Origin: a virus | Lineage: Duplodnaviria; Caudoviricetes | Reading direction: 5' to 3' (one strand) | Length of the DNA: 64,000 nt | IMG/VR virus record: IMGVR_UViG_3300033066_000778 | Location: 64,001-128,000 of that record | In this document: positions 1 to 64,000 of the stretch, piece by piece | Numbering within the stretch: position 1 is the first letter of the stretch | Layout: every line of letters begins with the position of its first letter | Position numbers and translations under genes: made by a program | The notes under the pieces: generated by a model | Told to the model about the DNA's origin: nothing | The model's database searches: none | Seen by the model: only the letters and a program-made list of their open reading frames with translations

Positions 1-492
1 CAATTCCACATCAACAAAAAGCTGCTGAGATCCGTAAAGGTATAGTTTTAATCTAAACGTTTCTGGATCAATGACGTAAGCCCAATCAGGATCAGATGCT
101 AGTTCACGCGAAACAGTCTTAATCCATCTACGGCGTAAGTCTAGATACTGTATATCCATATAAGTATCACCAACACCGTAATAGACAGGAACACCAGATA
201 GTAATTGGGATTCAACAGCTAAACCAGAATTCATTCCTGGTTGGATACCAGGGGAAATCATTATGTCTTTAACACCAGTAGCACCTTCGGGACAAATGTG
301 ATATGTCATACCGGCTAAAGGTGTAACAAAGTTTTCTTTCTTGGTAAAAGGTTTATACCGCGAGAAAACTTCAACTGTTCTCTTGATGGCTAGGTTAAGA
401 CCGGCTTCGCCTATTTCGATAGGAACACCAACACCCGCCTCGCCACCAAGAGCTACTGGTAGTTCCTGTTTAAGAACTGTAGCATTAAACAT
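1..492 (-). CDS. Neck/head-completion protein (T4 gp13-like), runs off left edge
   Basis: Hand translation from ATG at 492 (TAATG overlap): MFNATVLKQELPVALGGEAGVGVPIEIGEAGLNLAIKRTVEVFSRYKP..., resembles gp13 N-terminus; lies downstream of MCP. Confidence 0.65.
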   Translation of the reverse strand, partial: MFNATVLKQELPVALGGEAGVGVPIEIGEAGLNLAIKRTVEVFSRYKPFTKKENFVTPLAGMTYHICPEGATGVKDIMISPGIQPGMNSGLAVESQLLSGVPVYYGVGDTYMDIQYLDLRRRWIKTVSRELASDPDWAYVIDPETFRLKLYLYGSQQLFVDVEL

Positions 493-968
493 TAGTCAGC
501 AAATTTCTTTCTTAGCTTGCTTAAGAGTTCAGGACGTGTCTTGAAGTCAGTAATGTTGTACTTGACAGCGAATTCCTTAAGCTCTTCAAATGACATCTTT
601 CTCATCTCATTAAAAGAAGGAATAACGCTACGTCCACCAGCCATAGCTTCTTCAAGAATCTGTGCGATATCTTTCTTAGGTTCGTCTTTAATCTCTGGTA
701 AAATTGGTGTTGACCGAGATTCCTTTTCAGGAGCAGGATCTCTTGTTTCGGTTGGTGTACTAGCTGAATCTACAGATAAGAGTACTAAACCACGATCAAC
801 CGCTTTAGCTTCCTCTTCTGATAGTTTATCGAGATCCATACCTTTCTTCCAAGCAGAAAGGAAGTACTCCCCTTCCACCATGTAACCAGGAGCAACGAGC
901 TTTCCGATCCCAGATGGAGTTGGTACTTGTACTCTATAGTGTTTGTTATTTATAAAGATTGGCTGCAT
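492..968 (-). CDS. Virion-associated protein: shared N-terminal module plus C-terminal Rho-N/HEH-like helical domain
   Basis: N-term FINN..Y.V.VP...PG..V.G.YF shared with four other genes; C-term KMSFEELKEFAVKYNI..KTRPELLSKL. Confidence 0.55.
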   Translation of the reverse strand: MQPIFINNKHYRVQVPTPSGIGKLVAPGYMVEGEYFLSAWKKGMDLDKLSEEEAKAVDRGLVLLSVDSASTPTETRDPAPEKESRSTPILPEIKDEPKKDIAQILEEAMAGGRSVIPSFNEMRKMSFEELKEFAVKYNITDFKTRPELLSKLRKKFAD

Positions 969-983
969 TTGTAAATCCTTTAT

Positions 984-1184
984 TTATTTAGGTAAAATAC
1001 CTATACCCATTTTTTCTAGATTCTTCTCAACATCTGATTTTTCAGATGAAAGATCAATAGTTTTACGATTGTTTTTTAAGGCATTTGCCATTCCTCTTGT
1101 ACCGAGTTTTCCTTCTTTTTTGTCTTTTTGGATTTGCTTAATTACATTATGCATTGCAACTTGTAGTGCGAAATCTTCATTCAT
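984..1184 (-). CDS. Hypothetical protein
   Basis: ORF in operon downstream of MCP. Confidence 0.6.
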   Translation of the reverse strand: MNEDFALQVAMHNVIKQIQKDKKEGKLGTRGMANALKNNRKTIDLSSEKSDVEKNLEKMGIGILPK

Positions 1185-1257
1185 ACTAAGTCCTAAAAAG
1201 AGTAAAGGTGGTTGCTGTTATACAACCACCTTTACCAACCTCTAGCCTATGAGGCTA

Positions 1258-2670
1258 TTAGGCATTGTCAATGAGGCCCTTGGCGTAGAATAGACCGTTA
1301 ACCGCTTTTCTTCCGAAATGCGTCATAACAGCCTTTCTGAACATTAGGTCATCAAGCTGTACAGTAGGTGTTGAGTAGAATGGAATCCATGGTGCGTAGA
1401 CGTATCCGGCATCATAGAAGTTCTGACCCTTATAGCCAAGAAGGAAGTTAGCGGAACCGAAGTCACCAACAGTGGTTGAAGTTAGGAAGGGGTTCTTCCA
1501 AACCTTCCACTTACCAGCGAGAACGCCAGAGAAGACAACACCGGGGCCGTTGAGGTTTCCAGCGGATTCGAAGAGAGGATGGGACTCAATGATCGTAGCA
1601 GCGTCAACTCCACAAACGATCCAGTTAGCGAACCCTCTACGTGTCTCTTGGAATACCATGTTACTACCAGACTGTAGTGTCTTTACTAGAGCCATCTGGT
1701 GAGTAAACCATGGGATTGAAGGGCTAGAAGGAGCCGCGTCGAATACAACTGATCCAGCGGAAGCGATTCTCCATAGGTCATTGATAACAATGTTGTCGAT
1801 GGAGAAACGGATCTGTTGGGCAAGAGCTTCCGTAAGTTCCTGTTCCGCGTCGAGGCCATAGATCGAACGAAGCTGTGCAGCAACGTCGGCGGACCAGATG
1901 ATACGGAGGGCTTCCTTACGAGAAACGACTGGGCTATTGGTTAGCTGGGCGTCGATCTGTGGGATTGGGTTGTTAGCGAAGTTTGGTCCTTCACTGTTGT
2001 AATCATACGTAGCCTGAGCGGTAGCGACAGAACCACCACCGGAAACTGTCCACGTATAAGCACCAGTCATATAGTTGATATGGAGCGTAACAGTTTCACC
2101 AGCTACTGTGGTAGTTGGAGCACCGTTGCCATTGTCAACTAGAGTACCGGAATTGCCTAGCCCTGACGTGTAGGTAACAGTCATTGAACCAGGACGGATT
2201 GGAGCGTAAGAAGTGCTTGAACCACCACCAGAAAGCGTTTCAACGTCGATGGTTTCTGATGGGTAGTTGTAAGCATTCTCGTTCATACCACGGCGAGCCC
2301 CGGCAAGTACGTCACCCTTCTTGATCTTACCCTTGGTAGAACCAGCGGTAAAGTCAAAGTAGAAGATCATACTTACTGGGCCGTCCATAGCCTGAACAGA
2401 CACGAGGTCAAGAGAGGCAAGATTAGGCCATACGGTCCTGATCATTGGGAAGATGAACTTTTCGAACGTCGCAATGTTGGACGTACGGACATCTTCGTTT
2501 AACTGAGAAACGTGTTTATACTGCTCTTCAAGGATCATCGCAAGGTTACCCTTTTCCCAGGGATTCTTGATGTCCTCTACATAGCCCGCCCACTCTTCAA
2601 TGAGCTTTGCGCGCTTATCAGTAACTTGTTCGGAAATATCCTGTAGCTTCTTCATATTTTTAATCTCCAC
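1258..2670 (-). CDS. Major capsid protein, T4 gp23-like
   Basis: gp23 motifs PMIR..PNL...LVSVQAM.GP...IFY, GLDAEQEL, LLGYKG..YDAGYVYAPW.P. Confidence 0.95.
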   Translation of the reverse strand: MEIKNMKKLQDISEQVTDKRAKLIEEWAGYVEDIKNPWEKGNLAMILEEQYKHVSQLNEDVRTSNIATFEKFIFPMIRTVWPNLASLDLVSVQAMDGPVSMIFYFDFTAGSTKGKIKKGDVLAGARRGMNENAYNYPSETIDVETLSGGGSSTSYAPIRPGSMTVTYTSGLGNSGTLVDNGNGAPTTTVAGETVTLHINYMTGAYTWTVSGGGSVATAQATYDYNSEGPNFANNPIPQIDAQLTNSPVVSRKEALRIIWSADVAAQLRSIYGLDAEQELTEALAQQIRFSIDNIVINDLWRIASAGSVVFDAAPSSPSIPWFTHQMALVKTLQSGSNMVFQETRRGFANWIVCGVDAATIIESHPLFESAGNLNGPGVVFSGVLAGKWKVWKNPFLTSTTVGDFGSANFLLGYKGQNFYDAGYVYAPWIPFYSTPTVQLDDLMFRKAVMTHFGRKAVNGLFYAKGLIDNA

Positions 2671-2686
2671 TTTTTTCTATCTTAAA

Positions 2687-4354
2687 TTAAGACGCACGAG
2701 AATAACTGAGGCTCTTGGAGAGCTTCTTAGCTAGAGAAAGACCATAATCGGATACACTGTTGGATTCATTAAGTTTCGCTACAGAACCTTCGATGTTCTG
2801 AACTGACTCAGTGAGTTCCTTCTTTTCCTGCCTCATGCCCTTAACAGAAGCCATACCCATGATTGCTTCGTCAATAGCTTTCTTGGTAGGTGAACGCTGA
2901 ATTGCTTCAGCAATGACCTTACGTGCAGCATTGTTGTCCTTTAGACCAGCCTTATCAAGCTCTTGTAGAGCATAGACTTTGGCAGCTAGGAGACGATGAC
3001 GAGTCTGTAGTTCATCAAAGGTTTCTACAAGCTTGTCATAATTTGCACGAAGATCGGAGTCCTCAGAAAGAACGATTTTTCCGGTTTTTGCGCCTTCTTC
3101 AATCTTTTCTTGAAGCTTCTCAACAACGCGGGAATACGCTTGATTCTCAGTCGTTCTACGATCATGCTCAACAAGATAAGCGGCAGCAAATGCACGAGCT
3201 ACAGCATTGTTTTCAGTTTCCTGAAGCTGAACAAGTGTAAGTGCGATATTGGTTAGGGCTTGAACGCGGGTATCTTCGTCAACTTCTGATTCATCTTCAC
3301 GGCCTTCCATGAAGTTGTTTACAGAGTTATTGATGTCAGCAAGAACGCCAGCGTCGCCGGGGTTAATAGCCCAACCTTCACCTGGAGGTGGAGGAGGCTC
3401 CATAGGAACGGTACGAACGAAACCTTGATCGGCAGACCCCTGCGTATCTTCTTTTACGTCCTCGTCCTTTTCACCCTTCTTCTTTTTCTTCTTCTTTTTC
3501 TTATCCTCGTCGTCGTCCTCATCCTCGTCAGACTCATCGTCTTTCTTCTGGAATGGGAACTCTTCAACTAAGTCGAACTTAATTCCGTTGCGCTTAGTGT
3601 TGAGGTTGTGGATAAGAGATTCAGTAAGTCCGCGAAGTTCAGGGGCCTCAGAGCTTAGTTTGGTTAGTTCGATAACCAAGTCAGTAATCGTAGATTCAAC
3701 AAAGGGCTTCGTTGATTCATTTAGATCATTGCTCTTGAGGCAAAGAACAGTAGCAGCCTTCTGCTCAAGGTAATTTAACTTTTCCCTTGCACTCATGTAA
3801 TTCTCCTGTATTTCTTTAATTTCTTCATTTTCTGTAGATTCACTAATTACTTTGGGATAGGCACCTGGAGTTGAAGGAGCAGCTACAAAGTCAAAAGTTA
3901 AAAGCTTGAAGTCAGATTCCTGTACGATGAAAGTTCCGTCTGGTCCTTTAGTCAAAGAACCCTTAGCGCGTGAAGAAATACCAACTGGTACTCCCGCTTC
4001 TAAGAGTTCTTTAATCAACTTACCATCTTCTGTTTCTAGGATTTCTGCTTTACCAATTACTGTTCCATCTTGCATCATCTCAAGGAATGTGATAATGTGA
4101 GAGGCACCTTTTAACCTTGGCGTAGAATCTGCTGGGTGATCGACGTTACCCAACATTCTTTTTGTTTCTAGGCATTCAAGAATGTTTCGATCCTTTAGGA
4201 CGTTCTCCCAAAGTTTCCGTGGATAAATACGACCGTTTGCGTTTTTTACGTCTGCTTTTTGAAATACTCCTTCAACGACAAGTCTCCCGTTCCCCGATGA
4301 GTTCTCAAGAATCTTCGGAGTGAAAGAAATTGTGTCAACTAGTAATTCAGCCAT
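2687..4354 (-). CDS. Prohead protease (T4 gp21-like) fused to scaffold-like C-terminal region
   Basis: EGVFQKA..KNANGRIYP, G..DHP, SH.I, VGISSRAKGS, TFDFVAAPSTPGAY; long helical/acidic tail. Confidence 0.92.
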   Translation of the reverse strand: MAELLVDTISFTPKILENSSGNGRLVVEGVFQKADVKNANGRIYPRKLWENVLKDRNILECLETKRMLGNVDHPADSTPRLKGASHIITFLEMMQDGTVIGKAEILETEDGKLIKELLEAGVPVGISSRAKGSLTKGPDGTFIVQESDFKLLTFDFVAAPSTPGAYPKVISESTENEEIKEIQENYMSAREKLNYLEQKAATVLCLKSNDLNESTKPFVESTITDLVIELTKLSSEAPELRGLTESLIHNLNTKRNGIKFDLVEEFPFQKKDDESDEDEDDDEDKKKKKKKKKGEKDEDVKEDTQGSADQGFVRTVPMEPPPPPGEGWAINPGDAGVLADINNSVNNFMEGREDESEVDEDTRVQALTNIALTLVQLQETENNAVARAFAAAYLVEHDRRTTENQAYSRVVEKLQEKIEEGAKTGKIVLSEDSDLRANYDKLVETFDELQTRHRLLAAKVYALQELDKAGLKDNNAARKVIAEAIQRSPTKKAIDEAIMGMASVKGMRQEKKELTESVQNIEGSVAKLNESNSVSDYGLSLAKKLSKSLSYSRAS

Positions 4355-4360
4355 AGTACC

Positions 4361-4771
4361 TTATCTATCTATGTAAACCGTTCTTACTGGTGGTCCACCA
4401 GAAGCCGGTAATGGTGGTAAACTTGGAGTGTTATCATTGAATGGTTCAAACTCACCTGTAGCCTGATTGATCAGTACCTTTGGGAAGTTCCAGGCCATTT
4501 TAATAATTACATCCACTACTTCAGGACTAAATCTAGGACCAAATTGTGAAAGGATTATCTTAGTTTGAAACCGATCAAATCTGGCCGAGATCTTATAGTC
4601 GGAGGTAAAGAAGTCATACTTCTCGTCCTCCTCCCCTTCCATCTCATCGAAGTCATAAGCCCGTTTGAAGATGATACACTTGGACTTATTACCTTGAAGC
4701 ATCCTAACGCCGGGTTTTTCAATGTCGCTAGTTAGCTTTTCGATGAAAGCAAGGAGCCGTTCTTTAATCAT
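4361..4771 (-). CDS. Hypothetical protein
   Basis: Coupled ORF in head operon. Confidence 0.7.
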   Translation of the reverse strand: MIKERLLAFIEKLTSDIEKPGVRMLQGNKSKCIIFKRAYDFDEMEGEEDEKYDFFTSDYKISARFDRFQTKIILSQFGPRFSPEVVDVIIKMAWNFPKVLINQATGEFEPFNDNTPSLPPLPASGGPPVRTVYIDR

Positions 4772-5130
4772 TAGTCTTGTTTACCACAAATTGCGGATAG
4801 AGCGGTCATACGCTTGTTTACTTCGTTTAGAAGCTGAACAAGACCAGCAGAGGCAAGTACATCAGACTTGTCTAAAAGCTGTTCATAAGCTGACTTATTC
4901 GCTGTCTTTAGACGTTCAGGGTATGGATACGTACCCGTTGTAAACGCTACGCCTGGGGCCTTACCATTTACAGTAGCAGTAGACATGTTGTGCGTAAGGT
5001 TATAGAGAACACTCTGCATGAGTCCAGCAGCTTGGTCAAGAGAATCTAACTGGCGATCAATAGGATCAGTTGGATCATAAAGATCGTAACGAGCAGGATT
5101 CTGGGGAATTGTAACATTAAAAGCTGGCAT
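4771..5130 (-). CDS. Hypothetical protein, first gene of head operon
   Basis: GAGG RBS; TAATG coupling to next gene. Confidence 0.7.
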   Translation of the reverse strand: MPAFNVTIPQNPARYDLYDPTDPIDRQLDSLDQAAGLMQSVLYNLTHNMSTATVNGKAPGVAFTTGTYPYPERLKTANKSAYEQLLDKSDVLASAGLVQLLNEVNKRMTALSAICGKQD

Positions 5131-5171
5131 ATTAAAAACCTCTTTCTTAGTATGTGATTAGTGAATAACCC

Positions 5172-5201
5172 TAAATATATAGGACGAAAAGTAGACGAAA
5201 A
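5172..5201 (-). promoter_or_regulatory. Candidate late promoter: TTTTCGTC x2 then TATATATTTA
   Basis: Intergenic gap before head operon; same 10-mer at 50031-50040. Confidence 0.35.
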
Positions 5202-5226
5202 TTATGGATTTATTGAAAATACAACA

Positions 5227-5802
5227 TTACTCTGCATTACGAGAAAGTTCTGAAATTTCAACCTCACCGTATTGAGGTAGTTTCCTCGTAATCTGAAAAT
5301 GTACTTCGGGAATAGAAACCGTAACTTGTGTATCTCCAGGTAGTAAGGCACTGAAAAACCCGTGTTGATTCGTTACTATAACCAGATCATTTTTTGAGAG
5401 TAATAGGTTCTTTTCATATTGAGGAATTGGACTCAGGCGAATGAACACCTTTGCGTTTTGAACAGGAGCTAAATCAAGATACTTTATATACCCGTAGAGT
5501 AAAACTTTGTCTTTAATGTTCTCATTGAGAAAACGCGTACTACCATACATTGTTAGATTAAGTGGCGTCGTACCAACAGTAATGACTTGAGGTTGGTTGA
5601 ACGTTACTTTTTCTTTATAAGCAAACACCTTATACGTAGCATTCTGTGGTAAAGAAGTTGTAGCAATACCCTCAATGTTTGAAATTAGATTAGGTACGAT
5701 TGACGCAGTTAGTACGTTTGTCCATATTGACAACGTAGTATCTGCAATAGGCTCTTCGTTCAAGCTATTTTTAACAGTAATTGTAACAGGTATTAAAGAC
5801 AT
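5227..5802 (-). CDS. Beta-sandwich (carboxypeptidase-regulatory/Cna-like) protein
   Basis: Two repeats of PI..T.L / PVQNAKV..TNQHGFFS pattern. Confidence 0.6.
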   Translation of the reverse strand: MSLIPVTITVKNSLNEEPIADTTLSIWTNVLTASIVPNLISNIEGIATTSLPQNATYKVFAYKEKVTFNQPQVITVGTTPLNLTMYGSTRFLNENIKDKVLLYGYIKYLDLAPVQNAKVFIRLSPIPQYEKNLLLSKNDLVIVTNQHGFFSALLPGDTQVTVSIPEVHFQITRKLPQYGEVEISELSRNAE

Positions 5803-6134
5803 TAGTTTCTCTTTAAGTTAGCAATGCAGGGCGAAGCCCATTGAAGGAAACAGTCCTCACCGTTAAAGACGTAAACGTCTTTCTGGACCATAACACCATT
5901 TTCTTTAATCTCAATAGTAATACGCCATTCCCTTGCTACGTATGACGGTGTTGTAGAAGGAAATGGCGTTGGTGTTACATACGGAGGATTAGTTGGGACT
6001 GGTGTTTGGTAAATTGGAATAGTTGCTGTAGGTCTTGGGGTTGGCCTAACCGTAGGAACGGGTGTGGGAGCCCTATAGTACTGCCCGTATAAAGGCATCG
6101 TCGCAAGACCTAACAGCAAGACTAATCTCTTCAT
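5802..6134 (-). CDS. Exported Pro/Thr-rich protein
   Basis: Signal peptide MKRLVLLLGLATMPLYG, PT repeats; start refined to 6134. Confidence 0.6.
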   Translation of the reverse strand: MKRLVLLLGLATMPLYGQYYRAPTPVPTVRPTPRPTATIPIYQTPVPTNPPYVTPTPFPSTTPSYVAREWRITIEIKENGVMVQKDVYVFNGEDCFLQWASPCIANLKRN

Positions 6135-6141
6135 TGTAGGT

Positions 6142-6780
6142 TTAGTTACCCCCACCTTGTCCTGGTCCGCCACCTTGATGGGTATTGAAGTAGTCACGAG
6201 CAAGGACTTTATCCAAACTCATATCCTGTAGTTTGTCAGGACGATTAGTGTCAGTACCAAAGTTTGACCAAGGATTCGTTGGGTCGAAGTGTTCTACATA
6301 GGTAAGGAACGCAACAAGGTCTGGTTCAATGTTATACTTGGCATAAATGGAATTCTGCCAATCTTCCTCGGACATCTTTAGAATGAAGTTTACGTTATTC
6401 CAAACTTTCTGTAGATCCGTAAGATTCCAAGCCGTTGGTGTAGCAGGATCCGATGGAGCGAAACCCCATCTTGCTAGTTTAACAATGAAGGACTTTTGAT
6501 CAGCTGACGTTACTCCAACTGAGATTGGATTAGCTACAGTGATGATTCCATCCTTATTCCAAGGGAATGGACCCCATGAAGCATCCCACTCGTCAATAAG
6601 AGGAGTCTTCCAAACTTTTCTGAATACATCGAGCCAACTGTTTGGTGGTGTATTCGGTGGCTGTGGGGGTGCAGTTGGTCCATTGACTTTATCAGAGAGG
6701 GCTTTTACCTCTGCTTTTAAAGCGTCAAGGGAATCTGCTAGTTTCTGTAGAATGTCGAAAAGTTGTGAATCGGTAGGCAT
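6142..6780 (-). CDS. Hypothetical protein (coiled coil, Pro linker, Trp-rich domain)
   Basis: AGGAG RBS, 212 aa. Confidence 0.75.
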   Translation of the reverse strand: MPTDSQLFDILQKLADSLDALKAEVKALSDKVNGPTAPPQPPNTPPNSWLDVFRKVWKTPLIDEWDASWGPFPWNKDGIITVANPISVGVTSADQKSFIVKLARWGFAPSDPATPTAWNLTDLQKVWNNVNFILKMSEEDWQNSIYAKYNIEPDLVAFLTYVEHFDPTNPWSNFGTDTNRPDKLQDMSLDKVLARDYFNTHQGGGPGQGGGN

Positions 6781-6794
6781 TGTTTACTCCTTTA

Positions 6795-7306
6795 TTAGGC
6801 CCATGTTGCAAGGGTTGTTTTAACCCAAGTATCTGTTGCAGTACATACGTAAATTGCATCAGCTGTAATACGAATTTCACCTAAAGTCCCGGCTGCTGAT
6901 GCTGATGCTGGCGCGGTATCGAGACTAGAAAAACTTAATCTGCCAACACCATCACACGTATCTATTACGACTCGCCCTGGATTGCCGCCGTTGATACCGG
7001 AAGCGCCACGTATACTAACGTTTCCGCCATTCTCAGCTGTATGTGTATCAATTCCATCGACGGCTGGAGCGGCCTGTATTGTTACGTACCTGTGCCAGAA
7101 ACAGTATCTGGATCGGGTGGAATTTCATAGTTATAGACTACAGTAACATTTAAATCGTCGGCTAAACGAGTTAAGTTTATTTTGTCATATAGTCCTAAGT
7201 AGTAGTTACCACTGATAATCCCTTGTCTTGGGACTTTTACTTCCTTTTGGTAACCGGGAACTATAATTTCGTAGTCGTTGTCGTTTCTAAAAAAAGCTAT
7301 TGCCAT
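6795..7306 (-). pseudogene. Frameshifted decoration/fibre gene (shift near 7085)
   Basis: 74-aa ORF continues in the -1 frame as VTIQAAP...PASASAAGTLGEIRITADAIYVCTATDTWVKTTLATWA* with no start of its own. Confidence 0.7.
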
Positions 7307-7314
7307 AATTACCC

Positions 7315-7689
7315 TTAGAAGTATTGAGGTCTTACAGTCACATCCACAACGTCGAGAATCGTTTCCCCTTGGTCAGAACTAGTACAAGTAAGTGTAGCTG
7401 TTCCTTCAGCATTGCTTTCTACGTCGATTGTCGTATAAGAAGCAGAAATAACAGAAGCTACAGCGGTATTAGACGAAGTCCAATTTACTGTTCCACTAGG
7501 AGTAGGAGAAAGTACAACAGGTAGCGTAAATGTGAATGGAGTATTTAACGTACCACCAGTAAAGGATTCATTCGTTAGTTTAAAAAGAACTCCTGGGTTT
7601 GATCCTGATGTCGGCCTATTGATAACAACACGGGCGTCAGTTTCATAAACAGGGTTACTCACATCGTAATTTACGCTAATGGTTGTCAT
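7315..7689 (-). CDS. Ig-like (Big_2-type) domain protein
   Basis: VNWTSSNTAVASV...GTATLTCTS. Confidence 0.75.
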   Translation of the reverse strand: MTTISVNYDVSNPVYETDARVVINRPTSGSNPGVLFKLTNESFTGGTLNTPFTFTLPVVLSPTPSGTVNWTSSNTAVASVISASYTTIDVESNAEGTATLTCTSSDQGETILDVVDVTVRPQYF

Positions 7690-7697
7690 ACTTCCTC

Positions 7698-8285
7698 CTA
7701 GAAGATTTTTCCTAAAACAAAACCGTATGTAGTTCTGTCATAACTTTTATCGTGGTTATTGCTGTCTAAGAAGTGGTACACATTACCATTTAGTTTAATA
7801 TAAGCTCCAAATGGCTGATATGTCAAGCGAAGCTCATATTCCTGACCGTTTAGTTCGTTTATCTTATCTGTACCAGAGAAAATCTGTCGTGCAGTAGCCA
7901 AAACAGACACTTGTTGACTAATTGGTTGATCTATTCCAAGTACTACACAAGGGCGGAAAGAACTTTTACTCCATAAAGGTGCTTTTGTATAAGAGTAACC
8001 TACACAACCTCCACCAATAATTGGAGTTTCAGGAACGGAGTAAAAAGCGTTTAAGTGCGACGTTCCACTCCACCCAAATTCTTCATTAGTTTTTCTGTTA
8101 GGGGACCAATCACCATCAAAAGAAAAAGTAAACTGGTTTAATTTATACTTTACTTCTGCACCTAACGTGTAAGTAGGTGACGTGTAACCCAATCCAGATA
8201 AATTAGCCATACCAATAAACACAGAGTTATTCCACTGCGCATTTAGAGGTAAAGCAAGTAATAAGAGTAAAAGAAGTTTTTTCAT
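7698..8285 (-). CDS. Outer-membrane beta-barrel protein
   Basis: Signal peptide MKKLLLLLLLALPLNA, amphipathic strands, C-terminal YGFVLGKIF. Confidence 0.7.
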   Translation of the reverse strand: MKKLLLLLLLALPLNAQWNNSVFIGMANLSGLGYTSPTYTLGAEVKYKLNQFTFSFDGDWSPNRKTNEEFGWSGTSHLNAFYSVPETPIIGGGCVGYSYTKAPLWSKSSFRPCVVLGIDQPISQQVSVLATARQIFSGTDKINELNGQEYELRLTYQPFGAYIKLNGNVYHFLDSNNHDKSYDRTTYGFVLGKIF

Positions 8286-8318
8286 AATAGCGTTTTTGAC
8301 TCTCAGTTCTTGGCATAG

Positions 8319-10100
8319 CTAAAATGTCCACTCACCTGTGATTTGTCCAAACCACTCTGTTGCATTTATAGCAGTTAACTTGATAATGGACCCTACGAAG
8401 TTTGATGTAATACTTCCCCCAGGTGCAGTCACTGAAGCCGCTACACGAATCGTGTCACCTGTAGCTGCTGTAACAGTTACTGTTTGAGCAGCTTGTACTG
8501 CAATTGTGTATTCAAGACCAGCTACTGCTGAAGGAAGTGTAATAGTACTTCCATCCGCATCACCTTCATTGGTATAAACCGTCCTTGAATCCGTTGCTGC
8601 TGGTGTTGCTGTTCCTGTATTTGGGGTTACTTTGACTTGAGCGAAAGTAGGTCCATTTAAGTAAATTCCGCATGTACTCTCTAAGGAAATTCCGCCTCCA
8701 CCATTACCACTCTCTAAGGAAATTCCGCCTCCACCATTACCAATCTTGATTCTTTCCCGTGTCAGGGAACTGTGGGCAGATAACGTTAGATACCCCGTCC
8801 CCAAAGTATAAATACTAGGAGTAGTACTTTCCTGAGAAACAATTAGTGATCCATACCCCGTTGAACCATCAGTGACTTTTACAACACCAGCTGAGGAACG
8901 GGCTAGACCAACGTCTTGAGAATTTCCAAAGATGATTCCATCATTGGGGATATCGACAGTAATGGCAACATGGCTGCCAGTATCAGCAAAGTAAGCGTAC
9001 TGTGGAGATGAGATTATGGGTATAACGGTTGGCCCACTGACGTATATGTTGTAACCGTAGTGATTATCACCACAACCAAAACCAAGTGTTCCAATAGTAC
9101 CTTGTTTAATGGCTGCAACTTCAACCCCTTCACATAGGAAGGATACGTGTTTAGTGCTGTTTGGTACATTGACATCAACCTGTCCAGTACCAGCAACTTT
9201 GAACACCGTAGCAGTAGTACTGTCTATGATCTCAAATGGACTAGCAGTCTGAGCCGCTGTCATTCCAAGACGTAGGTTTGGTTTCGTTGTGTACCCAACG
9301 GCAGGAATTTCCATTACAGGAGTAGTGTTGGCTTCTGTACTGAATGTTATGAAGTTAGCGGAGTTTGTTCCAAATGCTGCAGTTGTCGATGTGAAAATGT
9401 GGGGAATACCGTTAAAGAACCCATAACCGTTATAGACAGTAGTGGAAGCAAACGCGGTTCCTGCAAACATTCCAGGGCCTAGACTGTTGTAACCTAAGTT
9501 TAGGTATTCATCTCCAGCGTATTTGAGACTAAGCCACTTTGAAGATAATGCGGGATTCAGTGTTATGGTATCTGTTCCGCCTAATGTAGTTCCATTTATC
9601 CAATAAGCCATTTGATTTGCAGTGCCAGATCCAAGAATCCCTGATGCCGCTGCTAGTGTTTTCCAGTGAGCATTATCTGTTGCAGGGGATTCAGCTAGGA
9701 TATAAGTAAACCCATTATCCGTTTGAATGGCAACGTCGCCAACCTGAACATTTAGACCTAGACGCTCTGCTTGAGTTGTTACAACGTATGTATCTGAAAT
9801 TGCTAATTGAGGTAATTGATCTAAATCAAGTTTACCTGTAGCGTCTAATGTAGCTAAACCTTCTGGTACTGCTGGGTACATGTCAGCACCAGTTACAGTT
9901 TCAACGTAATCGTAAACTAAATCTGTAATAGGGTCTACAACAATATCGTTACCAACAGATGTCAGTCCATATTTTTCATACTCAGGTAAATAAAAGTTAC
10001 CACTAACATACTTTCCTGGTTTAACGATAATACCCGGAATTTTATATCCAGGTACAGAAAGTGTGTATAGATTATCGTTTCTAAAGAATGCTTTTGCCAT
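8319..10100 (-). CDS. Head/tail fibre-like protein
   Basis: Shared N-module, GLATLDATGKL and GDVAIQTD fibre motifs, shared C-terminal beta domain. Confidence 0.75.
   Translation of the reverse strand: MAKAFFRNDNLYTLSVPGYKIPGIIVKPGKYVSGNFYLPEYEKYGLTSVGNDIVVDPITDLVYDYVETVTGADMYPAVPEGLATLDATGKLDLDQLPQLAISDTYVVTTQAERLGLNVQVGDVAIQTDNGFTYILAESPATDNAHWKTLAAASGILGSGTANQMAYWINGTTLGGTDTITLNPALSSKWLSLKYAGDEYLNLGYNSLGPGMFAGTAFASTTVYNGYGFFNGIPHIFTSTTAAFGTNSANFITFSTEANTTPVMEIPAVGYTTKPNLRLGMTAAQTASPFEIIDSTTATVFKVAGTGQVDVNVPNSTKHVSFLCEGVEVAAIKQGTIGTLGFGCGDNHYGYNIYVSGPTVIPIISSPQYAYFADTGSHVAITVDIPNDGIIFGNSQDVGLARSSAGVVKVTDGSTGYGSLIVSQESTTPSIYTLGTGYLTLSAHSSLTRERIKIGNGGGGISLESGNGGGGISLESTCGIYLNGPTFAQVKVTPNTGTATPAATDSRTVYTNEGDADGSTITLPSAVAGLEYTIAVQAAQTVTVTAATGDTIRVAASVTAPGGSITSNFVGSIIKLTAINATEWFGQITGEWTF
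8676..8741. repeat. Perfect 33-bp in-frame tandem duplication (GNGGGGISLES x2)
   Basis: actctctaaggaaattccgcctccaccattacc at 8676-8708 and 8709-8741. Confidence 0.95.
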
Positions 10101-10103
10101 CTG

Positions 10104-10436
10104 TTACTCACTATTGAAAGTTGTTCGAGGCTTCTTTTCTTTTACAGGAGGTTCTTGTCCTTTTATCATCTTAACTTTTTTACTGACTTTTCTCGACACA
10201 GTTTTATCTGAAGGGATGGAATTGATTGGACCCCAAAGGTTACCGGCTAAAGTATCACCGATGTCTACTATAATAGACGCGATTAAAGGACGGGTTTTGG
10301 GGTTCTTATAGCGAAGGCGTATAACATTGATAACGATTTTCGCTATAAAGAAACCAATAATTACATTCGGGTGTTTTTGCAGAAAGGCAATAACAACCGT
10401 AGTAAAATCAATTTGGTTAAGAACAGCTGGATCCAT
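10104..10436 (-). CDS. Putative holin-like membrane protein
   Basis: Hydrophobic N-half, basic C-tail. Confidence 0.45.
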   Translation of the reverse strand: MDPAVLNQIDFTTVVIAFLQKHPNVIIGFFIAKIVINVIRLRYKNPKTRPLIASIIVDIGDTLAGNLWGPINSIPSDKTVSRKVSKKVKMIKGQEPPVKEKKPRTTFNSE

Positions 10437-10651
10437 TATCCTGGTATAACCTCATGCTTTTTGAAGATGGCTTCGGCAGCATCTTGACGCTGTTTAGTCT
10501 CTTCTGGTGTTTCCCCGGCTACCTGTGACATAAGAGGAATAAGCCCTTGGATGATTGGGGCGATATGTATCTCTAGATCAGGTTTACGAATTACAGCTTT
10601 GATTAAAATATCAGCCGCTTGTCCAATTAGGAAAAGTAGAATAGGACTCAT
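10436..10651 (-). CDS. Hypothetical protein
   Basis: Coupled ORF. Confidence 0.65.
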   Translation of the reverse strand: MSPILLFLIGQAADILIKAVIRKPDLEIHIAPIIQGLIPLMSQVAGETPEETKQRQDAAEAIFKKHEVIPG

Positions 10652-11052
10652 TATTTGTTCTCCTTCTTAACTGGAGGGTTTACAACAAGGTCTGGTCCAC
10701 CATTGGCTTTTACCAAAGTCGTTAAACTGATTAAGAGCTTCTGTAAGGCATCGAACTGAACGGATAGGTCATTTGTCTTTCCAGCCTTGTAAAGCTGTAA
10801 GGCACTATCGGTTGCTCGATAAGTATCAGGAAAGTTCTTATGAACAAACTTAAATACATTCTTTGTATCTTCAGAAAGCTTTAAGTAGTTCTGCTCGTAC
10901 CAATCCATACCTTCGTCATAGATTATTGTACTACCTTTTAAAGTTTGTTCTACTTTAATTACTAGTTTGTCTTCACCAGGATTTGGTGGTAAGCACCCAA
11001 TAAGGAAAATAGGAAGAAGTAAAGCTATGATGTACCTTTGTGCTGTTTTCAT
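10651..11052 (-). CDS. Lipoprotein (possibly lysis accessory)
   Basis: Lipobox-like LLPIFLIGC after basic N-terminus. Confidence 0.6.
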   Translation of the reverse strand: MKTAQRYIIALLLPIFLIGCLPPNPGEDKLVIKVEQTLKGSTIIYDEGMDWYEQNYLKLSEDTKNVFKFVHKNFPDTYRATDSALQLYKAGKTNDLSVQFDALQKLLISLTTLVKANGGPDLVVNPPVKKENK

Positions 11053-11060
11053 ATAAGTCC

Positions 11061-12377
11061 TTAGTACGTAATAGGAATTCTTATTTTAGATAGGTTAATT
11101 GATGCTGTTTGAGTTCCGTCAGAAGCTAATCTTGCGTAAAGAGCAAAGTATCTTCCCGTACCGCTCACGGTTACAGAGCCAGCAGCTTGATAAGTACTTG
11201 CAGCAGGAGAAGGAGATCCGCCTCTTACAGCGCTATATGTAACAGTACCTAAATCTCTATACCGTGTATTTGTAGCATTAACCAACGCATTTTGAATATC
11301 CGTATTAGATATTGTTGTACCAGAAGCTGTAAGATCTACAGAAGCAACTAGAGTTACATCAGTACTTGCAGCAAAACCAGCCGCAGAATCGCCTGGAATA
11401 CTTATTCCTCTATTACCTGGATACATACTGCTGTAATAATCTTTAAAATAACTTACTTCTCCTGTTGGAGTTCCAGTACCTGACCCTCTAAACAAAGAAA
11501 ATCCAAAAGCTATTGCTCCATTTATGCGTCGTGTTGCAGTTGCGAAAACAATATTATTTTCTGCTATTTTTACCCAAGAAGAAGGAGAAGTAGGTGGAGT
11601 TGTTACAGCATCTACGGAAACAGCTAGCCCTATATTAGATCCATTTTTCCATGCCCAAACCCATTCAGCTTGATCATCGGCCGCCGTTATATTCGTAAAA
11701 GAAGAAGTGTCTACTTGAGATCCAACTCCGTAACCATTTCTATAAATATCTGTCCGCACCATTGACGCTACATCTGTAGGGTCAGCAACAATAAAAGCCA
11801 TTCCTGTAGAAGTATCACTTGCTTGTAAACAATGAATACGTGCTATACAAGAATAATCATCGTTGTAACTTATCAACTTATGGAGTAACGGTGCAGTACC
11901 TGCTCCGGACCACCAATCATATGATCCAGAAGCTGTTCCAACTAAGTGTAATCTATTAGCAGTAGTAACATTTGCATCAATAGCAGAAAAATTAGTTGGA
12001 TTTTTTATAGTCCAACCTGTTCTAGGATTAGCTTTCGCATCAGCAATAGTTGTAGAAAAAATAGTCGTTGGAGCTAACTCTAGTAAATCTCCTGAATAAA
12101 GAGACCTATTAATTCCTGCTGGTAATGATCCTATTACATCTGGAAGAATGTAACCAAGAACTATTGAGGAGCCCGCGACAGGTGTATCCCATGTAACAGC
12201 ACCTGCTCCGTCTGTTTTTAGAAACTTGCCACCGTTTCCTGTTTGAGTAGGAAGAATGGAGGCTTGGGCGTCAGCCTGGGAAGTAGATCCTGTACCACCA
12301 TCAGTAACAGCGACAGTACCAGGAAGGTCTACTACACCACCCGTTGTGGTTAATCCGTATGTTTTAGTATCTGACAT
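11061..12377 (-). CDS. Fibre/decoration protein with lectin-like beta domain
   Basis: VTDGGTG and GKFLKTDGAGAVTW fibre motifs. Confidence 0.7.
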   Translation of the reverse strand: MSDTKTYGLTTTGGVVDLPGTVAVTDGGTGSTSQADAQASILPTQTGNGGKFLKTDGAGAVTWDTPVAGSSIVLGYILPDVIGSLPAGINRSLYSGDLLELAPTTIFSTTIADAKANPRTGWTIKNPTNFSAIDANVTTANRLHLVGTASGSYDWWSGAGTAPLLHKLISYNDDYSCIARIHCLQASDTSTGMAFIVADPTDVASMVRTDIYRNGYGVGSQVDTSSFTNITAADDQAEWVWAWKNGSNIGLAVSVDAVTTPPTSPSSWVKIAENNIVFATATRRINGAIAFGFSLFRGSGTGTPTGEVSYFKDYYSSMYPGNRGISIPGDSAAGFAASTDVTLVASVDLTASGTTISNTDIQNALVNATNTRYRDLGTVTYSAVRGGSPSPAASTYQAAGSVTVSGTGRYFALYARLASDGTQTASINLSKIRIPITY

Positions 12378-12386
12378 AGATTTTCC

Positions 12387-13505
12387 TTATATCGTCCAAG
12401 TTCCAACGACGCTAGTAGCTACCCACTCAGTGTCGTTTATAGCTACAAGTGTAATAGCCGAACCTACAGTTGCCGACGTAATAGAGCCAGCGACGGCTGT
12501 AACAGAAGTATCAATTCTAATTGTATCGCCGGTATTAGCCGTAATTGTAATAGTCTGTGCTGTTTGTACATAAACTGTATACGTAATTCCAGATGCAGCA
12601 GTCGGTAATTCTAAGACACTTCCATCAGCATCACCAAGGTTAGTAAAAACAGCACCAGAGTCTTCAGGAGTTAAAGCAAGAGTAGTATAATTGTCTATAA
12701 TAGCAACTATCCCAATCGTATTCCACTGCGCAGCCGAACCGTTATTAGAAAGGTACTGCCCTTTAGTACCAACAGACATTGCTGGAAGTTCTACTGGTAT
12801 AGCCGCCCATGAAACATTACTACCGTTAGTAGTAAGGAACTCTCCACTATGTGTAGCTTGATCTGGTATATCTGTTGGAATATCTGCCCAAGAAGCCGCA
12901 GATCCATTAGTTGTTAAAAACTTACTTCCATTACCCGACTGGTCTGGTAAAATACCATCAGCTGTGATGGACGCCCAATCTGCTGTTGTAGCTGACGTAG
13001 CTACTAAAGCCTGTCCGGCAGTAGGAACTGTAAAGCTTGCGACGCTTACTTCGTCACCATTAGTGTTTTTTAAACCCTGCGTAAAGTAAGAAGTACCGTT
13101 TAAAACACCGATAAACTGTCCGTCGCATCGAATAGATCCGGCAACGTCAATTTCATACGATGGTGTTGGTGTTTTAATACCTAATCTAAAATTTGTATAG
13201 TCCCAAACCAAATGCTGAGATTGTGCAAAAGTACCAGAATTATTAGCGAAGTAAATTTGTTTTTCTACCGCACTAGCTAAACCTGTTCCGCCTTTATTGA
13301 CAGGAACAACGTTTAATGAAATAGTGTTTACACTACGAGATAAAGGAGCCGAAAAGGTTAAGACACTTTCGGCTCCAATAATACTCGGAGTAGCACTAGA
13401 GAAGTTTATTTTGGTGTAATCAATAGCCGCCGATGGAGAAACTTTAGCATTGACTATAGCTCCATCTTTGATTTGATTACCAGAAATCTGTGTGACATCA
13501 CTCAT
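12387..13505 (-). CDS. Fibre protein
   Basis: Three [KEQ][FY]L..NGS..[SQ]W repeats, RLGIKT.TPSY.IDVAG motif, shared C-terminal domain. Confidence 0.75.
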   Translation of the reverse strand: MSDVTQISGNQIKDGAIVNAKVSPSAAIDYTKINFSSATPSIIGAESVLTFSAPLSRSVNTISLNVVPVNKGGTGLASAVEKQIYFANNSGTFAQSQHLVWDYTNFRLGIKTPTPSYEIDVAGSIRCDGQFIGVLNGTSYFTQGLKNTNGDEVSVASFTVPTAGQALVATSATTADWASITADGILPDQSGNGSKFLTTNGSAASWADIPTDIPDQATHSGEFLTTNGSNVSWAAIPVELPAMSVGTKGQYLSNNGSAAQWNTIGIVAIIDNYTTLALTPEDSGAVFTNLGDADGSVLELPTAASGITYTVYVQTAQTITITANTGDTIRIDTSVTAVAGSITSATVGSAITLVAINDTEWVATSVVGTWTI

Positions 13506-15052
13506 TATGCTTTTCCTACTGTAATCCAGAACGTAGCTGGAGAGGGTGATGACTGAACCACAGCCATTATATTAGCCGATTGCCCTTGAGTACTTAGTGT
13601 CAAAGTCGTTTGTCCGTTAATCTGCTGACCATTCGACGGCGCAATTAAAACAGCATTAGTAGTAGCGTCGTACTTAGCAAACGTATAGAGCGTACCGTTC
13701 TTTACCACTCCACCGACTGTTAGTTCAGGTAGTTCAACCGTAGTGGCTGTCGATGCACAGTCGAAGATAAAGACTTTTTCATCGTAGTTATCAACGGCGT
13801 AAGAACCACCGACTAAAAAGATTGGTGGTGTACTTATCCCAGCTACGTCAATACTCTTGACAAAGAGATTTCCGTTGGTATCTAATTGCGCTGTAATTGC
13901 GTTTGTATTGTCTTTTGTTTGTAACGCAAGAGCATTAGCTGTATTGGTTACGTTTTCTACTAGTATAGCTGGGACTGTTACAGAGGAAGTAGTAAAGGTT
14001 TCTAAAGGAAGGCTAAATACCGTTCCCTCGATTGATGCACCTTCCTCTAACGTAATGGTATTGAAGGCATCAGTTTTTGCGTAGAAAGAAATAGAACTGT
14101 TTGCTAACGTGTCTAAGGCATCTACAGCAAATACTTCATTTAGATCTTCTGCATACGCAGTTATATTCCCGTACGATATTAAACCAGCTGCTCTAAAAAG
14201 ACCTGTTGGGCTTAATGACGCAACGATCGGGAGGTCATCAGCGTCGTCTACAAAGATGGTTGCGTCTTTATTCAAGAACGCAGCAAGGTATCTATAGTCA
14301 GAGTGGACAAAGGTCATTAACCGAGCAATAGTATCTGCAACAACAGTAGTATCGTCCTCAGTTGAGTTTAAGCGAACGATACCGTCTATATCGTAGATAT
14401 TACCTGTTAAACCAATATGTCCGGTTTGGCTTATGATTGGTAAGGTTTGCTTTGCTATTGCTCCACCATCGTGGGTAGCAGTAATAGAAATCGAACCGTT
14501 TAGTGTTTGATTTCCATTAGAAAGTGAAAGAGATAAAGGCGTTACAGCAGCAGTTGCTGTTAAACCTGGAGCGTCTACGTCAATAGCGAAGCGAGTTTCA
14601 CCTTCAGCAAACGTAGTTACAACCGTTGACCCTGCGCCGTCAATCAGTACGATAGCATCATGGTATCCGTTGACTGATTTAACTACTTCGCCGCCTGCAA
14701 TATCATCGGCAACGATAGTTCCATCAGCAATCATCGAAGATGTGATAGAGCCAGGAGACAAGGATATCGTTGCTTCAGTACCTACAATGTCAACAGTGAT
14801 TCCAGTTCCGGCAATAATATCTGTGATACCATCTGAGCCTGAACCGGAACCACCTCCACTTCCTTCGGGGTAGACGTAATAGACGTTTAATGGATCAACT
14901 ACACCATTATACTCGTCTAAAAGTCCAATTAAAGCGAGATCATTATAATATGTACCCTTTACTAATCCCCCTGGAGGGACTGAAGTGGATGACCCCATTG
15001 CATTAGGAACTGCAATTCTAAATTGGTGGGGATTAATAAAATAAGGTATCAT
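13505..15052 (-). CDS. Decoration/fibre protein
   Basis: Shared N-module, AGTGITV repeat, C-terminal VELP..G..YTF..D...GQQING domain. Confidence 0.7.
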   Translation of the reverse strand: MIPYFINPHQFRIAVPNAMGSSTSVPPGGLVKGTYYNDLALIGLLDEYNGVVDPLNVYYVYPEGSGGGSGSGSDGITDIIAGTGITVDIVGTEATISLSPGSITSSMIADGTIVADDIAGGEVVKSVNGYHDAIVLIDGAGSTVVTTFAEGETRFAIDVDAPGLTATAAVTPLSLSLSNGNQTLNGSISITATHDGGAIAKQTLPIISQTGHIGLTGNIYDIDGIVRLNSTEDDTTVVADTIARLMTFVHSDYRYLAAFLNKDATIFVDDADDLPIVASLSPTGLFRAAGLISYGNITAYAEDLNEVFAVDALDTLANSSISFYAKTDAFNTITLEEGASIEGTVFSLPLETFTTSSVTVPAILVENVTNTANALALQTKDNTNAITAQLDTNGNLFVKSIDVAGISTPPIFLVGGSYAVDNYDEKVFIFDCASTATTVELPELTVGGVVKNGTLYTFAKYDATTNAVLIAPSNGQQINGQTTLTLSTQGQSANIMAVVQSSPSPATFWITVGKA

Positions 15053-15540
15053 TATTGAGCCTTAATTCCAAACTGGTATTCGGGAGCTTGTTCTCTCCCT
15101 GGGTTAACATCAAACATCTCAGGGTCGCCAGTTGACGCTAAGTAGTACTTTCCACATGTCTTGTAGTCTAAAGCAGAGAATAAACAAGGTTTAGAATCTA
15201 CTCTGCAAATCCCAAGTAAAAAAGCCGGACATGGGTTATAGTCAGGATTAGTTGACATTACATTAGGATTTTTTGTATTAGCCTCAACAGGCTGCTGTGG
15301 TTGGACCGCGTCTTCTTTTAATGTTTTCATAACTTCCATACTCGGGTCCAAAGTGTAGTCAGTCTTTGGTATGTTAGGAACGTAGTCAGCAGTCAACTGA
15401 ATAGGGTTTGTTTTCCTACGCTCAGTTGGCTGCTGACCAGCACTTATCCAATTCATACCGTAACCCTCCATATCCTTGTTCAAAATCATATTGGACAAGG
15501 TTAGAGGGTCTACGCCATCGTTTTCTTTAATGTTGGACAT
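15052..15540 (-). CDS. Hypothetical protein with C-terminal Cys cluster
   Basis: Coupled ORF, four Cys. Confidence 0.65.
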   Translation of the reverse strand: MSNIKENDGVDPLTLSNMILNKDMEGYGMNWISAGQQPTERRKTNPIQLTADYVPNIPKTDYTLDPSMEVMKTLKEDAVQPQQPVEANTKNPNVMSTNPDYNPCPAFLLGICRVDSKPCLFSALDYKTCGKYYLASTGDPEMFDVNPGREQAPEYQFGIKAQ

Positions 15541-16355
15541 TAAGAAATCGTTACTCCAGCACTAGAAGTCGTGTACCATACACCCTGATAAGCAACGAGA
15601 GTAACGTGGCTTCCAACGTTGGTGTCAAAAGTAAGCGTGGTGTTGGTTCCACCATTTACTTTCCCAGAGGCAACACTAATTACGTGAGCGTAACCAGTTG
15701 TCGAAACGAAGGTCATTGTATAACCATCATGCGTGGTGACCGTTGGGGTTGCAAGCGTTGAGGAGCCTAGAGCGGACCCCTTGGTGATAAAATACGTGAT
15801 GTTATTAGCAGCTGCGATAGCGCCATCCGTTAGCTTCGCAGAAACAGTTGGAGGCGTTGCAAGGGCAATGGTATACGTTCCAGCAACTGGAGTTACTGTG
15901 ATACCCGTACCTTGCGCAATGTCAACGACATCAGCTGCAACTTCAAACGTTCCACTTGTTGGAGTTACGGTAATACCGTCGCCAGCAGTTACTTCAACTA
16001 CGTCAGCCTTAACTGTGTATACGCCGTTTAGCTTTGTTACTGCAATGCCGTCGCCTGCATGGATGTCAACTACGTCAGTAGAAATTTCCCCACCAGCAGT
16101 GATGTTGACTCCATCGCCAGCGGAAATCGTAGCTGTTTCGACTTCAGAAGATTCCGTATAGGCTAGAAGTGTTGGATCAGCAGTTACTTCGGCAGGCGTT
16201 CCAGTTCCTTCGTCTGTTAAGAAACCTAGCTCTGCCATAGGAGCAAAAGAGTCACCCTTAACATACTGACCTGGGTTGATCTTGATCGTACCACTGACAC
16301 CGAGAGGTAGTTCTAGTCTAGTGGTCTTTGCGTTCTTGTAGTAGTTATTAGCCAT
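15540..16355 (-). CDS. Decoration/fibre protein with AGDGI.V repeats
   Basis: Shared N-module; four AG[DT]G[IV].[IV]-like repeats. Confidence 0.7.
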   Translation of the reverse strand: MANNYYKNAKTTRLELPLGVSGTIKINPGQYVKGDSFAPMAELGFLTDEGTGTPAEVTADPTLLAYTESSEVETATISAGDGVNITAGGEISTDVVDIHAGDGIAVTKLNGVYTVKADVVEVTAGDGITVTPTSGTFEVAADVVDIAQGTGITVTPVAGTYTIALATPPTVSAKLTDGAIAAANNITYFITKGSALGSSTLATPTVTTHDGYTMTFVSTTGYAHVISVASGKVNGGTNTTLTFDTNVGSHVTLVAYQGVWYTTSSAGVTIS

Positions 16356-16370
16356 TTTTGTCTCCTTGTT

Positions 16371-16856
16371 TTATTCCATGTTGGAAATAAACTTAAACGT
16401 TTTTGATAATCGGTTAATCCACCCATAGCGGAATACTTCTAGTTTGTCATTCATTTGTAACAGTGTTTTAAGTACATTATACTGAAGCGTTAGATAAAGA
16501 AAACATAACGAATCTTCAGTAAGTGATTTACGTGTATTTTGTAGGTCATTAACGTCATTTAGAATCTTGTTAGCTCTAGTTTTCCAAAGAAGAACAACAG
16601 CTTGAAAGTGACAAATGGCTAATTTCGGCGTTAGCTTATCGCAGCCACCTTGGAGCCAATACTCGCTATAGTAGATATCCTTGGCTTCTTGTTCTGTTAT
16701 GTTATAAACGTCAGCTGGAGGTTGAGCTTTCTTTACTCGCCAAGCATCATATGTTTTTTGAGTAATACCGAAACTAGTTTTACCACCAGGGTCGTTTGGG
16801 TTGTTACTTTTTTTGCCTTCAAGATAAAGGATTAGGTCAAACGCTTGATCAAACAT
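16371..16856 (-). CDS. Glycoside hydrolase family 108 lysozyme (endolysin)
   Basis: EG..SNNPNDPGGKT.FGIT, IYYSEYW, F..GW.NR. Confidence 0.9.
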   Translation of the reverse strand: MFDQAFDLILYLEGKKSNNPNDPGGKTSFGITQKTYDAWRVKKAQPPADVYNITEQEAKDIYYSEYWLQGGCDKLTPKLAICHFQAVVLLWKTRANKILNDVNDLQNTRKSLTEDSLCFLYLTLQYNVLKTLLQMNDKLEVFRYGWINRLSKTFKFISNME

Positions 16857-17311
16857 TAAACGCCCATTCCAATGAACTCTATAAATACAGGCTCAATTTC
16901 AGGCTGTGTAATAATCTGATTAGGAGGAGTACCAGTTATAATCGGTCCTGTAACTAAGAGATCATTTACTTTTGTACCTATAACAGCTATTTGCGCAATA
17001 TTCACCCCCGACATCAGTAACGTACCAGAAAGATCCAAGTCAATATACTTAGCTAGGCTGTTACCTTGCTTTTGTGTTAAGCGTATAACTGCCGTACCAC
17101 CTGTTACTTGTGCAAAAAGAAACTTTACTGTTTCTATTCCTGGCGTTAAGACTAGAAGGGGAAACGTTGGATAAGGAAGTTTTGTCAAATCAACGGAAGA
17201 GTAAAACTCTTTATCCGCTGAAGAGCCTGATGTGAGAGCAATCTTCCTAAATGTCGTACGATCGAATTTAGTTGCTCTAACCAACTGTCCAGTAGCGGTA
17301 TAAGTTATCAT
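16856..17311 (-). CDS. Hypothetical (likely structural) protein
   Basis: Coupled ORF. Confidence 0.7.
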   Translation of the reverse strand: MITYTATGQLVRATKFDRTTFRKIALTSGSSADKEFYSSVDLTKLPYPTFPLLVLTPGIETVKFLFAQVTGGTAVIRLTQKQGNSLAKYIDLDLSGTLLMSGVNIAQIAVIGTKVNDLLVTGPIITGTPPNQIITQPEIEPVFIEFIGMGV

Positions 17312-18351
17312 TAGTACTTATTCACTTTTTTGATGAATTTATCGAAAGAAATGGTATCTTTTCTAACCAGTAAGCTTTCCGCTATCAGGGTAGAAAGAAG
17401 ATCAGCTACTTTTTCGTACTTACTCTCGTTCGTTGTATTCAACCGTTTTTGGATTGAATAGAGTAATGAATTAAGACTTTTTATACTAATCTCGTTTGTA
17501 TTGGAGTATATTTGGTTAAGCTCTGACTTAGAAAAGACATCTTCTAAAATACTCTGTTTAGCCTGCTGTACTGGTTTTGGCTTAGCTACTTCTTCAAATT
17601 CGATATTTTCAGAAACACCAAACTCATTATCTTTATACAGAAGTTCTTTTACTTTACTTGTCGGTACGTAAAGAGGCTTAATAGCTGTTTCTTTTTCCGT
17701 ATCGTCATAGTCGTCTTCATCGTAATCAGGGTTTAATCCAGTATTAGCAAAAGCTTGAGGATCGTCGGAAGGCATTGCTCTAAAGAGATTTCCTGCCTTA
17801 TCGGCTTTTACTAAAAACTTCGTTCCCTTTTCACCCAGTAATGCTCTTGAAAGACCCGGTTGCTGTATTACCGTATGTACAACCGTATATACGTCGCTGA
17901 TAGCCGTAGACTGAGGGTAAGATCTAACAAGGTTTCCAAATGTAATGGGCTCCCATTGGAGTTCAGTTGGTTCGTGTTCATTATTTACAGCTGGACTGTT
18001 TGGAATTGTTGGAGAAGGAGTATCATCGCATTCATTAAGCGGCTGCTGAGAAACTAAGTTTTTTAGTTTACCTGTCTTTCCACTCTTAATGTTCGTGAAC
18101 AGCTTTGATAAACTTTGCTTTTCTTCTTCAAGTTTTTGCTGTTCTTGCTGTTGAAGTTTACCTTCGTTTACACGTTTCTTTTGCTCAAACATTTCTTTGA
18201 GCTTTTTCTCATCAGCTTTGAGCATGTGTTCTAAAAGAGGGTCAGTTGTTTCGTCCATACTTTCTCTTGATCTCTGTGTTCTTGATCTAACCTTATCCAA
18301 TACCCTTATTTGCTGTAGGAGCATTAGCGTAGGAGTTATAGAACTTACCAT
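17311..18351 (-). CDS. Hypothetical protein, possible internal head protein
   Basis: Low complexity, several [ILV]xE sites. Confidence 0.65.
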   Translation of the reverse strand: MVSSITPTLMLLQQIRVLDKVRSRTQRSRESMDETTDPLLEHMLKADEKKLKEMFEQKKRVNEGKLQQQEQQKLEEEKQSLSKLFTNIKSGKTGKLKNLVSQQPLNECDDTPSPTIPNSPAVNNEHEPTELQWEPITFGNLVRSYPQSTAISDVYTVVHTVIQQPGLSRALLGEKGTKFLVKADKAGNLFRAMPSDDPQAFANTGLNPDYDEDDYDDTEKETAIKPLYVPTSKVKELLYKDNEFGVSENIEFEEVAKPKPVQQAKQSILEDVFSKSELNQIYSNTNEISIKSLNSLLYSIQKRLNTTNESKYEKVADLLSTLIAESLLVRKDTISFDKFIKKVNKY

Positions 18352-18390
18352 AACTAATATCCTAAAGTTTTTTGCAAATGGAAAAAGTTA

Positions 18391-19143
18391 TTATTGTTTC
18401 AATTGACTTAGTTGGAGGGGTAATAAAGATGCCCGAGTTCTCAGTTGTTTGGGGACTATTTTTATCTTGCAAGTACAAAGTTTCCCACAAGTACATAACC
18501 CTCCTCGTGGTGTTGTCACCATGCATTCTTTATCAATAGGAGAGGAATACTGTAACTGCTCGCAGGTAGTACAATGAGGATGATCCTCTGGCATAATCCA
18601 GTAAACAACTGAATTAGAAGGAGCACCAACGACTCTACCTGCGAGGTAATGTGAGTCAAGTCTTTGTACATACTGTTGTAGTATCGACTTAGAGATAAAA
18701 CGGTCTACATGCTTAAGAAACTCAACCCAAAATTCTTGCTCAATTTTAGTTGCTTCAGCCGACCATAGCGTTTCTGTTTCATAGATCTTTGGTTTACCAT
18801 ACACGTTATGGGCAAAAGAAAACGTATGAGAAACTAAACCAGCACCAGAAGACTTGACTCCGAGGAAGTAAGACTTCTTAAAGAACTCATGAAAGATATT
18901 ATATAACTCCTGGTGCTTTGTTTCTTTATCGTCAGCTTTCAAGTACTGCTTAATGAACGTATACAACTGTTGTACTAGCTTATTCTGTAGAGCTTGAAAG
19001 CTCTTATTTGCAATCGTTTGTAGCTGTGTTTTTTGCCTAGACCATTCACCAGTACCGAGAAAATTACGGTGAATTTTATGAAGATTCGCCCTTCTCGTTA
19101 TTTGTGACGCTGTGACTAGATCTTTGCTTGTTAGTAGATCCAT
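18391..19143 (-). CDS. Head morphogenesis (MuF/gp7-like) protein
   Basis: W.M.ED..HCTTC..L and C.CGK.C.CKI; next to portal. Confidence 0.55.
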   Translation of the reverse strand: MDLLTSKDLVTASQITRRANLHKIHRNFLGTGEWSRQKTQLQTIANKSFQALQNKLVQQLYTFIKQYLKADDKETKHQELYNIFHEFFKKSYFLGVKSSGAGLVSHTFSFAHNVYGKPKIYETETLWSAEATKIEQEFWVEFLKHVDRFISKSILQQYVQRLDSHYLAGRVVGAPSNSVVYWIMPEDHPHCTTCEQLQYSSPIDKECMVTTPRGGLCTCGKLCTCKIKIVPKQLRTRASLLPLQLSQLKQ

Positions 19144-19459
19144 ATTGTTTTAATTTCTCCGAAATTGTGTTCACTTTTTTGTTTGCAGTAGACGAAGGAG
19201 CAAAACCGAGATGATACCTATCTGGTATAGTGAACTCACGGTTTTGAAGCCACGGGATTCCTGTCTTTTTAATCTGCTTTCCTTTTATGAAGCGACTATA
19301 AAACTTCCCTAGACCTAATAAGGAACACTCTTCTCCGTTAGCTGTTGCATCTAAAACAGTGAGAGTAAGCGCCTTGATTATATCGTTCACATCCTGCTGT
19401 GAATACTTATAGTTTAGGGATACCCGTATACGCGCAATTAGTTCTTGTTGGTTTAACAT
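19076..19459 (-). CDS. HU/IHF-like DNA-binding protein
   Basis: LNQQELI..I, GEECSLLGLGKF, IP.R..LGF.PS. Confidence 0.8.
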   Translation of the reverse strand: MLNQQELIARIRVSLNYKYSQQDVNDIIKALTLTVLDATANGEECSLLGLGKFYSRFIKGKQIKKTGIPWLQNREFTIPDRYHLGFAPSSTANKKVNTISEKLKQYGSTNKQRSSHSVTNNEKGESS

Positions 19460-19467
19460 ATCGTTCC

Positions 19468-22400
19468 TTAATCAATCGTCTTATTTACTTCTTCGACAAT
19501 AGTTCCTTCTATTGTTTCTGTATTGTTATAAGCTTTCTGTAGAAATTCTTCTGCTTCAGTCAAGTAATAATCAGGTGACTTGGACTCTGGGTCGATGATC
19601 TCAAAAACGTTTTCAATCTTCTTACTCCAAGACTCTTGTGGCGTATACTCATCAATATACCTGTCTTTGTAGTTATCCCTGTACGCAATTACCTCAGCCA
19701 TTTCCTTCTTATTGAATCCATTTAAAACGTTCTCGATAAGGTCACCAGGGCGGACATTGGGGTAAAGTTCCTGAAGTTCTTCCTGTTTTTGCCTGAACTC
19801 TTCAAGAAGCTCAGAATTAGGATCCAACGGGTCATCTACCTTAGCTTCCCCATAACCAAATGTTCTTAGACCGAACTTAAGACTATCGGCAGTAACATGT
19901 TTATTAGGTTTCTTAGCCTTAATACCATCAGCGGTTTTAACCTTACCTTTATCTCCACCGTCTGCAACAGCTAGTTCTTTTTCCTTCTCGAATTCCATGT
20001 TTAGAACTGGATCAGGTGTACAGAGTTTTGCTCTTGTTTCGGCAGGAAGAGGGAAGATTTCGTCAAGGAGGTAATCGCCCCAAACCCAACGGTTCCATCC
20101 AAGAGTATTAGCAACACCAGCTAGGATCTCTAGGATTTGAGACTTACGGAGAAGAACATCTTCTCTTTGTCTTTCAGCTGTTTCCGAGATCGTTCCTAGT
20201 TGAACTTGGAAACGCTGTGGATCGAGGAATTCACCATGTACAATTGACCAGTGTAATTGACAAAGCTTTACGACACCTTCTCTAAAAGCTTCTTGTAACT
20301 TTTGAATCTTCTTACTAAAACGAACATCCTGTAACATTAGAGATTCTTTTGAGTTCCACCCACCAGTTTGAACACCTTCTAAGTATTCTTTTGGAATACC
20401 TAGTCCGGTTCGAATCTTATCCTTGAGTTGTTCATAGTCTTCAAGAGGTCCGATGTTTGGACTGTTTTGAAGAGGTTCTACCTTAGAGAGCGATCCAGCC
20501 CTAACCGGCCAAATAATGTCTTGTAAGAACATCGCGGGGTCAAAGTCTACTTTAAACTCATTAGTCTTAGGATCAGTAAAGTAATTCTTGTTCTTTAGGA
20601 ACTTCTTGTAATCCGCTACGAGCTGATGCGTTTCTTCAACCGATGCCTGACCTACGTCAACATAGAAAATGTTACGTTGGACCGTCCTGGCAATACGGTA
20701 TAGGATAATCATCGTGTTACCAGTCCAGGCCGATTTTCCATTCCTACGAACGTAAACGATGGTATTAGGAACTTTTACACAATAAACCATACCGTTGTAA
20801 GAAACTTTTTCGGCAGCAAAACTATTAGCCTTGGAGTATTTAATACTTACGAGATAAGACTCCTTACATGTCATTATACGTGTTTGTCCTTTTTTATTTA
20901 CGTATTCCTTACTGTAAGCTTTTCTTGTATTTACTGAAGCGGACCATCCTAGCTTCTGGGCTATCTCAACAAACTGTCCAGCCATCCTCTTGCTAACAGT
21001 AGAGATATTAACTGATTTCTCTCTAGCACAATTTTTATATTTTCTGAAATGCCCATCACCAAGAACAAAATGATCAAAGAAAATAGTGAGTTGCTCTTTT
21101 GTCGCATCCATAATTTCATCTGGAATGAACTTATCAGCTGCTTTTCCAAACTGCATAAAGTAAGGTACAACAGCCCCCCAGTTCAGATGAAAAGCATGAC
21201 CGTCATGGCTAACATCTTCGCCATTATTAATAGCATTAAGTGTAGCCTTAAATGTTTCGTAACCTTTAGAGTCTACCTGCTGGGCGATACGGAGTCCACT
21301 TGAACGTCCTTTTTTACGTGATCCATTGTTTATACAACCTTCTGAAAGGTACATTCCCATAAGCGCGCAGAAATTATCACCGCTTATCCTCCGTTCAGGT
21401 GCTCCCTTTGTCTGGAATGACATAGTCTTTCCATCACGAACGGAAACTACATCGTTTGGAATATTAGGAAATACTTTTTCTCCGATAGGAGTCCCAGTCC
21501 ATTCAGACGTAGTAGGGATTCCTACAGCGCGGCTTGTATTGCCAAGAAGTTCTTCAGCCCTAACAACGTACTCCCCGTTTGCTTGTGGCTCTATGGGGCC
21601 TACTGTGGCACATGCGGGTTTACTATTTAGCAGAATCCTGTGATTAGGCGTAACCAGTAGGTCAACAGACTTACTAGAGAGCTTAATCATATCGCCATCA
21701 TGGGGCCTGGCAACAATTTCTGTTGGTACTTGCCATTCAAATTGTTTAGTATCTGGATTTCGTGTGGCTACTTCCGTGCCTTCTTGGAGATCTTTGAAGT
21801 ATATCCATCCATCTTTTGTTAGAATCTCTGTTTCTTCGTCAAGGCACTCTAACATACTAAACGATTTCCATGCTTTACGGACATTATCAAGCATTGACTT
21901 CCCGTAAACAGATTCCTGGTCATAGGCAAGAAGTCTAAAGTGGATGAACTCCCAAGGTTTAAAGATTCCCTTATTATCAGTCGGGAGCAAACTTGCTAGT
22001 TCAGGTGCCTTAAATCCTAATAGTGAAGTAGTTTGAATACGTTCAACCCTAGCAGGATGAATGAACTGTGTATCATGGACTCCGTAAGCACCTAAGAGAA
22101 GATAGAGGGGAACGTCACCGTATTTGGCTAAATTACGGTAAACACCGTAAGCTTTAGTTTCAAGCTTGATCCTTTGGATCATTGCGTTTAGTTCGCTAGC
22201 TACAACATCTTCAGGAGAGTCAATCCAAACACGTAATCCTGTTTTACTATCTTTCTGGGCTGCTTCTTCGGCGTAGATATCGAGAGCAACACCGCATTCA
22301 GTTGAAGCAACGTCCATTCGGTCAAAGTCTCTATACTTGGAAATACGATCCTGCGAAAGCTCGATACTTCCTACATAGAGTTTACTCAGACGTTCTTCAA

Positions 22401-22545
22401 ACGTTGCTCCCGGTACGTACTTAGATTCATCAGGAGTTTGACCTTTTAGATAGCTAACCTGCTTATCAGAAAGGCCAAACAGTACCTGAAACGATTTGAT
22501 AATCGGGGTTAAAACCTGTTGTACTGGTTTGTTAAAATCGTCCAT
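19468..22545 (-). CDS. Portal protein (T4 gp20-like) with intein
   Basis: YGKSML, exteins rejoin as MLE/TMIILYRIART.QRNIFYVDVG, QDVRFSK.I..LQ. Confidence 0.92.
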   Translation of the reverse strand: MDDFNKPVQQVLTPIIKSFQVLFGLSDKQVSYLKGQTPDESKYVPGATFEERLSKLYVGSIELSQDRISKYRDFDRMDVASTECGVALDIYAEEAAQKDSKTGLRVWIDSPEDVVASELNAMIQRIKLETKAYGVYRNLAKYGDVPLYLLLGAYGVHDTQFIHPARVERIQTTSLLGFKAPELASLLPTDNKGIFKPWEFIHFRLLAYDQESVYGKSMLDNVRKAWKSFSMLECLDEETEILTKDGWIYFKDLQEGTEVATRNPDTKQFEWQVPTEIVARPHDGDMIKLSSKSVDLLVTPNHRILLNSKPACATVGPIEPQANGEYVVRAEELLGNTSRAVGIPTTSEWTGTPIGEKVFPNIPNDVVSVRDGKTMSFQTKGAPERRISGDNFCALMGMYLSEGCINNGSRKKGRSSGLRIAQQVDSKGYETFKATLNAINNGEDVSHDGHAFHLNWGAVVPYFMQFGKAADKFIPDEIMDATKEQLTIFFDHFVLGDGHFRKYKNCAREKSVNISTVSKRMAGQFVEIAQKLGWSASVNTRKAYSKEYVNKKGQTRIMTCKESYLVSIKYSKANSFAAEKVSYNGMVYCVKVPNTIVYVRRNGKSAWTGNTMIILYRIARTVQRNIFYVDVGQASVEETHQLVADYKKFLKNKNYFTDPKTNEFKVDFDPAMFLQDIIWPVRAGSLSKVEPLQNSPNIGPLEDYEQLKDKIRTGLGIPKEYLEGVQTGGWNSKESLMLQDVRFSKKIQKLQEAFREGVVKLCQLHWSIVHGEFLDPQRFQVQLGTISETAERQREDVLLRKSQILEILAGVANTLGWNRWVWGDYLLDEIFPLPAETRAKLCTPDPVLNMEFEKEKELAVADGGDKGKVKTADGIKAKKPNKHVTADSLKFGLRTFGYGEAKVDDPLDPNSELLEEFRQKQEELQELYPNVRPGDLIENVLNGFNKKEMAEVIAYRDNYKDRYIDEYTPQESWSKKIENVFEIIDPESKSPDYYLTEAEEFLQKAYNNTETIEGTIVEEVNKTID
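20716..21846 (-). mobile_element. Intein with LAGLIDADG-type endonuclease in portal
   Basis: CLDEETEILT...VTPNH...VYVRRNGKSAWTGN/T; MGMYLSEG and FVLGDG. Confidence 0.9.
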
Positions 22546-22554
22546 ATAAATCCT

Positions 22555-25500
22555 TTAGGGCTTAATTGAGAATGGATTCAATTTATCAATATGTTCATTG
22601 AGGAGTTTAGTCTCTTCGTGTTCAGACGCGAAGTAACTATTTAGATCATCTTGTTTGTAAAGTGAATTTATGATTTTACTTGCAATATCAAGGTTTGCAG
22701 TATTAGGATGTTTTTTATTATCTGTTAGCATCGAATAAGAATTTGCTATTACTCCAGTTACCGCATCGGATATGTCTTTGCTTCCGGCACCCCCTGTAAA
22801 GTTTCTTACAGGGTGATCTACTTTAGCTTTCGCACCGGAATAATCATGAATAAGATTTAGTAATTCCATCTCTAAGATCTTGTTATATGGACACTTAACG
22901 TTATTCTTGTGTACAGCATCTCTGAATAAGACATAGGGAATATCGGTTCTATCCACCGATAGATTATCAACAGTAAAGTTGTCTTTAATCAACATCTGCA
23001 TTGGACCAGTAGAGAAGGCTTGGTCAAACGTAATAAGATGTATTTTAAACTTCATCTTCCGTAAGAAGCTAAAAAACTGCTGGATCTTTTCGTAGTCGAT
23101 CTGATCTCCTTGAGGAGCCTTGATTGCTATAGCAAAGTCAATGAAAAACTCTGGTGAATAGGAACTTATGATTTTATTTCCTAGTACGTTTGATCCGACA
23201 TTCTGCTTAATGTAAGCAACGCCACCCATTGCTATACCAGTACTATCACCACTTTTAGATAAGTCTACATGGATAGTTCTTAGCATATCTGGGTGGTACT
23301 TTGGTATTACTGCGAAACCAGCATCGAAAAAGAAATTGTTTTGTAGTACGTAACTGGAAATGCTTCTGTTTGTCCTAAGTCCAATTTCAATTTGATCCTC
23401 AAGGAATGGAGAATACCGTTCTCTATCCCAAAGGTTCTTAAGAAGCGTTGGATCATCAAACAACAGACTAGTTGGTGATGAAGAGATACCCGCAAGTTCT
23501 CTAAGGGCCGCATTTACATCGTGTTCAAAGTGACGACGGGTACTTTCTGGAACTTCAAGAATGTTAGGGCTACCTTCTGGGAAATCTTTCTCATCCTCTT
23601 CAGTAAGTATTCTGGATGATCTGGCAGAAGATCCAATGAATACCTTGAACGTCTTTCTGTTCATATCAAAGAAGTTATCCGGCTTAACGTCCCACTGAGA
23701 GTAAGAGGAGATGAAGGCATGACGATCTTGTCTAGCCACCCAACTACCTGTACGGTTAGAAAGCTGTCCATCCAAGGCTGCGATACGTGCTTCAAGGAAG
23801 TCTGACGATGTCTTTCTTGAAGAGATAACACAAAGTAACCCTGGCGTATAGGAGAGACGTTCGAAACGTGACGTGATACGATAACGAACTTGTTTGTATA
23901 GGTTTTCGGCTGAGTTCTCATCTTCGCCAGACTTAATCGTACGCTTACCTCGGAAATTCATTTCGTCCAAAATAGCCGAAACTACAGCGTAAGAAAGGGC
24001 GTGAGAGACTTTTGAACCAACTAGAATCTGTAAGCCTTGAGGTAGGATGATCTCATAGTCAGTCATATCTCGCATGTTACCAGAAGCAGCGTTATTCATT
24101 GCCTTTCTTATCTTGCGAGACTTCTTGATAGGAAATACGTTTTTGAAGTAAGGGCTTTCATTGATAATAGTCTTGAAGTCATCAGAGATAGCACCTTCAG
24201 CCTTATCAATAGAAAGAGAAAAAAGACCGAATGAGATCTTAGTAGCAGAGTCCAATGTGAAATACGCTTGAATATTACGAAGACAAGTAAGTACATGGAG
24301 CTTATACAATTGTGAAATAATAGCAATACGTGTATTATGAGATATAAACCCATTTGAAATATAGGAAGGGTCATCTTTTACTGTTAGATCATAGCAGTGT
24401 CCACGGCTAGTTTCTTTCGTAACTACAGTATCAAAGGTATACCGTTCTTTATAAATCTTCTTTAGTATCTCTGGAAGGTATTGTTCACCATATATTTCTA
24501 CTATTTTATCAAGAGCTTTATACGTGAATGCCTGTTTTCCTTTTGTTTTGACACAAACAAACATATCACGATTTTCTTTTAGCCCCAGTCCTTTACCACG
24601 GACTGCGTCTCTTACTTGGGAAACAATTTGCCAATCAATTGGGATTACTTCGTTGTCATTATGCCGCCAGGTAGTTGCTTCTCGTTCTAGTAATGCCTTT
24701 AACCGTTCAGCTTTCTTTGGATGTCTAAATCCTACCTCTTTTGCAAAGATCTCTTTAGACTCTCTACCAATTAACCGTACTGTCCAAGCACCTCTATACT
24801 TGTTACTCTTAAACTTTCTGGACGAGCGAATCCCAAAGTTAAGAAACAATAATTGAACTTGTTCCGCTAAATCCTTTGAACAAGTAGTAAATTCAATAGC
24901 ATTTCCTCGTTCATATACAGTTCCATCAGTATCAAATAAACCTCGGAGAAAGGCTCCTACAACCTCTTTAGTTCCCATACGAATAGCAATAGGTACTTTC
25001 TTCTCCCAAGATCTTCCTGATAGTCCAAGCTCTTTCCATTCCGCTATTAGTTTGGTTCCATTGAAGCTAACGCGGTGTACTATTTGTTTCGTATCTGCTC
25101 TCTGATACTTATGTGCATACATTTTAAGAGAGAGTCGTTCACCAAGAGTTATTACATGGCTTTGATATTTTTGTTCATCTTCGGCTGGTCCAAATGTTAG
25201 TTCAACTGTTGCTTCTTTTATACATCCATCACCAATAATAGCTCCCCAAAGTTCAGCTTGTTCTAACGAAATATTATAAGGGTTTTTACCCCATACATTA
25301 TTTTTGTAAGAAAGCAAAACTACATCATCTATTTCGATCTTTTCTGTTTCTTTCCATAAAATTTCTGTTCCATTAAATACTCTTAGTCTATGATTAGGTC
25401 GAGCCTCGATTTCATGTCCTAAAGATGTAAATAACTTAAATGTATCTGTCTCCCCTTCATCATGGAACTCTTCTACCTGCTTCAATCCAGACTCGGCAAG

Positions 25501-26046
25501 GACGGCATTTATTTCATTGCGCTTAGCATAAACTTCGTCAATACGTAAAACGCCTAAGTCCGTTAGAATGAATGAATTACAAGTACATTTCCCAACGCCA
25601 ATTCCTCCGCTCAAAACCCATTCGTGTATCTCATTCTTAGGGTCTAATACAAAGATAAGATCCTTTCTCCATGGAGCATAAATCCTAGTAGACATCTCTT
25701 CGCCTAGGTATTTAGGATCATTTACGAATTCTTCTGGCGTTGCAGGAGTACGAAACCAATCGGCTTCTCTTAATGCTTTGATAGCTTGAAGTTCATTGGT
25801 TCCTGAGATCGTTGCTTCTACTATTGTATTAGTAATGATCCCACGTTCTGCTGGAGTGAAAGCTTCCCAGTCAATTTCTCCTTTAGCACAACGGTCAACG
25901 AAAGCTTTCGCTGCATTTGGATTCCGTCTAAGAAGAATTTCAACTTCTGTTTTTTCAAGTTCCGGTAAAAAGAATGGGAATTTTTCTAGGTCAACCTGTT
26001 GGTCATCCTCTAGATTACTCTTCGTTGTCATCATTTGACGCTTCAC
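22555..26046 (-). CDS. Terminase large subunit with intein
   Basis: Walker A GGIGVGK/T, ILDE, HVDLS..GD, DHP...SKDISDA. Confidence 0.92.
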   Translation of the reverse strand: MKRQMMTTKSNLEDDQQVDLEKFPFFLPELEKTEVEILLRRNPNAAKAFVDRCAKGEIDWEAFTPAERGIITNTIVEATISGTNELQAIKALREADWFRTPATPEEFVNDPKYLGEEMSTRIYAPWRKDLIFVLDPKNEIHEWVLSGGIGVGKCTCNSFILTDLGVLRIDEVYAKRNEINAVLAESGLKQVEEFHDEGETDTFKLFTSLGHEIEARPNHRLRVFNGTEILWKETEKIEIDDVVLLSYKNNVWGKNPYNISLEQAELWGAIIGDGCIKEATVELTFGPAEDEQKYQSHVITLGERLSLKMYAHKYQRADTKQIVHRVSFNGTKLIAEWKELGLSGRSWEKKVPIAIRMGTKEVVGAFLRGLFDTDGTVYERGNAIEFTTCSKDLAEQVQLLFLNFGIRSSRKFKSNKYRGAWTVRLIGRESKEIFAKEVGFRHPKKAERLKALLEREATTWRHNDNEVIPIDWQIVSQVRDAVRGKGLGLKENRDMFVCVKTKGKQAFTYKALDKIVEIYGEQYLPEILKKIYKERYTFDTVVTKETSRGHCYDLTVKDDPSYISNGFISHNTRIAIISQLYKLHVLTCLRNIQAYFTLDSATKISFGLFSLSIDKAEGAISDDFKTIINESPYFKNVFPIKKSRKIRKAMNNAASGNMRDMTDYEIILPQGLQILVGSKVSHALSYAVVSAILDEMNFRGKRTIKSGEDENSAENLYKQVRYRITSRFERLSYTPGLLCVISSRKTSSDFLEARIAALDGQLSNRTGSWVARQDRHAFISSYSQWDVKPDNFFDMNRKTFKVFIGSSARSSRILTEEDEKDFPEGSPNILEVPESTRRHFEHDVNAALRELAGISSSPTSLLFDDPTLLKNLWDRERYSPFLEDQIEIGLRTNRSISSYVLQNNFFFDAGFAVIPKYHPDMLRTIHVDLSKSGDSTGIAMGGVAYIKQNVGSNVLGNKIISSYSPEFFIDFAIAIKAPQGDQIDYEKIQQFFSFLRKMKFKIHLITFDQAFSTGPMQMLIKDNFTVDNLSVDRTDIPYVLFRDAVHKNNVKCPYNKILEMELLNLIHDYSGAKAKVDHPVRNFTGGAGSKDISDAVTGVIANSYSMLTDNKKHPNTANLDIASKIINSLYKQDDLNSYFASEHEETKLLNEHIDKLNPFSIKP
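24334..25587 (-). mobile_element. Intein with LAGLIDADG endonuclease in terminase P-loop
   Basis: GK/CTCNSFILTD...ARPNH...GAIIGDG...LRGLFDTDG...YISNGFISHN/T. Confidence 0.92.
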
Positions 26047-26581
26047 CTAATAGATTTTCGCTTTCCTCAACGTCAGAGATAATACTGGTAAGGATACCTA
26101 GCATCTTTTGTCGTTTATCTGACGGCATCTGTTTAACTGAATTGTACACTTCTTTTTGTACTTTGAACTCCGATACAGATTGAATTGTCTTTTGAACTGT
26201 TTCAAAGATATCGAATCCGTATAACTGTGCTTCTAAACGTTTAAGCTTCTTTTCATTAGACTCTGCAAATGTTTTCAAAGCATTCATCTGCTGATTCGTA
26301 GTCATAAAGGGATAATTCTGTTTGAGCATTCGGCGCATCTCATTTTCAAACTCTACGTCTGAAGCGATTGCTGTTATACTCTTCCTTTGCATCTCTACAT
26401 AAATAGCTTGCATTTTGATTCTGAGATCTTCAGAACGTTCGATGAAATACTGTTTAATACTTGGATCAAGTGTATCTTGTGAATTGAGCCACTCTAGGAG
26501 TTTCTCCCATACAAGATTTGCTACTTCATCTTGCGATAGCTCTTCATCTGTATGTATAGTTGAATCTTCAATGTATGTCAT
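26015..26581 (-). CDS. Possible terminase small subunit
   Basis: Helical protein directly upstream of TerL; positional only. Confidence 0.45.
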   Translation of the reverse strand: MTYIEDSTIHTDEELSQDEVANLVWEKLLEWLNSQDTLDPSIKQYFIERSEDLRIKMQAIYVEMQRKSITAIASDVEFENEMRRMLKQNYPFMTTNQQMNALKTFAESNEKKLKRLEAQLYGFDIFETVQKTIQSVSEFKVQKEVYNSVKQMPSDKRQKMLGILTSIISDVEESENLLGEASNDDNEE

Positions 26582-26611
26582 GTTCTATATCTCGAATATA
26601 AAAGATGTGTT

Positions 26612-26640
26612 AATATAATCCCTTGAAGTATCAATGTCAA
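26612..26640 (-). promoter_or_regulatory. Sigma70-type promoter TTGACA-N17-TATATT
   Basis: Upstream of 26581 and the terminase/portal operon. Confidence 0.75.
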
Positions 26641-26657
26641 ATTTACTGCCAAAACGC

Positions 26658-26684
26658 AAAAAAGGGAGCCAAACGGCTCCCTTT
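26658..26684 (-). terminator. Intrinsic terminator
   Basis: GGGAGCC/GGCTCCC stem with T-run on - strand. Confidence 0.8.
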
Positions 26685-26706
26685 AGGTCTATGTAGTCTT
26701 TTATTT

Positions 26707-26932
26707 TTATGCTTTTATACTTAGTAGTTCTCTAAGGGCTAGATTTTCCTCATGAAGAGCTTTTACAGCGTTAAACAGTAAGATATCTTTTTGTTTGAGT
26801 TCGGCAATTTCTTTCGAGGTTTCTTTTATACGTAAGTAAAGACTCCTGTACTTCAGACGATGCTTTAAATGCTTCGTAACTAGCTGAAACTTGTTTTTCT
26901 AGTGTACTAATCCTACTAGACGTATCAAACAT
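26707..26932 (-). pseudogene. Coiled-coil gene broken by 4-bp duplication
   Basis: GTAAGTAA at 26832-26839; removing one copy gives a continuous 73-aa ORF. Confidence 0.6.
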
Positions 26933-27400
26933 TATGCTGTCTTACTTCCCTTTACCTTATTGCCTGTTACCATATCTGGAGTAACATCCCATTTATATGA
27001 AGCATCTTTTTCACTAGAGCCTCGATATGTACTGACGTTATTAGAAAGAGAAACGAACGCGGCGTTTACTCCAATAGAGTCAGCCGAGTAGTTAGCGACG
27101 CCTCTAAGGCTAATGCCAATACTACCCGCTTCAGCAAAGGAATCCTGGTTCGCACCGAGGAAGACAAACTGCCAATTATAGTTCTTCTCTTGATGTTCGA
27201 TCATTTCCTTGATCTTATCTTTAGAGAACTCTGTACTGGAGTTTTCCTGTCCATCAGTAATGATAATAACCATTACTTTCGACGGACGATCTTCTTCCTT
27301 GGTGTTACTAAGGCGGGTTCCTGTCCAACTGATAGCCTTGCCAACTGCGTCGAGTAGAGCCGTAGATCCTCTAGGGACATAGGTTCTCTCGTTGAGAGTA
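26932..27400 (-). pseudogene. N-terminally truncated vWA-domain gene
   Basis: Frame reads YVPRGSTALLDAVG...VIIITDGQENSS, but DxSxS half is missing; TAG upstream. Confidence 0.7.
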
Positions 27401-27748
27401 CTCCTTATATCTATTCCGTAGTTCTGTCTCTAAACAAGAAACGATACCGTAGTGCTTAACTCTGTATACATAGTCAAGAAATTCTGAATCTGTAAGTTTT
27501 CCTTTTGCTGGACCTCCCGCTTTTCTAAGTTCAGAAAGAAGAGCGTTCTTTATATGTTGTGTATCCATAAGGCGTATTGGAGTAATTCCTTTAGACTCGG
27601 AAAAGTATACTTTTTCTTCGCCAAGGCTATTTATAGCATTAACAACATCGTCAGGATGCCCTGTAAGCGTTAGGCCATTAGAAAGAACGTAGTTTACATT
27701 GGTTCCAATATATGGAATATTTTCAGTAAGTTTCTTCGTCGCTCGCAT
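27371..27748 (-). CDS. Hypothetical protein
   Basis: MDTQHIKNAL motif; tail overlaps the vWA remnant. Confidence 0.65.
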   Translation of the reverse strand: MRATKKLTENIPYIGTNVNYVLSNGLTLTGHPDDVVNAINSLGEEKVYFSESKGITPIRLMDTQHIKNALLSELRKAGGPAKGKLTDSEFLDYVYRVKHYGIVSCLETELRNRYKEYSQRENLCP

Positions 27749-28028
27749 GTTTCTCTATACTCCTCATTAGCCCTTCCATAGCTTTCGTATGACACAGACC
27801 ACCACGATAAGATCCACTAATTTCACACCAGTCCACAATTGCACCAGCTTCATTAGATGGAAAAATATATGTTTCTGGACCAGTATACGGAGCTACTACG
27901 GCTGAAACAATAACAAAATTTGTTTTCTCATCCTCGTCATTATTGCCTCTGTAAGTAATTGCTTCATCTAGTTCATACAGGACAGCTTTACCGCGCATAC
28001 CTTCGATTGCTCTTATACGCTTATACAT
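27723..28028 (-). CDS. Hypothetical phage protein
   Basis: VIVSAV..PETYIFP...G.I.DW.E..GS. Confidence 0.75.
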   Translation of the reverse strand: MYKRIRAIEGMRGKAVLYELDEAITYRGNNDEDEKTNFVIVSAVVAPYTGPETYIFPSNEAGAIVDWCEISGSYRGGLCHTKAMEGLMRSIEKHASDEETY

Positions 28029-28029
28029 G

Positions 28030-28284
28030 TTACTCCCTTGCTAATGGTGCAGCCATATTGATTGCTTCGTGGATTGACGTAATAAAAACCTCAATAGCTT
28101 CTTTTCCATGTATTTTTTCGAGATTTAAAACGAATTCTATATTTACTTGAATAAGAGGATTTTTCTTACTCGCAGCTATCTTAAAAACGTGATTCCTTTT
28201 AGTTCCATCGGGCATTGGTTCCCATTCAGAAATACCATCAGGAAAATCTACTAAGAGTCTTTCTACTAGTTCTTCGTTTGTCAT
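28030..28284 (-). CDS. Hypothetical protein
   Basis: AGGAG RBS. Confidence 0.7.
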   Translation of the reverse strand: MTNEELVERLLVDFPDGISEWEPMPDGTKRNHVFKIAASKKNPLIQVNIEFVLNLEKIHGKEAIEVFITSIHEAINMAAPLARE

Positions 28285-28389
28285 GTTACTCCTTTTGAAC
28301 TTTCAATATTATGTACTATTTATTCTTCTTCTAACAGAGAATAATAGTCTGGGTGACAATGTTCGACAGTTTAAACGAAAGGTTTTTTT

Positions 28390-29013
28390 ATGACAGAAAT
28401 TACAGAAGAGTTTATTGCATCTCTTATAGGTCTTCCGTATAAAAGTAAAATATGCGTAACATGTAAGCAATGTAAAAAAGAAATTTACAGAACAAAACAT
28501 GCTATCCTTCGTCGTTACTGGGCAAAAGCTAAGTTGATCTTCTGTGGGGCGACTTGCTACGGGTTATTTAACGATAAACGTATTGTACGTACTTGCGTGA
28601 ACTGCCAGAACAAAACATTTACTCGTTTTTGCTCCCAGTCTTGTTCGGCTATATATAATAATATGCATAAGAAAACTGGGCATCGTCGCGCAAAGTTAGA
28701 AATCGCTATTGAAAAAAAACTTTTAGAAGCGGGCGTTACCTTTGTATGTAATGACCGAAAAACTGTTGGGTATGAACTTGATTTTTTCTTTCCTACCTTA
28801 CGTAAGGCAATTGAAATAAACGGTATTTATCATTACAAGCCAGTACATTCGGAGGCTAAATTCAAGCGTATACAAGAGATAGATAATGAAAAGATACAAC
28901 GCTGTGAGAAAGCTAATATTCAATTACTAGTAAAGCCAAATTTATATATTCGTTTTACTCCAGAAATAATAGAAAAAACTTGGACAGAGATAAAAGAATT
29001 CCTAGATAGATAA
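28390..29013 (+). CDS. Free-standing endonuclease (Zn fingers plus Vsr/DUF559-like PD-(D/E)xK domain)
   Basis: CKQC, FCSQSC; YELDFFFP...AIEINGIYHY...D..K. Confidence 0.8.
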   Translation: MTEITEEFIASLIGLPYKSKICVTCKQCKKEIYRTKHAILRRYWAKAKLIFCGATCYGLFNDKRIVRTCVNCQNKTFTRFCSQSCSAIYNNMHKKTGHRRAKLEIAIEKKLLEAGVTFVCNDRKTVGYELDFFFPTLRKAIEINGIYHYKPVHSEAKFKRIQEIDNEKIQRCEKANIQLLVKPNLYIRFTPEIIEKTWTEIKEFLDR

Positions 29014-29021
29014 AAACTTCC

Positions 29022-29084
29022 GTAAGCGGAATAGACTCTTTTAATTTCATGTGATTTTATTTTACTGTTATCTATTCCGCTTAC
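29022..29084. repeat. 14-bp perfect inverted repeat between endonuclease and tRNA cluster
   Basis: gtaagcggaataga / tctattccgcttac. Confidence 0.8.
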
Positions 29085-29098
29085 CACTCAATTAAAAT

Positions 29099-29183
29099 TG
29101 GTGGGACTGACGCGGTTCGAACGCGTACGACTTTCGTCACGATTTTTTGAGAATCGCGTGTATTCCGATTCCACCACAGTCCC
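29099..29183 (-). tRNA. tRNA-Leu(CAA)
   Basis: Cloverleaf, loop CT-CAA-AA, long variable arm, encoded CCA. Confidence 0.93.
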
Positions 29184-29184
29184 A

Positions 29185-29259
29185 TGGAGCGTGTAACAGG
29201 ATTTGAACCCGTAACCTACAGCTTGGAAGGCTGAGACTCTACCATTGAGTTATACACGC
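29185..29259 (-). tRNA. tRNA-Gly(TCC)
   Basis: Cloverleaf, loop CT-TCC-AA, CCA. Confidence 0.95.
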
Positions 29260-29466
29260 ATTATAGTTGAATGACGATCAGCTAGTACAATACCTGCAAG
29301 GGCGGAATGCCCCAGACGTATAATATTACGTTACCATGCTCAAACATCACTAACGAAACCAACTAATTCCGGCATAATTATATGCTTAGGCGGCATAGGA
29401 ATCACCCTACTTCGTCGTATCCGCCTCATGTACTATCCGGTGATTAACCGGCACGTATTAAGATAT

Positions 29467-29555
29467 TGGTAAGAGTGGGTGGGGTCGAACCACCATATAC
29501 CTTGTAAGGGCATCCAGCTTATAAGGCTGGGGCTATACCATTTAGCTACACTCTT
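29467..29555 (-). tRNA. tRNA with TAT anticodon (nominal Ile) and long variable arm
   Basis: AAGAGTG/CACTCTT-A-CCA; CCAGC CT-TAT-AA GCTGG; about 19-nt variable region. Confidence 0.88.
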
Positions 29556-29566
29556 ATAATTGAAAA

Positions 29567-29643
29567 TGGCGGGTATGAGGAGATTTGAACTCCCGTTCTC
29601 TGACGTGACAGGCCAGCGCTTTTGACCGCTAAGCTACACACCC
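29567..29643 (-). tRNA. tRNA-Asp(GTC)
   Basis: Cloverleaf, loop CT-GTC-AC, CCA. Confidence 0.95.
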
Positions 29644-29738
29644 GTAAGTAATGGACTAGGTAGGGTTACTGGCAGTACTTGCTCCCTACTCCTCAAAGTC
29701 TGAGTGACCGCGATCATTGAAATCTACTAGTCCAAAAT

Positions 29739-29814
29739 TGGCTGGAGCGGAAGGATTCGAACCTTCATTAGCTGGGTCAGAGCCAGCGTTCCTGACCAAT
29801 TGAAAGACGCCCCA
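29739..29814 (-). tRNA. tRNA-Gln(CTG)
   Basis: Cloverleaf, loop CT-CTG-AC, CCA. Confidence 0.93.
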
Positions 29815-29817
29815 ATA

Positions 29818-30045
29818 TTACCTTGCTATGTCTTTACCCTTTTCATAGATTGAAATTCCGTCGTTACAGTTACGAGTAGGGCACTTAACTATCATACTTC
29901 TTAACCTACCGTTGAAGTACATTACTTGTGTTAATGAAAGTGCTTCTTCCTCGTCTAGTTCTACTTCACACTTACAGTTATAGCATTTTCCTGCGTAAAT
30001 AACGTTGACTTTTTTTGGGAGAATGCCTTCTTTAATTATTCGCAT
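29818..30045 (-). CDS. Small Zn-ribbon protein
   Basis: CYNC...CPTRNC. Confidence 0.7.
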   Translation of the reverse strand: MRIIKEGILPKKVNVIYAGKCYNCKCEVELDEEEALSLTQVMYFNGRLRSMIVKCPTRNCNDGISIYEKGKDIAR

Positions 30046-30217
30046 TTCTTTTTCCTACTGCGCCAGAAAGCCACAGTCCAAAGTTCCATGCACCAAACAT
30101 TGCGAATAATGTATGAACGATGTCAACAGCAATCATAGCCATGGTATAGTTTAGGAGAGTAAGAATGAGTATTGAATACATCAAAATAATTACAACGTAA
30201 ACTTTTTTATCAGTCAT
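30032..30217 (-). CDS. Small two-TM membrane protein
   Basis: Two hydrophobic segments. Confidence 0.65.
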   Translation of the reverse strand: MTDKKVYVVIILMYSILILTLLNYTMAMIAVDIVHTLFAMFGAWNFGLWLSGAVGKRNANN

Positions 30218-30252
30218 GGTTTTTTTACTATTCCTTACAACAAATACAAAGT

Positions 30253-30342
30253 TGGTGAAGCGAGTATGATTCGAACATACGATGGGGTTATTAGTCCTAC
30301 GGGGTTACAGCCCGTTTCCTTCAGCCACTCGGACATCGCTTC
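30253..30342 (-). tRNA. tRNA-Tyr(GTA)
   Basis: Cloverleaf, loop CT-GTA-AC, long variable arm, CCA. Confidence 0.93.
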
Positions 30343-30375
30343 GTTATATTAAAATGGCGGGAGAACGAAAATCTT

Positions 30376-30936
30376 CTACTGAGAATTTTCTAATTGTAAT
30401 AGCTGGTAAATAGCGTAATTACTTTCTATTTTATGCCTACGCCTATGACAATTAGAGCACCGAACGTCACACTTAGCAATTTCTTTTTCTACTAATTCCC
30501 AAGTACAGTTATTTTTGGCCATACTGGAAATGTTGTACTCTTTATTTCCTTGATGATCAAATTCTAAGACTAAAGGATCTTTCTCTCCACAGTCAACACA
30601 AAAGTGTGTTTTAAAGTAAGCCAAGATATTTTTGTAAATTAAAAATTTACGATTATTACTGTAGAGCTTAGCCCTATCAATATATTTAGCTTGATTACGC
30701 TTATAGTGTATATTACCCGCTGCGTTTTGACAAGTCTTGCACACATTTTGTATACGCCCAGACTTACTATCTTTTAAGTTAAAAAATGCCCTGTCAAAGT
30801 AGCCTTTACAAGCTAAACAGATTATTTTACCATCTTCTCTTATCCTTGATGCTCGGCGCTTTTTGCTATTACATTCTCTGCAAGACTGTGCTCTTTTACT
30901 TTTTTCTTTAGTGCATATCGGACATATATTATTCAT
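30376..30936 (-). CDS. HNH homing endonuclease
   Basis: CVDCG...LEFDH...EIAKCDVRCSNCHRRRH. Confidence 0.88.
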   Translation of the reverse strand: MNNICPICTKEKSKRAQSCRECNSKKRRASRIREDGKIICLACKGYFDRAFFNLKDSKSGRIQNVCKTCQNAAGNIHYKRNQAKYIDRAKLYSNNRKFLIYKNILAYFKTHFCVDCGEKDPLVLEFDHQGNKEYNISSMAKNNCTWELVEKEIAKCDVRCSNCHRRRHKIESNYAIYQLLQLENSQ

Positions 30937-30943
30937 ACAAAAT

Positions 30944-30972
30944 AATGTACACTAAAAAAAGCAAAATGTCAA
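30944..30972 (-). promoter_or_regulatory. Sigma70-type promoter TTGACA-N17-TACATT for HNH
   Basis: ATG is 7 nt after the -10 box; adjoins 16-bp IR at 30971-31012. Confidence 0.7.
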
Positions 30973-31019
30973 GGCAGTCTCTAAAATCATATAAAGTTTT
31001 AGAGACTGCCTTTCTAATA

Positions 31020-31094
31020 TGGCTCGGTTGGTAGGAATTGAACCTACGACAGTTCGATTAACAGTCGAACACTCTACCACTGAGTTACAACCGA
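31020..31094 (-). tRNA. tRNA-Asn(GTT)
   Basis: Cloverleaf, loop CT-GTT-AA, CCA. Confidence 0.95.
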
Positions 31095-31102
31095 ATGAAA
31101 CT

Positions 31103-31177
31103 TGGAGCACTGAAGTCGATTCGAACGACTGAATAGCAGGGTTGCAATCTGCCCTCTTACCACTTGAGTATCAGTGC
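31103..31177 (-). tRNA. tRNA-Cys(GCA)
   Basis: Cloverleaf, loop TT-GCA-AC, U73, CCA. Confidence 0.92.
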
Positions 31178-31188
31178 GTTATTTGAAA

Positions 31189-31267
31189 TGGGACCGGGAA
31201 CTGGATTTGAACCAGTGATCTCTAGCTTATGAGGCTAGCGTGGTAGACCAGACTGCACCATCCCGGT
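31189..31267 (-). tRNA. tRNA-Met/Ile2(CAT)
   Basis: Cloverleaf, loop CT-CAT-AA, C discriminator, CCA. Confidence 0.88.
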
Positions 31268-31536
31268 ATAGGTATTGGTAGCTCTAAGGGCAAAAGGCCA
31301 TGGTTGGTGAATTCAGCGTTAAGGAGGTCAACGTATGAAAAGAACAACCTTAAAAAGCTACCAATCTTTTAAACTAAGAAATGGTAGGAATAGCCCTTCG
31401 AAAAGGAGAGGGGGGACATCTCTGAGGAAGAGTTTCCTAAGAGCTATTCCTACCGGGGACTTACAGATTCAGTTTTCAAGGGTCCGTTGTTCGTCAACCG
31501 CGAACACTGTAAAGATGAGCCGTTTGGGTTGAGATG

Positions 31537-31740
31537 TCAAGGCTTCTTCTCAGGTTTCTCTTTTCTTTGCTTTACAAGGATATTATACGCCTCAACCATT
31601 GCTTCTAGGAGTTTTGCGTTATTTCCATAAAGTAAAATGACAGGGGTATTACTTGTATCGTCCGTATACGTCACTCCAGCAACGTAAAGCTGATCTGGCA
31701 TTTTTCTGGAACGTGGTGGTAGAACTTTAAGCTCTCTCAT
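31537..31740 (-). CDS. Hypothetical protein
   Basis: Coupled ORF. Confidence 0.65.
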   Translation of the reverse strand: MRELKVLPPRSRKMPDQLYVAGVTYTDDTSNTPVILLYGNNAKLLEAMVEAYNILVKQRKEKPEKKP

Positions 31741-32137
31741 TAATTGTATCCTTTATTACCTTGGCTTGGCGTTCACTTACTTTAGTGCTTTTCTCTTGAA
31801 TGTAAATAGTTAGTTCTTGCTGAATAGCCTGGACTAACGGGGTCATAAGCTCATAGTATTTCTGTTCATTGAGCTTAAGTCTACTTTTAAGTTCCTTGCT
31901 CTCCTTACTAGAGAAAAACAATGTACTTACATCTCCTGGTAAATCCCTTGCGGCCCATTCAGTTAGTTTGGTCATCTGAGCCTTAAACTCTGATAAGGAC
32001 TCATCCAAGATATGTTGTAAGGATTTAATTTCGTCTACATATCTTTGACGGATTTTTTCTACACTTTTAATGTGCCAGTAACGAATACTCAAAAGAAGCA
32101 TTATACAAACGACTGTAGTAGCGAGGATAGAAATCAA
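31727..32137 (-). CDS. Membrane-anchored coiled-coil protein
   Basis: N-terminal TM segment. Confidence 0.65.
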   Translation of the reverse strand: MISILATTVVCIMLLLSIRYWHIKSVEKIRQRYVDEIKSLQHILDESLSEFKAQMTKLTEWAARDLPGDVSTLFFSSKESKELKSRLKLNEQKYYELMTPLVQAIQQELTIYIQEKSTKVSERQAKVIKDTINERA

Positions 32138-32343
32138 AGGTTTTTCTCCATCAGTTGAGCTTTAGCAATAGCTACTGTGATATCCGGTGCTTTATTTGAA
32201 TCGAGTAAAACTGCTGCTCGCATGAATACTCTTATACACTTACTTAATGTCCATCCATGCTTTTCAGCGGCTAATTCAAATAGCTTTTTATCTTGAAGTG
32301 ACATTACGAGTAAAAGTTTATGAACGTTTGGATCATCTGCCAT
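32134..32343 (-). CDS. Ribbon-helix-helix-like protein
   Basis: KKLFELAAEKHGWTLSKCIRVFM. Confidence 0.55.
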   Translation of the reverse strand: MADDPNVHKLLLVMSLQDKKLFELAAEKHGWTLSKCIRVFMRAAVLLDSNKAPDITVAIAKAQLMEKNL

Positions 32344-32596
32344 GTAACCACTCTAAAAACTTAACTGGAAGGCCGTAAGCACCTATGATAATAGTGATGA
32401 AAGGAGCAAGACAAAATAATGCAATCTTATTTACATTACCTATCATCTTGTACTCTAACTTCGCTAACATCCAATTATAACTACCGATCCAAGCTGGGAT
32501 ACCGACGAGAACAAAAAGAGCAACACAAAAAATAGTTGTTAGTACCAAAATTAAAAACCTCCTATTAAATCTAGGAGGTTTTTGTTGTTTTGTCAA
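32333..32596 (-). CDS. Two-TM membrane protein
   Basis: Two hydrophobic helices. Confidence 0.6.
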   Translation of the reverse strand: MTKQQKPPRFNRRFLILVLTTIFCVALFVLVGIPAWIGSYNWMLAKLEYKMIGNVNKIALFCLAPFITIIIGAYGLPVKFLEWLHGR

Positions 32597-32611
32597 TAGT
32601 ATGTAAGAAAC

Positions 32612-34456
32612 TTACATTCTACCCGTCCAAAAGTCGAACACGAAACCTCGTCGAACGTATTCGTATGGCATTTTAAAGTAGCCTTTTAATCCCCAATTAG
32701 GCCCCCAAGAATTTCGTACTATCAGGAATCCACCGCCTTTATAGTCTTTGGTTTCTTTATACCCAGTTACGCAATTATGTACTGCTACCCCATTTGCTAC
32801 GTAGGAGTTGTCCTCTTCGACTTCAAAGTTATACACTTTTCCTTGGTAGGGTTCTTTACTTATACTACTTATTTTAGAAACTAAATAACTATCACTATAA
32901 ATACTTTTGTGATTAGTTCTTACTTGTTCTAATTCTTCGTTTGTATTATGTAGGTAAACCATGTAGTTTGGCCTACAGTTTATAGTTTTTCCTTTTATTA
33001 TAGTACTCCTTGCTTTTCGTTTGGTCACTGAAAAAAGTAACCGAAGCCTTTTTAGCATAAAAAGTAGTTGGTCTTTCAATGACTCCTCTGAAGTTGAGAT
33101 TGAGACACCCGTTGGTGTTTTGCACCCATCGGTTTGATACCATCCTGCTACAAAGAACTTTTGAAAAAAAGTAGGCGCGGTTAATATGCTATATGGAATG
33201 TTTTTCTGGTGTGCAACCCCGCAGATCCCACCAACCTTTAGCGCTAACTTAGTGTCGTAACAAACTAAGTTAATATGCTTATCAAAATTGTCGATACCAA
33301 CACTGTTTAAGCTATACTTTTTAAGCAGTTCTTTACACCTGTCTATTAGTTCAGGGTAGTCTTTTCCAAAAGAAAAACGTAATTTCGCACTCTTAACATT
33401 ACTGTTTTTACTATATCTGACAGCTACATTACCATCACCAACATACATTCCGAGCAACTCGAAGAATTCTTTTTCGTATATAACGTCGTCGTCTACTGTA
33501 ACCTCATCGTATATTGGAGAGTATAGTAAGTTACCATGCCGTAATTCTTCTGCTTTGGTCCAACCAATATTTTTTTCGAATGAATTAGTTCTTTTTGTTT
33601 GTACTAGCTTTGTTTGTACCGAATACTTTTTCGTAAAGATTGGGTGATCTCCAGTGACACATAAGTTTTCACCACAGTTATTTTGTATCGTATAAACTTC
33701 TTCGTCTATCTCCCTAGAAGAAAGGGAAAGGACTCGTCTAAACTTTCCGGTGTGCGTTAATACCTCATCTCCAACTTCTACGTCTTCGATAGGAAGAAAT
33801 CCATCTTTTGTTGTAATTGTAGTTCCCGGCAAACAACAAAGAGCGTGACCGCCTAAAGCTTGTTCTGAATTAGCTGGAATTTGAAGTACGCCCTTTTTAG
33901 CCATTTCTTGTGATTCCATATAAGGGAAAACTTCCATTCCTATTACTACGGGGTATCCGTTAGCTATACTATTCTTTAATTCTAGAATGTTTCTTAAAGC
34001 AAAGGTAGAAGGAAGTCTATACTTTTTAGCTTCTTCGATTTCTTCTGGTGAAGGAGCAACTTTAAAGTCCTTGATTATATAAGGATCTCTTTGTTCCGTA
34101 CAAGATCCATATTCTTGAATAACTTGCATTCCTACACGAATCGTCATTCCAGAGTCTTCGTTTATCGTTCCTTCTTGCCTTCGGGCCATATAGTAGTGAA
34201 ACAACCGACTTAATCTAGTTGCGTCACTATTTGTCTTGAGTAGGAGGAATTCCCTTAAACCAGAAACGATAGCATGACTACCACAACTACCCAAAGAAGA
34301 CTGGTTAGTAATAGGAGAACACTGTGAGCTTAAGTCTACAAACTTAGGAAGTTCTTTAATCTGCTTCGTAGCCTGGATCTTGAAGTCAGAAGATACTGTC
34401 CTAGAATGAGAAAGGTTGTAAATACCTTTTGTCGGAACTAATTCACTTTTAGGCAT
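32612..34456 (-). CDS. Papain-family (C1) cysteine peptidase with intein
   Basis: VDL...PI.NQ..LGSC, GGHAL/CVTGY, IVRNSWG.NWG.KGYF.MPY. Confidence 0.92.
   Translation of the reverse strand: MPKSELVPTKGIYNLSHSRTVSSDFKIQATKQIKELPKFVDLSSQCSPITNQSSLGSCGSHAIVSGLREFLLLKTNSDATRLSRLFHYYMARRQEGTINEDSGMTIRVGMQVIQEYGSCTEQRDPYIIKDFKVAPSPEEIEEAKKYRLPSTFALRNILELKNSIANGYPVVIGMEVFPYMESQEMAKKGVLQIPANSEQALGGHALCCLPGTTITTKDGFLPIEDVEVGDEVLTHTGKFRRVLSLSSREIDEEVYTIQNNCGENLCVTGDHPIFTKKYSVQTKLVQTKRTNSFEKNIGWTKAEELRHGNLLYSPIYDEVTVDDDVIYEKEFFELLGMYVGDGNVAVRYSKNSNVKSAKLRFSFGKDYPELIDRCKELLKKYSLNSVGIDNFDKHINLVCYDTKLALKVGGICGVAHQKNIPYSILTAPTFFQKFFVAGWYQTDGCKTPTGVSISTSEESLKDQLLFMLKRLRLLFSVTKRKARSTIIKGKTINCRPNYMVYLHNTNEELEQVRTNHKSIYSDSYLVSKISSISKEPYQGKVYNFEVEEDNSYVANGVAVHNCVTGYKETKDYKGGGFLIVRNSWGPNWGLKGYFKMPYEYVRRGFVFDFWTGRM
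32774..33838 (-). mobile_element. Intein with LAGLIDADG-type endonuclease in C1 peptidase
   Basis: CCLPGT...VTGDHP...GMYVGDG...GWYQTDG...YVANGVAVHN/C. Confidence 0.9.
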
Positions 34457-35529
34457 TATGGTTTAGCTCCTTTCTTTACTGGCCCTGCGGATACGTTTTT
34501 AGCATCGGGGTTGGACCGTACTGCTGCTTTACGCCGTGGTGGTGCTCCTGAAGGTGGCTTATCTGCTTTAGATGACCCGGATTGCACTGGAGTGTCTGTC
34601 GTTACCGTTGGAATACGGTGAATTTTTGCCTCTTTAGCTTCTTCTGGAGATGGATTTTCAATTGGTTCCGGACCAGAAGTTGTTGTTAGATTCGTTAACG
34701 TTGCCCCATTAACGTCCTGTACATTGTGCGCAACAGCTCGCCGTAGCCCTTTAAAAAAGCTGTGCATACTTGGTTCTGGACTTTCTTGACTCTGAGCAGG
34801 GGCAGCGGAAGGTGTCGTAGCTGGTGCCGCTGTAACAGTCGTTTGTGCTTTTGCTGTACCACCTTCCATGGCCTTAGTAGCATCCGCTACTGATTGCGGG
34901 TGCGGTGCAGAAGGAGAAGCCTGTTGCGTCGGTGTAGCAGTGGGAGGATTTGGTGTCTTTGGAGCAGGAGGTTTAGCTGTCTGTGATGGTGATGCAGACG
35001 AGCCCATTTTTAATGTTCCTCTTTGCATCGCAGATCTAAAATCAAAACCAGATGCTGGTGGCTTTGGTGAAGAAGAAGGTGAAGAAGAAGGTGAGGAAGA
35101 AGACCGCCCTGAAACTGGTTTATAACCAGAAGCAGCTTCTTTCTTTAATGCCTCCTCATCTCTAGACGTAGAGATTGGTGCAGAAGCATTCATTACACGA
35201 TCTCTTAGAGGATTAAGGACACTTTTCCTAAACTCAACTGGTTCTTGAGCAATTCGCGCTGTTTCTGTATTAGCCCTATCCTGCCTTTCAAGGTTCTTGG
35301 CTTCTTTTTTATACCCCTTCATTATATCTCCAACATTTTTTTTAGCCGCTCTAACTTGAGGATGATCTATAATGTCGTTATCAATAGCAAAGTTCTTTAC
35401 GCCAACACCAATATTCTTTAAACCAGTAAGAAGTTTATTCCCTGTATTTTTTAATCCTGTTCGAACATTTAGTTCGTTCAGTTCCTGCTGTTCCTGTATT
35501 ACTCTAAATAATGTTTCGTTAAAACTCAT
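34456..35529 (-). CDS. Low-complexity Pro/Ser/Ala-rich protein, probable internal head protein
   Basis: N-terminal IQE/LNE sites; SSSP repeats. Confidence 0.65.
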   Translation of the reverse strand: MSFNETLFRVIQEQQELNELNVRTGLKNTGNKLLTGLKNIGVGVKNFAIDNDIIDHPQVRAAKKNVGDIMKGYKKEAKNLERQDRANTETARIAQEPVEFRKSVLNPLRDRVMNASAPISTSRDEEALKKEAASGYKPVSGRSSSSPSSSPSSSPKPPASGFDFRSAMQRGTLKMGSSASPSQTAKPPAPKTPNPPTATPTQQASPSAPHPQSVADATKAMEGGTAKAQTTVTAAPATTPSAAPAQSQESPEPSMHSFFKGLRRAVAHNVQDVNGATLTNLTTTSGPEPIENPSPEEAKEAKIHRIPTVTTDTPVQSGSSKADKPPSGAPPRRKAAVRSNPDAKNVSAGPVKKGAKP

Positions 35530-37235
35530 TAGGATTTTCCTCTTTTAATTAGGTCACGCGGATTATTAACGGAAGCAATGAGTTCATTGCGTTTTTCCTC
35601 AGGTATACCCCGTTGTGCAAGAACGCGGTGAACATAAGAAAAACTACGCTCATTTTTAAGGGCTCGCCATTCAGCGGCCATACTTTTTCTATCGCCCATT
35701 TTTTCTTCGCGTCTCTTTACGTCAGCTGCCTTGTCTAACTGGACACGAAATGCTTTTGCCGGTTCATCAGACTGTTGAACGGGTCTATCTGCAAAATGCT
35801 TAGCAGCTAGTGAAGCATAAACAGGATCGTGCTTTAATCCTTGCGGGTGCGGTAAGTGAAGACCAGATACATAATCTGAAAGTGTTCTATCCTGGCTATT
35901 TGGGTCTTCTTTTGTCTTTTTTAGAATATGCCGTTCGCCAGTTAAGTACCTATCCGTTAAAAACCGACCTGTTCCTGCTGGATAATGCTCTTCTGGATTA
36001 AACCCTTCAAAATAACGCCTTACTATTTTTACTGCGTGTTCTGGACTCGTTGGTTTCTCACCATACGTAGACTCAATATGCCCTTGTAATTTAGCTGTTG
36101 CTTTTGGATCTCGGAAAGAAGCATTAGCTAGTCTTTCGACGTGATCATAAAAATGCCCTTTTAGCTCTTCATCGTCGTGTAACGTCGCGGCCATATCATG
36201 AAGACCTAAAGACTTAACGGCATGGTCGCGTACCTTAGCAGCTTCCAAAGACGATTCAGTAAATCGCTTCATAAACTTGCGACCGGCTGCCCTTTGTGCT
36301 GATGCTCCTGCTACTCTAGCTCTATACGCTTCAAGTGACCCTAATGACCTTCCGGTTCCTACACCTCTTAATAGTTTAGAGTTAGGATTTTTACCTGCTG
36401 TACCTGCCGTAGCGGAATCTTGTACAGACATAACACCTGTACTGAGTCCTTCTTTACCTCTCGTTAACCCTTCTATCGCTACGTCCTTATCTCCAGTTGT
36501 TCGTACACCAGGACCAGATGCAATAAGGGTTTGACGAGTAGCATGTTGTCTACTACCATGAAGAGCTTCGTCAGCCATACCAAATGCTGTTGAACTTTTC
36601 TTTGGAATTGTTGCTTTTGGTTCAGTTAAGTTAATTACATGCTTAACAACACTACCTAAATGTTCGGTTGGCGACTTAAACATATGTGGATTCATTCTAA
36701 GTGCAGCGCCGTGTGGTGTAACTTCCGTAGAAAAGATTTTTCCGTTAAACGGATGATCATCTGGAAGATCTAATGCGCTAAAATCTACGTGTATTTTCAT
36801 TGGCGGAAGTTTTACTTCGCCTAACGCTTCTACCGTATCGTCAGAAAGTACTTGTTGATTATTCCTGTTGACATACTCATTTGGAATATGCTGTAAAAGT
36901 CGGGTTGCACCACCTGACCATTTATTAGTAGCAGGATCTTTTTTACCCTGCATGTACTGAACCATATGTGACTTAAGTTCTTCTTTAGCGTCCGCGTGTT
37001 GTAATACATGATTAACTACAACACGATGTGGATCTGTACTATGCGCCATTTTTTCCTGTAAAGCAGGAAGATCCTTTAGAATATCAGGATCTGTTGGAAA
37101 GTGAACAAACGTTTGTCCATGAACAAATTTTTGTTCACCTTCACTTAAGAAGATAGAAAAATCCTCGTCTAAGATGTGTTCTCTTAGATAAAGGTTCTCT
37201 TCGTAAAGTTCACTATAAGTATCGAATATGTTCAT
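35529..37235 (-). CDS. His-rich protein, probable internal head protein
   Basis: Acidic leader with LYE/LRE/LSE sites. Confidence 0.65.
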   Translation of the reverse strand: MNIFDTYSELYEENLYLREHILDEDFSIFLSEGEQKFVHGQTFVHFPTDPDILKDLPALQEKMAHSTDPHRVVVNHVLQHADAKEELKSHMVQYMQGKKDPATNKWSGGATRLLQHIPNEYVNRNNQQVLSDDTVEALGEVKLPPMKIHVDFSALDLPDDHPFNGKIFSTEVTPHGAALRMNPHMFKSPTEHLGSVVKHVINLTEPKATIPKKSSTAFGMADEALHGSRQHATRQTLIASGPGVRTTGDKDVAIEGLTRGKEGLSTGVMSVQDSATAGTAGKNPNSKLLRGVGTGRSLGSLEAYRARVAGASAQRAAGRKFMKRFTESSLEAAKVRDHAVKSLGLHDMAATLHDDEELKGHFYDHVERLANASFRDPKATAKLQGHIESTYGEKPTSPEHAVKIVRRYFEGFNPEEHYPAGTGRFLTDRYLTGERHILKKTKEDPNSQDRTLSDYVSGLHLPHPQGLKHDPVYASLAAKHFADRPVQQSDEPAKAFRVQLDKAADVKRREEKMGDRKSMAAEWRALKNERSFSYVHRVLAQRGIPEEKRNELIASVNNPRDLIKRGKS

Positions 37236-37240
37236 TACAC

Positions 37241-37813
37241 TTATTCAGACTTACCGTCACCTTCGTCAGAGTCTTCGGGTTCTTCTGTATCATTTACTTC
37301 TTCACTATCAGCGTCACCTTCTACAAGATAGCTAGCAAGAGCAATTAAAGATTCAGTAATAAACTCTGGGGCATCATCAGCTTCTAGAGCTTCAGTCATA
37401 TTGATTAGGAAATCAATATTATCTGTCGTAGGATTCTCTACGATAGTGACAAGATCCTTAGCTTGCTTCGTATAGCCAACTTCTTCTAATGAGTTGACGA
37501 TATAATCAAGGCTATTTGGATTAGTAAACATATCAGAAAGAGATTCTTCCATTGGGTTTCCGTGCATCATTACGTTATCGCCCTGACCTTCAACAGACTG
37601 ATTCTGTTGGAAGGCAACGGCTTTCTGGTAATCAGCTGAACTTGATTGCATAAAGGGCCATGAAGGACTTCCAAACCATTCGCCAGAAAGCATCTGACGA
37701 GCAGTTCCACCCTTAGCAGTTAAGTCATTATTATCGGGTGTAGTATTGTAAGGACCAGTCGTGAAGGCTTCTTTTAGAATTCTTGTTACGATCTTATCAA
37801 CGTCGATTTTCAT
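37241..37813 (-). CDS. Acidic hypothetical protein, probable head core component
   Basis: N-terminal ILKE; acidic tail. Confidence 0.65.
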   Translation of the reverse strand: MKIDVDKIVTRILKEAFTTGPYNTTPDNNDLTAKGGTARQMLSGEWFGSPSWPFMQSSSADYQKAVAFQQNQSVEGQGDNVMMHGNPMEESLSDMFTNPNSLDYIVNSLEEVGYTKQAKDLVTIVENPTTDNIDFLINMTEALEADDAPEFITESLIALASYLVEGDADSEEVNDTEEPEDSDEGDGKSE

Positions 37814-37823
37814 AGTTATTTCC

Positions 37824-40115
37824 TTATTTATTTTTTCCAGACTTTTGCTGAGCTTGTAATTGTCTGAGTAACTCTAATTTTTTAGAGTCAACTAGTCTTA
37901 ACTTTTGAAGTGGTTTACCTTCACTATCCCGTGGAATTGGTGCTTTTCCAACAGCCCAACCCTGTTTATTTACTTTAGCTTCTGGTGCTCCGGTTCCCAT
38001 ATCCTGTGTTGAGGCTCTATGACGATCATCAACCGTAGTTGGTTCTCTTAAGCTAGTTGGGTAATATTCACCCATACGATCAAGAGAAGAACGACGGGTC
38101 TTTTCCCCTGCGGAAAGCATAATGTTTACTGGATCTCTTTCTTGGGTTAAACCAGGGGTACTTCTAATACTTTGGTTTTGAGGAAGAAGTCCACCAGGAT
38201 TTCTCTGAACACGAGGGTTACCCGCTTTGTCATCGCGTACTTTAGTCTTTTGTCTTACGGCAGATATACCAGAGAACTTTAATGGTCCTTGCTTCCCTAC
38301 TGCTGATGCTTTTAGGAATCCAGTATCAGTAAAAAGACTATCGACTTCAGAAGCAGGCATTTCCGCACTATATTCAAGTGTATGCCCATGATCTAGTGTG
38401 AATGTTCCTTTTGGAGCAGAAATTCCTCTAGCACTATCTTTAGCTGTCATGGTAACAGCCCAAGGAGGAGCGGTTCTTGTTACACCATTTTTATCTACTT
38501 TTACTGAACTACCAATCCAAGGACGAACGTCTGTCGGAGCAGGAGTTTTTCCAGTAACCTGAAGATTAGGAACAAGTTTTCCTTCTTTATCTTTTACAAG
38601 AGGATTTTCAAGATTAACTTGTTTAATATCTTCTCTTGTTCTATTTCCTCTAGGTTCTATTTCTGGGATGTGTGCAACCGAAGCATTTATATCAAAATGC
38701 TCTTGCATCGCGTTATGTGTATCCCTCGCCAACATAGATGAGTTATTCATCTTGGAATGAGGAATTCTAACTTTAACACGAACGCGGCCATTACCTAGAT
38801 CTTCTTGTTCGATAGCATTACGGTGTGTACCATGCGTTGTTCCACCAGCAATCTCGGAAATCGCAGGGCGGCCACTTTCAGTCTTTACCTCAGCTAGTTC
38901 TCTATGGATATTATCTAATGTTTTTTCTTGGTGATCGAGAGCAGCCTTTACAAGTTGCTTAACATTGAAGTCTGTAGACTGTCCCGATCCATGATGCGCA
39001 ACACCTTTACCACCACGAAGGTCAGCACGATAGGTAGCACCAATGTCTTTTTGCGTTGTGCCTGTGTGTTTCTGTGGTGTTATTTTTGGATCTTGTGGAG
39101 GAAGAAATGGCTCTGTAAAATCAGCAAGAGCATTTTCTTTCTTTTTCCCAACGTAAAGAATGCCAGTTTCAGGATGTTGGGCGATCTTCATACCCTTAGA
39201 GTGTAGATGTGTAATTAACTGTCCATGAAGATCACTGACATACTCGTTATGATCAGCGTTACCAGGAATCTCGTGGATCCCATTTTGACGGAGGTAGCCA
39301 CCGATAAGAGATGATTCCTTATGTTGGGATTTAGCACCTAGCTTCGTTGCACCGTTGTAAACGAGACGAAGCACTCTACCGATTTTTGGTGAAAGTGTTT
39401 TGTGATCACCAGAAATAACAGTAGCAAGAGCGTCGGCACTATCGTGTTTATTCTGCTTTCTATACATATCATGGACACGCTCTAACGAATCACCAACCAT
39501 CTGACCCCAGTGTTCGTCATCTCTGATCCCTCCGGCTTTAACAATTTGTCCGGTTAGGTGCCTACGAACAACGTCGGCAAGCTCCTGTTGTTGGGAGTTA
39601 CTTAACGTTTTAGGAGTTTCCTCATCTTCGTTGATTTGCTTGTGAATCCCGCCATAAAGGTAAAGCTCAGAAAGAATAGGGTTACTCTTCTTAACAACAG
39701 GAGTAGCCGCTACTTCATTAGCTTTAAGTTCATCGAGCTTTACTTTTAAGTCTCTAAGCATATCAGCCTTAGACTGCTGTTGAGGAATGACATCTTCTAG
39801 TAAGAAACTAAAGTCATCCATGTTTATAACGCCTTCTTTCTGATCTTGTGAACCTTTTTTCTTTTTCTTCTTTTTCTTTTTATCTTCTTCTGAATTAGCA
39901 TCAGGAGTCGTTAAACCAAGGAACTTACTTTCGTCAGGAAGCTCCTCTTGTGTATGCATTGTCTCATCATCAAAATTAGAACCATCGGCGGCGAGAGGCT
40001 TGTCGTCACTTCCTAGTAGCTTTCCAGTAACGAGGTCTACTTTAGGACCAATGTACTTTTTTGGATTTGTATCAGTCATATCAGCTGTTTCAACTAATAT
40101 ATTGAAAAGGCGCAT
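37824..40115 (-). CDS. Large His/Gly-rich protein, probable internal head protein
   Basis: ILVE, LLE, INE sites; K9G tract shared with protease. Confidence 0.65.
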   Translation of the reverse strand: MRLFNILVETADMTDTNPKKYIGPKVDLVTGKLLGSDDKPLAADGSNFDDETMHTQEELPDESKFLGLTTPDANSEEDKKKKKKKKKGSQDQKEGVINMDDFSFLLEDVIPQQQSKADMLRDLKVKLDELKANEVAATPVVKKSNPILSELYLYGGIHKQINEDEETPKTLSNSQQQELADVVRRHLTGQIVKAGGIRDDEHWGQMVGDSLERVHDMYRKQNKHDSADALATVISGDHKTLSPKIGRVLRLVYNGATKLGAKSQHKESSLIGGYLRQNGIHEIPGNADHNEYVSDLHGQLITHLHSKGMKIAQHPETGILYVGKKKENALADFTEPFLPPQDPKITPQKHTGTTQKDIGATYRADLRGGKGVAHHGSGQSTDFNVKQLVKAALDHQEKTLDNIHRELAEVKTESGRPAISEIAGGTTHGTHRNAIEQEDLGNGRVRVKVRIPHSKMNNSSMLARDTHNAMQEHFDINASVAHIPEIEPRGNRTREDIKQVNLENPLVKDKEGKLVPNLQVTGKTPAPTDVRPWIGSSVKVDKNGVTRTAPPWAVTMTAKDSARGISAPKGTFTLDHGHTLEYSAEMPASEVDSLFTDTGFLKASAVGKQGPLKFSGISAVRQKTKVRDDKAGNPRVQRNPGGLLPQNQSIRSTPGLTQERDPVNIMLSAGEKTRRSSLDRMGEYYPTSLREPTTVDDRHRASTQDMGTGAPEAKVNKQGWAVGKAPIPRDSEGKPLQKLRLVDSKKLELLRQLQAQQKSGKNK

Positions 40116-40183
40116 AAAAATAGATCTCCATAACAGGAGATCTAAAAGTTGAAAAGCAAATTGTGAAATAATTGAAAGTATAA

Positions 40184-40564
40184 TTACTCAGATGATATTA
40201 AGCTCTCTTTTATAGCTAAAAAGGACTTTATGGTGTACTCTATAGACTTAATCTTTTCAGTCTGTACGCCATACTTCTGAGCTAACCGAGTAATCTCTTG
40301 AGGGGTGTTTTTCTCCTGTAAGGAGTAATACACGTCAAGGTCACGTAAGCAATTAAGCATCGTTTTTGTTTCTGGGATCTTGATTGTTCTTCCAGCAAAG
40401 ACGTAAAGAAAATCAAGTAGTTTTTCAAAGGGGATTAACTCCCCTAATTCTTGAACTAGTTCAAGTTCATTTTCAACGTATGCATAGAAAAGCTGCTTAA
40501 ATTCATCAGTGTTTTTTATGAGCTTATTGTACGGAACGTAATTCGTTAAATTATCGGGGGACAT
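40184..40564 (-). CDS. Mor/C-like transcription activator
   Basis: FAGRTIKIP...RD..VY...LAQKYGV..EKIKSI. Confidence 0.65.
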   Translation of the reverse strand: MSPDNLTNYVPYNKLIKNTDEFKQLFYAYVENELELVQELGELIPFEKLLDFLYVFAGRTIKIPETKTMLNCLRDLDVYYSLQEKNTPQEITRLAQKYGVQTEKIKSIEYTIKSFLAIKESLISSE

Positions 40565-40766
40565 GCTTATTCTCTAAATCAAACATTGGTTTTTCAGTGA
40601 ACATCTTATCTGCTAAAAACCTGTTTTCCTTGGTCATTAGCAAATCATGTCCTTTACAGTCTGGTTTAGCTGTTAGCTCAACACAAAAAGGACAGTAAAG
40701 TTCCATTCGACAGGCAGTACACAGATTCTTTTCTTTCAGTTTCTTACCACAGTTATAACATTCCAT
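40551..40766 (-). CDS. Small Cys-rich Zn-binding protein
   Basis: CYNC, CTAC, CPFC; start refined to MECY. Confidence 0.65.
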   Translation of the reverse strand: MECYNCGKKLKEKNLCTACRMELYCPFCVELTAKPDCKGHDLLMTKENRFLADKMFTEKPMFDLENKHVPR

Positions 40767-40777
40767 CAAGAAGCTCC

Positions 40778-40812
40778 AAAACAAAAATGGGAGTTAACAA
40801 TGTAACTCCCAT
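40778..40812 (-). terminator. Intrinsic terminator overlapping a transcription start
   Basis: ATGGGAGTTA/TAACTCCCAT then TTTTGTTTT. Confidence 0.75.
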
Positions 40813-40841
40813 ATTATATGTTGTTTACCCTAACTTGTCAA
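40813..40841 (-). promoter_or_regulatory. Perfect sigma70 promoter TTGACA-N17-TATAAT
   Basis: Exact consensus upstream of Zn protein and Mor-like gene. Confidence 0.88.
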
Positions 40842-41033
40842 CTAATTGATCGGATGCTTACCTTTTACCTTCTTTACTCGATATCGTTTACTCACGGGTA
40901 AGAGACGGAGAACTTCTTTTGGAACCAACTCATTAAGGTCTTCAACCTCTTTAATCAGTTCCTTCTTGTTGTTCTTTAATGTCGTTGGTAGTTCTTCCCA
41001 CTTGCCTTTGTCCCATACCTCGATGATGTACAT
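40842..41033 (-). CDS. Hypothetical protein
   Basis: ORF in operon. Confidence 0.65.
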   Translation of the reverse strand: MYIIEVWDKGKWEELPTTLKNNKKELIKEVEDLNELVPKEVLRLLPVSKRYRVKKVKGKHPIN

Positions 41034-41053
41034 TTAGATCATTCTATCCTTTC

Positions 41054-41323
41054 TTAGCCTCGTGTGCTCTCTAATAGTAGTTGCGTTTTTTGTTCATTAT
41101 TGTTTAAGAGTAGTGAAATATCAACGCAATTCACATTTGCTGCAACGGCATTCCAAATCTTTTCAAGCAAAGTCATAGCCTCTTTCTTGGAAGACAGCTT
41201 AAGATTCTCCTCTCCCTTTACCAGAGAGAACCGAAGTCCTGATCCATCTCCGTATGTCTCAACTTGAATACGGACCAGATTCTCCGTATTGATAATCGTA
41301 CCGTCAAGGAAGCGAATAAACAT
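41054..41323 (-). CDS. Hypothetical protein
   Basis: AGGAG RBS. Confidence 0.7.
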   Translation of the reverse strand: MFIRFLDGTIINTENLVRIQVETYGDGSGLRFSLVKGEENLKLSSKKEAMTLLEKIWNAVAANVNCVDISLLLNNNEQKTQLLLESTRG

Positions 41324-41506
41324 TTACGTTGACTCCTTAGTTTCTTCATTTTCTAAGTCAATGAGCTTGCATGACTGTTGAGAGAGGATGTCATTTAGTA
41401 ACTTTAGCCTTGCGTCAGGGTCCAAACCACCGATAAGCCCATGGATCCTAAGAGTATCATAGAGAATCTGGTAAAGGAGCAAGGCTTGATGAGAACTAAT
41501 CTTCAT
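41324..41506 (-). CDS. Hypothetical protein
   Basis: ATGA overlap with thyX stop. Confidence 0.6.
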   Translation of the reverse strand: MKISSHQALLLYQILYDTLRIHGLIGGLDPDARLKLLNDILSQQSCKLIDLENEETKEST

Positions 41507-42186
41507 ATCTTTGAGCCCATAAGGGCTTCCCAAGAAACTGGAGCAACTGTACGAACCAAAGCCGAAATCGCATCAGCGTAATCTTGACTCTCTTTTTGAG
41601 CCGTAGGTGCTGCCCTATGATTTACGATACGAGCGTAAGCGTAAAGAGAACCAGTTTCAATAAACTCGGTATAAGTTGAAACAGGAAGAACCATACGCGC
41701 TTGTTCGGGACAGACATCCTCTTCCAGAAGTCTAAGGTATAGATCCCTTGCTTCGGTGTAGAAGTCCTTAATCCGGTACTTTAGGTACGTATAGTCCTCT
41801 TCATGTAGGACACGATCTGACGACCCTTGTTTCTTATCTGATGCAGCGTGTCTTAGACTAGAAGGAAGATGAAACTCTGGATCGTCTGTAACGTAGCGAC
41901 GTGAAATCTCATTACGTGAAAGACCGACCTGATGCTTAAAGTATTGACGAGCTACGAAAAAAGGCATTTTAATACGAAGCTGGATTTGTACATGGGTGAA
42001 AGGAGAGAAGTGCGGGGGTTGACTTTGCGCTAGGTAGTTAACCAGTGACCTATCCTTCATATCAAAGATTTCTTTGTGCTTGTTGAAGGATACCCTTGCG
42101 GCATTCACAACCGAAAGGTCATTACCCATGCTGTCAATGAGACTTACGAAACCCTTATCTAATACGTAAATGGTAGGAGGGTTCAT
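41503..42186 (-). CDS. thyX: Flavin-dependent thymidylate synthase
   Basis: VNAARVSF, H.SPF, FVARQ..KH, NEISRRYV, EQARMVLP. Confidence 0.95.
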   Translation of the reverse strand: MNPPTIYVLDKGFVSLIDSMGNDLSVVNAARVSFNKHKEIFDMKDRSLVNYLAQSQPPHFSPFTHVQIQLRIKMPFFVARQYFKHQVGLSRNEISRRYVTDDPEFHLPSSLRHAASDKKQGSSDRVLHEEDYTYLKYRIKDFYTEARDLYLRLLEEDVCPEQARMVLPVSTYTEFIETGSLYAYARIVNHRAAPTAQKESQDYADAISALVRTVAPVSWEALMGSKI

Positions 42187-42638
42187 TTCTCATCCATCTT
42201 ATGAAGTCCGTGATTAAGACTATCGGGCTTAGGACCAAGGGTTACAACGTAAGCGAGGATACGATTAAGAAGCCGAAGACGATTCTGGAACAATGAACGC
42301 TGCTCTTCAGTGAAAGTAACCTTCTGAATGAACTTGGCTAGAATCCTGTACGTATTGTTCATTACGTTTGTTAGCTGTTCAGCCGTAATGTCTTCGCTTT
42401 CACAATAACGATGTACACCCTTGCATGTACCAGTACACCAAACGTAATGCATGGCATCAAGATCTAGATTCTTCTTATGGGCTGCTTCCTGTGAGATCTT
42501 GAGTTGACGACGAAGCTCTCTATTCTGTTCTTTCAGTTGTTTAACTTCGTTCTTGTAATAGTTCTCAACTTTACTCATCTTGTAAACCAGATTACTATAG
42601 TTTACAAGTAGCGCCCAGTATTTATCCAACGTCCTCAT
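42183..42638 (-). CDS. Hypothetical protein
   Basis: Coupled ORF. Confidence 0.7.
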   Translation of the reverse strand: MRTLDKYWALLVNYSNLVYKMSKVENYYKNEVKQLKEQNRELRRQLKISQEAAHKKNLDLDAMHYVWCTGTCKGVHRYCESEDITAEQLTNVMNNTYRILAKFIQKVTFTEEQRSLFQNRLRLLNRILAYVVTLGPKPDSLNHGLHKMDEK

Positions 42639-42895
42639 TTACCAACCTTCTTTCCATCAATAGTTGCCTCAAGACTTAGTTCGGCTCCAAAGAACGTATT
42701 GGACCCGAGTTCTTTCCAAGAGGTTCCGTCATCTGAGTATAGGACAAGTACTTTAAAATAGCCTTGCTTTGGCTTTTCAACTGGAGCTTCCTTTACAGGT
42801 ACAGTTGGCGTTGGGTTTACTTTACCTTTAGCCTGTACTCCAAAGAGAAGTCCGATACAAAGTGGAATGGTGGCGAAACTTAGTTTACTGAGCAT
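42635..42895 (-). CDS. Exported hypothetical protein
   Basis: Signal peptide-like N-terminus. Confidence 0.65.
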   Translation of the reverse strand: MLSKLSFATIPLCIGLLFGVQAKGKVNPTPTVPVKEAPVEKPKQGYFKVLVLYSDDGTSWKELGSNTFFGAELSLEATIDGKKVGK

Positions 42896-43023
42896 CTTGC
42901 CTCACTATATAATGTCTGATAGCCATGTTACCAGCCATGAGAAGTACTGTTACGACTGCGTAGAAAAGGCTACCTTGAACTATATCGGAAATGAAGACGG
43001 CAAGGTTAAATCCTTGCGTTACA

Positions 43024-43284
43024 TCAAGAAGCTGTATTGAGTTCTGTGTACGAGTCATCATTATTCAACTTTAGAGCGGGCTTACTGAAGGCAAGGAGCA
43101 TTTCCGTGAGTTCCTTCTTCATTGTTTCTGGAGAGAAGTAAACGTCGAATGGAACGTCCCATTGTCCGTTCGGTAGTTTAATTCCGATGAAGTACTCAGT
43201 ATTTCCGTCAATTCCATCTGGATCAATAATGATTCGGTAGTCGTTTGTTTCAGTCGTGTTGCTCATTTGGTTCCCTTTCGACAT
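43024..43284 (-). CDS. Hypothetical protein
   Basis: Overlapping operon ORF. Confidence 0.6.
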   Translation of the reverse strand: MSKGNQMSNTTETNDYRIIIDPDGIDGNTEYFIGIKLPNGQWDVPFDVYFSPETMKKELTEMLLAFSKPALKLNNDDSYTELNTAS

Positions 43285-43489
43285 TCTGTGTGTTTGCCTT
43301 GTGCCAGTCCCAAGCTTCCTTGAAGCACTCTAGGTAATCTGGTCCCTTACTGATGAAAGGTCCAGCTATTTGTTTACTAACGTTATCTTTCTTGTTTAAC
43401 GTAAGATAGTATTTAAGGTTGTTGAATCGTGTACCACTGACGAGGTCAATGGCGTAGATACTCGTAACCCTTGAAATCAGATCTTTCAC
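43250..43489 (-). CDS. Hypothetical protein
   Basis: AGGAGG RBS, GTG start. Confidence 0.65.
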   Translation of the reverse strand: MKDLISRVTSIYAIDLVSGTRFNNLKYYLTLNKKDNVSKQIAGPFISKGPDYLECFKEAWDWHKANTQNVEREPNEQHD

Positions 43490-43516
43490 GCTTATATTTA
43501 CCTCCTAGGATAATAT

Positions 43517-43693
43517 ATGACAAAAGAAGAACTTGACAAGCTCCTGAAGCTAATAAATGAGAACCCAACTGAAATTCAACTACCAAAGATTGATGATAAA
43601 AAACTACTTGATACTTATCAGGTTGGATTCTTAAACGGTTACGCTAACCTGAGAATGAAGATCAAAAGGCTGTTCATCCCACAAGGTGGTTGA
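43517..43693 (+). CDS. 58-aa hypothetical protein (not in ORF track)
   Basis: AGGA RBS; MTKEELDKLLKLINENPTEIQLPKID...FIPQGG*. Confidence 0.6.
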   Translation: MTKEELDKLLKLINENPTEIQLPKIDDKKLLDTYQVGFLNGYANLRMKIKRLFIPQGG

Positions 43694-43721
43694 TGCCATA
43701 ACTAAGCTATAGTTTATAGCT

Positions 43722-44114
43722 TTAGAACGGAACCAGATACTGATCTAGTTGTTCTGGAATTTCGTAAGTTTCTGGCCTAAGTAACAGTAGCGTTAAGCAA
43801 TTATCCGAACATACAGTACGAAGAACATAAGTATTCGCCTGTTGCCACTCTGTTCCCTTAACATGGAAATATACAAAGTGAACTAGATCTGGATACGGTG
43901 GATCTTTGTAGTAATACTCTTTTTTAGGTCCGTCACAAATACAACAACCAGCAAAAGTACATAGTGATGATGTTAGTAATACGCCGTTATCGTTGTAAAC
44001 ACTGATACCAATTTCTTCTACTTCAATTGGTAACAGGTCTAGCCTTAGTACATATCTACCCTTACTTGGGGCTAGGTCATCCAAGGCTAATACAAGAGAG
44101 AAATTACTTTTCAT
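43722..44114 (-). CDS. Zn-finger array member 22
   Basis: CCIC...VCSDNCLTLLLLR. Confidence 0.8.
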   Translation of the reverse strand: MKSNFSLVLALDDLAPSKGRYVLRLDLLPIEVEEIGISVYNDNGVLLTSSLCTFAGCCICDGPKKEYYYKDPPYPDLVHFVYFHVKGTEWQQANTYVLRTVCSDNCLTLLLLRPETYEIPEQLDQYLVPF

Positions 44115-44536
44115 TTAACGTCATTCATAAAGTTTATTAGACTATCTTTCCAAAGAAACTTTACCTTTGGGTATTCTGGCGTAACACTTTCAACCAAACA
44201 AAATAAATCCAGACATTGTTTATTACAGAATGTAAAAATTCTTTGCCAGTGACTATGTGTTGAATAAAGCTCTAAATTAGCCATATTTATGTTGCTTACA
44301 GAGACGTAAACATAGAGCTTCTTCCGGTGGTATCCAAGGTCATGACGGTTTTGGTCACAGCCCTTGCAAAACTCCCAAGGAACACGACCCCGTCCTTCAA
44401 CATAGATGCAGTCCCCTATAGCTGACTGGATTTCGTCTATGCTTTCGATTTTTTCGAATGTATAGCTGTACGTACCCGGCGAGAAAGGTGCAAAAGGCAT
44501 AGGACCAAGATGCTTCCGTAGAGGAAAAAAGATCAA
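44111..44536 (-). CDS. Zn-finger array member 21
   Basis: CKGC...FCNKQCLDLFCL. Confidence 0.8.
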   Translation of the reverse strand: MIFFPLRKHLGPMPFAPFSPGTYSYTFEKIESIDEIQSAIGDCIYVEGRGRVPWEFCKGCDQNRHDLGYHRKKLYVYVSVSNINMANLELYSTHSHWQRIFTFCNKQCLDLFCLVESVTPEYPKVKFLWKDSLINFMNDVK

Positions 44537-44835
44537 GGGATAGATGTTGGAATAATTTGATCATCTTCGCGGAGGAGCCAAAGGTTCTTACACTGTTCGG
44601 AGCAAAAGTAGAGATTAAGATTAGACACCAAAGCGTCATTAAAAGAAACAACAATAACACTTGAACTACTAACATGCTCTTTTTCACAAAAACAGCAGCT
44701 AACTTCGTGATCTAAAGCTGTAGTGAATACTTTGTTAATAACAATTTTATTATTGTTATTTCTATAAAAAGCAAGGTAACGCTGTATAGTCTTATGCTCG
44801 GCTTCAACGCGATTGATTGTTTTTGTCTCAGGCAT
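44533..44835 (-). CDS. Zn-finger array member 20
   Basis: CCFC...FCSEQCKNLWLLR; start refined. Confidence 0.8.
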   Translation of the reverse strand: MPETKTINRVEAEHKTIQRYLAFYRNNNNKIVINKVFTTALDHEVSCCFCEKEHVSSSSVIVVSFNDALVSNLNLYFCSEQCKNLWLLREDDQIIPTSIP

Positions 44836-45247
44836 CTTTGTCACACTCGCGTAATGCCCTAGCATCTGAAAGAGCATTATGTGGGATTTTGGAAGAAAAA
44901 CAAGATAACCGGCTATCTACTCTGAAGGTAAGAATAGGTGTATGTAGTTCCATCCTTATGCCAGGACCAGTTATAAGGGCATTACAGAAAAGCTTGATAT
45001 CTTCAGGCCAATCAGCAATGATCGTAATCTCCCAAAACTGCCTGAGAAACTTATTGAGCTTTTCCTGAAACTTCTTGTACGTTATGGGCTTTTTATTCAA
45101 GATTGGTATTACGTTGTCTTTAACCCAAGGAACTGGACTTCGGCAAGCTAAAACCTCATAAAACTCTTCACCAGTTTCAGCCACCAAAGCCATGGAGATT
45201 AGTTTCCCGTTGAAGCCATTAAATTCTGTATCAATATAAATGTTCAT
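44828..45247 (-). CDS. DEDDh 3'-5' exonuclease (RNase AS/DUF5051-like)
   Basis: IYIDTEF, LISMALV, ADWPED, HNALSDA. Confidence 0.85.
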   Translation of the reverse strand: MNIYIDTEFNGFNGKLISMALVAETGEEFYEVLACRSPVPWVKDNVIPILNKKPITYKKFQEKLNKFLRQFWEITIIADWPEDIKLFCNALITGPGIRMELHTPILTFRVDSRLSCFSSKIPHNALSDARALRECDKDA

Positions 45248-45639
45248 TTCTTCCTCTTACTCCTTGTCGTTCTTCCAATAACCGCTGTGTACATCCAGTA
45301 TGGTAGATTAAATGGTACGATCTGGTCACCGATCTTAATCGTTGGGTATATCCCTCTAACAGTACTGTAAAGTAGATCTACCTCTATATCTTCTTTTATC
45401 GTGTATCGTAAACAAAACATGTCGTAGCATGGTAAGGAGCAAAAAGTGGTACAAATACCGAAGTCATTATATACCGTGTAGAAACCTCGTTTTGTCTTTA
45501 TCTGTTTTTCACACATATTACAGTTAAAACTAAGTTCAAGACTATTCTCTTTGCACCTTACTATATCACGAGTAGGAAACTCCAAAAACGCATCGTACCT
45601 CGTAGGTGGGATAACCTGTTGCCAGCCAAGTGGTATCAT
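45244..45639 (-). CDS. Zn-finger array member 19
   Basis: CNMC...FCSLPCYDMFCLR. Confidence 0.8.
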   Translation of the reverse strand: MIPLGWQQVIPPTRYDAFLEFPTRDIVRCKENSLELSFNCNMCEKQIKTKRGFYTVYNDFGICTTFCSLPCYDMFCLRYTIKEDIEVDLLYSTVRGIYPTIKIGDQIVPFNLPYWMYTAVIGRTTRSKRKK

Positions 45640-45860
45640 GCGTAGTCATCCATAAATATTCTGCCATACCGGATCAAATGCAAGGACATACATTGAATAC
45701 TACAAAAATAACAGGCTGGATAGGTGCCGTCTATGTAAAAGCAAGTATAGCTGTTTGGATAATGATTCATTATAATATCAATGATCTCTGGGTCTACAGC
45801 ACAACTAATACTTAGTACTGTCCTATTATCTACTTCAGAACTACAACAAAGACAAAGCAT
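45636..45860 (-). CDS. Zn-finger array member 18
   Basis: CLCC...FCSIQCMSLHLIR. Confidence 0.8.
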   Translation of the reverse strand: MLCLCCSSEVDNRTVLSISCAVDPEIIDIIMNHYPNSYTCFYIDGTYPACYFCSIQCMSLHLIRYGRIFMDDYA

Positions 45861-45861
45861 C

Positions 45862-46083
45862 TTAACCTTCTCTCAAGATAAGGATGCGCTCACACTCTTC
45901 TGAGCATACAGCAACGGTAATTTTCTGTTTTAGGGATTTGTGTAATTGCATGGCTAAGGGAGACGTTGGCCTATACGTAATCTGCATGTACCTACCATTT
46001 TTAGACTCTAGCTTACTTTCACAAACATGGCAATGAAAGGTAAAAACAATGTTATCTTTATCGCCGCCTAGAGTAAATGACAT
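45862..46083 (-). CDS. Zn-finger array member 17
   Basis: CHVC...VCSEECERILILREG. Confidence 0.8.
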   Translation of the reverse strand: MSFTLGGDKDNIVFTFHCHVCESKLESKNGRYMQITYRPTSPLAMQLHKSLKQKITVAVCSEECERILILREG

Positions 46084-46352
46084 TAGCCTTTCCTCAAATC
46101 ATAAATACCCAAACAAGCGTCTGAGCAAATGTATATGAGGGAACTTGTTGACGACCAAGTAACATAAGTATCTGAGGATAACCGGACGTAGCACTTATTC
46201 GTACCTATGTCCTCATTACAAACCCCACAGTAAATCTTTAAGGTCATCTTTACGTTATCTTTTTGAATGTCAATAATAGAACCGTAGTTATCCGCTATAT
46301 TACTAGTTTTAGCCCAATTGAGCTTGTAATCGTCTTCGTTAGTTATTGGCAT
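46083..46352 (-). CDS. Zn-finger array member 16
   Basis: CGVC...ICSDACLGIYDLRKG. Confidence 0.8.
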   Translation of the reverse strand: MPITNEDDYKLNWAKTSNIADNYGSIIDIQKDNVKMTLKIYCGVCNEDIGTNKCYVRLSSDTYVTWSSTSSLIYICSDACLGIYDLRKG

Positions 46353-46603
46353 CAGTCATGTCCTTCTCGTAGGATAAACAACTCTAAACAACGGTCAGAA
46401 CAGATGTACACGTTACAGGATACCGTATAGCCATATTCTCCGTAAAGCGGAACATGAGTATCTGTTGATACACGACTATAGTATGTACTATCAAAGTCTA
46501 CCATTAAACCACAAACATCACAGACATGATTAACATAATACGTGAAAGACTGATTACCAGGAGGTAATGTAACAACGAGGTTATTATCCACGGCTGAGTT
46601 CAT
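46352..46603 (-). CDS. Zn-finger array member 15
   Basis: CDVC...ICSDRCLELFILREG. Confidence 0.8.
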   Translation of the reverse strand: MNSAVDNNLVVTLPPGNQSFTYYVNHVCDVCGLMVDFDSTYYSRVSTDTHVPLYGEYGYTVSCNVYICSDRCLELFILREGHD

Positions 46604-46775
46604 AAAGCTCCTTACACCGATCTGAGCAAAAGTAAATAAAAGTCTCGTAGCGAGGGGGTTTAGCTTGCACTTGCATATGCAAAGTACACAAAACCTGATT
46701 TATCGTCTTAACAGGGTTACCACACTGGAAACAAGGAGTTTCACTGATTAACGACGTATAAAAGAAGTGGATCAT
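46584..46775 (-). CDS. Zn-finger array member 14
   Basis: CFQC...FCSDRCKELYELSRG. Confidence 0.8.
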   Translation of the reverse strand: MIHFFYTSLISETPCFQCGNPVKTINQVLCTLHMQVQAKPPRYETFIYFCSDRCKELYELSRG

Positions 46776-47044
46776 ACACTCTCATTTGTATACGGTTCGT
46801 AAAACAGAGGCTTTAATACTATACCCTGTTCTACACTAAACATATCCAAACATACGTCAGAGCAAATATAACTTGGTTTAACAAAGTCTGTCTCAGAAAT
46901 AATGTGTACAGTATGTACCCATCCGCTCGTTGTTATCTTGGTTTTACAGACATAACAATACGTATCCAAAGGTAATAGTCCTATCTCTAAAGATAATAGT
47001 CCTATCTTTATAGAGTATCCCTGGCAATAGAATCTATCGGGCAT
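46772..47044 (-). CDS. Zn-finger array member 13
   Basis: CYVC...ICSDVCLDMF. Confidence 0.8.
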   Translation of the reverse strand: MPDRFYCQGYSIKIGLLSLEIGLLPLDTYCYVCKTKITTSGWVHTVHIISETDFVKPSYICSDVCLDMFSVEQGIVLKPLFYEPYTNESV

Positions 47045-47045
47045 T

Positions 47046-47231
47046 TTATACCCTCAGCATTTGTATGTTCATACACTCTTCTGAACAACAGTAATAGTAA
47101 TGTTCATAATATTGACTTCTTCGCTCTATTACTAAATAACAAATCATATCTTTTTCTACTTGTGTATCACATACTGGACAAGACATAGACCCAAACGGTG
47201 ATTTCGCTCTTCCAGTGGATACAATACTCAT
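47046..47231 (-). CDS. Zn-finger array member 12
   Basis: CPVC...CCSEECMNIQMLR. Confidence 0.8.
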   Translation of the reverse strand: MSIVSTGRAKSPFGSMSCPVCDTQVEKDMICYLVIERRSQYYEHYYYCCSEECMNIQMLRV

Positions 47232-47440
47232 TAGCCTAATCTCAGTAAAAGAAAATCTCTACAAGCAGTTGAACAACAGTAGGAAACACACTCAATTTGT
47301 ATAGCATTGGGCTTTTCATACGCTACTGAATAACATACTGATCTTGGCTTTATTTCAGCTTCACATACTGTACAAAACAACTTGTAAAAAGCATTATTTG
47401 TATAAGGGACTTTTATCGTACCAGAATATGTAATGCTCAT
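47231..47440 (-). CDS. Zn-finger array member 11
   Basis: CTVC...CCSTACRDFLLLRLG. Confidence 0.8.
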   Translation of the reverse strand: MSITYSGTIKVPYTNNAFYKLFCTVCEAEIKPRSVCYSVAYEKPNAIQIECVSYCCSTACRDFLLLRLG

Positions 47441-47637
47441 TATCCAATCCTCAGTATAAACAAGTCTTTACATTGCGTTGAACAACAAAAGCTTTTAACC
47501 CTGGATGGAACGAAAGCCCAAAGAGTATAAGTAATTTCAAAGTAGTTATAATGTGCTCTGATGTCTTTATCGCAAATGGAGCAAATCAGATCTACTGGAG
47601 TAGATCTCCAATCTACGTCTACAGCCCTTATAGCCAT
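47440..47637 (-). CDS. Zn-finger array member 10
   Basis: CSIC...CCSTQCKDLFILRIG. Confidence 0.8.
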   Translation of the reverse strand: MAIRAVDVDWRSTPVDLICSICDKDIRAHYNYFEITYTLWAFVPSRVKSFCCSTQCKDLFILRIG

Positions 47638-47999
47638 TGGATCACGTCGTCATTTTCGTCGGGAGGCATGTAACACCCCGCATTCAGACAAAACAGAGAA
47701 ACACACTGATCCGAACAAAACAGTAATGCAATCCCCATGATAAATCTGTTAGGAAACGAAGCCGGGTTAATCAAGGCCAAAATGGGTTTAAACCCCTGAC
47801 GAAGCAAGGGGTCATTAAGATTCTTACCAGAAGAGATGTCTGCTGTCAACTCAAAGAAGCACATCAAGAACGAATCGTCTTTACCAAGTTTCTCGTTACA
47901 CATAAAACATTGTTTTTTACCAGAAACCAAAGGGTCATCACGTTTTACGACGAATTTCTTGCTATACAGATCATAGATGTCTTTTATCTTAGTGTCCAT
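47628..47999 (-). CDS. Zn-finger array member 9
   Basis: CFMC...FCSDQCVSLFCL. Confidence 0.8.
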   Translation of the reverse strand: MDTKIKDIYDLYSKKFVVKRDDPLVSGKKQCFMCNEKLGKDDSFLMCFFELTADISSGKNLNDPLLRQGFKPILALINPASFPNRFIMGIALLFCSDQCVSLFCLNAGCYMPPDENDDVIQWL

Positions 48000-48289
48000 T
48001 CTGCCTTCTTTAAACCTCGCCAGTTAATCTTCGAATACGCGTCACTGGAAATATAGAACAAATCGTGGCAAGGTCTAGTACAAAAATACAAAAGCTTATC
48101 AGTAAAAGCGTTAGGATGCCTTAGCATCATATAGTAGTAAGGTTTATTACCAATTTCTTTTTTACAGTAAAAACAATATTTAATTACGTCAGGACCATCT
48201 GCCTTCATTTTATAAAGGGTATTCACGTCATGGCGAACTTTAGGTCTTTTTCGTTTAATACTCATAGTGATTCCAAAGTTATTGCTCAT
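47984..48289 (-). CDS. Zn-finger array member 8
   Basis: CFYC...FCTRPCHDLFYI. Confidence 0.8.
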   Translation of the reverse strand: MSNNFGITMSIKRKRPKVRHDVNTLYKMKADGPDVIKYCFYCKKEIGNKPYYYMMLRHPNAFTDKLLYFCTRPCHDLFYISSDAYSKINWRGLKKAEWTLR

Positions 48290-48522
48290 AAGGATCTAAC
48301 CAGCCATAATTCTAAGCAGGATTTAGAACAAAACCAAACAAACTCTAAGTTAATGCTAACCAAAGAATTATCGTTTAAACTCTCTGAGTAATATGCCCGT
48401 TTTTCTATCGAAAGTAGTTGAGTTACCATAGAATCTGAACAACCATCACACGCATAAGGGTAAGGACTGCTTAGCTTAGTGCTGTTGTACTTTCCATACT
48501 TATACGATAAGTTTTTAGCCAT
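48286..48522 (-). CDS. Zn-finger array member 7
   Basis: CDGC...FCSKSCLELWLVR. Confidence 0.8.
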   Translation of the reverse strand: MAKNLSYKYGKYNSTKLSSPYPYACDGCSDSMVTQLLSIEKRAYYSESLNDNSLVSINLEFVWFCSKSCLELWLVRSL

Positions 48523-48799
48523 TATCCAATACCCAAAGTTCCTTACACATTTTAGAGCAAAAGAACTTTATTTCCTCTGTTTTGCTGGCGGGAAACATAA
48601 TACCGTCACGCTGTACAACATGATATCTGCGTTCTATGTATAACACTCTATAATGGCAGAAACCAGAAAAGTCACATCGTTCACAAGTTCGCCACTTACC
48701 AACTTTAAGTTTTCGTATACCAATATCTACCGCACGACAAATTCTTAACCAGCCGTTTGCACTATTGATATCTTTTAATTTAATGATCTTATTATTCAT
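48515..48799 (-). CDS. Zn-finger array member 6
   Basis: CERC...FCSKMCKELWVL; start refined to ATGA overlap. Confidence 0.8.
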   Translation of the reverse strand: MNNKIIKLKDINSANGWLRICRAVDIGIRKLKVGKWRTCERCDFSGFCHYRVLYIERRYHVVQRDGIMFPASKTEEIKFFCSKMCKELWVLDNG

Positions 48800-49089
48800 A
48801 CGTGACACAAAGCCCACAACTGCTTACATTGCTCAGTACAAAAGTAATAATAAGAATGGTATTTATCCAAAAGAGTTTCTATCTCACTTTCCCCAATCAA
48901 GCTTTTTTCTGTCATCACCTTAATAGTATAAGGACACGGAACCTCTCGTCTGCAATGCGTACATACAAAAGTACCTTTGTACTTACGACGACTTCTCCTG
49001 GTATTGAGAGAAATCTCCCTAGTGTATTTTATCTTTTTTCCACTAGTATACGGAAAAAACACGTCTTTTAGTTTAAGGAATTCAGACAT
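48796..49089 (-). CDS. Zn-finger array member 5
   Basis: CTHC...FCTEQCKQLWAL. Confidence 0.8.
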   Translation of the reverse strand: MSEFLKLKDVFFPYTSGKKIKYTREISLNTRRSRRKYKGTFVCTHCRREVPCPYTIKVMTEKSLIGESEIETLLDKYHSYYYFCTEQCKQLWALCHV

Positions 49090-49315
49090 TACTCAATACC
49101 CATAAATCACAGCATAACTGGGAACAGAAGTTAAGCTGTATATTATAGAAAAACTCCTGATCACCATTAAAGCGTTTCTTATATAACTTAGTCTTTAACG
49201 TAATCAAAGTACCCACTGAATCACATCGATCACAAGTATAAGGCATGTAATCCATTTCATGACAAACGCACTTAAACCTAGCATCGAACCGTTCATCATT
49301 AAGTTTATTTCTCAT
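49082..49315 (-). CDS. Zn-finger array member 4
   Basis: CDRC...FCSQLCCDLWVL; start refined to ATGA overlap. Confidence 0.8.
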   Translation of the reverse strand: MRNKLNDERFDARFKCVCHEMDYMPYTCDRCDSVGTLITLKTKLYKKRFNGDQEFFYNIQLNFCSQLCCDLWVLSNV

Positions 49316-49575
49316 CCGCACTCCCGTAACAACCATAATTCAGTACATTGCTTACTACAAAAAAAGTAAAATAGTTTTTCTTCACAAGTTTGCTTCGTTC
49401 TCTTATACTCTGCTTTAAGTATTACCCGAAGTCTAAATCTACAACTATACTCGCCACAAAACCGACATGAAGCTTCTTCTAATCTGACTTGCTCTTCTGG
49501 TGTACAGCTAATAATTACTACTTGTCGGTAATATTGGGTATTCATAAGCTCTTCAGTAAAAAAGACTTCAGGCAT
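49312..49575 (-). CDS. Zn-finger array member 3
   Basis: CRFC...FCSKQCTELWLLR. Confidence 0.8.
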   Translation of the reverse strand: MPEVFFTEELMNTQYYRQVVIISCTPEEQVRLEEASCRFCGEYSCRFRLRVILKAEYKRTKQTCEEKLFYFFCSKQCTELWLLRECG

Positions 49576-49759
49576 TTGCTAAATACCAAAGTTTAGCACA
49601 GGATAGAGAACAAAAGTAATATCTTCTTTTATACACGAAGCCTAAATACCGAGTTTTTTCTACTATCCAGTACCTGCAACCTTTAGTATCGCAATGATGA
49701 CAGACAAAACCCCGTCGTAAGGCAATTTTACTGATTCTGGAATAAGTGATATCAGGCAT
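49568..49759 (-). CDS. Zn-finger array member 2
   Basis: CHHC...FCSLSCAKLWYL. Confidence 0.8.
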   Translation of the reverse strand: MPDITYSRISKIALRRGFVCHHCDTKGCRYWIVEKTRYLGFVYKRRYYFCSLSCAKLWYLANA

Positions 49760-50024
49760 GACTCAAATAATAGATATTAGCACATTGTTTAGAACAGAAG
49801 TATAGTCTACCCGAAGCATCACGTAAATGTCGTAAAGTATCAGGAATCCAGTAATTCTTAACCAAGGAAGTTTTAACCGTCATCTTAATACTGTAATTAC
49901 AACCGAACTTGGAGCAGGTTAAACAACTATACTCCCTTACCTTCCCTTTTCGGGGAACGCTGTAATGAGTGGTTGTTATCGTTTCGGTTTTATAATCCGT
50001 AATCATGTGAAAAGGTCTAGTCAT
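49752..50024 (-). CDS. Zn-finger array member 1
   Basis: CLTC...FCSKQCANIYYL. Confidence 0.8.
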   Translation of the reverse strand: MTRPFHMITDYKTETITTTHYSVPRKGKVREYSCLTCSKFGCNYSIKMTVKTSLVKNYWIPDTLRHLRDASGRLYFCSKQCANIYYLSHA

Positions 50025-50195
50025 CGCTCATAAATATATACCTGGGATTGTTAGTATTCCAGGTTTTTTTGTTTTTATCCTTTTAGCCCCTTGCTGCCCC
50101 CGAAGACCCCATACGCCCATTAACCCCTTTAATTACTTTTATATATCGCTTTTTAACTTGATTTCTAAAAACGACTCGTTAGGGGAAATGACCCG

Positions 50196-50226
50196 TTGAC
50201 ATCTGGGCATAGGGGGTAGCTAATTC
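50196..50226 (+). promoter_or_regulatory. Candidate rightward (early) promoter
   Basis: Perfect TTGACA at 50196-50201; -10 box poorly resolved within TAGCTAATT. Confidence 0.4.
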
Positions 50227-50230
50227 ATTG

Positions 50231-50787
50231 TCCCGGCGAACCGGGAGAGCAAGGGGCAGGTGTAGGTCACGGGCGGTTGAGAGGCCGTCTAGGGCTGACC
50301 CTGCCCAACACTGGCTCGCGCCACGATGAGGCGACAATCGTAGGCGCAGGATGTGTGTGTAAGTAAACCATCCGCCAGAACCCCCTTCCCAACATTGGAG
50401 GGGACTCTCTCTTCGCGGAGGTTAACAATCCGCGTAGTGACCCTAGCACAGATAGCGCCGGTATGGACTCACCGAACACCGTATGGTGAGGAAGTATCGG
50501 AGGTGACTAAAGGTAGTGTAAAGGTAGCACCTTACACTAGCGGTTCGTGGGGACTCCGAAACCCCAAATAACAAAAGGTTTTCTTTTTCAATGTCCTATC
50601 ACCCGATGGGGCGGTTAAGAACGCAGTGGTTTCAAGACCACAGTGTCATGCGTTCGACCATTGGGTGATAGGCTCACTCCAGGTAGCGTAACACAGCGAC
50701 GCCGTGCGATGGCGGGGGGACATAGACTAGCGACCTATGTCCCCTTTGTTGCGACGGGAGGATGGGACGAAACAGAGTTCGCCTGTA
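50231..50787 (+). ncRNA. Large multi-domain structured RNA of unknown class
   Basis: About 10 consecutive stems and junctions, e.g. tcccgg/ccggga, gggcagg/cctgccc, cctatcacccgatgg/ccattgggtgatagg, ggggacatag/ctatgtcccc; no credible ORF. Confidence 0.65.
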
Positions 50788-50818
50788 TGGCTTTGAAAAG
50801 CCACTGATGAGTCCCGTC
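50761..50818 (+). ncRNA. Hammerhead ribozyme, type II; predicted cleavage after A50787
   Basis: gatgggac-GAAA-cag..ctg-TA/tggctt-tgaa-aagcca-CTGATGA-gtcccgtc; complete core and three stems. Confidence 0.9.
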
Positions 50819-50845
50819 ATCAGACTGAAACGCAAGGAGGTTCCC

Positions 50846-51274
50846 ATGCGGAACCGCGCTTCCCTCATTGACCTGAACATCCTCGTGTCCTCCATCCCCG
50901 TGTCCGCCCCCGAGACCCGGCAGGGCCGGGTCTTCGCCGCCGCCTGGGCGAAGGCGGACGCGGCCTGCGTGGCGAGGCTGAAGGCGCGGCGGGCCGAGAT
51001 CTCCGCCGCGTGGGCGGAGAAGGAGCGGGCTGAGAAGAAGGAGCGGATCGCCGCCATCCAGGCGGCGAAGGACCGCGCTGAGGCGCGGCGGGCCGAGGCC
51101 CGGAAGGTCGGGGCGGCCCGGCTGCTGAAGGCCGAGATGGAGAGGCAGGAGGCACTCGCCCGCATCGAGGCGGGCGGGCTGCTCGATGCCATGAAGGGCA
51201 AGATCTCGGAGCCGGACGGCATCCGGCTCACCAAGGAGTTGGCGGACATGTTCGCCGCCTTCGGGGAGATCTGA
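50846..51274 (+). CDS. Ala/Arg/Glu-rich helical protein, first rightward gene
   Basis: AGGAGG RBS at 50835; very GC-rich codons. Confidence 0.8.
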   Translation: MRNRASLIDLNILVSSIPVSAPETRQGRVFAAAWAKADAACVARLKARRAEISAAWAEKERAEKKERIAAIQAAKDRAEARRAEARKVGAARLLKAEMERQEALARIEAGGLLDAMKGKISEPDGIRLTKELADMFAAFGEI

Positions 51275-51336
51275 TCTCCCCGAACAGCCACCTCACCGTT
51301 CGCAAGACCGGAACGATGTCGGTGGTCGAGAAGTAA

Positions 51337-51441
51337 ATGGAATTCATCGAGAGCAATCTGGTAGAGATTGCTTTCAGTCTGATAACGCTCATCGTGGCCT
51401 GTGCGTGCTATGTGGGCACAAAAGAAAATGAAGGAGAGTAA
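51337..51441 (+). CDS. 34-aa single-TM peptide (not in track)
   Basis: MEFIESNLVEIAFSLITLIVACACYVGTKENEGE*, stop abuts MYG1 start. Confidence 0.5.
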   Translation: MEFIESNLVEIAFSLITLIVACACYVGTKENEGE

Positions 51442-51442
51442 C

Positions 51443-52363
51443 ATGAACAAGATGAATTACGCGTTCGACGTGGACGCCCTGAACAACATGCCAGAGATCA
51501 CGCGGATTGGCACCCACAATGGCGTCTTCCATGCGGATGATGCCTTCGCGTGCGCGGTGCTGACCGCGCTGTGGCCGGATGTGTGGATCATCCGCACCAG
51601 GAACCCGAAGGATCTGGCCTCGTGCCAGCTTCGGGTGGATGTCGGTGCGAAGTACAACCCGGCGACGGGCGACTTCGACCACCATCAGGGGAAGATCCTA
51701 CGGGAGAATGGAATCCCATACTCCTCCTTCGGTCTGATCTGGAAGGAGTACGGGTGGCTCTTCTTCCCTGGCTGCCCTGAAGCCGCGAAGGAAATCGAAG
51801 AAGGGCTCGTCTATCAGGTTGACGCCACGGACTGTGGCTTCAGCCTCTTCACCCCTCTGACTGAGGAGGCGAAGTTCCCATACTCCGTCTCGTCCGTCAT
51901 CTCCTCCCTGAATCCGGGGTGGAATGAGGGAGGAGACTTCGATGCGAGTTTCGAGCAGGCTGTGAAGCTCGCCCGTCAGATCCTCTGGAGGGAGATCTCC
52001 CGCGCGAAGGGGACGCTGGAGGCCGAAGGGATCGTGAAGGATGCCCTTGCCAAGAGGGAGGATAAGCGGGTGTTGATACTCCCGCAGTTCTGCCCCTGGC
52101 AGGAGGTCGTCTCTTCCGACCCGGATGTCCTCTACGTCCTGTTCCCCTCCGAGACGGGGGACTGGCGCATCCAGACGGTGCCTGAAGAACCCGGCTCCTT
52201 CAAGGCACGGAAGAGCCTCCCGGCTGCGTGGGGTGCGAAGAGGGATATGGATCTCTTCTTCGCCACAGGGGTGGAGGACGCAATCTTCTGCCACCCAGGA
52301 TTGTTCATCGCGGGCTGCAAGTCCCGTGAAGGCGTCCTGAAGATGGCCGAGATGGCCCTGTAA
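51443..52363 (+). CDS. MYG1-family (DHH-like) exonuclease/hydrolase
   Basis: GTHNGVFHADD, VDVG..YNP...FDHHQ, SSFGLIW, FCHPGLF. Confidence 0.92.
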   Translation: MNKMNYAFDVDALNNMPEITRIGTHNGVFHADDAFACAVLTALWPDVWIIRTRNPKDLASCQLRVDVGAKYNPATGDFDHHQGKILRENGIPYSSFGLIWKEYGWLFFPGCPEAAKEIEEGLVYQVDATDCGFSLFTPLTEEAKFPYSVSSVISSLNPGWNEGGDFDASFEQAVKLARQILWREISRAKGTLEAEGIVKDALAKREDKRVLILPQFCPWQEVVSSDPDVLYVLFPSETGDWRIQTVPEEPGSFKARKSLPAAWGAKRDMDLFFATGVEDAIFCHPGLFIAGCKSREGVLKMAEMAL

Positions 52364-52446
52364 TCGGAGTGTCTGAGACATTCCACGAATTCAACCGCTG
52401 GTTTGACGAACTAGTCAACCAGATCAACAGAAAGAAGGAGTCTAAC

Positions 52447-52887
52447 ATGACGAAGATCAACACCCCCGCGATCGGCCACGGACCCGTCAGCCGCATCCCG
52501 CTCCCGGTCAAGGCCGGTGAGCACGTCGATCTCGATTTCTGGAGGATGCTGGGTGACCCGGCATTCGAGGGGGTGACCTTCCGGGTCCAGCGTGGGCTTC
52601 CGAGCGGATTCGAGGGGCCTGTGGCCGAGGCCCTGAAGGTGATCTACGGGAAGAAGATTGACGACACCTTCTTCCTGTCGATCTGGGCGGGTGAGGTGAA
52701 GCGGGAAGGAAAGACCCGCAAGAACGTCAACCTGAAGAAGGCTTCGACGGGAACTCCGACTGACCTTCCGGGTGTTGGGGCCATCCCTGTTGGGTACGGG
52801 GAGCACGACATCAGAATCCTCCTTCGCTGCATGTTGAGCGCGAAGGTTACGAACGACGATAAGAAGAACGATCAAGTCAACTTCTAA
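52447..52887 (+). CDS. Hypothetical protein, paralog of 53230
   Basis: AGGAG RBS; VQRGLP...FFLSIW. Confidence 0.8.
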   Translation: MTKINTPAIGHGPVSRIPLPVKAGEHVDLDFWRMLGDPAFEGVTFRVQRGLPSGFEGPVAEALKVIYGKKIDDTFFLSIWAGEVKREGKTRKNVNLKKASTGTPTDLPGVGAIPVGYGEHDIRILLRCMLSAKVTNDDKKNDQVNF

Positions 52888-52916
52888 CAAACCTTACAAA
52901 GAAAAGGAGTATAGAC

Positions 52917-53147
52917 ATGGCCCGTAAGACTGAACAGGAAAAGCGCAATGAAAGGCGGATTGCCAAGGTCCAAGAGCGGGTCATCGCGGCCCGTCGTCTC
53001 TGGTGGAACAAGGATGAAGAGGCAGGAATCTACAGGGAGAAGGGCTTCGTCGCCTACTCCCAACAGTTGAAAAGTGAAGCTGAAAAGCTTTACGAGGCTT
53101 ACCTCGATGAAGAGTCTCGCCTCTATGCCCTGAAGGGGAACAAGTAA
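52917..53147 (+). CDS. Hypothetical protein
   Basis: AGGAG RBS. Confidence 0.8.
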   Translation: MARKTEQEKRNERRIAKVQERVIAARRLWWNKDEEAGIYREKGFVAYSQQLKSEAEKLYEAYLDEESRLYALKGNK

Positions 53148-53218
53148 GGGCATAGGAATCGAACCCGTATCGTCGTCAGTAACAGCATCAAATAACAAAG
53201 TACAAAAAGCAGTCCTTA
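53145..53218 (+). repeat. Stem-enclosed GGAATCGAACC element, copy 1
   Basis: taagggc/gtcctta stem; core 53155-53165. Confidence 0.7.
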
Positions 53219-53229
53219 AGGAGGACAAA

Positions 53230-53613
53230 ATGAACCAGACCAACATCGACACCAACACCGCCGAGGGCTTCATCAACAAGCTGACCGCTCAGGGTCAGTA
53301 CGATTACTTCCGCCTTCACCGCTTCGCCGGTCACAACACCTTCGGGGGAACGCTGATCAAGGTTCAGCGGGGTGTCCCCGAACAGTACAAGGCCAACTTC
53401 CCCGATTGTCAGGACAGGTACTTCCTGTCGATCTGGAAGTACACCGAAGTGGCAGGGAACGTCACCCTCACCACGAGACTGTCGAAGGAGACGATGCACT
53501 TCGACAAGGACACGGCTGTCCTCATGCTCAAGCTGATGGGCCTGAAGTGGGGAGGCATCGTGGCATCGAAGCACAACCCCGTCAACACCCCGAAGGCCAA
53601 CAACAACTTCTAA
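53230..53613 (+). CDS. Hypothetical protein, paralog of 52447
   Basis: AGGAGG RBS; VQRGVP...YFLSIW. Confidence 0.8.
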   Translation: MNQTNIDTNTAEGFINKLTAQGQYDYFRLHRFAGHNTFGGTLIKVQRGVPEQYKANFPDCQDRYFLSIWKYTEVAGNVTLTTRLSKETMHFDKDTAVLMLKLMGLKWGGIVASKHNPVNTPKANNNF

Positions 53614-53626
53614 GTAAGTAGTTTAA

Positions 53627-53657
53627 CGGGGCTTAAGGCTGAAAGGTCTTAGGCCCC
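53627..53657 (+). terminator. Strong GAAA-tetraloop hairpin (terminator or processing site)
   Basis: ggggcttaaggct-gaaa-ggtcttaggcccc. Confidence 0.6.
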
Positions 53658-53689
53658 ATTATTCCTAACAAAAACTAAAGGAGAATAAA

Positions 53690-54331
53690 ATGAGCCGTTC
53701 TTACTCCACCTACAAACGGGATTACGCTTACAAGGTTTCGGACCCTTCGACTCCCGATGTGAAGGTTCGGGAATACTTCATCAAGGACAACGAAGAGAAA
53801 CTGGAACTGTTGGCAAGGAACGAACGGTCTCAGAAGTACAACTACGGGAAACGGGGATCGGCAATCATCAAAAGACAGATTGTCGAAGGTGTCTTGAGGA
53901 AGACAAAGAACGTTCGGGCTGCTTACCGGGCGTTGATCAAGAAGTCTCCGAAACGTATGTGTGCTGAAACAGCATTCGACTGGTTCGGTGTATTGGATAT
54001 GACCCATTGCACGGAACGAATCGAATGGAGACCGAAGTTCTTTGTGGATGGAGAGAACGTTCGTCCTGGTACTGAACTGATCGAGACAGAAGCCCGGAAC
54101 CCCAAGTGGAAGAGCCTGTGGAATTCCAAACCACCAACACCTGAAGAGGAACTCAAGAGAAAGAAAAACGATCTCCTCTTGAGTATCAGGGATAACAAGG
54201 ATTACCTCAGACGGCTCGAATGGAGAAAGGAAACCATCGAGAGGTTCGCCAAGGCAACTGTACAGGAAGCAATCGAAAGGACCAACGAAAAGATTGCTGA
54301 CCTTTACAAGCAACTGAGCAACCTGAAGTAA
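53690..54331 (+). CDS. Hypothetical protein
   Basis: AGGAG RBS; coiled-coil tail. Confidence 0.8.
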   Translation: MSRSYSTYKRDYAYKVSDPSTPDVKVREYFIKDNEEKLELLARNERSQKYNYGKRGSAIIKRQIVEGVLRKTKNVRAAYRALIKKSPKRMCAETAFDWFGVLDMTHCTERIEWRPKFFVDGENVRPGTELIETEARNPKWKSLWNSKPPTPEEELKRKKNDLLLSIRDNKDYLRRLEWRKETIERFAKATVQEAIERTNEKIADLYKQLSNLK

Positions 54332-54377
54332 TGGAAATCCAGCACGGTCAGTGCCGATGCTGGGATGAGGAATAAAG

Positions 54378-54470
54378 ATGATTGAAAAGTCAATCCTCTG
54401 CTTCCTGTGCGTCACAGTATGGATTCTCTTCGTCCGTGACGTCATCAACTTCTACAAGGAGTACAGGTAA
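54378..54470 (+). CDS. 30-aa single-TM peptide (not in track)
   Basis: GAGGA RBS; MIEKSILCFLCVTVWILFVRDVINFYKEYR*; TAATG coupling. Confidence 0.6.
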   Translation: MIEKSILCFLCVTVWILFVRDVINFYKEYR

Positions 54471-54826
54471 TGTTCTTTGATGTCGTTCCCCTCGATGTCA
54501 TGTATCGCCTTGAAGGGCTCTTTGCCCTTGATGAATACAAGTACGAACTAGATCCAGATGAGAAGTATGTTCAACTTGTATGCGATGATGACGTTGCATG
54601 GGAGCCCATTGAGTTTCAATACGTAACCCCAAAAGATCAATGGGATATCATGGGGTTAAGAGAAGCTCAACGGCTCTTTAATGAGCGTGAATACATGAAA
54701 GGATTAAGGATAACACAAGACTATGAGGATTACGGGACTGATGGAAACAGATGGTACTGGCCTGATGATCCACAATTCGATCTTGTAAAGCCAGGTAAGG
54801 AAAGAAGGATGCGTAGGTTTAAGTAA
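54470..54826 (+). CDS. Acidic hypothetical protein
   Basis: AGGAG RBS. Confidence 0.75.
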   Translation: MFFDVVPLDVMYRLEGLFALDEYKYELDPDEKYVQLVCDDDVAWEPIEFQYVTPKDQWDIMGLREAQRLFNEREYMKGLRITQDYEDYGTDGNRWYWPDDPQFDLVKPGKERRMRRFK

Positions 54827-54838
54827 AGTACGACTAAT

Positions 54839-54986
54839 AGGCGGATGGGAATCGAACCTTACGTATCCTTACATGTGCATAAACAGCTATAGCCCCTATG
54901 AAGGGGCTTAAATAGTATACGCACATTAAGAGTGTTTTAACTTTAGTATCTTAGGCTAATGATGTTATCACGGCCACATTCCGTCT
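54839..54986 (+). repeat. Stem-enclosed GGAATCGAACC element, copy 2
   Basis: aggcggatg/cattccgtct; core 54848-54858; nested atgtgc/gcacat and agcccc/ggggct. Confidence 0.7.
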
Positions 54987-55388
54987 TAGATCATTATGCT
55001 TATTTTACTTTAGTTTTAACTGAACTTTAAGTCATTAAGGATTAAGAGGGGCTTCGGGGTTAATGAACGCAATGTCAATGTTCCCGATTAGCTCTTTGAT
55101 CCTAATTACTTTGATTCATCTTCTCTTATGTATAAGTATCTAAGGTTACACATCACGGATTAAATAACATTGAACTTTCAAGTAACATGATTACAAACCT
55201 ATGTCGGCATGCCGACTTAAGGAGGTAATGGATGCATTGGTGTCCATTGGAGACATTGGCCCTTTCAATGCTCTTTAACCACTTTAATATCATTTGGATG
55301 GGCGTAAAGGAGTATATATACGTATTACGGAATAAAATTCTGTAATGACTGTATAGTTACAGTCCTTTCGCCTATCAAAACGAATGGA

Positions 55389-55454
55389 ATTAAAGGATTA
55401 GGGGATTAAAGGATTAGGGGATTAAAGGATTAGGGGATTAAAGGAAGTAAGGGG
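55389..55454 (+). repeat. 16-bp tandem repeat ATTAAAGGATTAGGGG x3 plus one variant
   Basis: 55389, 55405, 55421 exact; 55437-55454 variant ends at ATG. Confidence 0.95.
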
Positions 55455-55682
55455 ATGCGATATACATGGGATTTAACACCGATAGGTAGATGTAACCAAT
55501 ACTTCATATGTAAGGGAAAGGCACGAGAGTTTTCCTTACTGAAGGAGTATAACTACACTGCTTATTTCGTACGCGATTCTGGAGATAGCTACACAACGAC
55601 TGAATTCGGTGATTGGACAGAAGGATGTCTAATCATTACGTTCAAAAACGGAAGGGAAGTAAAGGAGTTAAGCTCATGTTGA
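55455..55682 (+). CDS. Hypothetical protein
   Basis: ORF after repeat. Confidence 0.55.
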   Translation: MRYTWDLTPIGRCNQYFICKGKAREFSLLKEYNYTAYFVRDSGDSYTTTEFGDWTEGCLIITFKNGREVKELSSC

Positions 55683-55984
55683 AGACGATCCTGGTTAACA
55701 ACTTCCAACCAGAAGATCTAAAGAATCAGATTGGTGTCATGAAAGATATGGACATCACTTTGATCTTCAATGTCCGTTCACTTGAAGGGTTGATTCGGGA
55801 GCTTCGTGAGTACTGTGACTGTATGGATAAAGTTCTTCAAGAACATTTGGATGCAGAAAGACCTAACTCTTACTTCATCCCTGGTGGTATAAAGGAATGG
55901 GATGAAAATCAGTATCGAATGAAGCGTGGTGATCCTCCTGATTGGGCTACGAATCCAAACCTTAAGCACATCAAGGAGATCTGA
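55676..55984 (+). CDS. Hypothetical protein
   Basis: AGGAG RBS before MLKT. Confidence 0.7.
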   Translation: MLKTILVNNFQPEDLKNQIGVMKDMDITLIFNVRSLEGLIRELREYCDCMDKVLQEHLDAERPNSYFIPGGIKEWDENQYRMKRGDPPDWATNPNLKHIKEI

Positions 55985-56133
55985 AAATGGAAATCAACCT
56001 TAAGAAGCCTTACTTCAACAAAAGGCGTCCTACCTTTGAGGAATATCTGAATTCTACATTGCTTTCATGGGACTTAACTGGCGTATCTACCAAGAGTACA
56101 TCGAGAAGTAGAAAGGTATAAGGAGTAAAAGAA

Positions 56134-56580
56134 ATGAGTAATGTTCCTTCATACTTCCTTCGTGGTTACTGCAAGGTTGGTCAACTCTTCCAGCCTAAAG
56201 CATCACATCACTCTGCATGGGGGAGTCGGCAGGTATGGGAGATTGTCTCCGTACATGAGGGAGGGAAGGACGGATTGTTTACCCTTCGCCTCTTTGGTGA
56301 TCCTGAAGAGATCTTTAATCCGGACGACGCGGATGCGAAAGACTTTGACAAGTGCGTCCGTGCTTATACTCTGTACACTGCTTACAAGGTAGTGGACAGA
56401 AAGAAGTACGTTGAGGCTATCGCAAAGGTCAATGAGGTGAAAGAGGCAACGGTCAAAGCTAACGTGAAACAGAAAAGAACTGAGTTGATTGAGGAACTGG
56501 AGAAGCAAGCGTACAGTATCCGTTTACTCTCCATCGCATACGAAGAGACAGTTAACAAACTGAAAGGATTGGAGGTATGA
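56134..56580 (+). CDS. Hypothetical protein
   Basis: AGGAG RBS. Confidence 0.8.
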   Translation: MSNVPSYFLRGYCKVGQLFQPKASHHSAWGSRQVWEIVSVHEGGKDGLFTLRLFGDPEEIFNPDDADAKDFDKCVRAYTLYTAYKVVDRKKYVEAIAKVNEVKEATVKANVKQKRTELIEELEKQAYSIRLLSIAYEETVNKLKGLEV

Positions 56581-56581
56581 C

Positions 56582-56854
56582 ATGTGGGGATTGATTGGTA
56601 TCGCTATCCGTTCGGTGGTTGATGCTTTCATTGGTGGTACGGGGGTATCGACTACCGATCGTACCTATCGTGGTAACAACTGTTATCATTGTGGACATGG
56701 ATACATGAAGGTATTCAGTGGTTACAATGGTACATCGTGGTATGCTCTCGTAACCTGTGATCGTTGCGGTCATTCTTCTCCATGCGGTTATGGAAAGAAC
56801 GAAGACGACGCCAAGAGTAACGCAGTCTCTATTTGGAATACAATGGAGGAGTAG
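56582..56854 (+). CDS. Lar-like (restriction alleviation) Zn-finger protein
   Basis: CYHCG...VTCDRCG...AVSIWN. Confidence 0.6.
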   Translation: MWGLIGIAIRSVVDAFIGGTGVSTTDRTYRGNNCYHCGHGYMKVFSGYNGTSWYALVTCDRCGHSSPCGYGKNEDDAKSNAVSIWNTMEE

Positions 56855-56857
56855 ACA

Positions 56858-57091
56858 ATGTTTGTGTTTGATGAAGTTGAAGAAGAGCCCATTGACCCTG
56901 AGAAGTTTAAGCCTGGGTCATTTGGTTGTCATGAACTGTTGGACAGAACGAACTTGATCATCAACATGATTGATAGGGAGATTCTTCAACATCCTTCCTG
57001 TCAAATGAATCCCAAGTGGCTTAAGCTTGCTAACAAAGCGTCTGAAGCCCTTGGTAAGCTGTACGTCGCTGTCGGAACAAAGCATCTGTAA
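56858..57091 (+). CDS. Hypothetical phage protein
   Basis: PGSFGCHELLDRT...HPS. Confidence 0.75.
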   Translation: MFVFDEVEEEPIDPEKFKPGSFGCHELLDRTNLIINMIDREILQHPSCQMNPKWLKLANKASEALGKLYVAVGTKHL

Positions 57092-57123
57092 TAATAACGA
57101 GTAAAGAAAGAAGGAGTAAAGAA

Positions 57124-57561
57124 ATGAAAAAGAATACCCTCACCCGTGCCCAGGCCAAGTACTTCAACGAGAAGCTCACGAGCCTTGAGTATGTCCTCCA
57201 TGATATCAAGACGGGTGGTAAGAAGGTTACCATCCCGGTCAATGAGATCAAGGATGCCATCTTCACAGCATCAACGAAGATCACTCACGATCATGAGCTT
57301 AAGGTTCCGTACACCAAGGATTCATACTGTTTTGGCGCTGGCTATAACATCCATGTTGACCTTACCACGACGCCGACATACAAGAAGGCCCTTGCTGAAG
57401 TACAGGGGAGTAAGGCTACCAAAGAAAGAAACAACATGATTGATACGTACCAGAAGCTGATTGAGGAGTTCAGGCTCAAGCTCATCTTCGGTACTGAAGC
57501 CAACGCCCTCCTCGATGAACTGAACAACCTTACCAACGCCATCAACAAGCTCATGGACTAA
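57124..57561 (+). CDS. Hypothetical protein
   Basis: AGGAG RBS, C-ending codon bias. Confidence 0.8.
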   Translation: MKKNTLTRAQAKYFNEKLTSLEYVLHDIKTGGKKVTIPVNEIKDAIFTASTKITHDHELKVPYTKDSYCFGAGYNIHVDLTTTPTYKKALAEVQGSKATKERNNMIDTYQKLIEEFRLKLIFGTEANALLDELNNLTNAINKLMD

Positions 57562-57571
57562 GGAGTAAAAG

Positions 57572-57829
57572 ATGTACGAGATCAAGAAGGTTGACGACTG
57601 TTCAGGTGACCAACTCGCTTTCGCTGTCAACCATGATAGCATGAAGATCATCGTGGGTAAGTCTGGTCACGCTAAGCTGCTTAACATCGTAGCAGCGGAG
57701 CCGATTGATTACCCAACTGGCGGATGGATCTTTCGCCGGAAGGGACAGATTGCCGACAGTGGAATGTTAAAGAAGGTTAAGCAGGATAGGGAAGAGATCG
57801 TCGAGATGCTTAAGATGATCTTCTGCTAA
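57572..57829 (+). CDS. Hypothetical protein
   Basis: AGGAG RBS. Confidence 0.8.
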   Translation: MYEIKKVDDCSGDQLAFAVNHDSMKIIVGKSGHAKLLNIVAAEPIDYPTGGWIFRRKGQIADSGMLKKVKQDREEIVEMLKMIFC

Positions 57830-57834
57830 TACCT

Positions 57835-57910
57835 TAGCATGGGAATCGAACCTTACGCTTATGTGTACTGTCATTGACTTTACTCTTGAACTACTGTCAT
57901 GCTCGTGCTA
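57835..57910 (+). repeat. Stem-enclosed GGAATCGAACC element, copy 3
   Basis: tagcatg/cgtgcta; core 57842-57852. Confidence 0.7.
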
Positions 57911-57928
57911 TCTGATTAGGGGGAAGTA

Positions 57929-58180
57929 ATGTACAGAATGGAGGTTAAGGTGGGTAACGAAAAGGTTCCTGCCATTCAATTCGTAGAGAACAATAACATC
58001 GACGTTACCAGTATCGTTGGTAAGACGGTGTTGGCTGTAAAGCTCCATAACTCTAACGACTATTGGGGGGATGATGGCTTTACTATCCTCTTCACAGATG
58101 GTAGTATCATGACTGTTGGTGCATCCGATGACTGCGGATTTCCAATGGTGAGTACTGCTGTAAAAGAAAGAGGAGATTAA
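57929..58180 (+). CDS. Hypothetical protein
   Basis: IVGKTVLAV...ILFTDGS. Confidence 0.75.
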   Translation: MYRMEVKVGNEKVPAIQFVENNNIDVTSIVGKTVLAVKLHNSNDYWGDDGFTILFTDGSIMTVGASDDCGFPMVSTAVKERGD

Positions 58181-58399
58181 ATGTGGACCTTCTTTATATC
58201 ATGGAATCGTCACCGATTTGTTTTCGCCCCTTTTTCAGGTGAACTAATCCTCGTCCTGAATTTTGGGGGATTGCAGATTGGTTGGATGAGGATGGACTTA
58301 GAGTATTACCTTGACAACCTCGCTCTATCAATTGAGGAGGAGATAACTGAACGCCTTACCAAAGAAAAGAAAGAGGAGGAAGAAGACAATGTTGGATAA
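58181..58399 (+). CDS. Hypothetical protein
   Basis: AGGAG RBS. Confidence 0.65.
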   Translation: MWTFFISWNRHRFVFAPFSGELILVLNFGGLQIGWMRMDLEYYLDNLALSIEEEITERLTKEKKEEEEDNVG

Positions 58400-58563
58400 C
58401 ATGATAATTAACGGTGATAAGATCTTGAAAGGAATGGAAGAAGATCTGATCACATTTCAAGCTGAACTTCTCGGAAGAGAGTTTAACACCATGTTAGCGG
58501 AGATGCTTAAGACCGAAGAAGCATACTCTGAACTGGTTGAGAAGATTGGAGAGGAGAAATAAG

Positions 58564-59028
58564 ATGTACGGATTTCCTACTTGGTCAGCAGATCAGAAGA
58601 AACTCCTGGTTGTCGTTGCTGAGGATAAGCTTTCCGATGCAGTCAAGCAGTGGGAAACGCTTCCTTATGACTTCGTCAGCTGCATGAAGATCGCAAAGAC
58701 ATTGGTTACTTGTGTAGATGAACGCATCGCACAAGATATCTGTACCGTTTTTGGTGCAGAGAAGAAGCCTTGCCCTGAATGTCCTCCTGATCTGAACACT
58801 TGGATCATCAGTTTCTCCACCGACCAAGACTTCTGTGAGTACCTGTCAATGAGCAACATGGCTAACGTCATCTACCTGAATGGTACTTCAGTCTTTAACG
58901 TGTCATTCGATGCGATGGCACGTAAGACAATTGAGAAACTTAAGCTCATTGACGATGGTGAGGTTAAGCACGAAGAGAAACCTATAGATGACGATGCGTG
59001 GCTAAAAGATCTTGGCATCGTATCGTAA
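58564..59028 (+). CDS. Hypothetical protein
   Basis: AGGAG RBS before MYGF. Confidence 0.75.
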   Translation: MYGFPTWSADQKKLLVVVAEDKLSDAVKQWETLPYDFVSCMKIAKTLVTCVDERIAQDICTVFGAEKKPCPECPPDLNTWIISFSTDQDFCEYLSMSNMANVIYLNGTSVFNVSFDAMARKTIEKLKLIDDGEVKHEEKPIDDDAWLKDLGIVS

Positions 59029-59177
59029 AAAGAAATGAGGAAAAGAATATAAGAAACAGTACAAAAGAATCCTACAAGCAACTGATAACACAGTAGTTAA
59101 TAACATTACTACATTACATCGTAACTAACATAATCCAAGAACAGTATAAGAAACGAACAGGCAAGAAGGAGCCTAAG

Positions 59178-59423
59178 ATGATTAAGTTTATCGTCAAGAG
59201 TTTGCACAACATTTCTGAATTCCTCCTCTGGAGATCAATCGACATCAGCGAACTCTCAATGAAGATTGACGAGTACTTCAAGGAGGATGAAGATGGAAGT
59301 ACCACCGATAACGTTGAAAGCAATTGTGCGGAGGAACGATCCACTCCGTCCAGAACGAAGAACATTGACTATAAGAGCCTTAGAGAAAACAACCATCCGG
59401 ATAAGTCCGGTTACATCAACTGA
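59178..59423 (+). CDS. Hypothetical protein
   Basis: AGGAG RBS. Confidence 0.6.
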   Translation: MIKFIVKSLHNISEFLLWRSIDISELSMKIDEYFKEDEDGSTTDNVESNCAEERSTPSRTKNIDYKSLRENNHPDKSGYIN

Positions 59424-59433
59424 AGAACCTCCT

Positions 59434-59757
59434 ATGACAATTCGTACGGAGTTTAATGAAGACGATAGCATCGACAGTGCAAGTCTTCAAACAATCATGG
59501 ATGCTAAGAAAGTCTTTCTTGGTAACATCCATGGTTATGCACTGACGAAGAGGGGACAGAACGATAACCATGTTCTAGTAACTCTCCTTAGCTATGATAA
59601 TGATCATTGGAGAGTGAAAAACGGTATGGTTGTGTACTCCACAAGTTGGATCCAAGAAGAGATTGCTTTGTTACAGGCAATCGAAACTTGGTGTGAACAA
59701 AACTGTGAACCTGATACCGTCTATGATGGCAAACAATACGGATGGGAGTTTAAATGA
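59434..59757 (+). CDS. Hypothetical protein
   Basis: C-terminal part of track ORF 59266; ATGA coupling. Confidence 0.65.
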   Translation: MTIRTEFNEDDSIDSASLQTIMDAKKVFLGNIHGYALTKRGQNDNHVLVTLLSYDNDHWRVKNGMVVYSTSWIQEEIALLQAIETWCEQNCEPDTVYDGKQYGWEFK

Positions 59758-60068
59758 AGGCATTCGCTAGACAACGCTTCTATGACATCCATCGTGGAGA
59801 AGGGTGTACTACGCGTGAGTACCTTGGTACATTAACGTGTACAACATTCGGACATGTGGATGAGTTCTATAAGTGTACATGTAATGACCAAATTTCAGTA
59901 ATTACCTTTCGAAAGAACGAATGCATCGTAGTTTTCTCTAGGCATGGATCTAACGTTGATCTCTTTGATCGTTTCTTCGATAGATTCCAACGATTCAAGC
60001 ACCTAGGGACATACCAAGCCGTAATAGAACAAATGATGGAGGAAAACAAGCGTGCAGATCAAGCTTGA
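59754..60068 (+). CDS. Hypothetical protein
   Basis: Coupled ORF. Confidence 0.65.
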   Translation: MKAFARQRFYDIHRGEGCTTREYLGTLTCTTFGHVDEFYKCTCNDQISVITFRKNECIVVFSRHGSNVDLFDRFFDRFQRFKHLGTYQAVIEQMMEENKRADQA

Positions 60069-60330
60069 AAACTTCAATAACTGTCCTGGCTATAAGGTAG
60101 CTAAGGACATCGCAGGAAGTAAAGCCTTGATGGTTGAGGATCTTCCTGACCTTGAGTACTGGCAGAACGATGAAGCAACACTTGTACTTTCAATCAATCT
60201 GAATACCACGAGGCTTAACATGACGGATGCTTTCACAAAAGTTATTGGTCTCATCTCAAGGTATAGACCAGATGAAGTCCATAGCCATCCGAAAGGTAAT
60301 CAACTCTTCTACCGCCTGTGGTGGGATTAA
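60052..60330 (+). CDS. Hypothetical protein (C-terminal RLWWD motif)
   Basis: GGAGG RBS; RPDEV...YRLWWD. Confidence 0.7.
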   Translation: MQIKLENFNNCPGYKVAKDIAGSKALMVEDLPDLEYWQNDEATLVLSINLNTTRLNMTDAFTKVIGLISRYRPDEVHSHPKGNQLFYRLWWD

Positions 60331-60340
60331 GGAGAAAGAA

Positions 60341-60574
60341 ATGGACACATACATCTACACGCCACAAAACGGAAAGCTTACAAGAGTAACAGCACCAATT
60401 GAACGATACTTTATATTGTTCTACGAGAATGATGCTGATATCTCAGATCCTCAAGTAGCATTTAAATTAGCACAGAAAAGCTTTTATACTGCTGGTGCTT
60501 TCTCCTCTCTTATTGATGAAGCACTGATGAACGATCACATCGTCGTCATCAGAAAGTTAGCTGTAACACCGTAG
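60341..60574 (+). CDS. Hypothetical protein
   Basis: AGGAG RBS before MDTY. Confidence 0.7.
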   Translation: MDTYIYTPQNGKLTRVTAPIERYFILFYENDADISDPQVAFKLAQKSFYTAGAFSSLIDEALMNDHIVVIRKLAVTP

Positions 60575-60580
60575 AAGATA

Positions 60581-60757
60581 ATGCTAACGTGTAACAAAAA
60601 CGAATACGATAAACTTCAAGAAGACATTCTCTACTTCATACGGACTATGGCAACAGACTTCGATCATTATGAAGATGCACATAAGTACCGTACACTTTGT
60701 TACGTGTGTGAAGCAGAAGAATTAAATCGTAAACTTGAAATCAAATTCATAGACTAA
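60581..60757 (+). CDS. 58-aa hypothetical protein (not in track)
   Basis: MLTCNKNEYDKLQEDILYF...KFID*. Confidence 0.5.
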   Translation: MLTCNKNEYDKLQEDILYFIRTMATDFDHYEDAHKYRTLCYVCEAEELNRKLEIKFID

Positions 60758-60856
60758 CATGGGAATCGAACCTTAACATTATTTACATAAACATAGGAGT
60801 ACGCTTAAAGCATACAATCCTCCCAACGTCCGAAGTAAAATTGAAAGTGAGCATGT
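60757..60856 (+). repeat. GGAATCGAACC element, copy 4
   Basis: Core 60762-60772; short acatg/catgt closing stem. Confidence 0.6.
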
Positions 60857-60898
60857 ATAAATATGGTACAATTTGCCTATACACATAAGGAAGAGAAG

Positions 60899-61372
60899 AT
60901 GGACGTTATCACCTACGAAGAGTTGTCTAACATCCTTCGTAAAGTCCAAGGGGCTCCGTTCGCTGAGATCATCACCGAGACAGACCTTAGTGATTACCAG
61001 TTTACGGACTCACCATTCCTTAACAGGCTTAAGAAGGTAGCGAAGTATACTGTTCAACTCGGTGCTTCCTACGAAGAAGCCATGAAGAGCATTAACCCCA
61101 ACTTCACCATTAAAGATCGCAAGTGGGGCGAACACATCAACAACATCCTTATCGAACATAAGGGTAAGTTGTATGTCTCATGTATCATCCAGAGAAAACA
61201 CTTTTCTTTCCTCAAAGTTGGAAAGGACAAAGTAACGGATGAGATGGAGAAACAAATCAAGCCTTACTTGAAACCACTGGAAGAACCTAGTAACCCTGTT
61301 GGATACCGTAGGTTTAAGATCTACAGCATCAAACAGATTTCTTTCAATAACAAATCGTATATGATCCTGTAA
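60899..61372 (+). CDS. Hypothetical phage protein
   Basis: RKWGEHI...LIEHKGKLYV. Confidence 0.75.
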   Translation: MDVITYEELSNILRKVQGAPFAEIITETDLSDYQFTDSPFLNRLKKVAKYTVQLGASYEEAMKSINPNFTIKDRKWGEHINNILIEHKGKLYVSCIIQRKHFSFLKVGKDKVTDEMEKQIKPYLKPLEEPSNPVGYRRFKIYSIKQISFNNKSYMIL

Positions 61373-61381
61373 GGAGTAAAC

Positions 61382-61570
61382 ATGAAAAGAGCTAGTGAAC
61401 TTACCTTCTTGAAATGGTTTTACTCTCACGCTGACTTTGGTCCAGCTGAAGGAGATGTAAGAGTTGGATTGAAGCTAGACTTCGTTGAACAGACGGGAAC
61501 TCTCCTACCTAAAGGGTACGAAATAGATCCTGACGAAGTTGTTGAAAACGATATCGAGGATGAGGAGTAA
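61382..61570 (+). CDS. Hypothetical protein
   Basis: FLKWFYSHADFGPA; AGGAG RBS. Confidence 0.75.
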   Translation: MKRASELTFLKWFYSHADFGPAEGDVRVGLKLDFVEQTGTLLPKGYEIDPDEVVENDIEDEE

Positions 61571-61572
61571 AC

Positions 61573-61779
61573 GTGAAAGAAACCGTTGCATACACCCAGT
61601 ACATGAAAAACTTGGAGAAGGAAGCTAAGCTCTTCAAGACTATCAAGTACATCACCGAGTTCCTCACGGATGAAAATCCTTACGATGATGACGAGAATCC
61701 GAAAGTATCGTGTGATGTAAATAACAGTACCGTTTTAATCATGTCTCCTGACCTTATTATTTCAATCTTCAAGCGTTAA
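61573..61779 (+). CDS. Hypothetical protein
   Basis: AGGAG RBS, GTG start. Confidence 0.65.
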   Translation: MKETVAYTQYMKNLEKEAKLFKTIKYITEFLTDENPYDDDENPKVSCDVNNSTVLIMSPDLIISIFKR

Positions 61780-61849
61780 TATTACACCTGAACCCCGTAA
61801 CCAAACAATAACAACAACAAGTACAACCAACAAGTAAGAAAGGAAGCAC

Positions 61850-62953
61850 ATGCTTACAAATCTCGAAACCTTCCGTACAGCCTTCGCGGTCAACGAACCT
61901 CTTCTCATCATGGGTCTTCCCGGTGTTGGGAAGACGAGAGCCCTTGAGGCTTTCCTTGAAGAGCAGAACGTTTCGTTCGTCACCTTGATTGCATCCATCA
62001 GGGAACCATCCGACTTCGGTGGTCAGCCCTTGATCGACCCCAATACGGGTGACTTCCGTTTGGCTCCTCCTGCATGGGCAAAGAAGCTGAAGGAAGCTGG
62101 TGACCGTGGACAGCGTACGGCAGTCTTCATGGATGAGATCACGACCTGTGCCCCTAGTGTACAGGCTGCTCTCCTCCGTGTCATCACTGACCGAGTGGTT
62201 GGTGAACTGAGCCTTCCCGATAACTGTTGGATGATTGCAGCGGCTAACCCGCCTGAAATCGCTGCCAATGGTTACGAGTTGACTCCTCCCCTTGCCAATA
62301 GGTTCATCCACGAAGAGTACAAATTCGATCCCAGCGATTGGGTTCTTGAATTCCCCCGTTACTTTGGCAAGGTTCCGAAAGTATTCGGAGTTGACGAAGT
62401 GACCTGGGCTCAGGCAAGATCCTCCATCGCAGGATTCTTGTACACTCGTCCTAACCTCGTCATCGACTTCCCGAAGGAAGCTACCAAGCAGTCGAAAGCT
62501 TGGCCTTCCCCTCGTACTTGGGACAAGGCTTCCAGGTGCTTGGCTGGTAACAACAACAACCTTGAGAAGGCTGTTAGCTCCATCGCTGGTGCCGTTGGTT
62601 CCGGTGCTGCTATGGAATACATCAGCTTCATGAGGACTTCTGACCTTCCCAACCCGGAAGAACTTCTCAAGGATCCTACCAAGTTGGTCCTGAAGGAACG
62701 CCGTGGAGACATCGTCTTCGCAGTTCTGTCCTCGGTTCATGCAGTGGTTGCTAACAAGCTCACTCAAGAACGTTGGGCAGCTGGTTGGAAGGTTCTCCAT
62801 CGTGCCTTCACTCTCGGCTACCAGGACATCGCAACCTGTTGGGCTCGTCACTTTGCTGATCGCTCGATGATTGTCAAGGGGTTCAATATCAACATCCCGG
62901 AAATCAAGCCCTTCCTTGATATCCTCAAGGAAGCTAACGTCGTCCTCAAGTAA
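61850..62953 (+). CDS. MoxR-type AAA+ ATPase
   Basis: GLPGVGKT, VFMDE, VQAALL, AAANPP, LANRF, PSPRTW. Confidence 0.92.
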   Translation: MLTNLETFRTAFAVNEPLLIMGLPGVGKTRALEAFLEEQNVSFVTLIASIREPSDFGGQPLIDPNTGDFRLAPPAWAKKLKEAGDRGQRTAVFMDEITTCAPSVQAALLRVITDRVVGELSLPDNCWMIAAANPPEIAANGYELTPPLANRFIHEEYKFDPSDWVLEFPRYFGKVPKVFGVDEVTWAQARSSIAGFLYTRPNLVIDFPKEATKQSKAWPSPRTWDKASRCLAGNNNNLEKAVSSIAGAVGSGAAMEYISFMRTSDLPNPEELLKDPTKLVLKERRGDIVFAVLSSVHAVVANKLTQERWAAGWKVLHRAFTLGYQDIATCWARHFADRSMIVKGFNINIPEIKPFLDILKEANVVLK

Positions 62954-63016
62954 TCTCTAAGTAAACGAGGGGGTTAATTAGAAATAGTTAACCCCCTCTT
63001 TCCTATCAAGGAGTAT

Positions 63017-64000
63017 ATGATGGCTGAAAGCAAAACGTCCCCCATCGTTCTGTTGAGGTACAAGATCTCCACAGACTTCCCGTACTTCTCTTCACTTACA
63101 TTCGGATTGATTCTTCGGGAAGTACCTGAAGACAGTGAACTCAAGACTTTTGCGATTGATAAGTACATGAGAATGTATTACAACCCGAAGATGTTCGAAG
63201 TTTGTTCACCCGAACAGCTTAAGGCAATCTTCATCCACGAACTTCAGCACATTCTCCGTGAACATCATGAGCGTGGCGAACACTTTGAGAATCAGAAGTT
63301 GTTCAACATCGCTGGTGATTGCGAGATCAATGATGATCTTGAGGCTAACTTCAAGGGACTGAAGCTTCCTGATTGGGCAGTCTTCCCCAAGAACTATGAA
63401 CTGCCCGATGACAAACTTGCGGAATGGTATTACAATAACCTTCCCAAGGGATCCGAAGGTGGTGATGGAGACGGAGACGGCGAGGGAGAAGGTAAGTGCA
63501 ACGGAACCTGTAAGTCTGGTAACCCAAAGGGTAAACCTAGTAAGAATGCTAGGTGTACTTGTCCTCATCCTCCCAAGGGTAAGGATAGCTGTGGTTCACT
63601 GAAGGGTGGATCATGGGAAGAGGGTGAGCCGACTGACAAAGCTCCCGGTCACTCCAAGGTGATGCGAGACTTCTACCGTAAGGATACGGCTGAGAAGATC
63701 GTTGAAGCTTCCAAGTCTCGTGGTGATGTTCCTGCTGGATTGCTCCGATGGGCACAGGAACACCTGAAGAATAAGATTGACTGGAAGAAAGAGTTCCGGT
63801 CATTCGTTCTTAAGAAGATCAACGAGACGATCTCCGGTATGACTGACTACACATACCAGAAGCTCTCTCGTAGGCAGAGTGCCTTCCCTAATGTAATCGT
63901 CCCTGGATTCCACACTCCGGTTATCAACGTAGCTATCATTCAGGATACATCTGGATCCATGAGTGATACCTACCTCTCTCAGTCTGTAGCGGAATTGAAC
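63017..64000 (+). CDS. DUF2201-type metallopeptidase plus vWA protein, runs off right edge
   Basis: HELQH, NIAGDCEIND, IDW...LSRRQ, QDTSGSMS; usual partner of this AAA. Confidence 0.88.
   Translation, partial: MMAESKTSPIVLLRYKISTDFPYFSSLTFGLILREVPEDSELKTFAIDKYMRMYYNPKMFEVCSPEQLKAIFIHELQHILREHHERGEHFENQKLFNIAGDCEINDDLEANFKGLKLPDWAVFPKNYELPDDKLAEWYYNNLPKGSEGGDGDGDGEGEGKCNGTCKSGNPKGKPSKNARCTCPHPPKGKDSCGSLKGGSWEEGEPTDKAPGHSKVMRDFYRKDTAEKIVEASKSRGDVPAGLLRWAQEHLKNKIDWKKEFRSFVLKKINETISGMTDYTYQKLSRRQSAFPNVIVPGFHTPVINVAIIQDTSGSMSDTYLSQSVAELN

Follow-up and report, generated by a model that had tools for sequence, protein, structure and literature searches.

Back-to-back genes for putative zinc mini-proteins, 22 in number, occupy about 4% of the 154-kb genome of an uncultured freshwater phage. 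They lie on the minus strand at 43722-50024 of the window, the 64-kb stretch of that genome analysed here, within a tightly packed run of 23 consecutive ORFs in which neighbouring genes overlap by 1-50 nt at 20 of the 22 junctions and are 1 nt apart at the other two. A first-pass annotation had proposed that 22 of the 23 ORFs share one cysteine pattern, and that this fixed four-Cys scaffold carries unlike N-termini and unlike segments between the Cys pairs; both proposals hold. The shared pattern is CxxC, then 23-60 residues, then [FICV]C[STN]xxC and a hydrophobic helix. All 22 member reading frames are intact, and in their alignment the four Cys columns are invariant while no other column reaches 90%, with a mean column identity of 20%. 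Before the third Cys stands F (14 members), I (3), C (3) or V (2), and after it S (19), T (2) or N (1). Conserved non-Cys positions occur only in the C-terminal helix (L, [WFY], L); the N-terminal extension, the inter-Cys segment and the C-terminal tail are different in every copy. Predicted pI values span 4.4 to 9.7, with five members above 9 (z16, z18, z19, z22 and z23) and eight at 4.4-6.4.

The specificity of the pattern was gauged with a motif regular expression and a family HMM, both also run on six-frame translations of 23 other phage loci, each 7.6-20.4 kb long. Each method recovered 22/22 members in the array and found no match in any control locus, so the pattern is not a product of chance. 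The all-against-all similarity network of the members is connected, and the 22 are one paralogous family. The same genome carries 3-6 further members outside the window, where they are dispersed.

Upstream of the array is a leader (50025..50195, minus strand) with a promoter-like block at about 50133-50168 and a hairpin at 50040-50064, both putative elements, the hairpin ending 15 nt ahead of the first start codon and also being flagged as a terminator-like site on the plus strand. The whole leader folds no better than shuffled sequences. Over its final ~200 aligned nt it matches L025, a piece from a close relative, at 81.5% identity, near-identical blocks included, while the protein of the first gene, z23 (49752..50024; 90 aa, pI 9.5), is only 46% identical there, with a dN/dS of 0.52.

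Next comes the LW-type sub-group, z22 to z17 (48286-49759). It comprises z22 (49568..49759; 63 aa, dN/dS 0.42), z21 (49312..49575; 87 aa, dN/dS 0.49), z20 (49082..49336; 84 aa, or 77 aa from a later ATG), z19 (48796..49089; 97 aa), whose L025 orthologue is 71% identical and sits at a different array position, z18 (48515..48817; 100 aa, or 94 aa from an ATG, orthologue identity 43%) and z17 (48286..48522; 78 aa). Some member starts are uncertain, and the database versions of z02, z18 and z20 begin 6-12 codons later. Beyond this group, z16 (47984..48289; 101 aa, pI 9.7, dN/dS 0.11) has orthologues at 81% identity in L030 and 46% in a further relative, L038, and z15 (47628..47999; 123 aa, dN/dS 0.125) has the longest inter-Cys segment of the array, at 60 residues.

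The CCS-type sub-group (47046-47637) consists of z14 (47440..47637; 65 aa), whose best partner is the adjoining z13, z13 itself (47231..47440; 69 aa), in which 67 nt share 72% DNA identity with the neighbouring z12/z13 junction repeat, and z12 (47046..47231; 61 aa). A third sub-group, with I/V/F-CS and LRxG, spans z11 to z07 (45862-47044): z11 (46772..47044; 90 aa) contains a 21-nt tandem duplication (46965-47006), and is followed by z10 (46584..46775; 63 aa), z09 (46352..46603; 83 aa, pI 4.4), z08 (46083..46352; 89 aa, orthologue identity 93%, dN/dS 0.10) and z07 (45862..46083; 73 aa, orthologue identity only 35%). In z06 (45636..45860; 74 aa, orthologue identity 46%) the first CxxC is residues 3-6, and z05 (45244..45639; 131 aa, dN/dS 0.22) has a 55-residue tail at its C-terminus.

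The one non-member inside the array is a gene for a 139-aa RNase H / DEDD 3'-5' exonuclease-like protein (44828..45247, minus strand), which matches phrog_2259 (E 2.5e-33) and shows a weak Rv2179c-like match; it is 83% identical in the close relative. Three members lie beyond it. The first, z03 (44533..44877; 114 aa), has an uncertain start and shares 50 nt with the gene upstream of it; its orthologues are 72% identical in L029 and 39% in L038. The second, z02 (44111..44536), is 141 aa from a TTG or 129 aa from an ATG (68% in L026, 34% in L038), and the last member, z01 (43722..44114; 130 aa, pI 4.6, dN/dS 0.07), is 83% identical in L026 and 32% in L038. A convergent 58-aa gene (43517..43693, plus strand), a possible companion, abuts this distal end; its product matches nothing in Pfam. 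Homologues occupy the same post-array place in L026-L028 (91%) and L038 (71%), and also in a barely related phage, L031/L032 (32-33%, E 3e-12).

The three sub-groups had been noted at first pass and are real, as is the signature of serial tandem duplication that had been read from them. The farther apart two members are in array rank, the less similar they are (Spearman -0.335, permutation p 2e-4), the trend expected of serial tandem duplication, and in 8 members the best partner is the adjacent gene. The phage record contains no reverse transcriptase, which argues for ordinary divergence and not a diversity-generating retroelement.

Comparison with related phages bears on how the array has been maintained. 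In 13 orthologue pairs with unsaturated dS, dN/dS is 0.07-0.52, against 0.10 for the embedded RNase H-like gene that served as rate control. The tested members are under purifying selection at very unequal rates and are by that measure real genes. Values below 1 throughout give no direct sign of positive selection, though the test for it is weak because dS is about 1.1, near saturation. Pooled dN/dS is 0.34 for the inter-Cys segment versus 0.14 for the C-terminal motif, and the corresponding amino-acid identities are 55% versus 78%. Against L038, members are 32-46% identical and flanking genes 55% and 71%. Members diverge much faster than their flanking genes, and most between the Cys pairs.

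Gene content changes as well. The order in L025 is z23', z22', z21', z18', two z16-like genes, z19' and z16', with no recognisable orthologue of z20 or z17. Only z16, z03, z02 and z01 have orthologues retained in L038, whose proximal part holds a different Cys mini-protein family. Contrary to three of the outcomes that the first-pass annotation named as refuting its reading, the members belong to one family, they cluster, and the array differs among relatives.

Similar arrays, for which the first-pass annotation had proposed a search, occur in other uncultured phages. A 136-kb contig (L032) carries at least 23 members upstream of genes for RNA ligase, DNA ligase and ThyX; three further sequences (L039-L041) carry 16-17 each, and a shorter one (L042) carries 9. 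The L032-type and the 16-17-member arrays belong to two barely related phage lineages. Most members find their best match within their own genome (15/22, 22/23 and 12/17), which points to lineage-specific expansions. No family member was matched in cultured phages.

No Pfam, NCBIfam or PHROG model matched the family above threshold. Its profile does match bona fide YHS-domain proteins (E 2.7e-9 to 9.1e-4), and hhalign pairs the C-terminal half with YHS at 96% probability. Weak matches of individual members are mostly to zf-FCS (12/57 family members), DUF7576, zf-FLZ and YHS, with single weak matches to DUF2116, the archaeal TRASH domain and L24e. An AF2 model of whole z22 (pLDDT 88.6) predicts a zinc knuckle, a beta-hairpin and a C-terminal helix; the model of the z09 core (pLDDT 79.8) is structurally closest to eL24/Rlp24 (Z 4.0-4.6), and no structural match rises above background (Z at most 5). 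We read the family, from these sequence comparisons, as a previously uncatalogued phage branch of TRASH-like treble-clef fingers, its members predicted to bind one zinc each. Of the affinities suggested at first pass, the TRASH/YHS/FCS neighbourhood stands by profile, but membership in YacG is rejected (one member's Pfam match at E 0.37; structural Z 3.0).

What might such an array do? Our preferred reading, held at somewhat short of even confidence, is that it is a tandem-grown, probably early repertoire of small binders against different host proteins, serving takeover or counter-defence. The fold would be held by the four Cys together with the hydrophobic side of the C-terminal helix, and the array would have grown by serial tandem duplication. 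Transcription of the whole array as a single, tightly coupled operon would start from the conserved promoter-like leader, located at a divergent control region; this placement, upstream of nucleotide-metabolism genes, makes early expression probable. Each copy may be aimed at a different host protein, and copies may turn over as hosts change. Array position, turnover and charge diversity fit this reading. That the targets would be proteins rather than nucleic acids is conjectural, as is any anti-defence role. Relatives in the TRASH group handle metal (YHS) or bind RNA or DNA (eL24, FCS), so protein binding is not the fold's default.

The members could instead be small modules for recognising DNA or RNA, or regulators, that differ in specificity and act on transcripts or genomes of phage or host, an alternative that we consider unlikely though by no means negligible. 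Both rRNA-binding eL24 and the FCS/MYM fingers are among the closest relatives that could be detected, and the five members of pI above 9 would suit nucleic-acid binding and count against protein binding. Against this, roughly half of the members have an acidic or neutral pI, and every member is a lone finger that lacks a nuclease, HTH or repeat partner. Nor is fast evolution obviously limited to members with a basic surface, and beyond the coding motif itself the array showed no repeated DNA word that might serve as a target set. Less probable still is that the members are adaptors or subunits docking on one hub through the conserved helix, with the variable parts presenting cargo. The helix does hold the only conserved non-Cys positions, and the 58-aa gene, found next to the array in lineage B as well as in three sources of lineage A, could be the hub. 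Helix geometry, however, would place these residues (+7, +8 and +10 from the third Cys) on or beside the Cys-ligand face, towards the core, and the same pattern is kept in YHS domains and eL24, which share no partner; the docking helix of the first-pass annotation is unsupported, and L/[WFY]/L is more simply structural.

The profile matches to YHS raise the thought that the members handle or buffer copper or zinc like cellular YHS/TRASH domains, but this seems very improbable: the members have a CxxC knuckle where YHS has its Cys-Met motif, the neighbourhood contains no genes for transporters or metallochaperones, and a metal buffer would not be expected to comprise 22 divergent paralogues that carry variable appendages and turn over fast. 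Most disfavoured is evolutionary debris, duplicates drifting without function. Low identity among copies and a copy number that differs between relatives would fit it, but the intact frames, invariant ligands and dN/dS values do not, nor do orthologues that persist down to 32% identity or the recurrence of arrays in other, unrelated phages.

Among known systems, the closest families are the TRASH-like ones: YHS (PF04945), TRASH (PF08394), zf-FCS/MYM (PF06467), zf-FLZ (PF04570), DUF7576, DUF2116 and L24e (PF01246), which Pfam groups in one clan. Shared features are the CxxC knuckle, the C-x3-C at the helix start, a third Cys flanked by an aromatic residue and Ser ('FCS') and the predicted knuckle, hairpin and helix topology. 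Unlike these families, whose canonical inter-Cys spacing is about 19-22 residues, the members have 23-60; none reaches any family's curated cut-off, and they are free-standing phage proteins whose N-terminal extensions vary. YHS, moreover, has one Cys then Met in its N-terminal motif. The literature searched contained no description of 16- to 23-gene tandem arrays for TRASH-like families. The best solved-structure match by sequence profile is the N-terminal zinc domain of eL24/Rlp24, at E 0.014, below significance, as is its fit to the z09 model (rmsd 3.3 Å over 45 residues); against z22, eL24 scores only Z 3.5-3.7, amid many unrelated folds. Bacteria lack eL24, a ribosomal protein that binds RNA.

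YacG, the E. coli DNA gyrase inhibitor (PF03884; PDB 4tma), is likewise a small, single-zinc, treble-clef protein, and since it binds and inhibits a host enzyme it offers a functional model for the mechanism proposed here. Its structural match covers 36 residues at background level, however, and array members have no counterpart of its conserved C-terminal tail.

A precedent for gene amplification as counter-defence is provided by T4 tifA, where host defence is the driver and copy number changes by recombination (Srikant, Guegler and Laub 2022, PMC9391042). There too a small gene is gained in tandem, in an accessory part of a T4-like genome. The tifA copies are recent, identical and seen in the laboratory (PMC9391042), whereas those of the array are ancient (~20% identity), individually maintained and of a zinc-finger family.

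Twenty-three consecutive ORFs of 61-141 aa (z01 to z23, with z23 promoter-proximal and z01 distal) fill positions 43722-50024 on the minus strand. The first-pass annotation had proposed that 22 of them share a zinc-finger cysteine pattern, and this description holds: 22 of the 23 contain CxxC, a spacer of 23-60 residues, C-x3-C and a hydrophobic helix. The four cysteines are the sole invariant columns in an alignment of the 22 cores, where mean column identity is 20%; the residue ahead of the third Cys is F in 14 of the 22 and otherwise I, V or C, and the residue after it is S in 19 of the 22. The ligand set, C-x2-C then C-x3-C, is kept in every window member (22/22) and in all 57 members collected from four phage lineages. 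As a control for chance, a regular expression and a family HMM were run on the window, where both recovered all 22, and on 23 loci from other phages (7.6-20.4 kb apiece, read in six frames), where neither found a member. Isoelectric points of the members span 4.4-9.7, a wide diversity of charge. Neighbouring genes overlap by 1-50 nt at 20 of the 22 junctions, which gives the array the look of a single translationally coupled operon.

The array sits in a linear IMG/VR virus record of 153,958 bp (estimated completeness 83%) that carries nine tRNA genes, and it takes up about 4% of the coding capacity. G+C content is roughly 36-39% in the array region and steps abruptly to 58% at about position 50000, where the array ends. 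The array is the first leftward-read block off a divergent control region; downstream, past a few small genes, lies thymidylate synthase (41503-42186), and beyond that a protein with a weak ribonucleotide-reductase-like match. Public runs containing the stretch come from three studies, no RNA run being listed among them, and habitat labels, riverine and groundwater metagenomes, are found only on runs with a small share of it.

Over about 200 nt, the non-coding leader of the array (50025-50195, minus strand) matches that of L025, a contig from a close relative, at 81.5% identity. A promoter-like element and a hairpin lie within blocks of near identity, and the first gene has only 46% protein identity. 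The hairpin (50040-50064) stops 15 nt ahead of the first start codon. Its stem is kept and its loop is variable, and the leader also holds an A-run. Read on the plus strand, the leader has a good intrinsic-terminator shape with a T-run, yet there is no plus-strand gene to its left. Because the 116-nt leader folds no better than shuffled sequences (z 0.30), no leader structure is claimed except the one conserved hairpin. At the other end, a convergent plus-strand gene of 58 aa (43517-43693) abuts the distal end of the array. Its homologues, of 58-63 aa, lie at L026:796-972 and L038:4405-4584 in relatives, where they are 71-91% identical, and at L032:8602-8793 and L031:10672-10863, where identity in the 136-kb phage is 32-33% (E 3e-12); the gene matches no family and may regulate the arrays or act alongside them.

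The array grew by serial tandem duplication, as had been suggested from its three sub-groups of neighbouring genes. The sub-groups are seen in the alignment, pairwise similarity is lower the farther apart two genes lie (Spearman -0.335, permutation p 2e-4), and the best partner of eight members is an adjacent gene. Repeats at the DNA level persist only in the motif-coding segments, and since the top pair reaches only 72% over 67 nt, the duplications are old. Within z11 there is an internal 21-nt tandem duplication (46965-47006) with copies 90% identical, adding a repeated seven-residue unit in the N-terminal part.

The one ORF outside the family encodes a protein resembling RNase H and DEDD exonucleases (44828-45247, minus strand; phrog_2259, E 2.5e-33). 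It lies inside the array also in a close relative, 83% identical, and is missing from the array of L038, a contig of a more distant relative. Homologues at 50-61% identity occur in 23 other IMG/VR phage loci, none with a family member nearby, and five of their whole records, searched as well, contain zero members; the 23-locus negative speaks only to absence at the site of this gene in those more distant phages. Given its absence from the L038 array and its homologues without nearby zinc fingers, the association of the RNase H-like gene with the array is not fixed.

Short contigs of close relatives (L025-L030) supplied orthologues of 14 members and of the RNase H-like gene. Protein identity between members and orthologues runs from 35% (z07) to 93% (z08), with the RNase H-like gene, at 83%, as control. 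Across 13 members, dN/dS lies between 0.07 and 0.52 (RNase H-like control 0.10), the fastest being the promoter-proximal z21-z23 at 0.42-0.52; dS is saturated for z02 and z07 and about 1.1 elsewhere, so that episodic positive selection is undetectable by these tests. When codons are pooled by region, the ratio is 0.34 for the segment between the cysteine pairs, 0.22 for the N-terminus, 0.14 for the C-terminal motif and tails, and 0.08, with dS saturated, for the knuckle. These values show every copy to be a maintained gene, the scaffold to be under more constraint than the hairpin, and purifying selection to act at very unequal rates among members.

Gene content also varies among relatives, in both L025 and L038. 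The order in L025 is z23', z22', z21', z18', two z16-like genes, z19' and z16', and no counterparts of z20 and z17 are recognisable in this 3-kb piece. L038 has the same downstream synteny as here (a 59-aa convergent gene, small genes and ThyX), and it retains only the orthologues of z16, z03, z02 and z01, at 32-46% identity, between flanking genes at 55% and 71%. The proximal part of its array has ten genes for a different family of Cys mini-proteins (L038:68-2258), directly followed within that array by the TRASH-like genes. Contigs from four read runs yielded the same strain or short near-relative pieces, and no joints. The possibility that the array is the target of a diversity-generating retroelement was rejected because the 154-kb record (estimated 83% complete) has no RVT_1 reverse transcriptase.

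The family is not confined to this array. In the same genome, outside the window, there are two to five further members at about 131-140 kb. A lone 81-aa TRASH-like member lies among structural genes far from the array (G000:22064-22309 in whole-record coordinates, minus strand; L035:1565-1810). There is also a second tandem array, of seven abutting genes of 72-91 aa (G000:135822-137411; L036:323-1912, plus strand), whose family differs in having CxxC, CxxC and a short helix, and TRASH-like members follow directly after it. The ten proximal genes in L038 belong to this other family.

Arrays of the same kind, for which a search beyond this phage had been recommended, are present in two other lineages. 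Lineage B, a 136-kb JGI contig (L032) and the near-identical Logan contig L031, has a single array of at least 23 members, or about 27 by motif, whose start is separated by about 0.9 kb from a divergent gene and which leads into genes for RNA ligase, RlaP, DNA ligase and ThyX; it has almost no other detectable genes in common with the window phage. Ahead of the L032 array and next to the divergent gene lies a gene-free, G+C-richer stretch of about 930 nt (L032:707-1638), with no sequence similarity to the region beside the window array. Lineage C comprises four contigs, one of them labelled as soil, with 16-17 members on each of L039-L041 and nine on L042, which is shorter. Smaller pieces (L033, L034 and L043) contribute additional members. 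Best matches fall within the same genome for 15 of 22, 22 of 23 and 12 of 17 members, and the arrays therefore look largely like lineage-specific expansions. Neither IMG/VR nor the JGI metagenomes yielded additional loci in searches with the CSEECFN motif, a conserved leader word, a 763-aa neighbour, z03 and an alignment of the 58-aa gene, and a scan with the L032 RNA ligase gave one distant locus (L037), without a family member.

These proteins are missing from the Pfam, NCBIfam and PHROGs collections. None of the window members reaches a curated cut-off in Pfam or NCBIfam, and no match to PHROGs v4 at E <= 0.01 was found for any of the 57 member cores, the single marginal hit (E 0.0064, to a PHROG of unknown function) being that of full-length z08. 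No copy was detected in cultured phages: nothing useful came from 50,697 GenBank phage records searched with the array (megablast) and with two members (tblastn). Sub-threshold Pfam matches of the 57 members went to zf-FCS (12), DUF7576 (8), zf-FLZ (6), YHS (5), DUF2116, described as a 'probable treble clef' (2), and archaeal TRASH (1), with four more to C1_2, an unrelated family. The NCBIfam model for L24e, the ribosomal protein eL24 (PF01246 in Pfam), was matched by two of the 57 at E 0.071.

A profile of the 22 window cores gave only 45 matches at E <= 0.001 among 1.84 billion representative proteins. By inspection, 13 of these are the window's own proteins, seven are orthologues in relatives, seven are small proteins on other phage-like contigs, and ten are YHS-type proteins; the remainder include C2H2 multi-finger proteins whose score is gathered from the CxxC half only. 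Three of the four YHS-type proteins checked against Pfam score 155-185 bits on PF04945, and these three also touch TRASH, DUF7576, L24e and zf-FCS; the family HMM reaches the PF04945-confirmed proteins at E 2.7e-9 to 9.1e-4. A local hhalign comparison with YHS returned a probability of 96% over only 24 C-terminal columns (YFCSxxC plus helix), and it is partly circular, as the YHS sequences had been picked from the profile matches themselves. The best PDB profile match was archaeal ribosomal protein L24e, not significant at E 0.014 with the window-core profile and 0.24 with a larger alignment. ESM Atlas leads, including clusters of the YdaE family, for which the literature gives no known function, scored 0.80-0.82 only, under the reliable range, and a word-indexed protein search with the 57-member alignment returned little besides its input.

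AlphaFold (AF2) models of the z09 core (pLDDT 79.8) and of whole z22 (pLDDT 88.6) both have a zinc knuckle, a long beta-hairpin and a C-terminal helix. Structure searches with z09 (VIA-align) placed eL24/Rlp24 at the top (Z 4.0-4.6, rmsd 3.3 A over 45 residues), with NosL, YacG (Z 3.0), the ZMYM5 TRASH domain (Z 3.0) and an FCS finger (Z 2.4) at lower ranks; for z22, unrelated sheet-plus-helix folds scored equally, with Z at most 5.0. Foldseek found nothing at E <= 0.001 in the PDB and BFVD. Such scores are background for so small a domain, so the models are no more than consistent with a treble clef.

Mainly on motif and profile links, we read the members as a putative new family of phage proteins belonging to the TRASH-like treble-clef group, distinct from YacG, YHS and eL24. 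The kinship with TRASH, YHS and FCS fingers put forward in the first-pass annotation is thus favoured by the FCS motif, by weak Pfam matches that fall mostly there and by the profile link to YHS. Its comparison with YacG fared worse: only one member touches PF03884 (E 0.37), its 11 bits fall short of the cut-off of 25.5, and membership of that family is out.

What such proteins might do has to be argued from their setting and their pattern of change. Each would hold one structural zinc, and metal handling is unlikely to be their role, as junk DNA is unlikely to be the nature of genes with the dN/dS values found here. Expression is probably early, because the array adjoins the divergent control region and lies ahead of nucleotide-metabolism genes, and the members may act by binding macromolecules through the variable hairpin and N-terminus. 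That their targets are host proteins, in host takeover or counter-defence, falls somewhat short of an even chance in our estimate. This reading is favoured because early position, rapid divergence, flux in copy number and mixed charge fit accessory phage genes that face host variation, and because inhibition of a host enzyme is within reach of a treble-clef mini-protein, as YacG shows. A further argument is that T4 amplifies a small counter-defence gene under selection (PMC9391042).

The main rival, that the members bind nucleic acids, draws on the eL24/FCS neighbourhood and on five strongly basic members, and we consider it rather unlikely. The idea that a conserved helix docks all copies onto one partner, raised in the first-pass annotation, seems improbable. 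The conserved L, [WFY] and L, at +7, +8 and +10 from the third Cys, map on a helical wheel to the face with the two Cys ligands or next to it, and a place in the core is therefore the simpler explanation; the identical pattern is also kept in YHS and eL24, which have no common partner. In its full form, the host-target reading gives large uncultured phages a repertoire of mini-binders, built on a one-zinc TRASH fold and able to evolve, in which each copy would neutralise or redirect a different host protein, whether a defence system or a core enzyme, and the array would record the hosts and defences met. We offer this fuller version tentatively, as a possibility.

The observation itself is robust and unusual: within one genome, more than twenty diversified copies have arisen from a recognisable, very small zinc scaffold, and other phage lineages have expanded it independently. 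Inhibitors of bacterial enzymes and defence systems are known chiefly from small early phage proteins, most of which are orphans with no recognisable fold. If the repertoire reading is true, the arrays would constitute a new, abundant supply of small natural inhibitors; as binders, they would offer dozens to hundreds of natural variants of a 50-residue scaffold for finding anti-defence or host-takeover mechanisms, as well as a model of how the accessory genome of a phage grows. As nucleic-acid binders they would be an unusual phage-encoded family of single-finger regulators. Whichever reading is true, the family merits its own database model.

No account of such arrays turned up in the literature searched on TRASH, FCS or treble-clef expansions in phages. 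Neither the fold class nor the notion that accessory genes diversify is new. The novelty lies in the family, which Pfam, NCBIfam, PHROGs and cultured phages all lack, and in how its genes are arranged: several lineages of uncultured phages carry them in tandem, 16 to at least 23 per array. With the TRASH-like group the members share the order of Cys ligands, C-x2-C/C-x3-C, and the aromatic-Cys-Ser start of the helix. They differ in the spacer between the Cys pairs, which is about 19-22 residues in canonical TRASH domains and 23-60 residues here, with a hairpin that is elongated or carries insertions.

Follow-up and report, generated by a model that had tools for sequence, protein, structure and literature searches.

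A candidate exchangeable 5′ leader next to a type II hammerhead ribozyme in the early region of a freshwater lake phage

Introduction

In phage T7, the early transcript opens with a leader of several hundred nucleotides, which is non-coding, contains tandem promoters, is neither GC-rich nor unusually folded, and is severed by host RNase III at site R0.3. RNA can also be cut by hammerhead ribozymes, whose established chemistry yields one product with a 2′,3′-cyclic phosphate end and another with a 5′-OH start. Hammerheads that flank or head genes have been published from phages and prophages, and in most hammerheads of type II a pseudoknot forms between loop I and the 3′ tail that follows stem II (Perreault et al. 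2011, PMC3088659). Other systems that come close are the large phage RNAs GOLLD (RF01998) and ROOL (RF03087).

The locus described here, in an uncultured freshwater lake phage, has a folded non-coding segment and a type II hammerhead in front of the first rightward gene. The reading that we favor, whose chance of being right we put at about even, is that the segment constitutes an exchangeable, structured, untranslated 5′ leader of the rightward early transcript, located at the head of a hypervariable early region.

Genomic setting

The record is that of an uncultured virus of 153,958 bp, and the window, that is, the whole stretch of 64,000 nt that was analysed, corresponds to its bases 64001–128000. 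The GC content of the window is ~40%, with an island of 55–61% GC at 50.2–53.5 kb. Leftward genes stop at 50024 and rightward genes begin at 50846, with the strand switch between them. The main features around it are as follows:

50140–50215 (+): AT-rich control block, with a TATATAT element, the near-palindrome AAAAACGACTCGT, GGGGAAATGACC, and TTGACA at 50196–50201
50216–50760 (+): body of the putative leader RNA, GC 0.50–0.64, non-coding and structured, unique to this phage
50761–50818 (+): type II hammerhead by core, stems, and descriptor, with a predicted cut after A50787
50834–51274 (+): first early gene with its ribosome site, AAGGAGG at 50834–50840, start at 50846, encoding 142 aa, an Ala/Arg/Glu-rich coiled coil

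Protein-anchored look-ups yielded three related contigs, L002, L086, and L084, the only relatives found. Two further contigs, L003 and L004, were considered as relatives on account of a MYG1 of 52% identity and set aside, as they represent a different phage without the leader locus.

The first early gene has a GC3 of up to 0.97 and N- and C-terminal motifs that recur in the first gene of L002. Downstream of it come, in order, a hydrophobic ORF of 34 codons, a hydrolase of the MYG1 family (PF03690, E = 1e-74), and a gene for 172 aa. The hydrophobic ORF (MEFIESNLVEIAFSLITLIVACACYVGTKENEGE) occupies 51337–51441, and the likely start of MYG1 is the ATG at 51444 behind GAAGGAG, not the GTG at 51401. 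In L003, an unrelated 167-kb phage contig, tRNA genes are found on both sides of MYG1, followed by a CCA-adding enzyme (9137–12372), a gene neighborhood that hints at phage MYG1 proteins acting on tRNA 3′ ends.

The GC-rich island forms a hypervariable mosaic early-gene region (window 50200–53155; L002:2890–8000; L084:1–3366; L086:398–4061), whose left border is the conserved control block and whose right border is an GGAATCGAACC element at 53155. Its genes differ among close relatives, with MYG1 in the window and a ribosomal L12-like gene plus an AAA_33 kinase in L084 and L086. Within this region, GC3 reaches 0.8–0.97, compared with 36–40% GC for the rest of the phage; given that the high GC3 of MYG1 is kept at 73% amino-acid identity, the GC content seems to have been maintained and not to be a recent import. 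The GGAATCGAACC element is the antisense of a tRNA T-arm and recurs intergenically, on the + strand, in all three relatives:

53155 and 54848 of the window; L002:6780, 8010, and 9094; L084:2101, 3367, 4931, 8723, and 11711; L086:2696 and 4048 (all +): GGAATCGAACC copies

A 630-nt AT-rich gap without genes (window 54826–55455) contains one such element along with a hairpin and, right before the next gene, GGATTAGGGGATTAAA in four tandem copies; it is 77% identical to L084, compared with ~70% for the flanking genes.

Control block and start of the transcript

The control block is 85–88% identical to the corresponding part of L086 (L086:10–397), and its core is also kept in L002, where it consists of AAAAACGACTCGT, 16 nt, and TTGGCC; in the window, the word AAAAACGACTCGT occurs a single time. 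Upstream of the control word, blocks of the TATATAT(C/T)GGTTTTT type are repeated three times in L002:2700–2860 and twice in L086:270–345, and could be tandem promoters or iterons. The TTGACA at 50196, after which the sequence-only reading placed the structured RNA, makes a weak promoter. In the candidate TTGACA-N17-GCTAAT (50196–50224), the −35 element matches at 6/6 positions, but the −10 element GCTAAT is poor, lacking A2, and a consensus scan for promoters of the sigma-70 type did not call it. At the −10 position, the relatives have GCTATA at the same spacing in L002 and TGAGCG in L086, where the element is thus not kept. The leader RNA may start upstream of 50231, within the conserved block. 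A hairpin that resembles a terminator and has a U run is located on the + strand at 50040–50074, separating the control block from the leftward first gene; in L086 its stem is retained and its loop altered. Its role may be to keep antisense transcripts out of the control region.

Coding potential and searches for known families

The claim that the segment is non-coding holds well. Every reading frame contains 9–14 stops, including all three kinds, and codon-phase GC periodicity is absent (range 0.03–0.19, compared with 0.30–0.47 in adjacent genes). The chance ORFs of the leader have no Pfam match, and at the protein level the stretch resembles none of the genes in the window or the relatives. 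Stops, lack of periodicity, and lack of protein homology together rule out an ordinary or recoded gene as well as a pseudogene.

As had been supposed from the lack of familiar hallmarks, a cmscan against Rfam (all 4227 families) gave no match at the gathering score and just a weak match to a type III hammerhead at E ≤ 10; the GOLLD and ROOL models did not match the leader at E ≤ 10. A tRNA or tmRNA-like module was likewise rejected, and the tRNA array of the phage lies 19 kb away. The leader is single-copy in the 154-kb genome, which rules out a template/variable repeat pair, and tandem repeats of the antitoxin-mimic type are absent from it, the only repeats being short two-copy ones. Neither a repeated motif nor a known aptamer was found in the leader. 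A loop motif, GUUUCAAG, considered as conserved with L002, was discarded since the genome has just one copy of it and the k-mer match does not exceed chance.

Homologs of the leader were found neither in INPHARED phages nor in IMG/VR, JGI metagenomes, or the protein-anchored contigs. Nothing useful resulted from blastn of the leader and the 14 kb around it against INPHARED phages, and the same was true of IMG/VR when it was scanned for MYG1 and the first gene as well as with alignments of the 172-aa and 85-aa genes. Of the 58 matches to the conserved control word in IMG/VR and the 21 to a stricter version of it in one scan of JGI metagenomes, all were chance. The window's own proteins are singletons in 90% clusters, and exact look-ups of the relatives' first genes added only identical contigs.

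Fold of the leader

The core of the sequence-only reading, a long, non-coding, and strongly folded + strand region that separates the first rightward gene from the control region, is borne out. The stretch 50225–50830 has a minimum free energy (MFE) of −265.9 kcal/mol on the + strand (z = −6.06 against dinucleotide shuffles) and of −226.4 kcal/mol on the − strand (z = −4.71). In 300-nt windows, z-scores are −5.7, −4.3, and −4.9 on the + strand and −1.1, −1.7, and −3.9 on the − strand, compared with about +0.7 in the AT-rich leftward genes. In 160-nt windows, all values across the leader are negative (z −1.3 to −3.7). Most helices of the MFE structure have a pair probability of 0.9–1.0, and G-U pairs favor the + strand as had been noticed, with 20 in its MFE structure against 14 in that of the − strand. 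The expected transcript is G-skewed and has many G runs.

All 15 stem pairs proposed beforehand are present at the expected places between 50231 and 50745, and the fold can be divided into three domains and a linker:

50230–50554 (+): domain 1, multibranch, ~325 nt, MFE helix probability 0.95–1.0, inverted repeat I1
50555–50594 (+): linker, A/U-rich and mostly single-stranded, weak pairing (p = 0.57), inverted repeat I3
50595–50672 (+): domain 2, a 15-bp helix around 7-bp and 6-bp helices, p = 1.00, inverted repeat I2 (93% complementary)
50677–50760 (+): domain 3, a junction with an 11-bp hairpin (50715–50725/50735–50745) and a 6-bp hairpin, p = 0.87–0.99

Domain 1 is closed by long-range helices (50230–50234/50550–50554, 50236–50242/50542–50548, and 50243–50249/50405–50411), to which one of the proposed hairpins, tcccgg/ccggga, loses in the MFE structure although its sequence is present. 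The 15-bp helix of domain 2 includes one G-U pair on the + strand that would be C-A on the − strand, and domain 3 is closed by helices 50677–50680/50757–50760 and 50687–50693/50747–50753.

Strong folding is not exclusive to the leader, as the GC-rich coding region downstream also folds strongly, with z −1.2 to −5.7 in 300-nt windows against dinucleotide shuffles. When synonymous-codon shuffles are used as the control, all rightward genes have z of about −2 to −3, whether GC-rich or of normal GC, and the GC-rich ones are therefore not clearly special in this respect.

Replacement of the leader among relatives

L002, whose MYG1 is 73% identical to that of the window, has the same strand switch and conserves the control block. 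Its leader (2890–3371) is 481 nt long, GC-rich, and non-coding, with z = −5.2, and no hammerhead was detected in it. L086 is the closest relative, with 85–88% identity over window 49891–50215, and the similarity ends at 50215. In L086, another leader follows there, and then, in order, another first gene, a variant hammerhead, and a homolog of the 172-aa gene. The leader of L086 (398–1089) is ~690 nt long, has 58–62% GC, is non-coding, and folds with z = −4.1 on the + strand and −3.1 on the − strand, its structure being patchy (z +1.5 to −4.4 in 160-nt windows). The hammerhead variant (L086:1299–1369, +) is of type II and scores 44.8 bits, with a core of CUGAAGA, in which position 7 is changed, and one extra U before stem II; it lies one gene farther downstream than that of the window, after the first small gene. 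L084 is 67–77% identical to the window from 53155 onward, and its first bases (1–111) match the 3′ end of the L086 leader with 87% identity, followed by yet another first gene. In the hairpin common to L086 and L084, 23/23 predicted pairs survive one compensatory change and two one-sided ones.

The leader bodies of the window, L086, and L002 share no local alignment or k-mers above chance. All three nevertheless have a G>C skew of +0.07 to +0.11, are 64–69% paired, and are 25–37 kcal/mol more stable on the + strand than on the − strand. Judging from the sequences compared, what is conserved is the place, the size class, and the physical character, not the sequence itself. Since the borders of homology coincide exactly with the leader start and with the point where leader and gene join, the leader behaves like a module. 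A new large RNA class of the GOLLD/ROOL kind, as the sequence-only reading had proposed, is not what these data suggest, because the leaders of the relatives are non-homologous, differ in length (481 and ~690 nt), and share k-mers at chance level. A new RNA family is not demonstrable here, and the leader appears to be a replaceable module.

The hammerhead and its class

The leader was expected to end at a ribozyme, and a complete type II hammerhead with a predicted cut at 50787/50788 is indeed located there. It is composed of stem II (50761–50768/50811–50818, 8 bp), GAAA (50769–50772), stem III (50772–50775/50783–50786, 4 bp), the GUA cleavage triplet (50785–50787), stem I (50788–50793/50798–50803, 6 bp), and CUGAUGA (50804–50810). 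The core displays C3-U4-G5-A6-N7-G8-A9, G12-A13-A14, the A15.1-U16.1 pair, and an NUH triplet, and the topology is that of type II, with stems I and III closed by loops and stem II open. The forced hammerhead fold has −22.7 kcal/mol compared with −25.0 kcal/mol for the local MFE. With a relaxed descriptor, this site alone was found in 1.5 Mb scanned, and no other hammerhead occurs in the 154-kb genome. The type II model of Rfam, RF02276, does not match it even at E ≤ 10, and Hammerhead_3 gives a weak match of 15.2 bits; a covariance model built from 55 unrelated IMG/VR type II hammerheads scores it at 39.3 bits (E = 2e-8).

At least 120 IMG/VR contigs bear a hammerhead with this stem II. Among 132 unique members of the class (stem II GGAC/GUCC, L089–L168), 66% have both a ribosome site and a start codon in the 40 nt downstream, and 33 have an AUCAG tail, compared with none of the control windows. 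This tail directly follows stem II and is able to pair with the catalytic CUGAU, which looks like a recurrent alternative hairpin of the class; the copy in the window has both the AUCAG tail and the ribosome site:

50804–50823 (+): competing hairpin CUGAUGA/UCAUCAG, p = 0.97 in the MFE structure, sequestering the catalytic core

Judged by sequence, the hammerhead is thus ordinary for its class, which is very common in phages and stands just before ribosome sites. The published picture of hammerheads that head genes in phage transcripts (PMC3088659) is in keeping with this. As the class is widespread at the heads of phage genes, the ribozyme looks like the 5′ boundary of the gene rather than part of the RNA upstream, and in this phage a gene-heading hammerhead reads as happening to abut the leader. 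Its release of the leader, central to the earlier interpretation, fares unevenly: the ribozyme is a genuine type II hammerhead at the predicted cut, but release is neither conserved nor defining, given that L002 has no hammerhead and that of L086 comes after the first gene.

A pseudoknot between loop I and the 3′ tail was not found, the tail GUCAUCAGACUGAAAC having no 4-bp complement to loop I (UUUGAAAA, 50793–50799). Loop I is complementary to UUUUCAA at 50585–50591, in the single-stranded linker 200 nt upstream, as well as to UUUCAA at 50631–50636, in a hairpin loop of domain 2, either of which could replace the missing pseudoknot; a 7-mer match of this kind would arise by chance in 560 nt with a probability of a few percent. 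Masking of the ribosome site in the uncut precursor is not clearly seen and no simple riboregulation is visible, and masking by the leader was rejected on this ground.

Discussion

If the segment is an untranslated early leader, the early transcript would carry it from right after the conserved control block to the first gene, and the related phages would keep a leader of 0.5–0.7 kb that is GC-rich, G-skewed, and about two-thirds base-paired without keeping its sequence. Selection would then act on bulk properties and apparently not on any specific catalytic or ligand-binding fold; compact folding may let a long untranslated RNA escape Rho-dependent termination and endonuclease attack. In the cell, the type II hammerhead would cut after A50787, producing a free leader of ~560–640 nt with a 2′,3′-cyclic phosphate end and an mRNA with a 5′-OH, on which two hairpins, the second of them the CUGAUGA/UCAUCAG hairpin, would stand just before the exposed ribosome site. 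This picture does not account for the need for 0.5–0.7 kb, and the very well-defined fold, along with ribozyme-mediated release, would also be compatible with a functional RNA in free form.

The alternatives have to be weighed against what was observed: the signal of folding, the lack of coding, a position that is conserved although the sequence in it is replaced, and the hammerhead's membership of its class. Such a free RNA could be a discrete trans-acting molecule of ~560 nt, stable and compact, released by the hammerhead and active early in infection. It might, for instance, be a decoy or sponge that occupies a host RNA-binding factor or defense, and would evolve rapidly or be swapped because the target differs between hosts. 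We regard this explanation as unlikely. Its attractions are the highly defined multi-domain fold with z of −6 and a strand bias, the position of the genome's only hammerhead exactly at the 3′ end of the leader, the separation of the leader from the first gene as a module, and a location in a hypervariable early region of the kind that hosts host-takeover genes. Neither a homolog nor covariation nor a repeated motif or known aptamer was found to support it, the syntenic leaders are unrelated in sequence, and release is not conserved in the relatives, the hammerhead class normally just heading genes. A broader version, in which each lineage has a different, often replaced folded RNA of 0.5–0.7 kb that acts in trans as a host-specific decoy or inhibitor, here released by the hammerhead, would make the locus an RNA counterpart of hypervariable anti-defense protein loci. 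It would explain why position, size, and compact fold are kept while the sequence is not, and we consider it decidedly improbable.

The same lack of sequence conservation is what a functionless spacer or remnant would show, consisting of decayed gene cassettes or a donor 5′ UTR in a recombination hot spot and owing its structure to GC bias or composition. The whole island at 50.2–53.15 kb is GC-rich and mosaic between relatives, and GC-rich coding windows, too, have z −1.2 to −5.7. We find this origin quite unlikely, since coding traces are absent (there is neither residual codon periodicity nor protein-level similarity to neighboring or related genes) and a long leader is retained in every relative: all three complete leaders are held at 0.48–0.7 kb in an otherwise tightly packed genome. 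Moreover, their z-scores of −4 to −6 stand against composition-matched shuffles, with the + strand favored in all three, and the pairing of the L086/L084 hairpin survives substitutions. The preference for the + strand also bears on a very improbable explanation, by which the divergent control region houses a DNA-level or transcription-coupled element, such as an R-loop-primed replication origin formed from the G-rich transcript, with the RNA fold being incidental. The strand switch coincides with the minimum of the cumulative GC skew, repeated AT-rich blocks and the conserved near-palindromic word lie just upstream, and the transcript would be G-skewed with many G runs. However, gene orientation confounds the skew minimum, a + strand RNA is favored over a symmetric DNA structure by both the G-U pairs and the z-scores, and the 2′,3′-cyclic phosphate end left by a hammerhead cannot prime DNA synthesis.

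The reading as an exchangeable untranslated leader would imply that, in an AT-rich, T4-like group of lake phages, the early region is hypervariable and kept GC-rich, and that the long structured leader at its head is exchanged wholesale in sequence between close relatives, with break points exactly at module borders. If it is right, the main lesson is one of caution: a phage RNA may be long, well folded, without a family, and terminated by a ribozyme and still not represent a new ornate class.

Comparison with known systems

With GOLLD and ROOL, the leader has in common its size class (~0.5–0.8 kb), its being phage-encoded, and its many helices, and with GOLLD also a freshwater origin. It differs from them in that it matches neither model, does not adjoin tRNA genes, and represents no family conserved at the site.

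The hammerhead is much closer to the type II gene-heading hammerheads (PMC3088659; RF02276). It has the same complete core (CUGAUGA, GAAA, and the GUA triplet), the same position 18–30 nt before the ribosome site, and the same AUCAG-type tail, which is found in a quarter of the class. In contrast to the published examples (PMC3088659), the copy in the window lacks a match to RF02276 as well as the pseudoknot between loop I and the tail, and follows a non-coding leader of 0.55 kb rather than another gene.

The arrangement as a whole resembles that of T7. In both phages, a non-coding leader would head the early operon and be severed at a specific site from the mRNA of the first gene, leaving a structured 5′ end before the ribosome site. 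The two differ in the cutter, which is a host enzyme in T7 and would be the RNA itself here, and in the compact fold of the present leader, and there is no sequence relationship between them. Provided that our reading is correct, the locus would offer a clean natural case of a self-cleaving ribozyme in the role that RNase III has for the T7 early mRNA, and a convenient system for the roles of hammerhead-defined 5′ ends and long folded leaders in phage early expression.

Follow-up and report, generated by a model that had tools for sequence, protein, structure and literature searches.

A candidate type II hammerhead ribozyme between a conserved leader RNA and the first gene of a rightward phage transcription unit

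The locus

The window considered here is a stretch of 64,000 nucleotides (positions 64,001 to 128,000 of IMG/VR record IMGVR_UViG_3300033066_000778) from a 153,958-bp contig. It belongs to a tailed phage: genes for the portal, protease and tail are present, and nine tRNAs lie on the minus strand. Transcription diverges at about 50.0–50.2 kb of the window. To the left lies an AT-rich array of small genes, while the rightward side, from about 50200 to 53600, has a GC content of 55–74% within a genome of roughly 40% GC. The features at the beginning of the rightward side are as follows, L124 being the locus of the one known relative, described below.

50196–50224, + strand: putative promoter, TTGACA, 17 nt, GCTAAT; recognized by eye and kept in L124
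50231–50760, + strand: conserved non-coding structured leader RNA of ~530 nt, 94.3% identical to L124
50715–50750, + strand: terminator-like hairpin at the leader's end, with a GC-rich stem of 10–11 bp, a 9-nt loop and a UUUGUU tail
50761–50818, + strand: candidate type II hammerhead ribozyme, with a complete core and three helices
50834–50840, + strand: Shine-Dalgarno (SD) sequence AAGGAGG, at +16 after the ribozyme
50846–51274, + strand: first rightward gene, 142 aa, no family match, with its ATG at +27 after the ribozyme

The rightward unit seems to start at the TTGACA-17-GCTAAT sequence, which a promoter scan left unflagged at 50196–50224. The leader RNA that follows matched no Rfam family and gave nothing meaningful in E-value mode, and the interval 49900–51000 holds no tRNA or tmRNA. 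Compared with L124, the leader shows one compensatory pair change (50258/50302). Its terminator-like hairpin is preserved in that relative with a conserved stem and an exactly inverted loop, and the ribozyme starts ten bases past this hairpin.

Several other readings of the region were tried and set aside. Two plus-strand ORFs (50353–50571 and 50643–50807) were rejected as coding sequences on account of 1-nt indels in relatives, such an indel breaking the ORF at 50353–50571. A long-range helix between UUGCG (50750–54) and CGCAA (50831–35), taken from the minimum free energy (MFE) fold of 161 nt, was also rejected, since L124 alters the 3′ partner without compensation. Finally, a chimeric assembly behind the GC-rich island is unlikely, given that the junction between AT-rich and GC-rich sequence is also spanned by L124 and by run X2.

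Anatomy of the ribozyme

Along 50761–50818, the elements occur in the order stem II 5′ strand, GAAA, hairpin III, the cleavage-site base H, hairpin I, CUGAUGA and stem II 3′ strand. Stems I and III are capped by loops while stem II is open, which is the type II circular permutation.

50761–50768, + strand: stem II 5′ strand, GAUGGGAC, pairing with 50811–50818; C50768 is C11.1
50769–50772, + strand: core GAAA (G12, A13, A14 and A15.1), aligned with the GAAA that is invariant in the class model
50772–50786, + strand: stem III hairpin, ACAG (50772–75) with CUGU (50783–86), 4 bp with a 7-nt loop
50787–50788, + strand: predicted scissile bond, after A17 of the triplet GUA (50785–50787), by the hammerhead NUH rule
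50788–50803, + strand: stem I hairpin, UGGCUU (50788–93), UGAA loop and AAGCCA (50798–803), 6 bp
50804–50810, + strand: core C3 to A9, CUGAUGA, aligned to invariant columns of the class model R1
50811–50818, + strand: stem II 3′ strand, GUCCCGUC, pairing with 50761–50768 in the MFE structure; G50811 is G10.1

Every element that the earlier note had described from the letters alone (CUGAUGA, GAAA, the GUA triplet and stems I to III) was found at the position given there. The hammerhead NUH rule places the scissile bond after H17, and the GUA triplet satisfies it, H being any base other than G. From the predicted cut site to the ATG at 50846 there are 58 nt, which is the distance to the first rightward gene that had been claimed.

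Folding of 50755–50825 with ViennaRNA returned the hammerhead secondary structure as the MFE. Stem II has 8 bp, including one G·U pair, and is closed at the core by G50811-C50768; its inner 4 bp, GGAC/GUCC, are the class consensus. Stem I, with 6 bp, is likewise as in the class, and its loop begins with U, as do those of more than 90% of the class copies among the matches listed. Stem III consists of CAG/CUG plus the A15.1-U16.1 pair (A50772-U50786), and a further pair, G50777-C50782, might close a UUCG loop, in which case A50776 would be bulged.

Work on natural type II hammerheads has described a pseudoknot between loop I and the 3′ tail in the majority of copies, where it matters at low Mg2+ (Perreault et al. 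2011, PMC3088659); it usually serves as the tertiary brace of the type, though not as an obligatory one. Monomeric hammerheads are known to suffer from a short helix III (PMC13725137). By eye, no loop I/3′-tail pseudoknot of at least 4 bp could be drawn here, the best being a 3-bp pairing of UGA (50794–96) with UCA (50817–19 or 50820–22). In a set of 150 class copies, contiguous pairing of loop I with the tail was no commoner than pairing with the 5′ flank, although this test is crude and may miss the published feature.

Chance expectation, Rfam and the class model

A descriptor of our own, covering all three hammerhead topologies with stems relaxed to at least 4 bp, found this site as its sole match on both strands of the 153,958-bp contig, with no type I or type III hammerhead. 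The same descriptor found no match in 12.3 Mb of first-order Markov sequence, and by our rough calculation motifs this good would be expected by chance about 1e-9 times per genome.

Searches with Rfam gave a different picture. At gathering thresholds, the 64-kb window yielded the nine tRNAs only and no hammerhead, and in E-value mode the surroundings of the site matched Hammerhead_3 only, at 15.2 bits (E = 3.4). The earlier note had proposed a search with Hammerhead_II as a check; that model (RF02276, gathering threshold 37 bits) gave no match at E ≤ 10 anywhere in the contig. The gathering search also missed all 27 descriptor-perfect type II copies in 10 control loci, so that the negative carries little weight and the check is not diagnostic.

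The class itself was assembled by a pattern scan of IMG/VR for the core plus the inner two stem II pairs, which returned at least 120 loci, many with two to five copies. From the matches listed, the descriptor extracted 163 type II hammerheads. Their typical form has a stem II of 4 bp, mostly GGAC/GUCC, a stem III of 5–10 bp, a stem I of 6–7 bp and a GUC cleavage site; an A at the cleavage site occurs in 12 of the 163. An alignment of 109 class copies shows heavy compensatory variation in all three stems, while the paired fraction in that alignment is high by construction, the copies having been chosen for pairing.

From these 109 independent phage type II hammerheads of IMG/VR, the covariance model R1 was built. 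It scores the present motif at 40.8 bits (E about 5e-10), with the full model (1–54) matched end to end, a score to be read with the caveat that the pattern used to collect the training copies derived from the core and inner stem II of this very motif. Held-out class members scored 22–65 bits and the L124 copy 44.9 bits, and the motif was the sole R1 match in the window and in the 154-kb contig.

The position of the element also resembles that of the class. It is intergenic in a phage, on the gene strand and just 5′ of a ribosome-binding site (RBS). Among the matches listed, an SD sequence and a start codon occur within 80 nt downstream in 111 of 149 copies, as against 24 of 148 controls, with class medians of +14 for the SD and +24 for the start. 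On the upstream side, and again among the matches listed, 79 of 150 copies have an ORF whose stop codon is no more than 10 nt away, a tight intergenic spacer being usual. The downstream geometry here (+16 and +27) is thus that of the class; a long structured RNA as the upstream partner is not.

Judged by sequence, all criteria place the element among type II hammerheads. Good support for the identity that had been claimed at the outset comes from the completeness of the core, the presence of all three helices, the score against the class model, the conservation in one relative and a location upstream of an RBS that is typical of the class. Another type II hammerhead in a phage is expected rather than surprising, and this one is of a known kind with atypical stem lengths.

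Relatives and conservation

A search of 5.8 billion proteins brought up one homologue of the 142-aa protein (P0002, 85% identity), which is encoded on a 1.2-kb JGI contig at locus L124. No relatives were found by DNA in the 'phages' collection, nor in IMG/VR by way of the 142-aa protein or MYG1. One diverged lineage is therefore available for comparison, represented by L124 and run X3.

Between the two lineages, the leader and ribozyme are 94.3% identical and the adjacent gene 82.8%. Half of the differences in the gene (37 of 74) fall at third codon positions, of which 37 of 143 are changed, and synonymous codon changes exceed non-synonymous ones by 32 to 22; this third-position bias and synonymous excess indicate that the gene is real. 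Set against the third-position changes, the 94.3% identity indicates that the non-coding stretch evolves more slowly than the silent sites of the gene. Since the whole leader is about equally conserved, this conservation is not attributable to the ribozyme specifically.

Within the ribozyme, 57 of the 58 bases are kept in L124, and with one substitution only there is no true covariation test. The sole change, A50776G, turns an A-C mismatch into a fifth stem III pair. With it, the active fold has a predicted energy of −25.8 kcal/mol instead of −21.5, a gain of 4.3, and the competing folds are unaffected. The change is compatible with selection on the hammerhead fold. The same change is present on a contig of a public wastewater run, and no further ribozyme variants were seen in the DNA contigs of four public runs. 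Public runs containing the phage come from wastewater and river sites (studies P1–P4), and none of those listed is an RNA run.

Patterns for lineage-specific hammerheads (GGGAC...GUCCC) gave zero matches in IMG/VR and in metagenome contigs. A pattern combining the 8-nt stem II strand with AUCAG returned only copies with a 4-bp stem, in which AUCAG lies 4 nt further on, in about the number expected by chance. Neither pattern therefore uncovered a second hammerhead with a long stem II.

Competing folds

Two strands at the borders of the ribozyme can pair with parts of it in ways that exclude the active structure, and a hairpin within its 5′ half does the same. The earlier note had weighed none of these competing folds (50804–50823, 50762–50786 and the decoy strand at 50753–50759).

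50753–50759, + strand: decoy strand GACGGGA, a perfect 7-bp complement of 50812–50818
50817–50823, + strand: anti-core strand UCAUCAG, pairing with CUGAUGA

The anti-core strand is made up of the last two bases of stem II and an AUCAG tail. It is an exact complement of CUGAUGA, with which it can form a 7-bp hairpin (50804–50823), and the pairing of AUCAG with CUGAU must be an inactive state. Among the matches listed, AUCAG at offset 0 after stem II recurs in 22 of 150 other, non-identical phage type II hammerheads and in none of 150 5′ flanks, with about 0.15 expected. In the copies that bear it, the sequence beyond AUCAG is unrelated and the loop I sequences are varied, which leaves the core as its invariant partner. 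No published description of an AUCAG core-masking tail in phages was found in the literature searched, which is no proof that none exists.

The hairpin in the 5′ half (50762–50786, −7.3 kcal/mol) hides the stem II strand together with G12 to A14. The decoy strand, in turn, nearly repeats the 5′ strand of the true stem II; a pairing as good was reached in 67 of 20,000 shuffles of the 40-nt flank, for a feature that was noticed post hoc. In a nearest-neighbour ensemble of 50747–50826, the active helix of this phage accounts for only about 1%, the decoy pairing for 75% and the anti-core hairpin for 2.5%; for the A50776G relative, the corresponding shares are 50%, 42% and 3%. Since such ensembles ignore the tertiary energy of the core, they indicate multistability and not inactivity. 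The anti-core tail and the upstream decoy strand, both conserved, are thus predicted to make the fold multistable. Considering that the competitors outweigh the active fold in nearest-neighbour thermodynamics, cleavage may be slow, partial or conditional.

Alternative readings

A catalytically competent type II hammerhead is the probable reading, and three others were weighed against it. The least credible of them, to the point of being highly improbable, is a type III arrangement that would use the downstream GAAAC (50827–50831), reduce stem II to 3 bp (GUC/GAC), leave stem III open and cut at the same site. The Hammerhead_3 match speaks for it, as does the L124 difference G50832A, which would make a G·U of that stem III an A-U. 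The match lies far under the gathering score of 48.5 bits, however, the arrangement would leave an extra U between C11.1 and G12, and its stem III would be an open helix of 3 pairs only, while in the type II fold stem II reaches 8 bp and the class model is matched end to end. It is also improbable, though less extremely so, that the element is a look-alike or relic kept as leader hairpins, for example as a structured 5′ UTR or a terminator-proximal element, and never cleaves. Such a reading would accommodate the weak stem III, the lack of a drawable pseudoknot brace, the absent Rfam match and a conservation that is not ribozyme-specific, and a fold of three hairpins (50762–50786, stem I and 50804–50823) equals or exceeds the active one in predicted stability. 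Against this stand the 11-base core with U16.1 and H17 at a three-helix junction, for which we estimate a chance occurrence of about 1e-9 per genome and which was absent from 12.3 Mb of random sequence, the class-model E-value, the class-typical distance to the RBS, and an AUCAG tail shared with 15% of bona fide class members among the matches listed. Moreover, the only substitution strengthens the hammerhead fold while being neutral for the hairpin fold.

The remaining alternative, possible though unlikely, is that the ribozyme is conditional: a multistate switch, off by default until Mg2+, temperature, a phage or host protein, or the folding of the leader shifts the balance. The hairpin 50762–50786 would hide the stem II strand and G12 to A14, GACGGGA would capture the stem II 3′ strand, and AUCAG would mask the core; cleavage, once permitted, would release the leader RNA and remodel the 5′ end of the mRNA, so that the idea is not exclusive of plain cleavage. 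Three mutually exclusive folds do lie within about 3 kcal/mol of one another, and prefix folds suggest that the order of transcription favours the inactive hairpins. A perfect 7-bp decoy is unlikely by chance, the AUCAG tail is position-specific in the class, with a pairing to CUGAU that must be inactive, and under the G variant of the natural A/G polymorphism the active share is predicted to rise to about 50%, from about 1% with A. On the other hand, no element that would bind a ligand or a protein could be identified, the competitors also make simple sense as devices acting after cleavage (product release and capping of the 5′ end), and the thermodynamic predictions omit the tertiary energy of the core and err by a few kcal/mol. 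In addition, the one relative shows no variation in the decoy or the tail, so that neither of them has covariation to speak for it. A fuller version, which we regard as doubtful, is that a three-state switch (active, decoy-captured and core-masked) gates both the release of the ~550-nt RNA and the protection of the mRNA 5′ end, with A/G at 50776 tuning its set-point and AUCAG serving as a general module. If that were true, the AUCAG tail, borne by about 15% of phage type II hammerheads among the matches listed, would be an undescribed general module for control or for product release.

Proposed mechanism

The reading that we favour as probable is that the early-region transcript running rightward in this uncultured 154-kb tailed phage contains a type II hammerhead competent for catalysis, which would sever the leader from the mRNA. 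The motif, its statistics, class membership, conservation and context carry this reading, and from them we infer the cleavage, the transcript boundaries, the refolding of the products and any effect on stability or translation. Transcripts would start near 50231 and read through the terminator-like hairpin at 50715–50750. Stems I, II and III would then fold around the canonical core, at least transiently, and the RNA would cut itself between A50787 and U50788. A leader RNA of ~557 nt would thereby be severed from the mRNA of the 142-aa gene and the genes downstream, leaving it with a 2′,3′-cyclic phosphate about 40 nt past its terminal hairpin.

The new mRNA would begin with a 5′-OH at U50788, the first base of the stem I hairpin, with another hairpin immediately after it, formed by the UCAUCAG tail and the now idle CUGAUGA. 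The predicted 3′ product thus carries two 5′-terminal hairpins in a row, without a single-stranded 5′ extension, and the RBS would be left 10 nt beyond this capped and structured end. A 5′-OH and a 5′-terminal stem-loop each slow the decay that depends on the 5′ end (RNase E and RNase J). After the cut, the hairpins of the two product halves (−7.3 and −15.4 kcal/mol) would compete with an 8-bp stem II that has become intermolecular. Since each product would fold its own hairpins against such an intermolecular helix, the halves should separate rather than re-ligate.

The role suggested in the earlier note, in which the upstream RNA is matured and the early mRNA is given a stable hairpin-capped end, is a plausible one. 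It would fit the modelled anatomy, given that the 3′ product begins in the stem I hairpin and continues into a second one and that a conserved non-coding RNA lies upstream.

Comparison with known systems

Type II hammerheads of phage and prophage operons have been shown to cleave in vitro and in vivo (PMC3088659; PMC8782182), the in vivo case being that of Desulfovibrio vulgaris (PMC8782182), and they are thought to process polycistronic RNAs (PMC3088659; PMC8782182; PMC6765202). Thousands of phage hammerheads are known, with a biological role that is still called unresolved (PMC6765202). With the phage type II class (Perreault et al. 2011, RF02276) the present element shares an identical core, the G10.1-C11.1 and A15.1-U16.1 pairs and the same permutation, as well as the inner stem II GGAC/GUCC, a 6-bp stem I and a loop starting with U. 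It also shares the phage intergenic site about 15 nt before an SD sequence, and an AUCAG tail of the kind found in about 15% of the matches listed.

The differences are equally clear. Stem II has 8 bp here and 3–5 bp in all 163 copies among the matches listed, where stem III mostly has 5–10 bp as compared with 4 here, and the cleavage site is GUA rather than GUC, with A in 12 of the 163. A loop I/tail pseudoknot of at least 4 bp is missing and an upstream decoy strand is present. The genome holds one copy and not a series between genes, and upstream of it, in place of a stop codon, there is a non-coding RNA of 530 nt with a terminator-like hairpin. Lastly, this copy goes undetected by Rfam. 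Considering that the Rfam Hammerhead_II threshold misses this copy and many ordinary ones, annotation pipelines will under-count phage hammerheads.

A second comparison is with the RiboJ insulator, in which the sTRSV hammerhead and a 3′ hairpin are placed ahead of an RBS and raise expression in E. coli (PMC6206723). By analogy, the phage element could be regarded as a natural counterpart of this synthetic device: in both, self-cleavage (here predicted) strips the upstream RNA and leaves an mRNA with a 5′-OH that starts with hairpins before the RBS. RiboJ is an engineered type III hammerhead, however, whereas the phage element is natural and type II and would make its 3′ hairpin from its own core, and the gain in expression has been measured for RiboJ whereas any gain here would follow from the analogy. 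The hammerheads of viroids and retrozymes offer a third parallel, since there, too, adjacent sequence pairs with the core or with stem strands to give mutually exclusive conformers, one active and the other not; in viroids, such alternative structures serve to protect circular genomes.

As the only hammerhead in a 154-kb genome, the element makes an unusually clean test case, sitting exactly where a 530-nt RNA, conserved and unclassified, meets the first gene of an operon. With two explicit competing pairings and a natural single-base variant whose predicted effect on the balance is about 4 kcal/mol, it provides a tidy experimental handle on the purpose of phage hammerheads.

Structured RNA around the ribozyme

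The conserved leader RNA (50231-50760, +) that lies upstream of the type II hammerhead and the start of the gene behind it hold paired elements that could be compared with related sequences, namely L124, a 1.2-kb JGI contig encoding a homologue of the 142-aa protein, and contigs of two public sequencing runs, X3 and X4.

50254-50260 with 50300-50306: leader helix, GGGCAGG/CCUGCCC
50726-50734: 9-nt loop of the terminator-like hairpin at the leader end (counterpart in L124 at about 636-644, by sequence comparison)
50838-50854 (+): 6-bp hairpin, GGUUCC/GGAACC
50040-50075 (+): strong terminator-like hairpin, then a T-run, in the AT-rich spacer

L124 and the contigs of runs X3 and X4 all carry a compensatory change in the leader helix (A50258C with U50302G) together with C50304U, which leaves a G.U pair. 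This pattern speaks for a leader RNA that is structured and non-coding. At the leader end, the loop ACTAGCGAC of the window is replaced in L124 by GTCGCTAGT, its exact reverse complement, while the 10-11-bp stem is identical despite the inversion of the loop. The difference between the two sequences is a hairpin "flip-flop" inversion, and it shows up in run X3 too, as clustered mismatches.

The loop of the hairpin at 50838-50854 contains the start codon of the 142-aa gene, and the hairpin also includes the final bases of the Shine-Dalgarno sequence; L124 keeps its stem and differs in the loop at 50845. The hairpin at 50040-50075 lies just past the point where the leftward gene array starts; the putative rightward promoter is downstream of it.

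The GC-rich stretch and its genes

The leader and the genes behind the ribozyme share a stretch of unusual composition.

50200-53600: GC-rich stretch, 55-74% GC against about 40% for the phage genome
51401-52363 (+): phage protein of the MYG1/UPF0160 family (PF03690, E 1e-74)
52369-52887 (+): unannotated protein, 172 aa
53230-53613 (+): unannotated protein, 127 aa

It spans the leader RNA, the 142-aa gene, whose product is rich in Ala, Arg and Glu, the MYG1-family gene (second in the ribozyme-headed unit) and two more genes; rightward of it, GC content declines gradually. An assembly chimera is an unlikely origin, since the same AT-rich/GC-rich junction is found in L124. The 172-aa and 127-aa proteins, neither of which was matched in Pfam or PHROG, align with each other (BLASTP E 1e-6), share VQRG.P and FLSIW motifs, and are distant paralogues.

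Type II hammerheads in other phages

At its gathering thresholds, Rfam 15 returned no hammerhead in ten IMG/VR loci (L002, L007, L010, L015, L018, L024, L033, L034, L043 and L047) holding 27 type II copies that match our motif descriptor perfectly, with full cores and covarying stems. The annotation of phage type II hammerheads is likely to be badly incomplete.

Among the IMG/VR matches listed, 150 non-identical type II hammerheads were compared. In 22 of them (at loci within the range L003-L116) AUCAG stands immediately 3′ of stem II, and no 5′ flank of the same set shows it. Further downstream the tailed copies are unrelated in sequence, and their loop I is variable; the sole constant pairing partner of AUCAG in them is the CUGAU of the catalytic core.

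Follow-up and report, generated by a model that had tools for sequence, protein, structure and literature searches.

A short strand immediately downstream of a complete type II hammerhead ribozyme can fold back onto the catalytic core and close a 7-bp hairpin that excludes the active fold, and among phage ribozymes of the same type this core-complement helix is under selection for RNA pairing. The ribozyme lies between a long structured leader and the first gene of a phage operon. What might a ribozyme gain from a helix that disables it? We tentatively propose that, at this locus, the hairpin is a selected off-state helix that would release the cleaved products and lock them apart, a reading that seems to us quite possible, if short of probable.

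The locus lies in the window, by which we mean the whole 64,000-nt stretch of DNA that was analysed, namely bases 64001-128000 of the 153,958-base IMG/VR virus record of an uncultured phage (~154 kb). The window has ~40% G+C, with an island richer in G+C at ~50.2-53.6 kb, and the ribozyme and its hairpin sit inside a gap between minus-strand genes, which stop at 50024, and plus-strand genes, which start at 50846. The ribozyme is preceded by a GC-rich structured leader RNA of ~530 nt (50231-50760, plus strand), which is supported by its fold z-score and by its identity with a related contig, L124. The z-score of 50200-50850, which covers the leader and the ribozyme region, is -6.7, and Rfam returned no family for the leader at the gathering level or in E-value mode. 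From its position, the ribozyme would detach this leader from the mRNA. The Shine-Dalgarno sequence AAGGAGG (50834-40) follows downstream of the ribozyme, and the ATG at 50846 starts the first ORF, which encodes an Ala/Arg-rich protein of 142 aa and is followed by a MYG1-family gene (Pfam E = 1e-74). Folding places AAGGAGG and the AUG within a small hairpin (50831-50850, plus strand). We noted that L124 differs from the window at four places in this hairpin (G32A, C33T, deletion of A34 and C45T) and nevertheless retains a 6-bp Shine-Dalgarno/AUG hairpin in a shifted register, which hints that translational masking just 3′ of the ribozyme is conserved. At the opposite end of the leader (50162-50231), similarity to L124 begins ~35 nt 5′ of TTGACA (50196-50201), and GCTAAT/TAATTC is located 17-19 nt after this hexamer; a consensus scan called no promoter there. 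The region around TTGACA is likely to be the start region of the leader transcript.

The hammerhead itself was recognised at 50761-50818, on the plus strand, both by reading the sequence and by a descriptor scan, and it is the sole credible hammerhead that the scan found in the whole 154-kb record. The motif runs, in order, through GGAUGGGAC (50760-68), GAAA (50769-72) and a stem III consisting of CAG/CUG plus the A50772-U50786 pair. The 5′ strand of stem II, GAUGGGAC (50761-50768), is supported by sequence, energy evaluation and the descriptor scan; its core of 5 bp, formed by GGGAC (50764-68), is extended by U63.G16, A62-U17 and G61-C18, giving 8 pairs by the scan. Core nucleotides G12 A13 A14 (50769-71) plus A15.1 (50769-50772 in all; sequence and descriptor scan) lead into the stem III hairpin (50772-50786; sequence and energy evaluation), in which ACAG and CUGU form 4 bp around the loop AGUUCGC. 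According to the hammerhead consensus, cleavage is predicted after A17 (50787) of a GUA triplet, between 50787 and 50788 and directly before the stem I hairpin (50788-50803; sequence and fold), a 6-bp helix of UGGCUU and AAGCCA with the loop UGAA, which would form the extreme 5′ end of the downstream mRNA. Then follow the core nucleotides C3 U4 G5 A6 U7 G8 A9 (50804-50810), which are also the 5′ arm of the off-state hairpin, and the 3′ strand of stem II, GUCCCGUC (50811-50818), of which 50811-16 is the off-state hairpin loop. The invariant core is complete, with CUGAUGA at 50804-10, GAAA at 50769-72, the A50772-U50786 pair, A50787 (H17 not G) and the G50811-C50768 pair. Stem I (6 bp) and stem III (4 bp) are closed by loops and stem II (5-8 bp) is open, as in permutation II, and the active fold evaluates to -21.5/-22.7 kcal/mol.

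At the Rfam gathering level, no hammerhead was reported at the locus, the type II model RF02276 included, and E-value mode kept a single 15-bit alignment to type III. This alignment would read the ribozyme through a downstream GAC-U-GAAAC (50823-31), and we ruled it out: its 15 bits compare with a threshold of 48.5, an extra U separates stem II from G12, and stem III would have 3 bp. Four phage type II loci tested against Rfam also gave no gathering-level match, and the L043 hammerhead scored 28.8 against a threshold of 37 in E-value mode. The RF02276 consensus has a 2-bp stem II and the tail GcAGCCaAAg, and holds no core-complementary strand. The missed threshold is a property of the seed of the model and not of the ribozyme class. 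As a separate observation, an upstream hairpin loop, UUUCAA (50639-50650), complements loop I of the hammerhead, UUGAAA (50792-50798), over 6 bp; this is probably due to chance, since 4 bp are left in L124.

The anti-core hairpin (50804-50823, plus strand) is evident in the sequence, in the predicted folds and in its recurrence across the class. It is a perfect 7-bp inverted repeat, in which CTGATGA (50804-50810) and TCATCAG (50817-50823) enclose the 6-nt loop GTCCCG (50811-50816). The first-pass annotation had described 50817-50823 as a perfect complement of the catalytic CUGAUGA and had argued that the hairpin excludes the active fold because its loop is the stem II strand; the sequence bears out both the complement (7/7) and the exclusion, because GUCCCG serves as hairpin loop in one fold and as stem II 3′ strand in the other, and U50817 and C50818 are common to the hairpin and the stem II extension. 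The 5′ half of the ribozyme has its own alternative structure, a 9-bp hairpin of AUGGG.CGAA with UUCGCCUGU (50762-50786, plus strand), which is found in the MFE structure of the 5′ product as well as in that of 50755-50850. The stem II 5′ strand and the core GAA are thereby sequestered, and this hairpin is the off-state partner of the anti-core hairpin, which is itself contained in the RNAfold MFE structures of both 50755-50850 and the 3′ product.

The subclass to which we compared this hairpin is defined by an uninterrupted run of at least six nucleotides, located no further than ~22 nt 3′ of stem II, that complements CUGANG(A), and the strand at 50817-23 matches at 7/7. The usual architecture of the subclass comprises a 4-bp stem II, GGAC/GUCC, with the complement beginning at the last stem II base, so that a 6-bp stem closes a loop of 4-6 nt. 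Here, stem II is GGGAC/GUCCC plus three pairs and the complement lies 6 nt past the core. The register is atypical, with an 8-nt spacing on the 6-bp count, a 7th A-U pair and a long stem II, and the locus may not share the function of the common CAUCAG class. A second CTGATGA/TCATCAG pair, at 60524-60552 of the window, has no GAAA core and no stems and is apparently coding, and we attribute it to chance.

The predicted energies place the two states in close balance. Over 50755-50830, the active fold with its 8-bp stem II evaluates to -22.7 kcal/mol and the off fold, which combines the alternative hairpin at 50762-86, stem I and the anti-core hairpin, to -23.3 kcal/mol, so that the two are nearly isoenergetic within a nearest-neighbour model that leaves out tertiary contacts. 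In the ensemble of the same segment, P(stem II) is 0.62 and P(hairpin) is 0.37, and in the full 651-nt context stem II is present in the MFE structure. When the transcript is folded as it grows, the 5′ half is predicted to enter the alternative hairpin while the 3′ strand of stem II is still missing. When position 50818 is reached, the MFE structure changes to one with stem II and then, at 50828, to the off fold; findpath puts the barrier that separates the active and off states at 13 kcal/mol. It had been suggested that the ribozyme cleaves only before 50823 is made. This is unlikely, because the competitor strand is complete 5 nt past stem II, far too short an interval for a seconds-to-minutes reaction, and because, by prediction, the alternative hairpin already engages the 5′ half when the stem II 3′ strand has yet to be transcribed. 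The other suggestion of the first-pass annotation, a product-release device, fits the locus: the stem II duplex alone is evaluated at -12.3 kcal/mol, and the net binding of the products after refolding is predicted to be -3.7 kcal/mol. For the 3′ product, the predicted fold is stem I followed by the anti-core hairpin, with an energy of -22 kcal/mol and a z-score of -3.0.

Can the conservation of the hairpin be followed in close relatives? The locus had no match among GenBank phages. A search of viral contigs based on MYG1 found no relative of the locus, and the MYG1-homolog contigs L121-L123 have no hammerhead and no similarity to the leader. Specific hammerhead patterns had no match in the viral contigs, where no other GGGAC/GUCCC ribozyme was found, and a metagenome scan for GGGAC/GUCCC yielded four unrelated ribozymes, all of them without an anti-core strand. 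The sole relative found was L124, a 1.2-kb JGI contig reached through an 85%-identical 142-aa ORF. Its leader is 95% identical, and the DNA 5′ of the promoter-like TTGACA diverges; its ribozyme and hairpin are identical to those of the window except for one base of loop III (A50776G), which makes it too close to test hairpin conservation. Comparison of the two leaders also revealed a hairpin, GGGGGGACATAG-ACTAGCGAC-CTATGTCCCC at window positions 50714-50744, whose 9-nt loop (50726-50734) is carried by L124 as the exact reverse complement (GTCGCTAGT), a hairpin-loop inversion between leaders that are 95% identical. In the 167-kb Logan contig L122 (6001-8372), a MYG1 homolog (52% identity) is directly followed by a gene with PolyA_pol plus HD domains (CCA-adding type), which suggests that MYG1 and PolyA_pol/HD form an RNA-end-processing gene pair in large phages.

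The evidence for selection comes from the wider class. A generic pattern for type II hammerheads, restricted to those with a GAC/GUC stem II, matched more than 119 viral loci, and the class surveys comprised at least 98 unique ribozymes in a first set and at least 279, including non-U7 cores, in a second. Among the 98 listed, CATCAG was the top 6-mer in the 20 nt past stem II (19 ribozymes, compared with 0.74 in shuffled tails), commoner there than any Shine-Dalgarno word, and 25 of the 98 had a clean core/tail hairpin of 5-7 bp with a loop of 3, 4, 5 or 6 nt. The matched complement, as an exact 6-mer, occurred no more than 22 nt downstream of stem II in 32 of the 279 listed; among these matches it was absent from the 22 nt upstream and from the next 22 nt downstream, and it did not occur as the reversed word. 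These 32 ribozymes have 30 distinct stem I sequences, and the anti-core ribozymes among the matches listed sit upstream of at least 16 unrelated proteins. Depending on the survey, between about a tenth and a quarter of the similar phage ribozymes among the matches listed have the device.

Position N7 is the one free position of the hammerhead core. Among the 279 ribozymes listed, U7 cores are accompanied by CAUCAG in 24 cases and by CGUCAG in one (a U.G wobble), and C7 cores by CGUCAG in eight cases and by CAUCAG in none (Fisher p = 6.5e-7). Two of the contigs listed each carry one U7/A and one C7/G ribozyme, and an independent 4x4 scan for CTGANGAGTCCNTCAG gave, among the full-descriptor matches listed, U-A 34 times, U.G once, U-U twice, C-G six times and the remaining combinations never. 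In L026, a 7-bp helix includes a U.G pair, which is workable at the RNA level on the plus strand alone; the 7th pair of our locus occurs in none of the 32 exact-6-mer survey cases listed. Because the tail base covaries with core N7, the core-complement helix is, judged from these comparisons, under selection for RNA pairing at the class level. Complementarity to the core is maintained in evolution, as N7 covariation shows for the class as a whole. The C7 covariation may come from few events, since RNAs of 50 nt give no reliable tree from which to count them.

No cultured phage with an anti-core hammerhead was found in the search. Streptomyces phage Wentworth (L344; MH019216.1, 56672-56726) carries an unannotated type II hammerhead of the same subclass between genes 84 and 83, without the anti-core strand, which would make it a handy control system. 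Matches in Bcep781 and Axy10 proved to be terminator-like hairpins. Further, many of the hammerheads listed among viral loci L002-L120 have, by eye, A-G immediately before GAC, commonly in the form UAAG, UAGG or UGAG, and the stop codon of the upstream gene may be built into the edge of the ribozyme. The palindrome CTGACGAGTCCGTCAG recurs within a strongly conserved context of ~100 nt in L245, L248, L253, L258, L259, L274 and more than 15 other IMG/VR loci; these loci lack a GAAA arm and were rejected as hammerheads, and they form one sequence family, possibly coding.

How would the hairpin act at our locus? We envisage a bistable type II hammerhead between the ~530-nt structured leader and the first gene of the phage operon. 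In the on state, stem II would be formed by GUCCCGUC (50811-18) and GAUGGGAC (50761-68), leaving the core free. In the off state, UCAUCAG (50817-23) would pair with the core CUGAUGA, the stem II 3′ strand would become a loop and the 5′ half would be held in the 9-bp hairpin at 50762-86. After the predicted cut at 50787/50788, which in a type II hammerhead should yield a 2′,3′-cyclic phosphate and a 5′-OH, each product alone could take its off-state hairpin; the tight 8-bp stem II complex would then dissociate and could not re-form, so that neither religation nor re-association would take place. The mRNA would be left with a 5′-OH at the base of two abutting hairpins, stem I and the anti-core hairpin, 10 nt 5′ of the Shine-Dalgarno sequence; this structuring of the 5′ end might itself be a selected effect, and the stability of the mRNA might be affected. 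We favour product release and locking at this locus because of its long stem II and the matching alternative hairpin in the 5′ product. Release cannot be the general reason for the hairpin, because the products of the common subclass, with a 4-bp stem II, would dissociate unaided. Irrespective of which effect was selected, the helix physically must reduce the share of active molecules ahead of cleavage and, once the cut is made, trap the 3′ product.

The main rival to the proposed product lock places the role of the hairpin before cleavage, either as a throttle that keeps most molecules inactive and cleavage slow, and so acts as a timer for how many transcripts stay joined relative to those that are separated, or as a switch opened by temperature, a protein or a 30S subunit that loads on the Shine-Dalgarno sequence 10 nt downstream. 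For our locus, we regard this as conceivable and somewhat unlikely. Its best evidence lies in the common CAUCAG subclass, where stem II has only 4 bp among the matches listed and the hairpin is predicted to outcompete it ~50-fold: the median P(stem II) among the matches listed is 0.016 with the hairpin and 0.85 in ribozymes without it. There, the C after GUC belongs to both helices: like a shared base in the expression platform of a riboswitch, it can pair either with a G of stem II or with G8 in the core. Hairpin dominance before cleavage points to attenuation in this subclass, according to the model, and in the common 4-bp class throttling or gating before cleavage may be what the hairpin mainly does. 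The junctions of one phage can also differ in hairpin presence (L113/L005, L032, L014), as would be expected of junction-specific tuning, and the end of the hairpin falls near the edge of the ribosome footprint, ~18 nt before the start codon in the class (matches listed) and 23 nt at our locus. However, hairpin presence shows no correlation with stem II length or start-codon distance among the matches listed; the latter (median ~25 nt) is equal with and without the hairpin (25.5 and 24 nt), and a switch gated by a ligand, protein or ribosome is a proposal whose gating factor is hypothetical. At the locus itself, early entry of the 5′ half into its off-state hairpin and the 13 kcal/mol barrier would suit a throttle, whereas the near equality of the two states, together with the presence of stem II in the 651-nt MFE structure, would not, and tertiary contacts outside the energy model may restore the active state.

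Could the complementarity at the locus instead be a matter of chance, in a ribozyme that does no more than cut the leader off the mRNA? The only close homolog, L124, is identical and so reveals no constraint on 50819-50823 in particular, the register is unlike that of the common CAUCAG class, and GGGAC/GUCCC ribozymes elsewhere (none in the viral contigs, four in metagenomes) lack the anti-core strand. Nevertheless, we consider chance improbable: a 7-mer complement of the core within 25 nt is expected in ~0.1% of shuffled tails (~0.85% for at least a 6-mer), a similar complement is clearly selected in related ribozymes, and both halves of the off state are present here in energetic balance with the active state. 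Still less probable, in our judgement, is that the tail serves the active fold through a loop I/3′-tail pseudoknot or another tertiary contact, with the core complement as a by-product. Most type II hammerheads do pair loop I with bases just 3′ of stem II (PMC3088659), UCA(G) at the locus could pair with UGA of loop I over 3 bp, extended to as many as 5 bp by the opening of two pairs in stem I, and some CAUCAG ribozymes (L043, L079) have a loop I complement directly after CAUCA. Yet the longest loop I/tail complement in the subclass equals that of shuffled tails (3.2 and 3.1; 3.4 and 3.4), loop I sequences are diverse among the CAUCAG ribozymes listed, and the tail base covaries with core N7 rather than with loop I. 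Finally, CTGATGA-N6-TCATCAG is a DNA palindrome, which might act as an operator for a dimeric protein or, since the consensus scan scores its minus strand as terminator-like, as a terminator of minus-strand transcription. We give hardly any credence to either function, because the genes on its right lie on the plus strand and leave no minus-strand gene to enter the palindrome, the T run of the minus strand amounts to only TGGCTTTTCA, the left arm in the class is fixed by the ribozyme with a spacing that varies from 3 to 6 nt, and the G.U pairs of L026 and L331 are possible solely in plus-strand RNA.

A broader speculation, which we think doubtful, is that a considerable share of the type II hammerheads of phages act as natural two-state devices, whose off helix joins the catalytic core to the nucleotides directly 3′ of stem II, so that processing of gene junctions is gated rather than constitutive. 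The gate might then be time, ribosome loading on the adjacent ribosome-binding site or another factor. At our locus the device would be present in reinforced form, its stem II of 8 bp matched by an off helix of 7 bp, and would also separate a large structured RNA from the mRNA. If this were true, phage hammerheads would be regulatory elements and not just cutters, and would offer a natural template for ribozyme switches. Apart from this wider speculation, a conserved helix that pairs with the core, together with N7 covariation, indicates that at least some phage hammerheads are built to switch off. This bears on the timing, separation and stabilisation of phage polycistronic RNAs and opens the function of phage hammerheads to direct tests. 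It also points to something missing from the Rfam type II model, and ribozyme insulators that inactivate themselves could be modelled on so compact a natural element.

The type II hammerheads of phages and prophages were described by Perreault et al. 2011 (PMC3088659), whose consensus includes a loop I/3′-tail pseudoknot, of at least 4 bp, in the majority. The role of many hammerheads in phage genomes has been open since then (PMC3088659) and is counted among the open questions of the field (PMC6155905). Our ribozyme resembles these hammerheads (PMC3088659; RF02276) in its fully matching core, its capped stems I and III and its open stem II; like most of those listed, it is intergenic and just upstream of a ribosome-binding site, and the job proposed for it is, as for them, the cutting of long phage transcripts into pieces. 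It differs from the usual phage type II ribozyme in its stem II, which has 5-8 bp instead of 4, in its short stem III and in following a 530-nt structured RNA instead of an ORF. It also has a core-complementary strand, which the published type II consensus and the Rfam model do not. A core-complementary tail is not described in PMC3088659, PMC6155905, PMC11300833 or PMC8782182, nor did full-text searches find it (subscription literature, e.g., Jimenez et al. 2011, lay outside their scope).

Self-cleaving RNAs of other replicons offer parallels for a competition between active and inactive folds. In viroid RNAs, stable non-hammerhead folds compete with the active ribozyme fold. Alternative pairings of the HDV ribozyme (PMC2396440) likewise engage essential nucleotides with nearby sequence, and the resulting inactive fold is in competition with the active fold, as here. 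Such flanking attenuators of HDV and viroids can also block further reaction after processing, which is what we propose for the phage element. However, these are replicating RNA genomes, in which the competitor lies in the genome rod or in upstream mRNA signals, whereas our locus has a dedicated local hairpin strand of 6-7 nt in the mRNA leader of a DNA phage, and the anti-core hairpin, unlike those competitors, recurs with covariation across many unrelated gene junctions. Among engineered elements, the synthetic insulator RiboJ, reportedly introduced by Lou et al. in 2012, consists of a hammerhead followed by an added hairpin before the ribosome-binding site. The order of ribozyme, hairpin and ribosome-binding site is the same in the phage element, and in both cleavage would remove the upstream RNA and leave a defined, structured 5′ end. 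In contrast, the hairpin of RiboJ is separate and is not known to pair with the core, whereas the natural element re-uses the core as one arm of the hairpin and so would also switch the ribozyme off. Finally, in having mutually exclusive helices that share nucleotides (U50817/C50818 here, the C after GUC in the common class), the element is like riboswitch expression platforms and engineered allosteric hammerheads (precedent in PMC3088659); unlike them, it has no evident aptamer or ligand, and cleavage itself may drive the switch.
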